Under the pieces are notes generated by a model. That model did not search any database. It was not told where the DNA came from and saw only the letters and a list, made by a program, of their open reading frames with translations. Shown here one piece after another: positions 1 to 33,112 of a stretch of DNA of 33,112 nt. The stretch comes from a virus (lineage: Duplodnaviria; Caudoviricetes). The position numbers were made by a program, and so were the translations under genes. Every line of letters begins with the position of its first letter. The stretch's first letter is position 1. The stretch is taken from the IMG/VR virus record IMGVR_UViG_3300020043_003697, positions 1-33,112 of that record, one strand, 5' to 3'.

Positions 1-121
1 GCCAAGGCCATCACCATTGCCAGAGCCGTCACCATAGCCAGAGCCTAAAAAGTCCACAAATTGTTTATTATTTATAGTCATTGATTCCTTTTGCAGCAAA
101 TGTTTAATAATTAGCCAGAGC
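1..121. repeat. Terminal direct repeat, identical to 32992-33112 (circular overlap; complete genome)
   Basis: gccaaggccatcacc...ttagccagagc is read identically at both ends (121 nt). The Gly-rich ORF runs through the junction, so this is most likely an assembler overlap of a circular or circularly permuted phage genome. Confidence 0.95.
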
Positions 122-314
122 TATAGCCATCGCTATAGCCATAACCAGAGCCTGAGCCATCGCCAGAGCCAGCGCCAGAGCCAGAGCCAGCGCCAGAGCC
201 AGCGCCAGCGCCGGAACCAGCGCCATCGCCAGAGCCTGAGCCAAAGCCATAGCCAAAGCCTGAGCCAAAGCCATCACCATAGCCATTTGCAAATTTTTTA
301 TTATTTATAGTCAT
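111..314 (-). CDS. Gly-rich (Gly-X)n low-complexity protein, copy 1 (67 aa, MTINNKKFANGYGDG...)
   Basis: Open frame of GSG/GAG/GYG/GDG dipeptide repeats. The ATG at 312-314 overlaps the end of the upstream gene, and the MTINNK start is shared with copy 2. Confidence 0.65.
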   Translation of the reverse strand: MTINNKKFANGYGDGFGSGFGYGFGSGSGDGAGSGAGAGSGAGSGSGAGSGDGSGSGYGYSDGYSSG

Positions 315-666
315 TGATTGATGTTTTCGCAACATCGCTACAAGGGATGAGTTCGCATACGCCATTTAACAAGATTTCTGGATTGAGTGTATCAATTTTG
401 CATGATTCACCTTGCAATCCTGTCTGCGCAACACCTGAGAGCGCCACGCCTTCATTAGCTTTCCAGGACCATAAGCGTCTAGAGTTTTTTAAAATCACGC
501 TTTCACCGTCTACGCTTACAACTTCACCAGCATGTACACCTGCTGAATAGCATCGAGCAATTACGTACTTACCTACAAATACGTGTTGAGCTTGATTCTG
601 AGTTTGCAAATTAAACATTGCCGCGATTTCTTTAATTTGGCCTAATGTCATATCGTTGATGTTCAT
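301..666 (-). CDS. DUF6948-like phage protein (121 aa)
   Basis: Start MNINDMTLGQ follows a TAGGAA SD-like sequence. The motif GKYVIARCYSAGVHAGEV...LKNSRRLWSW...LSGVAQTG is recalled as DUF6948-type. Confidence 0.75.
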   Translation of the reverse strand: MNINDMTLGQIKEIAAMFNLQTQNQAQHVFVGKYVIARCYSAGVHAGEVVSVDGESVILKNSRRLWSWKANEGVALSGVAQTGLQGESCKIDTLNPEILLNGVCELIPCSDVAKTSINDYK

Positions 667-690
667 TTTTATTCCTAATTGTGTAAAGTT

Positions 691-731
691 AAAAAAAGCC
701 GAATTCGGACTACGCGTAAAGCGCATTCGGC
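691..731 (-). terminator. Putative intrinsic terminator/attenuator between ssb and the DUF6948-like gene
   Basis: GCCGAAT (698-704) and ATTCGGC (725-731) form an inverted repeat, followed on the minus strand by 7 T (plus-strand A-run 691-697). Confidence 0.5.
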
Positions 732-767
732 AGCCGTGTTTTTCTTAGGAAACTTTAATTGCTTAAT

Positions 768-1154
768 TTAAAACGCTATATCGTCGTTATTAAATTCTGC
801 ATCCTTTTTTGATTTTAATGTTGGCTTAAAATCGGTTGCCGCATTTGCCTGTTGTTTTTCGCCTTGCAAAGCAATGTCGTTAACTCGCACATCCATTGCT
901 TTTCTTGTTACTCCACTTTTATCTGTCCAGTCTCTTTCAGATACTGTTCCACACACTGTTACTTTTTGACCCTTAGACAAATATTGTTGTAAGGATTCAG
1001 CGCGTTTGCCAAACAATGAGCAATTCCACCAAATTGTCGGTTTATCTTTCCCCTGTTGATCCGCAACTGAAAACGAACATACTGGATCGCCGTTTGACAG
1101 GTGCCTAAGTTCTGAGTCTTTGCCAAGCTGTCCTGAAATAGTGATGTTATTAAT
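768..1154 (-). CDS. ssb: Single-stranded DNA-binding protein; probable ATT start codon
   Basis: The frame extends upstream of the track ORF: INNITISGQLGKDSELRHLSNGDPVCSFSVAD...WWNCSLFGKRAESL...KGQKVTVCG, ending in the acidic tail DDIAF. AAGGAG lies 7 nt before the ATT. Confidence 0.9.
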   Translation of the reverse strand: MNNITISGQLGKDSELRHLSNGDPVCSFSVADQQGKDKPTIWWNCSLFGKRAESLQQYLSKGQKVTVCGTVSERDWTDKSGVTRKAMDVRVNDIALQGEKQQANAATDFKPTLKSKKDAEFNNDDIAF

Positions 1155-1155
1155 T

Positions 1156-1734
1156 TTAATTCTCCTTAAAAGTTGAAAGTGATTGTTTACGTTGTGTCGC
1201 TGCTGATTGAAGTTTTAATAGTTGTTCTTGGGATGCACCGCCATTTACTGCCGCTTTAAGATATATTGCAATTTGCGGAATATCAGATGAAACATTAATT
1301 AACGAAATTAATTCATCCACTCGCATTTCGTTTAATACTTGAGGTTTGCTTGCCTCATTTCCATCATCATCAGCTTGATAAAGACCTGTAATCGCTGCTA
1401 GTGCATAGCGTCTAGAATAAGTTGCCGCACTGCCGTAACCTTGAGCGTCATTCTTTTGCAAAGGCATTGTTAGCACGTCTTCGATCCACTCTCCTGATTC
1501 GTGCATTAAGCGGGTTGTAAGATTTAGTTTGCCTGCCTCGCTCGGAGAGAATGACTGAATAAAAATGATGCCGTTATTGTTTAGCGGTTTTTTTATTGCC
1601 TCAATGACTGACTCAAGATCCGCGTAAGAACTTTTAAAATGCGGGTTAGTAGAATCTTTTATTGCAAAAGTTATTTCTTTTTGTGCTTTTAATAGCGCGG
1701 GTGCTATTTTTTCTACTGTTTGTGATGTTTTCAT
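1156..1734 (-). CDS. erf: ERF-family single-strand annealing recombinase
   Basis: Motifs KDSTNPHFKSSYADL, TTRLMHESGEWI and QGYGSAATYSRRYAL...DDDGN; adjacent to ssb. Confidence 0.9.
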   Translation of the reverse strand: MKTSQTVEKIAPALLKAQKEITFAIKDSTNPHFKSSYADLESVIEAIKKPLNNNGIIFIQSFSPSEAGKLNLTTRLMHESGEWIEDVLTMPLQKNDAQGYGSAATYSRRYALAAITGLYQADDDGNEASKPQVLNEMRVDELISLINVSSDIPQIAIYLKAAVNGGASQEQLLKLQSAATQRKQSLSTFKEN

Positions 1735-1754
1735 TTTCTATGCCTAGATTAAAA

Positions 1755-1850
1755 TTAATTCTCTGCTTGTTTATCGTGTTCTATTTGTTTATTTGCTGCT
1801 GCCTCGTTATTACTTTCCTCAAAATCAATTCCGTAATCTTCAGTCTCCAC
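1755..1850 (-). CDS. Small acidic hypothetical protein (31 aa, GTG start)
   Basis: Hand-translated VETEDYGIDFEESNNEAAANKQIEHDKQAEN; fills the gap in the leftward operon. Confidence 0.4.
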   Translation of the reverse strand: METEDYGIDFEESNNEAAANKQIEHDKQAEN

Positions 1851-2073
1851 AATCTAACCCTCTCAATTTAAAACAAACTTTATATAGATTCTCTCTGTTT
1901 TGCTTATGCTCATTTTTTAAGATAAGCATTGCCTTGTGATAATGTCTGGTTAGTTCTGACATCCTTTCTATTTCCTCAAAATTTTTAGCAAGCAATTTGT
2001 TTTTTAAATATTTTAAATACATAATTTTTAAACTGGGAATAGGTTTAAAAATATCATCTAATATTGTTGTCAT
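1840..2073 (-). CDS. Hypothetical protein (77 aa)
   Basis: ORF track; ATGA-coupled to the upstream small ORF; same strand as the operon. Confidence 0.6.
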   Translation of the reverse strand: MTTILDDIFKPIPSLKIMYLKYLKNKLLAKNFEEIERMSELTRHYHKAMLILKNEHKQNRENLYKVCFKLRGLDCGD

Positions 2074-2183
2074 AAGTAACTTTCAACAAAAGATGCTACA
2101 TATTCAACGACAAACGATGAAACAAAACACAAAATAAAAATAGCCACAATTGCCGCAAAATCTTCTAACGTTGACTTAGCCAT
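2070..2183 (-). CDS. Small membrane peptide (37 aa)
   Basis: Hand-translated MAKSTLEDFAAIVAIFILCFVSSFVVEYVASFVESYL; one hydrophobic segment; overlaps both neighbours. Confidence 0.55.
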   Translation of the reverse strand: MAKSTLEDFAAIVAIFILCFVSSFVVEYVASFVESYL

Positions 2184-2319
2184 TTTGTACCCTTTTATCA
2201 GTTAAAAACCATCCTAATTGACGGCGAATTTCCTCAATTGTTTGTTTTGAAGTATCTTTTTTACGATCTCTATTTATCCAGCTTCTAACAGCTTCTTTTG
2301 TTGGCTTTGTTTCTTGCAT
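2176..2319 (-). CDS. Small hypothetical protein (47 aa)
   Basis: Hand-translated MQETKPTKEAVRSWINRDRKK...IEEIRRQLGWFL...; AAGGGG SD upstream. Confidence 0.6.
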   Translation of the reverse strand: MQETKPTKEAVRSWINRDRKKDTSKQTIEEIRRQLGWFLTDKRVQNG

Positions 2320-2359
2320 CTCATCCCCTTTAGGTTTTGACTGCTAAAAATTACCACTA

Positions 2360-2462
2360 CAACACGTAGGGCGGCTAAGTTGTCACTTAACGTAATTACT
2401 TAAAGTCCCCCGACAATAAATAATTATTTTCGCCCTACGTGTTGCCCATCGCAAAATGGGCA
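2360..2462 (-). other. Structured non-coding element in the leftward early transcript
   Basis: Perfect 14-bp inverted repeat (2360-2373 / 2431-2444) plus the hairpin TGCCCAT/ATGGGCA (2443-2462), in an ORF-free gap. Confidence 0.6.
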
Positions 2463-2467
2463 CTTTA

Positions 2468-2773
2468 TTAAATATGCGCTTGCAACTTTAAATTCGGCGT
2501 CAATTGATCTTCAAATGCCGCTTGCCTTGCCCATTTTTCAGCGTATTTTTGAAGATCATAAGCAAGCGGATAGTTGTAAACCCATGCACTTATAACCTTA
2601 AAATGTAAAGATGATTCATCATTGTTCGCATCATCCAGCCAGCCTATTGCGTAACAGCGGACTTCTTTTTCTGTCAATTGATCTGGAAAAAAGACACAAT
2701 CTTGTTCTTCGCTGCAATCGGATTCTGGCTCCATTCGGTCATATTGTCTTTGCGCTTTGTCTAGTCCTATCAT
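2468..2773 (-). CDS. Hypothetical protein, first gene of the leftward operon (101 aa)
   Basis: ORF track; GAGGA SD upstream; lies directly downstream of the leftward promoter. Confidence 0.75.
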   Translation of the reverse strand: MIGLDKAQRQYDRMEPESDCSEEQDCVFFPDQLTEKEVRCYAIGWLDDANNDESSLHFKVISAWVYNYPLAYDLQKYAEKWARQAAFEDQLTPNLKLQAHI

Positions 2774-2814
2774 GCTGTCCTCAGTCGTGGTGTGTTGTGT
2801 GCTGCAGTAACTAC

Positions 2815-2842
2815 ATTATGACATAAAAAAATAAAAGCGCAA
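2815..2842 (-). promoter_or_regulatory. Leftward early sigma70-type promoter (PL-like)
   Basis: Minus strand TTGCGC (2837-2842), 16-nt spacer, CATAAT (2815-2820) with a TGn extended -10. Confidence 0.6.
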
Positions 2843-2868
2843 GAAAAATAAATAAAATTATTTGTGTG

Positions 2869-2897
2869 TTGTATTTATTTATTCTAGCCGTTATACT
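2869..2897 (+). promoter_or_regulatory. Rightward early sigma70-type promoter (PR-like)
   Basis: TTGTAT (2869-2874), 17-nt spacer, TATACT (2892-2897). Confidence 0.65.
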
Positions 2898-2925
2898 TGC
2901 AACATCTAAACAATGTAAGGATTTT

Positions 2926-3114
2926 ATGTCAAATTTGCCGAAATTAATTAAAGAGATATTGTGGGAAACTCGATGGAGTCAAGAAAATCTAGCTGAAGAA
3001 TTAGACTGTACCCAACCAACAATATCTCGTATAAAAGCGGGGGGTGATTGCTTAAATAGCATGGGCGACAAAATTAGAGCGCTTCATTTAAAACATTGCA
3101 AAGGGAAAAAATGA
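2926..3114 (+). CDS. Cro-like XRE helix-turn-helix regulator (62 aa)
   Basis: HTH pattern WSQENLAEELDCTQPTISRIKAG; AAGGA SD before ATG 2926; first gene after the rightward promoter. Confidence 0.8.
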   Translation: MSNLPKLIKEILWETRWSQENLAEELDCTQPTISRIKAGGDCLNSMGDKIRALHLKHCKGKK

Positions 3115-3374
3115 AAACAGGCGATCAAGTCATGTTAAATATCGTTAATAATATTTTGTTTGCGCGTCCAACAAAAAAAATAATTTATGATCGGGAGCAA
3201 TTTTTAATTGATAAATTCGCCAACTCTGTTTTTACAGTTGCCGAAGCTGCAAGCGTTTTTAACATTAAAAAAAATGCTACACAAAGCGCAATTAATAAGC
3301 TGCTGAAAAAAGGTGCGGTAATTGTTGTTGAGCCGCGACATGCAAGTAGTCCAGCAAAATATAAATTATCATGA
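3111..3374 (+). CDS. Putative winged-helix DNA-binding protein
   Basis: FTVAEAASVFNIKKNATQSAINKLLKKGAV wHTH-like pattern; ATGA overlap with the cro-like gene. Confidence 0.6.
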   Translation: MKTGDQVMLNIVNNILFARPTKKIIYDREQFLIDKFANSVFTVAEAASVFNIKKNATQSAINKLLKKGAVIVVEPRHASSPAKYKLS

Positions 3375-3793
3375 TAATTATTAACAGCGATAAAGCATTA
3401 CTATCTACAGTAGATAACATTAAAGATTTATATTGCAAGCATAAATTTTTGCGAATAACTATTAAAACAGGGAAAGATAGGAGCCTTGATTACAATTCGT
3501 TATCGCATGTTTGGTATGCTGAAATTGCCAATCAATTAAAAGATGAGGATGCTCTAGGATGGAAAAACCACTGTAAATTGCATTTCGGTGTTCCGCTTTT
3601 ACGCGCAGATGATGAAGAATTTAGGGAGATATACGACAAATCAATAAAACTTTTATCGTATGAAAAAAAATTGCAAGCAATGAAATATTTTCCTGTTACT
3701 TCAATTATGACAAATGAGCAATTTGGAAAATACTTGCAGGAAATACAGTTGTATTTTTACGACTTGGGTGTAAATTTAACGTTTCAGTCTTAA
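3371..3793 (+). CDS. NinB/Orf-like recombination accessory protein
   Basis: RSLDYNSLSHVWYAEIA and TSIMTNEQFGKYLQEI resemble NinB-family motifs. Confidence 0.55.
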   Translation: MIIINSDKALLSTVDNIKDLYCKHKFLRITIKTGKDRSLDYNSLSHVWYAEIANQLKDEDALGWKNHCKLHFGVPLLRADDEEFREIYDKSIKLLSYEKKLQAMKYFPVTSIMTNEQFGKYLQEIQLYFYDLGVNLTFQS

Positions 3794-3813
3794 AAGTGTA
3801 GTATGATTTTTAG

Positions 3814-3962
3814 TGATGCGCAACGCATCATATTCATAAGCCCTGCCATTTTGACCGATGGCAGATAACGCAATTAGTAATGGACTTTGGGAGGGGATGG
3901 CTAATCTGCAAAGACGCCACCCCGAATTACTACGGGGGGTCAATCTCCCTCTCCCAAAGTCC
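3814..3962 (+). promoter_or_regulatory. Structured leader upstream of the replication initiator
   Basis: Hairpins at 3814-3830 and 3843-3864, then a 12-bp perfect stem (3882-3893 / 3951-3962) ending just before the SD of the next gene. Confidence 0.55.
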
Positions 3963-3975
3963 TGAAAAGGAAAAT

Positions 3976-4734
3976 ATGCACTATTACAAATTTAATATTG
4001 CTGATTATCGCAAAGACACTAACCATTTAACAACAATTGAACATGGCATTTATCGTCAATTGATGGACTGGTATTACCTTGATGAAAAACCAATTCCTTT
4101 AGAAACCCAAGTGGTTATTCGGCGGTTACGATTGAGTAATGATGAAGTTGGTTTTCTTCAAAACGTTTTAGAAGATTTTTTCATTTTGGGCAAAGCAGGA
4201 TACACGCACAAAAGAATTGATGTTGAAATTAAAGATTATCATTCGCAGGCAGAAAAAAATAAAATCAATGGCAAGCTAGGCGGAAGGCCAAAGAAAACCC
4301 AATCGGTTATGTTTGGGTTGCCAGATGATAGCGAAAATAACCCTAACCATAAACCAATAACCAATAACCATAAACCATTAATTAAAGAAGAATCATTAAA
4401 AGAAAAAATTAAAAAAGAAACCGCAACCGCTGCGCGTTTGCCAAGCGACTGGGAACCGTCTTTGCAAGACATCGAATTTTGTCAATTAACGCGACCAGAC
4501 CTGACCCCACATGACATTGCTAGCGGTTTTAGGGATTATTGGATAGCGCAGCCAGGAGCAAAAGGAAAAAAGTTAGATTGGTCAGCGACTTGGCGCAATT
4601 GGGTCAGAAACGCACGACAACCAGCACAACAAAGGCCACAGGCTCAATACCAAAGCGCAACCGACAAAGCTAAAACATTGGCGGATAGATTGACAGGGAG
4701 AGTGAAAAATGAACGCATTATCGACATCAACTGA
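3976..4734 (+). CDS. Replication initiator, YdaU/DUF1376 family (O-like)
   Basis: Start MHYYKFNIADY follows AAGGAA; motifs EHGIYRQLMDWYY, GYTHKRID and NGKLGGRP; C-terminal FRDYW...KKLDWSATWRNWVRN. Confidence 0.85.
   Translation: MHYYKFNIADYRKDTNHLTTIEHGIYRQLMDWYYLDEKPIPLETQVVIRRLRLSNDEVGFLQNVLEDFFILGKAGYTHKRIDVEIKDYHSQAEKNKINGKLGGRPKKTQSVMFGLPDDSENNPNHKPITNNHKPLIKEESLKEKIKKETATAARLPSDWEPSLQDIEFCQLTRPDLTPHDIASGFRDYWIAQPGAKGKKLDWSATWRNWVRNARQPAQQRPQAQYQSATDKAKTLADRLTGRVKNERIIDIN
4103..4378. repeat. Iteron-like repeats inside the initiator gene (candidate origin)
   Basis: AAACCCAAnnGGTTAT at 4103-4118 and 4295-4310; five 7-bp (T/A)AACCA(A/T) units at 4344-4378, followed by an A-rich tract. Confidence 0.55.
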
Positions 4735-5407
4735 TTTAGATTCTATGCCGATAGCATGGGTTGAAAAGATATTTGATCAAATGTTATTGACGTATGGAAA
4801 GAAATTTACGGATCAATGGGGCGGTGCTGATCCTGACAAACTGATCAAATTTTGGTGCGTTGGCTTGGCGGGATATGCAGGCAATGAGATTAAACGCGGG
4901 TTATCGGGATTGGATATGACAGAGTGGCCACCGACATTGCCGGAATTTAAAAAGATGTGCAGACCAAGCATTGATCCTCTAGTTGCATATTACGAGGCTT
5001 TAAACGGGCTTCAGGAGCGATTAAAGGGTGAGGTTGGCACGTGGAGTCACCCTGCGATTTTTCATGCTTCTAAAGGGCTGCAATTTGATTTACTCAATCA
5101 AACTTACAGCCAGATCAAAACGAGGTGGGAAAATGCGCTTGCAGATCAATTGCAGAGAGGACATTGGGGGGAAATTGCAAAGCCGGTTTTAATGATTGCA
5201 ACAAGCACAACGCAAGCATCGAAAGATGAGGCTGCAAAAGCATTGGCAAAAATAGAAAGGCAAGCTGGTGTTGTTTTGGAGCATAAAACAGATCATCGGT
5301 TGTGGGCAAAAAAGATAATCAAATTGTCAAAGGAACGCGATCATGGATTATCTGAGGTACAAATAAGATTTGCAAAAGAGGCATTAAAGGAAAGGCAAGA
5401 TGCATGA
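4709..5407 (+). CDS. Replication protein P-like helicase loader
   Basis: Follows the initiator; motifs IFDQMLLTYGKKFTDQW and WPPTLPEFKKMCR are typical of this family. Confidence 0.7.
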   Translation: MNALSTSTDLDSMPIAWVEKIFDQMLLTYGKKFTDQWGGADPDKLIKFWCVGLAGYAGNEIKRGLSGLDMTEWPPTLPEFKKMCRPSIDPLVAYYEALNGLQERLKGEVGTWSHPAIFHASKGLQFDLLNQTYSQIKTRWENALADQLQRGHWGEIAKPVLMIATSTTQASKDEAAKALAKIERQAGVVLEHKTDHRLWAKKIIKLSKERDHGLSEVQIRFAKEALKERQDA

Positions 5408-5597
5408 AGATCATCGTTTTAAATGCGAAGTAAGGCATATTTTAAAGTTAAGAATTTTGGGAAAATATGAAGTGGATAAATATTTAACTTTGGTCGAAAA
5501 AATGCGAGGTAAAAATGAAAGATATAAATTGCAAGATGAAGCAAAAAAGCAATGGGAAAAGAGCAATCGTGGAAAATATGACGACTGGAAAACCTAA
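5400..5597 (+). CDS. Hypothetical protein (65 aa)
   Basis: ORF track; overlapping operon arrangement. Confidence 0.7.
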   Translation: MHEDHRFKCEVRHILKLRILGKYEVDKYLTLVEKMRGKNERYKLQDEAKKQWEKSNRGKYDDWKT

Positions 5598-5613
5598 CTT
5601 TTGAAAGCCAAAA

Positions 5614-5802
5614 ATGAATAAAAATTTTGATGATTTATTATTAAAATTAACAGATTATGAGCAAGATATTACAGACATGGAAAGACTATTAATTGCTAAT
5701 GAAATAATGCGACTAAATCAAGAATTGGCAGAGGCGCAAGGGGCGATTGATTACGCAACTTTGTATATTGCTAAACCGGAATCTGGCAAAAAATTTAATT
5801 AA
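5614..5802 (+). CDS. Hypothetical coiled-coil protein (62 aa)
   Basis: ORF track; operon position. Confidence 0.6.
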   Translation: MNKNFDDLLLKLTDYEQDITDMERLLIANEIMRLNQELAEAQGAIDYATLYIAKPESGKKFN

Positions 5803-5817
5803 GTCGGGGAAATAAAA

Positions 5818-6243
5818 ATGATGGATCAAGAAAAAGCGGCAAAATATTTTATTGTTGGATGGATAAAGAATTGGAATTTGTATACATATTTGCAGGTTGT
5901 GACTGGCAAAAGCAAGCCAAACGTGCAAGATGCTCATAAAATTTATTCTTGGTTGCCAACGGACAAAGTTAATTTTATCAGGAAAGAAATTAAACGTTAT
6001 GTTGCCGACAATATACCAAAGTTAAGCGAAAAATTGTTTAATGAAAATGATAATTTAAAAAAGTTAGAATTTTACAAATTGGTAATGGTAAAAATTGGTG
6101 AAAAAAGCACAAATAAATTTGATAAAGCTAGAAAAAATTGGCTTGATGAAAGAAGAAAATTTAATGCTAAAACAAAAGAATCTATCTTGATAGCAGATCA
6201 ACATGATAGAAGTGCTGGGCATCATTGGAATATTTGTAAATGA
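5818..6243 (+). CDS. Hypothetical protein (141 aa)
   Basis: ORF track; GGGGA SD; its stop overlaps the ninG start. Confidence 0.7.
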   Translation: MMDQEKAAKYFIVGWIKNWNLYTYLQVVTGKSKPNVQDAHKIYSWLPTDKVNFIRKEIKRYVADNIPKLSEKLFNENDNLKKLEFYKLVMVKIGEKSTNKFDKARKNWLDERRKFNAKTKESILIADQHDRSAGHHWNICK

Positions 6244-6773
6244 GTATATGTAAATGTTGCAAAAAAAAATATGAGAAATCGAGGCCAATGCAGGTGGTTT
6301 GCGGGTTAGATTGTGCCTTGATTTACTCAAAAGTAACTGCAAAAAAAAAGGAAAAAAAAGAAATTAAGATAAAAAAAGATGCTTTAAAACCATTAAGTTA
6401 TTATGTAAAAAAAGCTGAAAAAGTTTGCAATGAGTACATACGTTTGCGCGATGCAAATTCGCCTTGTATTTCGTGTAATGCAGTAAATGCAAAAAAGTGG
6501 GATGCTGGCCATTATATTTCAGTTGGCGCAAATAGATCGTTAAGATTTAACGAATTAAATATTCATAAGCAATGCTCATTTAATTGCAATGTCAATCTTT
6601 CTGGTAATTTAATCAATTACAGAAAAGGATTATTAAAAAAAATTGGCGAGGAAAAATTGTCGTGGTTGGAAGGTTGGCACGAACCTGAAAAAATGACAAA
6701 AGAAAAAGCAATGGCAGTAGAAAAATATTTTAAAGAAAAGTTAAATAATTTAAAAAAGGGCAATCATGGATAA
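6240..6773 (+). CDS. ninG: NinG/Rap-family structure-specific endonuclease
   Basis: CKCC...VVCGLDCA, YIRLRD...CISC...WDAGHY, LRFNELNIHKQC..NCN..LSGN...YR motifs. Confidence 0.9.
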   Translation: MSICKCCKKKYEKSRPMQVVCGLDCALIYSKVTAKKKEKKEIKIKKDALKPLSYYVKKAEKVCNEYIRLRDANSPCISCNAVNAKKWDAGHYISVGANRSLRFNELNIHKQCSFNCNVNLSGNLINYRKGLLKKIGEEKLSWLEGWHEPEKMTKEKAMAVEKYFKEKLNNLKKGNHG

Positions 6774-6939
6774 CAAAAAAGCTATTAAATTAATGCAAAG
6801 TTTACAAGATCAAATTAAGCATGAAAATCCGCAAGGCTGGTGCGTAATACGCGAAAATGATATAATTGATGCAATTGAATTTATTGATTTTGTAATTAAT
6901 TCAAAAGATGAAAGTAAAAAAAATGCTGCTAAAAAATAG
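6766..6939 (+). CDS. Small hypothetical protein (57 aa)
   Basis: Hand-translated MDNKKAIKLMQSLQDQIKHENPQGWCVIREND...; AAGGG SD; below the ORF-track cutoff. Confidence 0.6.
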   Translation: MDNKKAIKLMQSLQDQIKHENPQGWCVIRENDIIDAIEFIDFVINSKDESKKNAAKK

Positions 6940-6945
6940 CAGCAT
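6916..6945 (-). terminator. Intrinsic terminator at the convergence point (possibly bidirectional)
   Basis: Perfect 9-bp stem ATGCTGCTA (6923-6931) / TAGCAGCAT (6937-6945); the A-run at 6916-6922 gives a U-tail on the minus strand. Confidence 0.65.
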
Positions 6946-6949
6946 AATG

Positions 6950-7132
6950 TTATTTTGTTACTAGCAAGAAATATTCAAAAATTGCTCGACACATTGGGCG
7001 ATGGGATTTTGAGCCAATCGGCGCTTCCCAGTTTTGCCAGGTTCGCAACGGCTTAAAAACTAAAGCCGCTGCTTCGGTTTGAGTAAGAGATCCACGTGCT
7101 GCGCGAATCTCCTCTGGAGTTGGGTATTTCAT
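6950..7132 (-). CDS. Small XRE HTH regulator (HigA/antitoxin-like)
   Basis: PTPEEIRAARGSLTQTEAAALV..PLRTWQNWE is a classic XRE HTH pattern. Confidence 0.8.
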   Translation of the reverse strand: MKYPTPEEIRAARGSLTQTEAAALVFKPLRTWQNWEAPIGSKSHRPMCRAIFEYFLLVTK

Positions 7133-7177
7133 ATTATTTCTTTAAATTTGGGATATGTAGTGCAAACTGCACCATGT

Positions 7178-7441
7178 TTACAAACCCCATTTTTGAATTA
7201 ATGCTAAATCAAAATTTTTAGTGGCGGATTGTGGATCAATTTCCCACTGCCCTTTACGGGCATATTCGTTTCCCATTTCTAGCCAGGCAACTTTTACAAG
7301 TCCAATCACTTCTTCCTTGAAAATCAAAGTGCTATTAAAGCACTTGCAGTTAAGCCTTTCGGCTATAGCTTTCACTGAATAGTCCGTGCTGGATTTTTGC
7401 AGCTCCTTAATTGCTGCTTTAGTTTTTTGAATATTTGACAT
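7178..7441 (-). CDS. Hypothetical protein (87 aa), co-transcribed with the XRE gene
   Basis: ORF track; AGGAG SD; downstream of its own promoter. Confidence 0.75.
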   Translation of the reverse strand: MSNIQKTKAAIKELQKSSTDYSVKAIAERLNCKCFNSTLIFKEEVIGLVKVAWLEMGNEYARKGQWEIDPQSATKNFDLALIQKWGL

Positions 7442-7497
7442 TTTATTCTCCTAAGAATGTAATTTCGTTGCTGCGTGATTGCTGCATCGATAGAGTC

Positions 7498-7526
7498 ATT
7501 ATGCACCAGTTGAGTGTATGTGTAAA
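7498..7526 (-). promoter_or_regulatory. Sigma70-type promoter for the reverse two-gene cassette
   Basis: Minus strand TTTACA (7521-7526), 17-nt spacer, CATAAT (7498-7503); imperfect inverted repeat TGCAC..GTGTA at 7502-7518, mostly within the spacer. Confidence 0.65.
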
Positions 7527-7558
7527 GAATTTTGTGAGATTTTTTTATTTTGTTGTTT

Positions 7559-7615
7559 TTGAGTGATTGATTGAATTGATTGAGTGATTGATGCAAGTTA
7601 GTAGGCGCTCACTCA
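7559..7615. repeat. Short direct and inverted repeats upstream of terS
   Basis: TTGAGTGATTGAT at 7559-7571 and 7580-7592; the TGAGTGA core is inverted as TCACTCA at 7609-7615. Confidence 0.6.
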
Positions 7616-7636
7616 TCATTCCGCACGCGTCAATAA

Positions 7637-7781
7637 TGTGATCTACATCACAATTTCTGTAATTTATGTGTAATTTATGTGTGATTTATGTGATGTACGT
7701 CACAATTTTGTGTGTTAGTTAGGATTTGATCGATATTGTAGTGTTGCGCCATGTGATACTATAAATGTGATGGTCATCACA
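7637..7781. promoter_or_regulatory. Three TGTGA-N6-TCACA (CRP-type) boxes and three 11-bp tandem repeats
   Basis: Boxes at 7637-7652, 7689-7704 and 7766-7781; TGT(A/G)ATTTATG x3 at 7658-7690; extended -10 TGaTACTAT at 7754-7762. Confidence 0.75.
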
Positions 7782-7796
7782 AAAATAAGGTAAACA

Positions 7797-8231
7797 ATGG
7801 CTAAAACACAATTCGAGATGCTTGACGGGATCGGCATCGACGCTATATGCGCACGCATCGCTGACACTGAGTCGCAGCGCTCTATCGCTAAGAGCCTGTC
7901 AATTGATATCGCTACGCTTGTACGATGGCTGCAAAGCGACGCTGAAAAGATACTTAAAGCGCAAGCAGCGCGAGAGCAGAGCGCATATATATGTGATGAG
8001 CTTGCACTAGCAGCACTCTATGACATAGATGATGATGCTACTCAAGCTGCTGTGACTAGACAGAGAGAAATCGCGTCGCATCAGCGCTGGAGAGCTAAGA
8101 CGCGCAACAAATCTTTTAGTGATCGCGTACAGACTGAAAGCACAGTCGATATGCGAGTCAAGTCTGCTGTCGATCTATCAGATGATGAGCTTGCAGCGAT
8201 CATCGCAAACGCGACTATAAAGATACCATGA
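7797..8231 (+). CDS. terS: Terminase small subunit
   Basis: N-terminal HTH IDAICARIADTESQRSIAKSL (Sf6/P22-like); directly upstream of terL; AAGGT SD. Confidence 0.85.
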   Translation: MAKTQFEMLDGIGIDAICARIADTESQRSIAKSLSIDIATLVRWLQSDAEKILKAQAAREQSAYICDELALAALYDIDDDATQAAVTRQREIASHQRWRAKTRNKSFSDRVQTESTVDMRVKSAVDLSDDELAAIIANATIKIP

Positions 8232-9631
8232 CTTATATAGATCCGAGCGCTGCTGCTAGTGAGCTACTAAGACGACGTAGAGCGCGTGAGTCTTTGATCG
8301 AGTACACTCTATATACGAACGCATCTTATAAAGCAGCAAAGCATCATCATAAAATAGCAAACGCACTGGAGCGAGTCATGCGCGGTGAGTGCAAGCGACT
8401 CATTATATGTATGCCGCCGCGACACGGGAAAAGTGAGCTTGCATCGCGTCGCTTCCCTTCTTTTTATCTTGCCAAAAACCCAACTAAGCAAATTATTGCA
8501 GCGTCATACAATAGCGATCTTGCAAGTGACTTTGGGCGTGAAGTAAGAAATATTGTTGCAAGTCAAGAGTATCATCAGCTTTTTGATGTCGAGCTATCTG
8601 CAGACAGTAAAGCAGCGAACAGGTGGCACACTAGCGAGGGCGGAATGTATGTCGCCGCTGGTGTGGGAACAGCTATAACAGGTCGAGGCGCAGATATCTT
8701 GCTAATTGACGATCCATTTAAAGACAGGCAAGAGGCTGACAGCGAGATAACTCGTCAACGTGTGTGGGACTGGTACACGAGCACAGCATACACGCGCTTA
8801 ATGCCAGGCGGAGCAGTTATTGTCATTAACACGCGCTGGCATGATGACGATTTGACAGGACGACTACTAGCAGAGCAAGAAAATGGCGGAGATGCGTGGG
8901 AAGTGCTTTCTATGCCCGCGATTGATGACGTTGGCAGGCCATTGTGGCCAGAATGGTATCCCATTGAGCGACTGGAGCAAATAAAAGGTGTCTTGCCTGC
9001 TCGCGATTGGAATTCGCTATATCAGCAAAATCCTATTCCTGATGACGGCGACTACTTTAAATCGGACTGGATCGTGGAGTACGACGATCTACCAGCAGAT
9101 TTGCATTACTACGCGGCAAGTGACTACGCTGTAACTGATGGCGGTGGAGACTATACAGAACACGGAATTTTTGGCGTTGACGCGCATTCAAATTTATACG
9201 TAGTTGACTGGTGGTATGGCCAAACTGCTGCAGATGAATGGATCGATGCTAAATGCGACTTGATACGCAAATACTCGCCAAAAATGTGGTTTGGTGAGTC
9301 AGGCGTAATCAGGCGCAGCATTGAACCGTTCATGCTTAAGCGTATGTCAGAGCGTGGCGCATACTGCGTAATTGAATGGCTGTCTAGCATATCAGACAAG
9401 ACTACAAGAGCAAGAGGCATACAAGCCAGGGCAAGCATGGGAAAAGTTTTTTTTCCAAAAAATGCATTATGGAAAGAACGTGTTGTTACTCAATTGCTAA
9501 GGTTTCCAGCGGGTAAGTATGATGATGCAGTTGACGTGCTGAGTCTTATCGGGCGTGGACTTGATCGAATCAAAGATGCAAAGCCAAAGCGTGAAAGAAC
9601 TGTAAGAGTAAGCAGCGGCTGGATGGGTTAA
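8228..9631 (+). CDS. terL: Terminase large subunit
   Basis: Walker A MPPRHGKS, Walker B LLIDDP, TRWHDDD, LYQQNP, and C-terminal nuclease motif FPAGKYDDAVD. Confidence 0.95.
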   Translation: MTYIDPSAAASELLRRRRARESLIEYTLYTNASYKAAKHHHKIANALERVMRGECKRLIICMPPRHGKSELASRRFPSFYLAKNPTKQIIAASYNSDLASDFGREVRNIVASQEYHQLFDVELSADSKAANRWHTSEGGMYVAAGVGTAITGRGADILLIDDPFKDRQEADSEITRQRVWDWYTSTAYTRLMPGGAVIVINTRWHDDDLTGRLLAEQENGGDAWEVLSMPAIDDVGRPLWPEWYPIERLEQIKGVLPARDWNSLYQQNPIPDDGDYFKSDWIVEYDDLPADLHYYAASDYAVTDGGGDYTEHGIFGVDAHSNLYVVDWWYGQTAADEWIDAKCDLIRKYSPKMWFGESGVIRRSIEPFMLKRMSERGAYCVIEWLSSISDKTTRARGIQARASMGKVFFPKNALWKERVVTQLLRFPAGKYDDAVDVLSLIGRGLDRIKDAKPKRERTVRVSSGWMG

Positions 9632-9689
9632 TATTGTAATTGTAAGAAATTTATGTTAAAAGATGCACACTTAACTGACGAGCAAGCAA

Positions 9690-12059
9690 ATGATCAACGA
9701 TAAAAATTCAATGCTTAATAATAAAAATTATCTTGATGATGAGATGGATGATGCTGAAGATAAAAAAGAGCCCGAGGGTAAAGATGAAGATGAAGCTGCG
9801 GAGTGGATAGAAGTACATAAGCAAGCGCTAAAAGACTTTAAGCTGTGCGTTGATGCAGAGGCTGATAATCGCAACGAATCTCTCGACGATCTAAAGTTTG
9901 CAAGGCTTGGCGAGCAATGGCCTGATGATGTCATACAAAAGCGCAAATTAGAGGGTCGTCCGTGTATGACGTACAACAGAATGCCGACCTTTATCCGTAA
10001 GGTCGTCAATGATGGTCGTCAAAACAAGCCGTCTATTAAGGTTCATCCGTGTGACGACTCAGCTGATACTCAAACTGCGGAAGTAATCAATGGCATTATT
10101 CGCAACATTGAAAATTCATCTAATAGCGAAGTGGCATACGACACAGCTTTAGACTTTGCTGCATCGTGCGGCATTGGATATTTACGTGTTGACGTTCAAT
10201 ACTCGCATGATGATGCTTTCGACCTTGATATTTTTATCGAGAGAATTAGTAATCCTTTTACAATATATGGTGATTACAATGCAACATCGGCAGATTCGTC
10301 GGATTGGAATATTGCTTTTGTTGTAGATGCTATCGAAGAAAAAGAATATAAAAAGCGATACGGAGACAAAGCAAAAGTTAGCTTTGATAGTGACGCTTAT
10401 ATCGGCATGCCAGATGAGTGGCGAGATGGCGATAAGGTTATAGTCGCTGAATATTGGGTGCGAAAAGAAACAGAAAACGAGATTGCAAAGCTATCTGATG
10501 GTCGAATTGTCGATGTCGAATGGCTAAACGCCGAAGTAGACGGTTTAAAAGGTACAACAAATAAAGATGCTCTTGCTCAATACAATGTGAGAGTTATATC
10601 TACTCGCAAAGCAAAATCGTATAAAGTCTGCCAATACATCATGTCAGGCGCAGAGATTCTCGAAGAAAACGACTGGGTTGGAAAGTATATTCCAATTATT
10701 CCCGTTTATGGCGAAGAACTTAACATTGAAGGCAAGCGTCATTTTAGATCGCTAATCCGCGATGCTAAAGATGCGCAGAGGAATTTTAATTACTGGCGCA
10801 CAACTACTACTGAGATGGTTGCGCTTGCTCCAAAAGCCCCGTTTATTGGTGCTGTGGGGCAATTTGATACTGACGCTGACAAATGGGCTGCTGCTAACGC
10901 AGAAAACGCGGCGTATATTGAATACGATATTGTGCCAGGCGCCCCTCCACCGATGCGACAAGGCTTCGCTGGTGTACCTGCTGGCGCTTTGCAAGAAGCC
11001 TTAAACGCTGCTGATGATATGAAGTCTATTATCGGTATATATGACGCATCGCTAGGCGCTCGTAGTAACGAGACATCTGGACGTGCAATTAATGCAAGAC
11101 GTGCAGAATCTGAAGTATCAACATATCATTTCATTGATAATCAGGCACGAGCGATAAAGCATACTGGTCGAATTATTCTTGATCTTATTCCGCACATTTA
11201 CAATAAGGCTCGGATCGTTCGTGTCATGGGCGAAGATAAAAAAACCCAAACAGTGCCAGTTAATCAACCGCAGCAGCAAATGGATGGCACATCTCAAGTT
11301 TATGATCTAACTGTAGGTAAATATGACCTTACCGTTAATGTTGGCCTTGGATTCCAGACCAAACGGGAGGAGGCTGCCTACGGAATGACAGAGCTTGTAC
11401 GTTCATATCCAATGGCTGCCCCTATTATTGCCCCGCATTTGGCTGAGGCGCAGGATTGGCCAGGCGCTGATAAGATAGCCGAAGAACTAAGAATGTTGTC
11501 CCCACAGGCGCAACAAGGCAATCCGCAGGTGCAACAAGCCGAGCAAGCAATACAGCAACTGCAAGCGCAATTACAACAAGCGCAGCAAATAATACAATCA
11601 ATGCAAACTGATAAGAGCCTAGAGGCGCAAAAGTTGGAAATTGATAAGTTTAATGCGGAAACAAATCGATTAAAAACGCAAAAAGAAATACAGCCGCAAA
11701 TGATGGATGCTCAGGGTGATAATGTGGACGAACGGGAAAAAATTGCTCTTGAAACAGAATCAAAAGTTATCATTGAAAAAGTTAAACAAGAAGGGCAAAA
11801 GGAATTAGAATTGCTTAAACAAAAAGCTGAGATTGCAAAAGCTAACACTAATCAGCTATTGACTGTAGATGAAAACCTAAACTTAGTGCCTAGTGATGTA
11901 GTATTGGAGATTAAGCAAGTAATTGATGCTCTTGGCAATGAAATGCAAAACGTTAAAAAACGCGCATCTGCTAAACGTATGCTAATCAGAGATGAAAATG
12001 GCAGACCTTCAGGGTCAATTATTGTAGATGAATTTAATAACCCTATAGGGGAGGATTAA
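9690..12059 (+). CDS. P22-like portal protein with a Gln-rich coiled-coil C-terminus
   Basis: 789 aa after terL; motifs DLKFARLGEQW, RPCMTYNRM, YIPIIPVYG, RDAKDAQRNFNYW, NETSGRAI and GKYDLTV...TKREE. Confidence 0.9.
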   Translation: MINDKNSMLNNKNYLDDEMDDAEDKKEPEGKDEDEAAEWIEVHKQALKDFKLCVDAEADNRNESLDDLKFARLGEQWPDDVIQKRKLEGRPCMTYNRMPTFIRKVVNDGRQNKPSIKVHPCDDSADTQTAEVINGIIRNIENSSNSEVAYDTALDFAASCGIGYLRVDVQYSHDDAFDLDIFIERISNPFTIYGDYNATSADSSDWNIAFVVDAIEEKEYKKRYGDKAKVSFDSDAYIGMPDEWRDGDKVIVAEYWVRKETENEIAKLSDGRIVDVEWLNAEVDGLKGTTNKDALAQYNVRVISTRKAKSYKVCQYIMSGAEILEENDWVGKYIPIIPVYGEELNIEGKRHFRSLIRDAKDAQRNFNYWRTTTTEMVALAPKAPFIGAVGQFDTDADKWAAANAENAAYIEYDIVPGAPPPMRQGFAGVPAGALQEALNAADDMKSIIGIYDASLGARSNETSGRAINARRAESEVSTYHFIDNQARAIKHTGRIILDLIPHIYNKARIVRVMGEDKKTQTVPVNQPQQQMDGTSQVYDLTVGKYDLTVNVGLGFQTKREEAAYGMTELVRSYPMAAPIIAPHLAEAQDWPGADKIAEELRMLSPQAQQGNPQVQQAEQAIQQLQAQLQQAQQIIQSMQTDKSLEAQKLEIDKFNAETNRLKTQKEIQPQMMDAQGDNVDEREKIALETESKVIIEKVKQEGQKELELLKQKAEIAKANTNQLLTVDENLNLVPSDVVLEIKQVIDALGNEMQNVKKRASAKRMLIRDENGRPSGSIIVDEFNNPIGED

Positions 12060-12060
12060 T

Positions 12061-12456
12061 ATGGCTTTGGCTTATGATGTATCAATTAGAAATGCGATGC
12101 TTGACGCAATTACTACTCGCGCTGGATCATCTGCATTACTGAGAATTTATGACGGTTCACGTCCCGCTACAGGCGGAACTGCAACTACAAAGCTAGCAGA
12201 GTTGACGTGTAATGCAACATTTGCACCATCTGCAACTGGTGGCGTTCTAACATTAAATAGTATTACGCAGGATGCAAGCGCAGATGCGACAGGCACAGCA
12301 ACATGGTTCAGGATCGTAAAAAGTGATGGAACTACTTTTGTGTTAGATGGTAGTGTTGGCACATCTGGAAGTGATTTAAACCTAACTACAACAAGCATTG
12401 TTGCTACACAGCCAGTAAGCATTACTTCCTTCGTAATTACCGAAGGTAACGCGTAA
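12061..12456 (+). CDS. Putative virion structural protein (131 aa)
   Basis: Thr/Ala/Gly-rich (LRIYDGSRP...ADATGTATWFRI...DGSVGTSGSDL); strong GGAGG SD. Confidence 0.7.
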   Translation: MALAYDVSIRNAMLDAITTRAGSSALLRIYDGSRPATGGTATTKLAELTCNATFAPSATGGVLTLNSITQDASADATGTATWFRIVKSDGTTFVLDGSVGTSGSDLNLTTTSIVATQPVSITSFVITEGNA

Positions 12457-12812
12457 TGATTGAATATAAAACCCACGATAATGGGCCAATCACATCAATT
12501 CATGTTGAGGTTGGCGCAGTTATTGTTACAATGACATTTAACAGCTTGCTTGAGTTTACACCCATGCACTCTCACGCGTTTGATCATTGGATGGAGTGTG
12601 TAAAAGGTGCTGCTGTAATATCAATTGACGGAATAGATACTGTTGTTCGTGCTGGTGATAAGTATTTAGTTGAAGCGCACAAAGAGCATAGCGCAAAACC
12701 CTTAGAATCTTTTACTGTGTTACGTTGCGTACATGAAAATAGCGAGGTAGACCCGTCAAAATGCGAAGAAGGGATACCTTTAGAGTGGGTTAATAGACTG
12801 ACGGTGCATTAA
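12456..12812 (+). CDS. Cupin-domain protein
   Basis: Two-motif cupin pattern HSHAFDH...G and GDKYLVEAHKEH. Confidence 0.75.
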   Translation: MIEYKTHDNGPITSIHVEVGAVIVTMTFNSLLEFTPMHSHAFDHWMECVKGAAVISIDGIDTVVRAGDKYLVEAHKEHSAKPLESFTVLRCVHENSEVDPSKCEEGIPLEWVNRLTVH

Positions 12813-13792
12813 TGAGAGCTGATTATCTTGAAATGTCGGTAACGTCAATTGCTGGAACTAATGGCAATGGCGCGGTAACAATGTCTAGGATTACAAATAC
12901 GCCAACGTTTGATGAATCTTTTAACACATCATCGCTGACTAGAACGGTCGAATATGTAATTGAGGACACATCAAGGCTATGCTTTGAGCGTGGAATAGGC
13001 ACTGTAACTGGTAATGTTCTAACTCGTGGCAGTCCTAAAACTACGTGGGACCAAACCACTTTAAATCAAAACAACCCAACGGCATTTGCATTTTTAGCCT
13101 CTGGATCGGTTGGGAATATCAAAGTTAGATGCTCGCCAACTATGGCAAGTGCAGCAGCCACTTTCCCTGGCGTGATGCAAGGATCGTCGCCTGTCAATAT
13201 CAATTTAGGTCATATTACAACATCGCATATTGTTACAAACGCAATTCAAGTCGGCACTGTTGTGGTTACTGGAACTGAATATTACTTGCCCTATCTTTGG
13301 GAAGGTAACGGAGCAATTACATCATTAGGCGTTTGGCTAACTACTGCGCAAACTGGGGCTGCAATTAAAGTTGGCATATACGAATGTGGTTCTGATGGAA
13401 CCCCAAGTAATTGTATTACTCATTGCAATTCAAGCCCTATTTCGTTAGCTGCCGGTTCTGGAACATTAATAACAAGCGCAATTACAACGGCCAATGGTTG
13501 GTCAGTGGAGTCGCCAAACCTTGCGCCCGGTTGGTATTATATTGGGTTTGTAGCAACAGCAACTACCACTTTTCCTAGTATCGGACATCACGCAATTTCA
13601 AGTCCTATGCGTATGTCACCTGTCGGATGGGGCTCAAATTATGGAACTAATCAGTTGCTTACTGCAACGGCAAGTGTTAGTTACGCAACAGGGATGCCTA
13701 CTGGTGCGCCAAGCCGTACCTTTATTATTACGCAAGGCAATACATCGACAAGCGGTAGACATTATTGGTTTGGACTAAAGCCAAGGATATAA
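12812..13792 (+). CDS. Putative fibre/appendage structural protein (326 aa)
   Basis: T/S/G-rich beta-type composition; followed by a DUF4376-like gene. Confidence 0.6.
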   Translation: MRADYLEMSVTSIAGTNGNGAVTMSRITNTPTFDESFNTSSLTRTVEYVIEDTSRLCFERGIGTVTGNVLTRGSPKTTWDQTTLNQNNPTAFAFLASGSVGNIKVRCSPTMASAAATFPGVMQGSSPVNINLGHITTSHIVTNAIQVGTVVVTGTEYYLPYLWEGNGAITSLGVWLTTAQTGAAIKVGIYECGSDGTPSNCITHCNSSPISLAAGSGTLITSAITTANGWSVESPNLAPGWYYIGFVATATTTFPSIGHHAISSPMRMSPVGWGSNYGTNQLLTATASVSYATGMPTGAPSRTFIITQGNTSTSGRHYWFGLKPRI

Positions 13793-13793
13793 C

Positions 13794-14285
13794 ATGCAAC
13801 CAGTTTTAAACTATATTGATAAAGGCGCAGGAATGGCTCGCGCTATTCGCGCAGCGGGTTACGTAATAGCAATCATGGACGGGGTAGCTATGTGTGATAA
13901 CCCTATTGCTGTACAAGAAATTATTGATAATTTTGACCCGCTGCCTGCCGCACAAGCGGATAAATGGGAAGAAATAAAAGCGGAACGCGATAAGCGACAA
14001 CTTTTGCCTATTACTGTTAACGGAAAACAATTTCATAGCGATCAAAATTCGCGCATTCAACAATTGGGCTTGGTATTTATGGGGCAAAATATCCCACCTA
14101 ATTTACAGTGGAAAACAATAGATGATACATTTGTCACTATGACACCAACATTAGCATTGGAAATATTTGCTACTACAGCATCGCACGATCAAGCCGTATT
14201 TGCTGCTGCTGAACAGCATCGATTGTCAATGCTGGCATCAAACGATCCTATTAATTACGATTTTTCTAGCGGTTGGCCTGCATGA
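13794..14285 (+). CDS. DUF4376-like fibre-associated protein
   Basis: KWEEIKAERDKR...FHSDQNSRIQ...WKTIDDTFVTMT...YDFSSGWP pattern. Confidence 0.75.
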   Translation: MQPVLNYIDKGAGMARAIRAAGYVIAIMDGVAMCDNPIAVQEIIDNFDPLPAAQADKWEEIKAERDKRQLLPITVNGKQFHSDQNSRIQQLGLVFMGQNIPPNLQWKTIDDTFVTMTPTLALEIFATTASHDQAVFAAAEQHRLSMLASNDPINYDFSSGWPA

Positions 14286-15019
14286 CATACGGTAAGAGTC
14301 CTTATGCTAAGGTTCCTTACGTAAAAACAGCGGCTTTTGCTGCGTCTGGTGCATCTGGATCATTGGCAAAGACAAATAACAATGATTCTATATCCGCAAG
14401 TGGCACAACAACAAATGTTGGTAGTCTTGCGTACACGAATCAAAATGATACTGTTGCTGCTAGTGGGGCAAATGGGCTTAATAACGTAGGCTCATTATCT
14501 ACTGTAAATGCAAATGACAGTATAAGTGCAAGTGGTACAACTACAGTCTTAGGCAGTGCAAACCACTTAAATAATAATGACAGTGTTAGCAGCATAGGAT
14601 TTTCCGGTGTAATTACTGGCAGTGTTGCGTATGTTAATCAAAATGATATAGCTCAAGCCATTGGCATTGGCTCTACAGTTACTGGTGGTGGTGGTTATGG
14701 TTACGGTTATGGTTACGTAAAGAGAAAAACAACTGTAAAAGAGGATAGGGAAAAATTAGGAATAATCCCTAAGTCTGTAAGAAAGATTATTAAAAAGGTA
14801 GCAGAAGAAAATACTACTTTTGAAAAAGAAGAAGAAGCCTTAGCAGAACTAAAGACTATTTTATCAAGTAAGAAAATTGATGTTAAAAAATCTTATGAGG
14901 ACGAGCTAAAGAATCAAATTGAACGTTCTATCAATTTGGAAATTTATAAGTTATTAAAAATTCAGAAAGAAAGAAACGATCAAGATGAGGAGGAGGCCGC
15001 ATTTTGGCTTTTAATGTAA
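14282..15019 (+). CDS. Repeat-containing putative virion protein (245 aa)
   Basis: Five ~22-aa GSLxxxNxND repeats, a GGGGYGYGYGY linker and a charged C-terminus ending DEEEAAFWLLM; ATGA overlap with the upstream gene. Confidence 0.7.
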   Translation: MTYGKSPYAKVPYVKTAAFAASGASGSLAKTNNNDSISASGTTTNVGSLAYTNQNDTVAASGANGLNNVGSLSTVNANDSISASGTTTVLGSANHLNNNDSVSSIGFSGVITGSVAYVNQNDIAQAIGIGSTVTGGGGYGYGYGYVKRKTTVKEDREKLGIIPKSVRKIIKKVAEENTTFEKEEEALAELKTILSSKKIDVKKSYEDELKNQIERSINLEIYKLLKIQKERNDQDEEEAAFWLLM

Positions 15020-15049
15020 CCACGTCAACAACCATAAAGGATTGACAAA

Positions 15050-15871
15050 ATGAATGAAGAAATAATTGCACAAGAATCTGATGACATTGTTAATAATGTA
15101 GATTCTGATAATGTATTTGATAATAACGAAAATGATTCTGAAGAAATTATTGATGATTCTGAAGAATTAGAGCTCGACGGGAAAGTATATAAAGTTCCAA
15201 AAGCAATTAAATCATCTGTAATGAAAAATGCAGATTACACACAAAAAACACAAGAATTAGCGCGAGAGAGAGAAGCAATTGCAAAAATTAGGGAAGAAGC
15301 GCAAAAATATAAAGAAAATATAAAGACAAATATTCAAGAACGTGGTAGGTTATCGGCAATAAATGATACTTTGCAACAGTTTGAGCAAATAAACTGGGCT
15401 GAGTTAAGTGATCAAGACCCATTGCAAGCGCAAAAGCTATGGATTCAAAAGTCACAATTAAAAGATGCTGCAATAGAGTTGCAAAATAAGTTAGACAGTG
15501 AAGAACGGCAAGCCGGAGAGCAGGAGCAGCTTTCAGAAGCCAAGCGATTGCGTGAAGGTCAAGCCATTTTATCGGAAAAAATTCCGAACTGGTCGCCACA
15601 ATTGGCGAGTAATTTAGTTAATTATGCCGCATCCATTGGATGGTCGGAAGGCGAAATTAAAAAAATTACTACAGCACAAGTTATTGCATTGCATAGGGCA
15701 TTCGTTGGGGATCAATTGCTGAATAAGCAAAATCCTAAAGTAAAAAGCGAAGTTGTTAAGCCTGTGACTAAATTAGGGGGAAGTGCATCGATTAAAAAAG
15801 ATGTTTCAGCTATGAGCGATAAAGAATTTGCCGCAATGCGGCGACAACAGATTAAAAACAGAAACAACTAA
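15050..15871 (+). CDS. Capsid scaffolding protein
   Basis: Acidic N-terminus, DYTQKTQELA motif and coiled coil; immediately upstream of the coat gene. Confidence 0.85.
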   Translation: MNEEIIAQESDDIVNNVDSDNVFDNNENDSEEIIDDSEELELDGKVYKVPKAIKSSVMKNADYTQKTQELAREREAIAKIREEAQKYKENIKTNIQERGRLSAINDTLQQFEQINWAELSDQDPLQAQKLWIQKSQLKDAAIELQNKLDSEERQAGEQEQLSEAKRLREGQAILSEKIPNWSPQLASNLVNYAASIGWSEGEIKKITTAQVIALHRAFVGDQLLNKQNPKVKSEVVKPVTKLGGSASIKKDVSAMSDKEFAAMRRQQIKNRNN

Positions 15872-15895
15872 TTTTAAACTACATAAGGAATAAAA

Positions 15896-17092
15896 ATGGC
15901 AAATACTAATGCAACTATTGACATGGTAACGCGAGAAGCGCTACGCATTGCTCATGAAAAAATCCAATTTATTGGAACTGTAGATCGTCAATATGATGAT
16001 TCATTCGGTAAAACTGGCGGAAAAATTGGCTCTACTTTGCGCGTTCGCAAACCAAACCAATACACTCGCACAACTGGCTCACGCGTTATGGATGTGCAAG
16101 ACCAGCAAGAGGCAACAGCAACAATCACGGTTGCAACGCAAGATCACGTTGATATGCGCTTCAATTCTGCTGAATTAGCATTGTCCATTGATGAAATTAG
16201 CCGTCGGTACATTGAGCCTGCAGTATCACAATTGATCTCTGGCATTGAAGCAGACTTCTTGGCGTTTGCTACAAAAGCAACTTATAACGTAGCTGGTACT
16301 GCTGGAACAGCCATTACTTCGCTTGCTACTCCTGGCGCAGCACGTGCAAAATTGAATCAAAACCTTGCGCCTAAGTCGGATCGTTATATTCAGATGGATT
16401 CAATTACAATGGGTAATCTGGTAAACGGTTCTTCGGCTTACTTTAATCCATCACGTGATATTAGTGAACAGTACCGCGAAGGCTTGGTTGCACGTACATC
16501 GATGGCAGATTACTACGAAAATGAGCGCGTGTGGACTGCACAAAATACCGCAGATGTAGCAGGCGAAATTAACGGCGGAACATTGACAAGCGGAATTACA
16601 TCGCTAACAGTTGATGGTTTAACAGTTGCGCCAACTGCTGGCATGGTGTTTACGATTGAAGGTACTTATGACGTTCATCCAGAAACAAAAGTGCCATATT
16701 CACATTTAAAACAGTTTGTATGCTCTGCCGGTTGTACAACAACTAACCTTGTGTTTACGCCTGCAATCATTTTCAGCACAACCGATGCGCGTCAAAATTG
16801 TTCTGGCGCACCCACTGACAATGATGACATCACATTCGTTGGTTCTGCATCAACAAATTACGTTCAGCCACTGATGTATCACAAAGAGGCGTTTCAGTTT
16901 ATTACTGCTGACCTTCCATTGATGGCAAGTTCTGAAAAGTGCGTTCGCCGTACACAAGATGGCTTGTCAATGCGCGTATGGCAGGATTCAGATATTCGTA
17001 ATGATGAGTTGCTTATGCGTATTGATATTTTGTACGGCATGGCTGCATTGCGTCCTGAATGGGCTTGCAGAATGATTGGCGCAGCAGGCTAA
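15896..17092 (+). CDS. Major capsid protein (P22 coat-like)
   Basis: 398 aa; VDRQYDDSF...KIGSTLRVRKP, YHKEAF and RIDILYG..ALRPEWACR motifs. Confidence 0.92.
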   Translation: MANTNATIDMVTREALRIAHEKIQFIGTVDRQYDDSFGKTGGKIGSTLRVRKPNQYTRTTGSRVMDVQDQQEATATITVATQDHVDMRFNSAELALSIDEISRRYIEPAVSQLISGIEADFLAFATKATYNVAGTAGTAITSLATPGAARAKLNQNLAPKSDRYIQMDSITMGNLVNGSSAYFNPSRDISEQYREGLVARTSMADYYENERVWTAQNTADVAGEINGGTLTSGITSLTVDGLTVAPTAGMVFTIEGTYDVHPETKVPYSHLKQFVCSAGCTTTNLVFTPAIIFSTTDARQNCSGAPTDNDDITFVGSASTNYVQPLMYHKEAFQFITADLPLMASSEKCVRRTQDGLSMRVWQDSDIRNDELLMRIDILYGMAALRPEWACRMIGAAG

Positions 17093-17101
17093 TATATAAC
17101 C

Positions 17102-17133
17102 GCAGCCGTTATTTAGCGGCTGCTAACTATTTT
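17102..17133 (+). terminator. Hairpin after the coat gene (terminator or mRNA stabiliser)
   Basis: GCAGCCG (17102-17108) / CGGCTGC (17117-17123) stem; weak T-tail. Confidence 0.55.
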
Positions 17134-17147
17134 ACAAAGGATTAAAA

Positions 17148-17639
17148 ATGGCTATCTCTGCAGATTTGGAACGTTTAGGTTACGGCTCTCCAGCCGGATG
17201 TATTGCAACTGGTCAACACGTACCAGTTATTCAATCAGTTGGCGCTACTCGCACTTTGTTGGCTGAAGAATCCGGTTCGTTGTGCTTGCTTGATTCTGCT
17301 AGCGGTGTTGTTTATACATTGCCTACCCCAGTTGAAGGTATGTACTTCGACTTTTCTGCAACTGTTGCAGTTACATCAAATGCGTACAAAGTTGTGACTG
17401 CTGGCGCATCTGACTACATTGTCGGTAACGTGTTAATTGGTGATACCGTAGTGGCACAATCGGGCGATGTATTTGTTGCTGATGGCACTACAATTCGTGC
17501 AATTTCCGAAGATGGCGCGACAAAAGGTGGTTTAGTTGGCGGTCGTTATCGTTTGACCGCAATTTCCGATTCAAAATGGTTAATTAATGGCGTTACACAT
17601 GGCACTGGCACGCTTGCAACACCGTTTGCAACTAGCTAA
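17148..17639 (+). CDS. Putative capsid decoration/cement protein (163 aa)
   Basis: Follows the coat gene; strong AAGGA SD; beta-rich composition. Confidence 0.6.
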   Translation: MAISADLERLGYGSPAGCIATGQHVPVIQSVGATRTLLAEESGSLCLLDSASGVVYTLPTPVEGMYFDFSATVAVTSNAYKVVTAGASDYIVGNVLIGDTVVAQSGDVFVADGTTIRAISEDGATKGGLVGGRYRLTAISDSKWLINGVTHGTGTLATPFATS

Positions 17640-17644
17640 TTAAA

Positions 17645-17689
17645 TAAGTTGGGCTATGTTAAAGTTATGAATTAATATAGCCCTACTTA
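17645..17689 (+). other. Intergenic stem-loop
   Basis: Imperfect inverted repeat TAAGTTGGGCTATGTTAA / TTAATATAGCCCTACTTA, directly before the next SD. Confidence 0.5.
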
Positions 17690-17700
17690 AAGGATTAAAA

Positions 17701-17895
17701 ATGGTTATTTGGATGATTCACCCAAACAATGGCAAGCATCCTGCATTGCCTTTTGAGGTTGAAGAAATGAAAAAAAACGGCTGGTCAATTTATGAAAAGC
17801 CTACAAAGCCAGTTGAAGCAGAAAAGCAGGAAGAAGTGTTAATACAAGAAGTGCAAAGCAACGTAAAAAAACGCGGCAGACCGGCTAAGGGTTAA
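17701..17895 (+). CDS. Small protein with a C-terminal AT-hook-like motif
   Basis: Ends KKRGRPAKG; AAGGA SD. Confidence 0.75.
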   Translation: MVIWMIHPNNGKHPALPFEVEEMKKNGWSIYEKPTKPVEAEKQEEVLIQEVQSNVKKRGRPAKG

Positions 17896-17897
17896 AT

Positions 17898-18533
17898 ATG
17901 GCAATTACCACATATAATGAATTAAAAGCAGAGGTCGCCAAGTGGTTGCAAACTGATGCGCTTACCGACGAAATACCTAATTTTATACAATTTGCAGAAA
18001 TTGAGTTAAATGCAGAATTGCAAAATAGGGATATGCAAGTTGATGAGCAATTGACGTTATTAGCTGGCTCATCAACAGTAGCAATACCGGCAAGATTTAT
18101 TAGCCCTATTTCATTGGAATTGGTAATTACTGGCGAAGATAATACAGACTTACAATATATTCGCCCTCAAGATGTTGTTAAAAATGACGCGATGGCGACA
18201 CGTCCCGAATACTGGACAATAAACGGATCATATATAGAATTTCCAAACCCTTCAGATCAAACATATTCATTAACTTTTAGAATGCTAAAAGGCTATGATT
18301 TAGCAACAACATTAACAAATACTTTACTGACAAAATATCCGTTACTATATTTGTATGGTGCACTTACTCAAGGCGCAATATATGCTCGTGAGGATGGTAG
18401 AATCGAATTATTCAATGCGCAATACAATAAAGTTTTGGCCAAGGTGAGGCAGTCAGAGGCTAGGAACAATAGGCTAGTTACTTTGCGAACTGATTTTATA
18501 AGCGCAAAAAGTTCAAATATTATAGCGGGGTAA
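17898..18533 (+). CDS. Head-tail adaptor / tail tubular protein A-like
   Basis: MAITTYNELKAEVAKWL...IPNFIQFAE...LLTKYPLLYLYGAL pattern; gene position. Confidence 0.8.
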   Translation: MAITTYNELKAEVAKWLQTDALTDEIPNFIQFAEIELNAELQNRDMQVDEQLTLLAGSSTVAIPARFISPISLELVITGEDNTDLQYIRPQDVVKNDAMATRPEYWTINGSYIEFPNPSDQTYSLTFRMLKGYDLATTLTNTLLTKYPLLYLYGALTQGAIYAREDGRIELFNAQYNKVLAKVRQSEARNNRLVTLRTDFISAKSSNIIAG

Positions 18534-18535
18534 TA

Positions 18536-20572
18536 ATGGCTTTAGAGTCTGGCACGTATATTGACGATCTGGTAGGGACTAATCCTGTTAGTGCAGATGA
18601 TTTGGTTCGCTACGGTGCGGATCATTTAAGATTACTTAAAAATACAATTAAAGCATCGTTCGCTGGATTTACAGATGCTGTCTGCGTTACTGGCGTGGAT
18701 GGTGGTGCTGCAAATGTATATACATTAACACCTGCTACTCCATTACCATCATACGGATCACGTATGATTATTGTTTTCTCTCCTGCGGTAGCCAATACTG
18801 GAGCCGTAACAATCAATGTTTCAAGTCTTGGTGCAAAGTCTGTTAAAAGTGTATCTGGTGCTGCATTGGTGTCAGGTGATTTGGTTGTCAATGTAATTTA
18901 TGTCGCCGTGTATAACGGTACGGATTTTCAATTAACAGCGCCGACAAAAAATTATATTGATCTATTAGATTTGGCGCAAAAAGACTATATAGATCAAATT
19001 GTATTTACGTCTGAACTTCCATCGCAGGGTGGTAATGCTAATAAATACGTTCGCACTAATGGCACTGCTGCATCGTGGCAATACGCGGGTATGGAGTTAG
19101 CTAATCCTGCTGGCGCCACACTTACGAATGGAACTACTTATCAAGCATTTATTGCAAATGCTGCTTACACACTGCCTGATTTTACTAATTCAAAAACTTT
19201 TGGATTGGTAAGCCTATCAAATTCTCCTGCCGTACCAGCTACTGTCACTACATCTGATGGTTGGACAATTGCACCTGATTTAGCGGTCAATACATTTAAG
19301 GCTATTTCGCCATTATCAACAGCAACAGCTCATGGCGCATGGGGCAACAGATTAATGACACCTGCTATTTTTGGTTCTGTTACTGCAGCAAGTGCGCCAA
19401 CAATTCTAGGTGTCGCTGCATTAAGTAGCACATTAAACGTAATTTTATACGGTGTATCAAGCAATACAACAATGTACGTTGTCGCTATAAACCCTACAAC
19501 GGGTGCTTGCGGAACCCCGCTGTCATTAGGTACTACTACCGACGTTCAGCCACATATTTTTGCGGATTCTGCTAATACTTTTGTAGTTGGGTTTAATAAC
19601 TCTGGAGGCTCGGCTGTTATAGCTGGCACTATTTCTTCTTTTGCAATAACTGTAGGAAGCATAGTAAATGGTACATACAGCTATGTTAATTTAATACAAT
19701 TGGCGCAGGGTTTATATCTTCATTCTCCACACAATGGCACAGTAGAAGCGTTTTCTGTTTCTGGTACGGTAGTGCAAAAAGGTAATAATTTAAGCATTGG
19801 TACGTCATTGGCAGATATTGTTAAAATCAACGCGACTCAAGCATTGGCGGTTGGATGCACGACAACAAGTCCTGCACAAATGCAAGCCGTAGTTATAACT
19901 GTTACTGGCAGTACTTCAGCGGCAGGAACTGTATATTCTGCTGCAACATCTGTAGTTCACAACGGTGGAAAAATACCTAGATTTTTAAAAAGTTTATCCA
20001 ATGGTGCTTATGTTGCGTGTTTTGAAAATCAATCCCCAACCTCAACCGGCGATTATTATGCAATGACAGTCTCTGGTACTGTAGTTACAATCGGGACTGT
20101 TTTGCAAATAGCAAATAGTTTGCCGAGTGCGGCATACCCATTAACTTACACTTACCCTTCTGCCGAAGATACTTCACAGCGGGTTGTTGTATATAGTAGT
20201 AATCAATTATTAGTCGGATTATCTGATGGCGCTATCGCATTAAGTGTAACGGGCACAACCATAACAAATGGAGCAAAGTTTGGCACAGCATCGACAAAAT
20301 TTGTTACTGATGCACAAACAGGATTAAATTTTTACGCAGTAACAAGCACCACAATTGACAAGATTACAGTAGCAACTACAACCATATCATCTAGTTATCA
20401 ATTAGTTTCTTCCCCTGTAATAATAGCGGCGGATACAATGAATGATAAGGCAGTAAGTTATTCTGGTACGTGGTACACATGGACATTGCCAACAATGAGC
20501 CACGCAGTCACTTACAATAAATGGTTAAGTGTAAATAGTTCTGACATTAGATTATATGGTGAAATATCATGA
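18536..20572 (+). CDS. Tail fibre / receptor-binding protein (678 aa)
   Basis: Podophage fibre N-terminus (MALESGTYIDDL...GADHLRLLK); repeated VSGTVVT-like units in the C-terminal half. Confidence 0.75.
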   Translation: MALESGTYIDDLVGTNPVSADDLVRYGADHLRLLKNTIKASFAGFTDAVCVTGVDGGAANVYTLTPATPLPSYGSRMIIVFSPAVANTGAVTINVSSLGAKSVKSVSGAALVSGDLVVNVIYVAVYNGTDFQLTAPTKNYIDLLDLAQKDYIDQIVFTSELPSQGGNANKYVRTNGTAASWQYAGMELANPAGATLTNGTTYQAFIANAAYTLPDFTNSKTFGLVSLSNSPAVPATVTTSDGWTIAPDLAVNTFKAISPLSTATAHGAWGNRLMTPAIFGSVTAASAPTILGVAALSSTLNVILYGVSSNTTMYVVAINPTTGACGTPLSLGTTTDVQPHIFADSANTFVVGFNNSGGSAVIAGTISSFAITVGSIVNGTYSYVNLIQLAQGLYLHSPHNGTVEAFSVSGTVVQKGNNLSIGTSLADIVKINATQALAVGCTTTSPAQMQAVVITVTGSTSAAGTVYSAATSVVHNGGKIPRFLKSLSNGAYVACFENQSPTSTGDYYAMTVSGTVVTIGTVLQIANSLPSAAYPLTYTYPSAEDTSQRVVVYSSNQLLVGLSDGAIALSVTGTTITNGAKFGTASTKFVTDAQTGLNFYAVTSTTIDKITVATTTISSSYQLVSSPVIIAADTMNDKAVSYSGTWYTWTLPTMSHAVTYNKWLSVNSSDIRLYGEIS

Positions 20573-20841
20573 TTATTTACCCTATTGGATATGAAAATCC
20601 TGTTCCACAATCTGTCACTAGATTACAGGCTAGATTGGCATTAATTAATGCTGCAAAATGGGATTTAATTAAGCCAATTATTTTAGAAATGAGCGATCCT
20701 GAAAAATCAATTGCGTTAGCTTGGTTTGAGGATTCTATACATTGGCGACGTAATGACCCGTATGTGACGTCAATATCTGCATTGATTGGTTTGAGTTCCA
20801 ATGACGTTGACAATCTATTTATTGAGGCGTCAAGTTTATAA
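20569..20841 (+). CDS. Tail fibre assembly chaperone-like protein
   Basis: VPQSVTRLQARLAL...RRNDP...LIGLSSNDVDNLFIEA; immediately after the fibre gene. Confidence 0.7.
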   Translation: MIIYPIGYENPVPQSVTRLQARLALINAAKWDLIKPIILEMSDPEKSIALAWFEDSIHWRRNDPYVTSISALIGLSSNDVDNLFIEASSL

Positions 20842-22394
20842 TGCCATTAGTTAAATTTACAAATGTCGGAGCGTTGGGGCAGAATCGTGACGCCGACGAA
20901 ATTGACTTAGCATTAACTCCTGCCTTTGAGTGGAGTGGTGGGAATAATGTAAGGTTTTCTGATGGATATGCAGAAAAGTTTACGGGTGAATCCTCGCATC
21001 ATGGCGAACCCTCTGTTATTCCATATGGAATATTTTTTTCTAATACCGCAAACCGTTATGAAGTTTATACGGGGCTTCAAAAAATATACGCCACTACTGG
21101 ATCGACGCACACCGATATTACTCGATCATTAGGCAACTACACTGGGGCTATAGATAATAAATGGACAGGAGCTGTTTTATCTGGAACGTTAATTTTAAAC
21201 AATGGTGTAGATGATCCGCAATTTTGGGCTGGCAACATTGGAACGCCTTGCGCAAAATTAACCAATTGGCCTGCAAATACAAAAGCTAAGGTAATTCGAG
21301 TATTTGATAACTTTATCATTGCGTTAAACATTACCGAAAGCGGGACAAATTATCCGAGCATGGTACGGTGGTCAACTCCTGCCGACCCAGGTACATTGCC
21401 TGCATCATGGGATTACACATCTACTACAAATGATGCTGGTCGCGTTGAAGGTGTTTTATCAAGTACGCCTGACAAAATAGTAGACGGATTAGCGCAGGAA
21501 AATACTTTTTTTATTTATAAAGAAAGTAGCATATATGCGATGCAGTACATTGGCGGGAAGCAAATATTTAGATTTTCAGGTGTGAGTAAAATAGCTGGCG
21601 CAATGGGAATTGATTGCGCTGCTTCTACACCTGTAGGCCACGTAATTTTATCAGATGGCGACGTTTTAATTAATCAAAGTGGAAATATTCAATCGATCAT
21701 TGATAAACGAATGAGGCGATGGATATTTAATAATATTGATTCTGATAATAGGCATAGAAGCTTTGTAGTCGCAAACCCATATAAAAATGAAACATGGATT
21801 TGTTACCCTGAAAACGGAAAAGTATGGCCAAACAAAGCCGTAGTTTGGAATTACAAAGATAATACATTTGCTACGCGAGATATTCAAAATTTAACACATG
21901 CTAATGCAGGCATTATTACAGCCGCTGATACTGACACATGGGCTAGTAGAACTGATACATGGAACGATGCAGATGACATTTGGTCGGTCAATAATTATAG
22001 TCAAGCATCAACAAGGCTAGTTTTGTGCTCTAGCGATAAAAAATTATTATTAGCTGATTTGACGCGCACATTTGACGGCGCAAGTATGACATCCTATATT
22101 GAAAGAACAGGAATTGATTTTGGCTATCCAGAGGCAATTAAATTGTGTAGCGCTGTTCGGCCTAGATTTGATTCTATCGATGGGACTGTCATTCGTGTAT
22201 ATGTAGGTAAGCAAGCAAGCCTTGATAGTGCGATAACGTGGTCGTCCCCTGTAAATTACACGGTCGGAACGTCTTTAAAATGCGATTTTAACGTATCGGG
22301 TAGATATTTAGCGATAAAGTTTGAATCAATTAATTCCGCACCTTGGAGATTAAAATCATTTGACCTTGACATAAAACAATTAGGAATGTATTAA
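20841..22394 (+). CDS. Tail nozzle / DNA stabilisation protein (P22 gp10-like position)
   Basis: 517 aa, beta-propeller-like; VRWS..ADP and C-terminal SGRYLAIKF...W motifs. Confidence 0.75.
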   Translation: MPLVKFTNVGALGQNRDADEIDLALTPAFEWSGGNNVRFSDGYAEKFTGESSHHGEPSVIPYGIFFSNTANRYEVYTGLQKIYATTGSTHTDITRSLGNYTGAIDNKWTGAVLSGTLILNNGVDDPQFWAGNIGTPCAKLTNWPANTKAKVIRVFDNFIIALNITESGTNYPSMVRWSTPADPGTLPASWDYTSTTNDAGRVEGVLSSTPDKIVDGLAQENTFFIYKESSIYAMQYIGGKQIFRFSGVSKIAGAMGIDCAASTPVGHVILSDGDVLINQSGNIQSIIDKRMRRWIFNNIDSDNRHRSFVVANPYKNETWICYPENGKVWPNKAVVWNYKDNTFATRDIQNLTHANAGIITAADTDTWASRTDTWNDADDIWSVNNYSQASTRLVLCSSDKKLLLADLTRTFDGASMTSYIERTGIDFGYPEAIKLCSAVRPRFDSIDGTVIRVYVGKQASLDSAITWSSPVNYTVGTSLKCDFNVSGRYLAIKFESINSAPWRLKSFDLDIKQLGMY

Positions 22395-22642
22395 TGACTT
22401 ACATACCAGATATTTTGCCTTATGACATTAAGTTATTTCCAAAATATTTAAACAATGAGCTGTTAAAGATTGAGGAAAGCCTGATAAGTCAAAAAGATTT
22501 ATTAAGCTTGTCTGCAACAAACGTAGCCCCTTCAAAAGTAGATGAGGGTGATATTCGATTTGCAGATGGTACAGATTGGAACCCAGGTGCTGGCGCAGGT
22601 ATATACGCCTATCACTCTGGCACTTGGAATAAATTAGGATAA
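22394..22642 (+). CDS. Small tail-associated protein (82 aa)
   Basis: EGDIRFADGTDWNPGAGAGIY motif; coupled to the nozzle gene. Confidence 0.7.
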   Translation: MTYIPDILPYDIKLFPKYLNNELLKIEESLISQKDLLSLSATNVAPSKVDEGDIRFADGTDWNPGAGAGIYAYHSGTWNKLG

Positions 22643-22653
22643 GGATAAGCAAA

Positions 22654-22986
22654 ATGATGGGATTACTTGATATGGCATCGCCAGAAAAGAAAATGCAGCA
22701 ACCGCAGCAGCAAAAAATGGGCGGTTTGCTTGATATGGGCAATATGGACAATATGAACAGCCAAAATAATATGCCACAAAATGAGGGCGATGAAAACGAT
22801 AAAATGCTTAACGAAATGTTGCAAAATCCAACGGTTGAAACAGTGCAAAAGATAATTGAGCAAATTTCAGCGAATGGAAATCCTGAATCGCAACAAGTTA
22901 TTCCAATTCTTGAAAAGTTAGAAACGCCTGAGCAAATTACGCAATTTGCTACCTTAGTAAAGCAAGAAAGAGCTATGAATGAATGA
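22654..22986 (+). CDS. Met/Gln/Asn-rich hypothetical protein (110 aa)
   Basis: ORF track; AAGGA SD; GLLDM motif present twice. Confidence 0.7.
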   Translation: MMGLLDMASPEKKMQQPQQQKMGGLLDMGNMDNMNSQNNMPQNEGDENDKMLNEMLQNPTVETVQKIIEQISANGNPESQQVIPILEKLETPEQITQFATLVKQERAMNE

Positions 22987-23440
22987 CATTGCAATGCAAG
23001 GCGCTATTGTTGAAAAAGGGCAAGCTAACTTATTGCACAGAGAAAAAATAGAAGCCTTGCAAAAAGCCGTTTTAGAATTGCCGCAAGCAATGCCTGAATT
23101 AGAGCATTTTTTTGCACATAAAATATATGCAAGAAAAGGTATTATAAAAAAAGGCACAATTTTGGTTGGTGCTATAAAAAAATACTCACACATTAATATT
23201 ATAGTTTACGGCGATAGTTCTGTATTTACTGAAGACGGAGAAGTAAGAATAAAAGGTCATACTGTTTTAGTATCTCAAGGTGGCACTAAAAGAGTTATAT
23301 ATGCACATGAAGACACTTTGTGGATTACCATTATTAGCGCAAACGAAACAGAACCAGAAAAAATAGAAAAAGAAGTTTTGTGTAAAACTTATGATGATTT
23401 TTTAGAATATTGTAGTAATCAGAAATTAATAGGGGAATAA
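22979..23440 (+). CDS. Cupin-like protein (153 aa)
   Basis: EHFFAHKIYARK..IKKGTILVG..KKYSHINI...GTKRVIYAHEDTLWIT pattern. Confidence 0.65.
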   Translation: MNDIAMQGAIVEKGQANLLHREKIEALQKAVLELPQAMPELEHFFAHKIYARKGIIKKGTILVGAIKKYSHINIIVYGDSSVFTEDGEVRIKGHTVLVSQGGTKRVIYAHEDTLWITIISANETEPEKIEKEVLCKTYDDFLEYCSNQKLIGE

Positions 23441-23441
23441 T

Positions 23442-24899
23442 ATGTTTGCAATCGGTTCGGCTATAGCGGCTATCGGTAGCGCGGTAATTGGTGGCGCAAT
23501 GGCTAAAAGTGCTGCAGGCGATGCAGCCGACGCGCAAAGAGAGGCGCAAGAAAGAAATATTGAAGCGCAAAAAGAGGCTAATAAATTAGACCCACGCGTC
23601 CAACAATTAATATATGGCGATGCAAATGCGCCTGAGCCAAGATTAAAAGCTGGTGTTGCACCTATTTATAGTCAACCAGAGCCAGTAGTAAAAACTAGGA
23701 CTGCATATCGTCCATCAACTACAACCGTGGATGATTTTGGCAATCCTGCGTTGACTCCTTATGAAGAACAATATACGGATGTAGGTCAAAGAAGGCTTAT
23801 TAATCCTGCATCTGATTTTGAAACGCCGACACAAGACACCGGAATTATTGGAAGAATTGGCGGATTGTTGGATGTACAACAAAGTCCAGAAACTCAAAAA
23901 TTTAATCAATCGGTTAATGCTTATTTAGGTGGCAATGCGATTGAGGATTTAGGGCAAATTAGAGGGACAGCATTAGGATTGCAAACTGGTAATGTGCCAG
24001 TTAATACAATGCAGGCGGGCACAATTAATGCGCCGTCACAATCTAATGTGGATTTGCAAAAAGCGTATCAAGATGTTATTTACGGAAACCCTGCCGAAAA
24101 CCCTTATTTGACAGGTGCGCTACAGGGTGGGATTGATCAAAGTAGACGAGCATTTAATCAGATGCAAGAGGATGCAATAAGGGGCATTACTGAAAACGTA
24201 TTGCCTAGCATCCGTAGTGGTGCGCAAGCGTCTGGCCAATACGGTGGTAATCGCCAAGCATTGGCTGAAAGTGGCGCAATATCTGAGCTTTCTAGGGCAA
24301 TGGCGAAGGCTGCTGAAAATTATGGAAATCAAAACACGGCTGCTGTCTTAGGCGCAAAAGCTAACGCGTTTGAGGCTGGTCAAGGTCGTGCATTATCTGC
24401 TATGTCTGGACTTGGCGGTCAACAATATTCAACAGGCGCACAAAATGCGCAAATAGCACAGCAAACGGCATTAGCTAACCTTGAATCACAAAACAAAGCG
24501 TTATCGCAAGGCTATTCTAATAAGGCACTAGGCGCCAATATGCAATCAGGATTGCTAGGCTCAATGTATGATTTGCAAAATAGAGCGCAAAATGCCGATA
24601 TAAATAGGCTTGGTAGCGTTGTTAATTTGGTTCAGCCATTTACTAAAAGCCCTGGCATCTCGGTTCAACCATATCAACCCGTATATTCTAATGTTGCCGG
24701 TGGCGCTTTAGGTGGTGCTAGTGCTGGCCTTGGCTTATATAACGCGTTTAATCAACCATCAAGCAATGTTTTGCCTAATGCTGCTAGTGCGCCATCTACA
24801 TTGCCAGGCTTTATGAATAATACTTATTTAAACCCTACCGCGAATAACACTTATGGGTTGCTAGGTAGCGGGTTCCCTAATCCTAAAGGAGATTTGTAA
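23442..24899 (+). CDS. Putative ejection (DNA transfer) protein 1
   Basis: Hydrophobic Gly/Ala N-terminus, Ala/Gln/Gly-rich body; position after the nozzle gene. Confidence 0.7.
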   Translation: MFAIGSAIAAIGSAVIGGAMAKSAAGDAADAQREAQERNIEAQKEANKLDPRVQQLIYGDANAPEPRLKAGVAPIYSQPEPVVKTRTAYRPSTTTVDDFGNPALTPYEEQYTDVGQRRLINPASDFETPTQDTGIIGRIGGLLDVQQSPETQKFNQSVNAYLGGNAIEDLGQIRGTALGLQTGNVPVNTMQAGTINAPSQSNVDLQKAYQDVIYGNPAENPYLTGALQGGIDQSRRAFNQMQEDAIRGITENVLPSIRSGAQASGQYGGNRQALAESGAISELSRAMAKAAENYGNQNTAAVLGAKANAFEAGQGRALSAMSGLGGQQYSTGAQNAQIAQQTALANLESQNKALSQGYSNKALGANMQSGLLGSMYDLQNRAQNADINRLGSVVNLVQPFTKSPGISVQPYQPVYSNVAGGALGGASAGLGLYNAFNQPSSNVLPNAASAPSTLPGFMNNTYLNPTANNTYGLLGSGFPNPKGDL

Positions 24900-24900
24900 A

Positions 24901-26331
24901 ATGGGATTATTAGATTTTAATTTTGAAGACCCGAGAAATCTTGGTTTATTACGCGCTGGCGCTGGCATGATGGCTCAAGCTGGCGACACAAGCAAGCCTT
25001 TTGGAATGGGTCAAGCTATCGCGTATGGTATGGATACTTACGCTAATACTCTTGAGGCTGATAAAAAACGCAAATTAGAAGAACAATTAGCGCAACAAAA
25101 AATATTTGAAACTCAAGAAAATAATCTATATACGCGTAATTTAAGGCAAGCGCAACAGGAAGAATTACAACAAAAAACAGCGGGTATGCTTGCAAAGCAA
25201 AATACTATTAAGGAATTGAAAGCTAAAGTTGCTGAAAATCCTAACTATACGCCAACGGCATTTGAACTATTAGCGCTAGGCGATACTAGTGCATTTAAGC
25301 CAAAAGAAAATAGATATTTTGAGCCAATGCTAGTTAAAAACAATGAAGGTAAATTTGTTTATGTCCAACCAAGCACAGGAGGCGGAACAAAAGAATTTGC
25401 CTATAGTCCTGTTGGCAATTTTAAATATGTAAGAGGTGGCCCTGAGACGCCTGATATACGCATTGATTTATTAACTAATGAAGCAGAGCAAGTAAGATTA
25501 AAAGAATCTCCAACATTTAATGCCACTGGCAATGCTCCACCATTACCAACATTGCCATCATTTAATCAACCTACCACGCAACCAACTGTAACCGGTCAAT
25601 CTGCATTTAATATTCCATTGCCATCTGGATTGCCAACGGGATTGCAAAGTACGCAAACAATGCCAGAGCAGCCACAGGGCAAACCGAGTGGAATATTTAG
25701 AACGACACCAGAAAAGAAAATGCCTGAACAGGATGAATTAAAATATAGAACTCAAATAGCCAATGATTATGGTGCTTTAGAAAGCGTAAAGAGTGGCACA
25801 GTATCAATAAAAAAAGCTGTTGACGAGTTACTTAAAAACGAAAAGGGAGTTCAAGGGATTACAGGTTTGCAAACTGATATTTATAGTTTTCCTAATAGCG
25901 CAGCCGCAAAAGCTGAGGTTGCATTGCAAGCGGTAAAAGGAAAAATTACAAAATTAGGTAAAGATGCAGCCTCGCAAAGTGGCGCACTTGGTGCTATATC
26001 TAGAGATGAATGGAAAATTATGTCAGATATGGTAGCCGCAATTGATCAAAGAAAAGGAAAAGATGCGTTTGTTAAGCAAATTAACAATGTTGTCGAATAT
26101 GCAGAAGATTTAGAAAAAAGGATGGGTGATGTATATAGAAAACAATATGAGCAAGATTTTCAAAAATACCCACAATTTAGCTTAAGTAAATCAGATGAAC
26201 CTACGGCAGCCAATACCGACAAAGTAATGACTATGGCTGATGTTAATGCAACTGCTAAAAGTAGAGGGATTACAGTTCAGCAAGTTATAGATAAAGCTAA
26301 AGCGGCAGGTTATCAAATAGGGGGGCAATAA
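24901..26331 (+). CDS. Putative ejection protein 2
   Basis: 476 aa; coiled coils and a Pro-rich linker; gene position. Confidence 0.7.
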   Translation: MGLLDFNFEDPRNLGLLRAGAGMMAQAGDTSKPFGMGQAIAYGMDTYANTLEADKKRKLEEQLAQQKIFETQENNLYTRNLRQAQQEELQQKTAGMLAKQNTIKELKAKVAENPNYTPTAFELLALGDTSAFKPKENRYFEPMLVKNNEGKFVYVQPSTGGGTKEFAYSPVGNFKYVRGGPETPDIRIDLLTNEAEQVRLKESPTFNATGNAPPLPTLPSFNQPTTQPTVTGQSAFNIPLPSGLPTGLQSTQTMPEQPQGKPSGIFRTTPEKKMPEQDELKYRTQIANDYGALESVKSGTVSIKKAVDELLKNEKGVQGITGLQTDIYSFPNSAAAKAEVALQAVKGKITKLGKDAASQSGALGAISRDEWKIMSDMVAAIDQRKGKDAFVKQINNVVEYAEDLEKRMGDVYRKQYEQDFQKYPQFSLSKSDEPTAANTDKVMTMADVNATAKSRGITVQQVIDKAKAAGYQIGGQ

Positions 26332-27986
26332 TGGCTGGTCGTGATTTTTCCGCAGAATTATTTCCTGAAAACGCACCACAAGGAAAAGATTTTTCTAGTG
26401 AACTATTTCCTGAAAGTGTTAAGCCTAGTCTAACAAGATCAGATCAATTTACAAAAGGCTTGCGCGATCCAATTGACGCAGGAGCGCAATTATTAACAAA
26501 TGTATTGTCAAAATCTGTTGTTAGTGCAGGTAATTTAATAAATAATTGGTTAGCCAATAAAACTGGATTGGTTGGAAAACTGCCAGAGGGTGGCGTTGAT
26601 CAATTAGTTAGAAGTGCTGAACAACAATACGAGACGCAAAGAAAAGCGCAAGGCGATGTTGGCATTGATTGGTACAGAATGCTTGGAAATATAGCCAGTC
26701 CAGCAAATTTAGCAATAGCAAGCAAAATGCCTCAAGCATTAAGTTTGGCCGGTAAGGTTGGGACTGGTGTTATTGGCGGTAGTGCTTCAGGTGCGCTAAC
26801 CCCAGTTAGTGAGGGTGATTTTATTCCTGAAAAGTTAAAGCAAATTAGCCTTAGTGGATTCACTGGCGGTATTTTACCGGCACTAACTTCCGCAGGTGGA
26901 AGAATAATTAATCCAAACGCATCAAAAAATGCACAACTTGCATTATTAAAATCAGAAGGAATACAACCTACTATTGGACAAAGTTTAGGTGGTTTTGCTA
27001 ATAGATTTGAAGAAAAATTAACAAGTGTTCCAATTTTAGGTGATGCCATAGCAGCGGCTAGAACTCGTGGCAATACGCAATTTGAAAAAGCGGCATACGA
27101 TAGAGCTTTAGCGCCAATTGGGAAAAGTTTACCCGCTGGTGTAAGTGGTCGCGATGCTGTTGATTTTGCGCAAAAAGAATTATCAAATCAATATAACGCA
27201 GTGTTAAATAAAATTGGGGCAATAAAACCAGATCAATTGTTTAATGAAAATGTTTTAAAATTGAATAATATGGTAAATAGCCTTGGCATACCAAAAAGTG
27301 AAAAAGATAAATTTGCAATGACAATAAATAACATTGCATCATCAATAGATGACAATAATGTTATTACTTCAGATGCCTATAAATTGTTAGAGTCACGATT
27401 AACTAGCACTGCAAAAAAATTATATTCGTCGTCAAATATATATGAAGGGGAAATTGCGCCAGCGGTTAAGCAATTAAAAAAAGAATTAACCGATATGCTT
27501 AAAAGACAAGCAGGAGAAAATGCAGATGAGCTTAAATCTGTAAATACTGGGTGGGCTAATTTTAAAAGGGCGCAAAAAGCATCCAGTTTCTTAGGCGCAG
27601 AAGGTGGAGAATTCACCCCGTCACAATATTTAAATGCCGTTAAATCACTAAGTAATATAAATCAGTTTGCAAAAGGCTCTGCGTTAAACCAAGATTTGGC
27701 TGACGCTGGAAAAATAATACTTGGCAATAAAATTCCGGACAGTGGAACGGCTGGCAGACTTGCCTTAGGATTAGGCGGGTTGGGTGCTGGCGCATTTAAT
27801 ATTGGAATACCAATTAGCTTGCTTGGTGGCGCATCTTTATATACTCCACAAGCGCAACGAGGATTAAATTGGCTTATTTCATCACGGCCTGAATCCGCAA
27901 AAACAGCAGCTAATATTTTGCAAAGAACAACTCCATTTGTTGTGCCAGCTAGTAGTCAAATAAGTTCAGGACTTTTAGATTATTAA
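26331..27986 (+). CDS. Putative ejection protein 3
   Basis: 551 aa; Gly-rich hydrophobic segments; PDSGTAGR motif near the C-terminus. Confidence 0.7.
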   Translation: MAGRDFSAELFPENAPQGKDFSSELFPESVKPSLTRSDQFTKGLRDPIDAGAQLLTNVLSKSVVSAGNLINNWLANKTGLVGKLPEGGVDQLVRSAEQQYETQRKAQGDVGIDWYRMLGNIASPANLAIASKMPQALSLAGKVGTGVIGGSASGALTPVSEGDFIPEKLKQISLSGFTGGILPALTSAGGRIINPNASKNAQLALLKSEGIQPTIGQSLGGFANRFEEKLTSVPILGDAIAAARTRGNTQFEKAAYDRALAPIGKSLPAGVSGRDAVDFAQKELSNQYNAVLNKIGAIKPDQLFNENVLKLNNMVNSLGIPKSEKDKFAMTINNIASSIDDNNVITSDAYKLLESRLTSTAKKLYSSSNIYEGEIAPAVKQLKKELTDMLKRQAGENADELKSVNTGWANFKRAQKASSFLGAEGGEFTPSQYLNAVKSLSNINQFAKGSALNQDLADAGKIILGNKIPDSGTAGRLALGLGGLGAGAFNIGIPISLLGGASLYTPQAQRGLNWLISSRPESAKTAANILQRTTPFVVPASSQISSGLLDY

Positions 27987-27992
27987 GAGAAT

Positions 27993-28472
27993 ATGACTAA
28001 CAAAATAACTTTAAGATTCACCACAAAATGGCCACCTAATCCGATTAGCAAAATTATTGGCTTTTTTGGTGGATCGAAGTTATTTTCGCATTGTTTTATT
28101 ATTATAGACAACCTTGCTTACGAATCAACAATGATATACGGATGTAGGGTTGTCGATCTAAAAATTGCGATGAAAGGAGTTGCATATTATCAAGATATGA
28201 CAATTCCAATTAAAAACAAAAAATTAGCTATTAAATTTGGTGATTTGCAAAACGGGAAAGCATATGATTATGCAGGCGCATTTGGTTTGCCGTTTTTATC
28301 ATCTGAAAATTGGGCTGACGATGACAAGTGGTGGTGTTCTGAACACAATTTCATGATGCTTGGCGCTGGTGGAGTTTGGCTACTTGACCCAGAAGTATAT
28401 AAAAGAATTACTCCAGCGCATTTATTGATGTGTAATTATCCGAAGTCAAAAATTAAAAAATATGTTGAATAA
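27993..28472 (+). CDS. Permuted papain-like NlpC/P60 (YiiX/YebB-like) protein
   Basis: N-terminal FSH, then GKAYDY, then C-terminal WWCSE (His before Cys order). Confidence 0.75.
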   Translation: MTNKITLRFTTKWPPNPISKIIGFFGGSKLFSHCFIIIDNLAYESTMIYGCRVVDLKIAMKGVAYYQDMTIPIKNKKLAIKFGDLQNGKAYDYAGAFGLPFLSSENWADDDKWWCSEHNFMMLGAGGVWLLDPEVYKRITPAHLLMCNYPKSKIKKYVE

Positions 28473-28618
28473 TTTAATAAAACCATCCTTGTGACGTTGC
28501 GAGCGCACAAGGATGTATTGCAAGTTCATCCAACCACGGATTTTACCACTAACTTTTAATAATTATGCGCTGAATTAATTAAGTGCATAACTGTCAAATT
28601 TAACGGGTAGGGGTAGAC

Positions 28619-28966
28619 ATGTCTTTTAAAAAGAAAATAGAAGCAGAGGATGAAATGAGTCAAAAAACCAAAGAGTGGTTATCACAATTTACCGATTGGG
28701 CAATAAAATTAATGATTGTCGGTATTTTTGGGTTTGGCTACAACATGCAAAGAACACAAAATGAAATTGTTACTCAAATGGCCCTTAATATGCAAAGTAA
28801 TGAAGCGCGTGTTCTCGCTGTAGAAAAAGATGTTCAAGTTATTAAGGCTAACATGGTATCAAATGAGCGATTTTTGGATGTGCTTAAGAAAGTAGAGCAA
28901 CAATTAACGATTGTGTTGTTGCAATCTGGCATTAAACAAAAAATTGCGTTGGTTGAAGAAAAATGA
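28619..28966 (+). CDS. Single-TM membrane protein (holin/antiholin candidate); alternative start at 28655
   Basis: WAIKLMIVGIFGFGY TM segment followed by a coiled coil; overlaps the endolysin start; GAGG precedes ATG 28655. Confidence 0.55.
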   Translation: MSFKKKIEAEDEMSQKTKEWLSQFTDWAIKLMIVGIFGFGYNMQRTQNEIVTQMALNMQSNEARVLAVEKDVQVIKANMVSNERFLDVLKKVEQQLTIVLLQSGIKQKIALVEEK

Positions 28967-29382
28967 TTAATTCGCGAGATTTAAGCGCATTATTACCTGT
29001 TGTTGGAGGTAAAGCAATTGCATTCATAGATGGTTGTAAGGCGGCAGGAATAGACGTATTAATTACATGCACTTATCGAGACGATGAGTCACAGAATTCG
29101 CTATACGCGCAAGGTAGGACGGCCCTAGGCAAGATTGTTACTAATGCGAAAGCTGGCGAATCATGGCATAACCATCGATGCGCTTTTGACTTTGTTCCTA
29201 TAGTAAACGGTAAGGCACAATGGAATGATTTGGAATTATTTAAGCGATGTGGTGAGATAGCTGAATCTGTAGGGCTTGAGTGGTCAGGCAGGTGGAAAGG
29301 CAAGTTTAGAGAAATGGCGCATTGTCAATATACAGGTGGGTTAACTTTAGCTGATTTACAAAATGGCAAGGTAATAACATGA
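28963..29382 (+). CDS. Endolysin, M15 family (L-Ala-D-Glu peptidase-like)
   Basis: TYRDDESQNSLYAQGRT, VTNAKAGESWHN..AFDF and EMAHCQ zinc-peptidase motifs. Confidence 0.9.
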   Translation: MINSRDLSALLPVVGGKAIAFIDGCKAAGIDVLITCTYRDDESQNSLYAQGRTALGKIVTNAKAGESWHNHRCAFDFVPIVNGKAQWNDLELFKRCGEIAESVGLEWSGRWKGKFREMAHCQYTGGLTLADLQNGKVIT

Positions 29383-29585
29383 AATTAATTGATGAATGGA
29401 AGTCAGCATGGCGTTATCTTAGCGTTCAGGCTAATGCAATTGGTAGTGCAATGGCTATTGGCTATGCAAGCATGTACGATCATTTAAAAGAGAATTTTCC
29501 ACCTGAGTACATGGCAGGAATAACCGCGATTGTGTTTGTGCTTGGAATCATTGGGCGTTTAGTATCACAACAAAAAGACAAATAA
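29379..29585 (+). CDS. Holin-like protein with two TM segments (68 aa)
   Basis: MKLIDEWKSAWRYLSVQ...IIGRLVSQQ; two hydrophobic segments; adjacent to the endolysin. Confidence 0.75.
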   Translation: MKLIDEWKSAWRYLSVQANAIGSAMAIGYASMYDHLKENFPPEYMAGITAIVFVLGIIGRLVSQQKDK

Positions 29586-29589
29586 AATA

Positions 29590-29618
29590 TTGCATTATAA
29601 AAAATTGTTGCATATAAT
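29590..29618 (+). promoter_or_regulatory. Near-consensus sigma70 promoter
   Basis: TTGCAT (29590-29595), 17-nt spacer, TATAAT (29613-29618). Confidence 0.8.
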
Positions 29619-29623
29619 AATTC

Positions 29624-29985
29624 TTGTCAGTGGGGAGCGCTGATGATAAACTTTGATTAAAGCCGTTTAATAGTCTGTTTTCACGATGATTTTCATCACT
29701 TGCTCCCCAAGGAAAGCAGATTATTAAACGGCTTTTCTGTTTTTGGGTACTGTTCGCCACCTGACAAAGCAATGCGCCATGACACGGCGGCTAACAATAA
29801 AAGTGTTGCGCTTACTCACAAGACGGCGCGTTGGGCTTCGATGGGCATCAACAGGAACAGAGTAAATAGGTGATATGAGCGATTAGGCCGCGTAACGGTC
29901 ACTCTGGAAATAGAACATCGTGCGCGAGCAAGAACCACGGCAAATGGTTAAAGATGGTGTAGTTCACCTTCTTGTCTTGTGTGTT
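29624..29985 (+). ncRNA. Candidate large structured non-coding RNA (unassigned family)
   Basis: No credible ORF; starts at the expected TSS; many complementary segments with G-U wobbles favouring the plus strand (see findings). Confidence 0.6.
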
Positions 29986-30012
29986 GTCTTAAATAAAGCA
30001 AACTAACCTTAT

Positions 30013-30522
30013 ATGATTGCAATAATTTGGCATTTCCTGCGAACCATCAACCCACGTGTTTATCTTGGCATTGCTTTGTGTATCGCTACGTTATACGGCT
30101 TCCATATTCTCAAATCGAGATATATAGAGGAAGGAAAAGCGGCTGTATATCAAGAATGGAAAATAGCAGATTTAAAACGTAAAGAGCAAGAGAATAGCGA
30201 CCGTATCGCAGAGCAGCAGCACCAAGCGGCAATTAATCAACAAGTAAAAAAGGAATTAGAAAATGAAATCAATAAAATACATACTTCCTACGCTAATCTT
30301 AAGCGGCTGCGCTTGCCAAAATCCACCTGCGTCCAACCTGACAGCGTTACCACTGCCGCAGGCTCCAGCATCGCTAATGAAGCCACTGCCACCACCATTG
30401 CACTTCCAGAACCGATTGAACGCAATCTTTACGAACTAATGCAAGAGGTCGACACAATGTTAAGCAATTATCGTGCGTTGCAAGAGTTTGTAAAGTTAAA
30501 TAATTTAGCGCCTAACTTTTAA
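30013..30522 (+). CDS. Rz: Rz-like inner-membrane spanin
   Basis: N-terminal TM segment, coiled coil, RLRLP motif; contains an embedded lipoprotein gene. Confidence 0.8.
   Translation: MIAIIWHFLRTINPRVYLGIALCIATLYGFHILKSRYIEEGKAAVYQEWKIADLKRKEQENSDRIAEQQHQAAINQQVKKELENEINKIHTSYANLKRLRLPKSTCVQPDSVTTAAGSSIANEATATTIALPEPIERNLYELMQEVDTMLSNYRALQEFVKLNNLAPNF
30263..30439 (+). CDS. Rz1: Rz1-like outer-membrane spanin lipoprotein embedded in Rz (58 aa)
   Basis: Hand-translated +1 frame MKSIKYILPTLILSGC-ACQNPPASNLTALPLPQAPASLMKPLPPPLHFQNRLNAIFTN; lipobox LSGC; Pro-rich; AAGGA SD. Confidence 0.85.
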   Translation: MKSIKYILPTLILSGCACQNPPASNLTALPLPQAPASLMKPLPPPLHFQNRLNAIFTN

Positions 30523-30967
30523 AAGTTCTTAATAATTCGCTTAATTCTTCATTGGTAATTCTAGCTATATATTTTTTAGATAGTTCATCCCTTTGCGATT
30601 TAATGCAATTTGGTTTTGCACATGTGTAATCGCACCAGTGATAATCTTTGTCTGGATTATTAACTACTTGCTTAACTGGGCTTTTTTGTAAGTCAGTTAA
30701 TTTTTTTGGTTTGTCTAAATTATTTGAAACCAATGCAGCGTAACCCTCAATATCATGCCACGAATCAAAATTATTTGAATTTCCATTTATAATTCTAGCA
30801 ATCTTATGCACAATCATCTCCAGCGATTCTTTTTTGTCATGCGTTAAAGTTGACCAATTTTTGGAACTACGCATGACGTTTTTTAATGCTTGCGATATAG
30901 TGGACTGACCAGAATAATTACCATATTGAGACGATCTTTCTTGTATTGTATCCTTAATATTTTTCAT
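30512..30967 (-). CDS. DUF6378-like protein
   Basis: ERSSQYG...HKIARIING...DSWHDIEGYA motif (family recalled, not searched). Confidence 0.7.
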   Translation of the reverse strand: MKNIKDTIQERSSQYGNYSGQSTISQALKNVMRSSKNWSTLTHDKKESLEMIVHKIARIINGNSNNFDSWHDIEGYAALVSNNLDKPKKLTDLQKSPVKQVVNNPDKDYHWCDYTCAKPNCIKSQRDELSKKYIARITNEELSELLRTFKS

Positions 30968-31213
30968 TTAATCCTCGAAATATTCTGTAAGTTCTTTAAG
31001 CATTTCAATCAATTGCAAGCAATCATCTAAATCCATTTCCCCTACACATTCAAGCAATATTCGCTTGCCTTTAAATGTTTTAATAAGACTAATGTTGGTG
31101 CGTGAGTTATCAGTATAAAAATCTTGGTTTTGCTTTAATTGCGGCTTTATATGCTCATATTCAAGCATTTTTTGTTTTTCAAGCATTTTTAAAATGCGTT
31201 TATCTAAATTCAT
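30968..31213 (-). CDS. Hypothetical protein (81 aa)
   Basis: ORF track; TAAATG coupling to the next gene. Confidence 0.6.
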   Translation of the reverse strand: MNLDKRILKMLEKQKMLEYEHIKPQLKQNQDFYTDNSRTNISLIKTFKGKRILLECVGEMDLDDCLQLIEMLKELTEYFED

Positions 31214-31254
31214 ATTTTATAAAGTTTAAGCGTTTTTTTAATTTGCGATCTGTT

Positions 31255-31719
31255 TTAGTTCCCACGTAAATCATCAACAAAATTATTAGGTATATCTTTC
31301 CACGCTTCAGTGCCACGCTTTACCATTTTGTCAAATTCTTTTGCGTTAAATACGTTTTGTTGTTTGCTATATAGTAAAGCGGCTTTCCACCATTTCCACG
31401 CTTGATCTACCCAGATAAACTTATATCCGTCTCCGTTACGTTCTAGTGATTTGTTTTTTAAATTTCCTTCTCCAGCTATCAATTCAAAAGCCTGGCGATC
31501 CTTTTCGTTGCTTAACTTTGATGTTTCTTGCCATAATTTGACCGCTGCAAGTGCATGACGTGCATTAAGTACGGCTTTTGCTTGCGTTCGGATTAGTACG
31601 TCAATATTTTGGTTATTTGTTGCTTCTTGCAATTCTTCATTTATTGCTTCAGAAATACCACCGCCAGAATTAAGAAAATTATTTAATGCGTCGATTAATG
31701 TTTGTGTTGTATCAGTCAT
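31255..31719 (-). CDS. Hypothetical protein (154 aa)
   Basis: ORF track; TAAATG coupling to the upstream gene. Confidence 0.7.
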   Translation of the reverse strand: MTDTTQTLIDALNNFLNSGGGISEAINEELQEATNNQNIDVLIRTQAKAVLNARHALAAVKLWQETSKLSNEKDRQAFELIAGEGNLKNKSLERNGDGYKFIWVDQAWKWWKAALLYSKQQNVFNAKEFDKMVKRGTEAWKDIPNNFVDDLRGN

Positions 31720-32007
31720 TTACTCTCTCCAATCCTTTGGTAGTGCCATTTTCACGACATTTTTGCCAAAACGCATTTCAACAGTATTCGGTGGCAGTGA
31801 TGGGTCAATGTAGACTTTGCATCCTGCAAAAAATCCATCGCCACCAATAACCGCCTCTTTAATAGCCGCGTCTTTCTTTCCTTGCTCGTATGCTTGCTTA
31901 AGTTTGGCGTCTATGAGGTCAACAAGTTTTTTATAATTCTTATATTTTAATTTGTAACGAAGCGCCAATACCATAAAATCTACTTCATCAATTGTTAATT
32001 TTTTCAC
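31720..32007 (-). CDS. Hypothetical protein (95 aa, GTG start); possibly N-terminally truncated
   Basis: AAGGA before the GTG; an in-frame upstream ATG-AAT-TAA lies at 32062-32070. Confidence 0.65.
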   Translation of the reverse strand: MKKLTIDEVDFMVLALRYKLKYKNYKKLVDLIDAKLKQAYEQGKKDAAIKEAVIGGDGFFAGCKVYIDPSLPPNTVEMRFGKNVVKMALPKDWRE

Positions 32008-32070
32008 ATTTTTCCTTTTATGCCCTGATTTTTTGCAATCTCCGCCGCAGCTTGAACATTGTTAATTCAT

Positions 32071-32421
32071 TTACTCCTCGTCTACTAATATCATTTGAAC
32101 CGGTCCAGCCACAACATTAATTACAAGTGCGGCAGCTTCTTTTTCGGCAAGTTCTTTTGTATCTTCCGGCGTCGAAATAAATAAACTTCCACCTAACCAA
32201 AACGGGAAGCACCACATTTCGCGTTGCTTTGGTTTCATGCGTATTTTTTCGCTATCAATTTGCAATAATCTTATATCGTAGTAAAGACCTCCATCTTCTT
32301 GTAAAACAGCATGTGTGCCAGTCCTAGTTAAGCCTACAAAATGGGTATCTATCCAATTATCATTTTTAAAGAACTGCACCACATCGCCACGCCTTGCGGC
32401 GTCTAAATTAAATTTGCTCAT
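32071..32421 (-). CDS. Hypothetical protein (116 aa)
   Basis: Start MSKFNLDAARRGD follows an AAGGA SD. Confidence 0.7.
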   Translation of the reverse strand: MSKFNLDAARRGDVVQFFKNDNWIDTHFVGLTRTGTHAVLQEDGGLYYDIRLLQIDSEKIRMKPKQREMWCFPFWLGGSLFISTPEDTKELAEKEAAALVINVVAGPVQMILVDEE

Positions 32422-32425
32422 GTTG

Positions 32426-32734
32426 TTATCCTTTAAAATCAGGCCAAGCAATTGTAAAAATATCGTCCATTTGTTGCGCGAGTGATATTATTTTTTGCGT
32501 ACATGTGCCTATTTGTTCAATAATAGAATTGGCAGAATCCAAAAGATTATCAACATTTTGCGGGACATCATTAAATTTTGGCTGCATTCTTGCACAGATT
32601 AAAGTTGTGCAAGACGTTAAACTTTGATTTAAGTCACACAATAATTTCTTTTGTAATTTTTGCTCCTTCAATAATATTGAGTATTTTCCTCTTGCAATTA
32701 AAATTTCGTCACTGTAATCTTTAAAATCTATCAT
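32426..32734 (-). CDS. Hypothetical coiled-coil protein (102 aa)
   Basis: ORF track; operon position. Confidence 0.65.
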   Translation of the reverse strand: MIDFKDYSDEILIARGKYSILLKEQKLQKKLLCDLNQSLTSCTTLICARMQPKFNDVPQNVDNLLDSANSIIEQIGTCTQKIISLAQQMDDIFTIAWPDFKG

Positions 32735-32784
32735 AATTTATATTTTGCAAAGTTATTAAACAATTTAAAATTGCGGTTTTTAAT

Positions 32785-33072
32785 TTATTTGATGTTTTCT
32801 TCATTGTTGCAGTTATTACATAAGCCTGAGCCATCGCCATCGCCATAGCCTGAGCCTGAGCCATTACCAAGGCCATTACCAAGGCCATCACCATAGCCAT
32901 CACCTGAGCCTGAGCCATTACCATAGCCTGAGCCTGAGCCAAGGCCTGAGCCAGAGCCAGCGCCAGCGCCATAGCCAGAGCCATGGCCATCGCCAAGGCC
33001 ATCACCATTGCCAGAGCCGTCACCATAGCCAGAGCCTAAAAAGTCCACAAATTGTTTATTATTTATAGTCAT
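32785..33072 (-). CDS. Gly-rich (Gly-X)n low-complexity protein, copy 2 (95 aa, MTINNKQFVDFLGSGYGDG...CNNCNNEENIK)
   Basis: AAGGAA SD before ATG 33070-33072 (equivalent to 79-81); long Gly-X tract; CxxC near the C-terminus. Confidence 0.7.
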   Translation of the reverse strand: MTINNKQFVDFLGSGYGDGSGNGDGLGDGHGSGYGAGAGSGSGLGSGSGYGNGSGSGDGYGDGLGNGLGNGSGSGYGDGDGSGLCNNCNNEENIK

Positions 33073-33112
33073 TGATTCCTTTTGCAGCAAATGTTTAATA
33101 ATTAGCCAGAGC
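32992..33112. repeat. Terminal direct repeat, identical to 1-121
   Basis: Exact sequence identity, read directly. Confidence 0.95.

Follow-up and report, generated by a model that had tools for sequence, protein, structure and literature searches.

Large bacterial RNAs that combine several pseudoknots with invariant unpaired nucleotides are usually ribozymes or parts of core machines, and to our knowledge new classes of large multi-pseudoknot bacterial RNAs are rare. Several described systems come close to the phage locus analyzed here. In P4, a short RNA from the untranslated leader pairs with seqA, leading to premature termination, as set out in the available text of two reports (PMC4825925, PMC10111431). 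The put RNA of HK022, in the portion of PMC9378689 accessible to us, is ~70 nt long, has two stems and acts in cis with no dedicated protein. The accessible part of Weinberg 2017 (PMC5737381) describes ARRPOF, PAGEV and GEBRO, structured motifs that contain no genes, span 223-349 nt and reside on mobile DNA; of these, ARRPOF and PAGEV are needed for plasmid replication (section 24), as well as GOLLD and ROOL, large structured noncoding RNAs in prophages to which that text assigns no function. The excerpted text of PMC9410906 reports that acr operons are strongly expressed early and then repressed. Finally, the available sections of Fremin 2023 (PMC10690425) report 10,006 viral csRNA candidates, each at most 151 nt.

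Here we analyzed a 33,112-nt stretch of phage DNA, referred to as the window, in which an insert between the holin and spanin genes carries a predicted leader followed by a structured body. The body is apparently a new, undescribed class of large structured phage RNA.

An optional, protein-free insert in the lysis cassette

The 33.1-kb phage record is complete, with terminal repeats. Its replication and recombination genes are lambdoid in type and include a P-like loader and a full-length initiator of 284 aa. There is also a P22-like head module, and endolysin, holin and Rz/Rz1-like spanins make up the lysis cassette. Gene order is lambdoid and HTH regulators are present; a tyrosine integrase was not found in the window genome. 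Glycine-rich low-complexity ORFs with 12-18-nt repeats flank the 121-nt terminal repeat (32785-33112 and 104-365, minus strand). Sequencing runs containing the region are mainly labelled freshwater metagenomes. The features of the lysis locus are as follows.

29379 to 29585, plus strand: holin gene (phrog_1356, E 7e-20), the upstream neighbour, outside the element
29582 to 30012, plus strand: whole insert; blastn against the relative L004 stops at 29581 and restarts at 30013, with 3 nt there instead
30013 to 30522, plus strand: Rz-like spanin gene (phrog_13, E 1.4e-6), the downstream neighbour of the insert
30263 to 30439, plus strand: Rz1-like ORF embedded in the Rz-like gene (phrog_3198, E 1e-3)

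A preliminary description of this locus, made from the sequence alone, had reported a gap with no credible ORF between the holin and the spanins. Our searches agree on both counts: the two longest ORFs in the gap (29586-30012), of 57 and 74 aa, match no PHROG, and the flanking genes match phrog_1356, phrog_13 and phrog_3198. It had also seen no hallmarks of tRNA, tmRNA or RNase P and no adjacent reverse transcriptase, and indeed ARAGORN found 0 genes in the window, Rfam scans gave no RNase P match and no reverse transcriptase occurs among the window ORFs. The GC enrichment claimed for the segment holds for its 3' half (0.50, compared to 0.38 and 0.42 in the flanking genes) but not for the gap as a whole (0.42).

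Relatives of the window phage were collected via the endolysin (73 loci), and in the closest of these, L004, identity to the window is 94.7% as far as 29581 and 87% beyond the insert, starting at 30013. In L004 the holin stop and the spanin start overlap, with nothing between them. The family model described below found no match in the complete L004 genome or in 36 other records (37 of the 73 endolysin loci were tested, with carriers L045 and L046 left out). Taken together, these comparisons show the gap to be an optional, protein-free insert that is independent of its neighbouring genes and, like a phage moron, adds a unit where relatives have the two genes side by side. With respect to signals of its own, the insert has a promoter-like site and a terminator inside the leader, with none at the 3' end. 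Comparison of the window with L004 revealed no target-site duplication at the insertion. The element is single copy in its genome, and a search of cultured phages with the window sequence gave no match to it.

In the sequencing run X1, 117 of 2001 nt differ from the window over 28600-30600, compared to 6 of 469 over 29560-30028. Of these six, one lies in the promoter spacer and another in an unpaired linker. Strong selection and recent lateral spread would both give such near-identity of the insert in diverged relatives. No transcript of the element was seen in the two RNA-labelled runs, which proved to be contigs: X19 is probably DNA, and X20 spans only endolysin to holin, leaving the gap uncovered, a lack of coverage that says nothing about transcription either way.

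Several further observations concern the surroundings of the insert. Only two spanin genes lie downstream, followed by convergent genes; a GC-skew turn near 30200 coincides with this switch in transcription direction and was set aside as a signal. No Shine-Dalgarno sequence is obvious at the spanin start after the insert (30000-30012), and in L004 that start overlaps the holin stop, so spanin translation may differ between insert-bearing and insert-free alleles. 3' of its spanin, L004 has an additional HNH-like ORF, hydrophobic at its N terminus (L004:4776-5108), that the window lacks, which points to a hot spot for insertions in the lysis cassette.

A body with three covarying pseudoknots

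Eight stem pairings had been proposed for the gap, and all eight can form where they were proposed (five perfectly, two with one G-U pair and one with a U-U mismatch). One of these, 29839-43 with 29916-20, had been read as a nested stem; the pairing stands, but it is rather a pseudoknot formed from a hairpin loop. Three features lie beyond the earlier list, namely the strongest helix (29659-82/29712-35, 24/24 pairs), the A:B pairing of the leader and a linker pseudoknot (29775-29807). The body (29770-29985) is ~220 nt long, 213-286 nt among members, and comprises a closing stem, three covarying pseudoknots and a near-invariant core.

29775 to 29807, plus strand: PK0, an H-type pseudoknot; hairpin 29775-78/29786-89, with loop 29781-85 pairing to 29803-07
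29817 to 29824, plus strand: P1 5' strand, closing the core with 29974-81
29922 to 29925, plus strand: P1b strand, pairing with 29826-29; short, and only partly supported across the family
29830 to 29852, plus strand: P2 hairpin with a bulged A; loop 29839-43 forms PK1 with 29916-20
29858 to 29906, plus strand: near-invariant core, in which P3 encloses the PK2 5' strand, a conserved single strand and P4
29858-63/29901-06, plus strand: P3; 90% of cells paired, with compensatory changes
29868 to 29873, plus strand: PK2 5' strand, within the P3 loop
29878 to 29885, plus strand: conserved single strand, within P3 and 5' of P4
29886-89/29897-900, plus strand: P4 hairpin, its 7-nt loop conserved; paired in 100% of cells, compensatory changes included
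29916 to 29920, plus strand: PK1 3' strand, just 3' of P3
29933 to 29949, plus strand: P5, a variable hairpin
29951 to 29973, plus strand: P6, a variable hairpin
29964 to 29969, plus strand: PK2 3' strand, within P6
29974 to 29981, plus strand: P1 3' strand, the predicted 3' boundary of the folded RNA

Long-range pairs were tested in an alignment-free manner, comparing each 5' window with its own 3' window and with the windows of other members. Pairing of P1 (n = 25), PK0 (n = 25), PK1 (n = 32) and PK2 (n = 25) was reached in 0/20000 permutations each, values that are not strict probabilities since relatives are not independent. Controls gave 16723/20000 for PK0, p=0.71 for PK1 (displaced) and 9048/20000 for PK2; in several cases of the PK0 test the hairpin finder picked a wrong hairpin. 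With 24 cores in an unfitted alignment, the share of paired cells is 86.8%, compared to 72.0% when shuffled and at most 41.6% when slid, and 64 cells bear two-sided changes; two of the five measures in this test were not above shuffles (161/500 and 62/500). Fifteen members align end to end, and scattered indels occur in the member alignments. Covariation was present in every core helix, establishing the helices and pseudoknots of the predicted body fold. Together with the empty site in L004, the absence of any hit at gathering threshold when the window was scanned with Rfam, tetraloops on the plus strand only and the lack of a reverse transcriptase in 17 carrier records, this result supports the preliminary description's view of the gap as a structured RNA module inserted like a moron. 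For its function, that description had listed several candidates with no preference among them.

Folding energies gave a complementary picture. The region 29620-29990 (371 nt) beats all 100 shuffles on either strand (z = -3.85 on plus, -3.27 on minus). The signal stems from domain 1, the leader (z = -8.5); domain 2, the core closed by P1, has z = -1.6 alone, and its structure therefore rests on covariation, not energy. Stable RNA-type tetraloops number 13 on the plus strand and 0 on the other across 24 members, which fixes the strand and argues for an RNA-level element. G-U pairs are frequent in the family helices. A terminator lies within 150 nt of the 3' end in only 4 of the 24 members, indicating that a discrete RNA would need processing.

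A predicted attenuator precedes the body

The leader (29624-29767) and its promoter comprise the following elements.

29590 to 29618, plus strand: predicted sigma-70 promoter; -35 at 29590-95 (3/6 consensus), -10 at 29613-18 (6/6)
29624 to 29646, plus strand: segment A and P0 5' strand; in prefix folding, forms alone a hairpin with an exposed loop
29659 to 29744, plus strand: terminator-like long hairpin, 29659-82/29712-35 (24/24 pairs), with U run 29733-44
29693 to 29709, plus strand: segment B, within the loop of the terminator-like hairpin
29761 to 29767, plus strand: P0 3' strand, pairing with the predicted 5' end (29624-30); seen in homologues by eye

The promoter hexamers, at 29590 and 29613 with a 17-nt spacer, lie where they had been claimed. 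Because its -35 element shares just 3 of 6 positions with the sigma-70 consensus, a consensus scan missed this predicted promoter; -10-like boxes occur at a similar distance in several homologues. Segments A and B can form 14 pairs in the window, through 29631-38/29702-09 (8/8) and 29641-46/29693-98 (6/6). In prefix folding the A:B helix (-24 kcal/mol) persists up to 29720, and the terminator hairpin (-35) replaces it from 29728. Since the terminator is favoured by energy at equilibrium, read-through would depend on kinetics. A and B both sit in exposed loops in the folded model of the terminated form. The best sense-strand partner of B is A (-24 vs -19.5 at the next site), and no seqC-like second downstream target of B was found, the best sense-strand partners all being at A. 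Terminator-like leaders were present in 16 of 32 members, 12 of which have a large loop that makes A:B testable. In these 12 leaders A:B pairing is cognate-specific and covaries (0/20000 permutations; one of the 12, L198, is probably a false call). Taken together, these findings predict that the leader is a kinetic attenuator in which A pairs with B of the terminator hairpin, as in P4 CI/seqA, a design that would support self-repression and two transcripts.

Members of the RNA family and their contexts

The founding homologue, in L045/L046 (nhmmer E 1e-10), supplied motifs for collection scans. A covariance model of the 108-position core, R1, was built on 24 sequences; the full body has 248 positions. 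R1 scored held-out loci such as L210, L159, L152, L162 and L140 full length (E 8e-19 to 4e-8), and further matches comprised eight loci at E < 1e-10, four at < 1e-7 and four at < 1e-20. Pattern and covariance-model searches gave 53 full-length loci, a count that reflects our own selection and includes a few weak loci (L144, L236, L254, L259); grouped by core identity, they fall into 40 types at the 90% level and 35 at the 80% level. Inspection or model scoring identified L077, L078 and most of L084-L143 as chance pattern matches, along with L146, L148, L149, L158, L168, L172, L180, L191, L193, L213 and L215.

Three of six bacterial pattern hits are members: an Ottowia prophage, a Rhodoferax MAG and, weakly, a Rhizobiales isolate. 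When R1 was run against 151 + 151 bacterial genomes it returned only the seed genomes, a negative that shows little because just 24 candidates per genome were scored; the search tool also missed the weak member L144. Searches with three other members found nothing over the body in phages or plasmids (plasmids were tested for two of them). Rfam 15 gave 0 hits in the window, with only sub-threshold chance matches (E>=0.75) over 29400-30200, and none over the element in 39 homologue loci, while the controls, RNAI (E 1e-11) and tRNAs, were recovered. In the literature searched, mostly freely readable papers and part of their supplements, neither the core motif nor a matching description was found. 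The core motif is likewise absent from the seven searchable supplementary files of Fremin 2023 (PMC10690425); since candidates there do not exceed 151 nt, only a fragment of the body could be listed.

Member sites are unrelated to one another. Some lie 3' of terminase, helicase, HNH or initiator genes, and others before small terminase, tail, SSB or primase-like genes. By rough ORF calls most are co-oriented with the next gene, and several lie within long late operons; L238 and L101 face convergent genes. A tRNA is present in only 3 of 35 loci scanned. Reverse transcriptase (PF00078) was found in 0 of 17 carrier records, many of them incomplete. There was no association with integrase (4/17 carriers vs 5/14 non-carriers), and the initiator C-terminal model was not enriched (2/17 carrier vs 2/14 non-carrier records). 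A C-terminal-only O-like initiator nevertheless lies directly upstream of the element in L150 and in the L212/L292 lineage. A truncated-initiator link considered for L101 was rejected, as its replication genes are on the opposite strand and the initiator is full length.

Two side observations concern individual members. In L150 an extra ~120-nt insert between leader and body (1593-1713) is similar (E 1e-9) to a part of Yersinia phage PY54 that has no annotation. What we take to be a short PqqA-like peptide gene with a terminator lies just upstream of the RNA in the phage group of L045 (3970-4040) and L080 (680-751).

The leader heads other bodies, and the core occurs alone

A scan for one leader type returned at least 120 loci, with 13 distinct true leaders among the matches listed. 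Among these listed matches, four leaders head the three-pseudoknot body, five a second gene-free family, three other gene-free bodies and one an ORF. Gene-free bodies of several unrelated kinds thus follow 12 of the 13, and R1 found no core in the other gene-free bodies behind the leader. The same terminase-like gene lies upstream in L326, which has the three-pseudoknot body, and in L302/L306, which have the second body. That one leader type heads several unrelated gene-free bodies points to a portable cassette with exchangeable non-coding cargo.

The second body, ~250 nt, gene-free and conserved, lies 3' of the leader match at ~1201 in L302, L306, L312, L317 and L350 and is a candidate second new RNA family, unrelated by R1. 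Three more differing gene-free bodies stand behind the same leader in L364, L292 and L370; that of L364 ends in a G-rich tract, and that of L292 follows a C-terminal-only O-like initiator gene.

The 24-nt strand-plus-P4 core was also found without the rest of the body. In four large-phage contigs (L188:3001-3067, L195, L200, L201) it is part of the 5' leader of a gene named, from its translation, as a family-B DNA polymerase gene, a placement that recalls the autogenous control of T4 gp43. L246, L261 and L264 (~1400-1523) share another structured leader that ends 3' in this core, and in L264 an SSB gene (named from translation) comes next. It also stands immediately before a tRNA-Arg gene (L192:2999-3021, minus strand), in a prophage tRNA region (L226:1501-1522), and upstream of a scaffold-like gene whose ribosome-binding site is covered by the core's closing stem (L211:636-658). 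Stand-alone cores keep P4 pairing and tolerate the same changes as full members; since they came from patterns demanding the core, their number is no test.

Discussion

The reading that we favour, while holding it at somewhat less than even confidence, is that the locus is an optional cassette with a self-limiting leader and a ~220-nt three-pseudoknot RNA that acts in trans on a conserved host factor early in infection. Judging from folding and the P4 precedent, A would pair with B in a newly infected cell before the terminator closes, allowing polymerase to read into the body. Terminated short leaders would then accumulate, and their exposed B loop would pair with A of new transcripts, switching the cassette off; the short leader would also silence any superinfecting copy. 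Two transcripts are predicted, a terminated short leader and a read-through RNA with the body. Based on distribution, the body may be an effector (decoy or modulator) for counter-defence or host take-over, with the invariant strand-plus-hairpin core as its putative binding site. We favour a trans effector because the cassette is dispensable, position-independent and very well kept where present, because its predicted regulation resembles that of entry-burst genes (acr operons, in the available text of PMC9410906), and because mRNA leaders reuse the core in the way expected of a binding site. The cargo's job appears to be the least certain part of this proposal.

A more general and still more tentative form of the proposal is a kind of protein-free moron, a promoter-attenuator cassette that would give an entry burst, silence itself by its truncated transcript and carry interchangeable RNA cargo. 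Here that cargo would be a three-pseudoknot RNA working through a small core, one that phages also reuse in DNA-polymerase and SSB leaders; by way of this core it would disarm or reprogram a conserved host machine or else prime replication.

The main rival to the trans effector, which we regard as a possible but rather unlikely explanation, is an RNA-primed origin with ColE1-like logic and an unrelated fold, in which an R-loop or primer would form at the body 3' end and the leader would be a copy-number or incompatibility RNA. A feedback leader of antisense type, placed in front of a structured RNA of ~250 nt, would suit such an origin. However, a direct resemblance to ColE1 RNA II was rejected, as R1 run over the ColE1 record with filters off gave a best E of 1.1, outside RNA II. 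In 20 of 24 members no 3' terminator lies within 150 nt, which is compatible with RNA II-type read-through, though not specific to it. ColE1 RNA II has a conserved G tract for a persistent hybrid; G runs >=6 occur in only 2 of 24 members, the longest G run in the window is 3, and no internal direct repeat with the body 3' end was detected (11089/20000; 24 members). Position independence would be expected of origins too, and gene-free plasmid replication motifs exist (ARRPOF and PAGEV, in the accessible part of PMC5737381), but no plasmid match was found for the two members tested. The C-terminal-only O-like initiator upstream of the element in L150 and the L212/L292 lineage would suit an origin, whereas the equal counts for the initiator C-terminal model in carriers and non-carriers do not. 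Moreover, the window phage has its own full initiator and loader, a close relative lives without the RNA, and an origin leaves the stand-alone cores in mRNA leaders unexplained.

Improbable in our estimation is a new ribozyme class, self-processing or acting on other RNA or DNA, whose active site would be the invariant junction and loop nucleotides. The compact multi-pseudoknot fold with invariant unpaired nucleotides, its gene-independent placement, and minimal cores that abut tRNA 5' ends and ribosome-binding sites all suit a catalyst. Nonetheless, no Rfam ribozyme or intron model matches, the alignments show no conserved boundary or splice-site motif, a target-site duplication was not found, and a promoter and attenuator of its own would be unusual for a self-cleaving RNA.

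We consider it quite improbable that the body is a cis-acting, polymerase-modifying antiterminator (put- or EAR-like) that aids transcription through downstream operons. The co-orientation of most members with the next gene (rough ORF calls), the several members inside long late operons and the stand-alone cores in operon leaders agree with such a role, but here the RNA is followed by just two spanin genes and then convergent genes, and L238 and L101 face convergent genes as well. Although put RNA needs no dedicated protein, it is ~70 nt long with two stems (both in the accessible portion of PMC9378689), and placing an antiterminator behind its own attenuator would be roundabout. Finally, we regard as very improbable an element that is selfish, or acts at the ssDNA level, and whose RNA serves no function in the phage. 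Recent lateral spread could account for the near-identity seen in diverged relatives, and no transcript was seen in the RNA-labelled runs, but tetraloops confined to the sense strand, frequent G-U pairs, the promoter and terminator design and the lack of a mobility gene (reverse transcriptase in 0/17 carriers) argue against it.

The trans-effector proposal yields a testable model. At ~220 nt the body is small enough to synthesise, 40 natural variants are at hand, and near-identical phages with and without the RNA provide a natural control. The modularity of the leader points to a larger repertoire of RNA-only accessory genes in phages, with at least one further unrelated body family seen. Should the body turn out to be a counter-defence RNA, an origin or a ribozyme, phage RNA would in each case gain a new molecular function.

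Comparison with known systems

ARRPOF, PAGEV and GEBRO are in Rfam; the cassette has no Rfam match, a phage distribution and a leader. Rfam scans gave no match to group I/II, RNase P, HDV-like, twister, pistol or hammerhead models, and reverse transcriptase, which would mark a retron, DGR, DRT or group II intron, was found in 0 of 17 carriers and in none of the window ORFs. Compared to GOLLD and ROOL, the body is smaller, has no Rfam match, is rarely near tRNA (3/35 loci) and follows an attenuator leader. Like HK022 put, it is a phage RNA with no dedicated protein; as put is described in the accessible text, the body is set apart from it by its 213-286 nt and three pseudoknots.

The cassette resembles ColE1 RNA I/RNA II in that a small control RNA would overlap the 5' portion of a longer structured RNA with no terminator at its 3' end. 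In contrast to ColE1, its control RNA would come from the same strand, and it has a phage distribution with no plasmid match (two members tested). With acr-aca operons the likeness is one of analogy only, an accessory cassette with its own strong promoter and an early burst followed by self-repression, as the available text of PMC9410906 describes; in the cassette, cargo and repressor would both be RNA.

P4 CI/seqA, P1 c4 and IsrK resemble the cassette in their constitutive promoter, untranslated leader and control by premature termination, according to the available text of PMC4825925 and PMC10111431. They also share a short RNA segment complementary to an upstream seqA-like site, which here takes the form of A:B. 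The cassette does not match the Rfam C4 or isrK models, however, and unlike P4 CI its intrinsic terminator encloses the antisense segment and no downstream seqC-like copy exists. Whereas read-through in P4 leads to kil, ant and replication proteins, read-through in the cassette would lead to a structured RNA.
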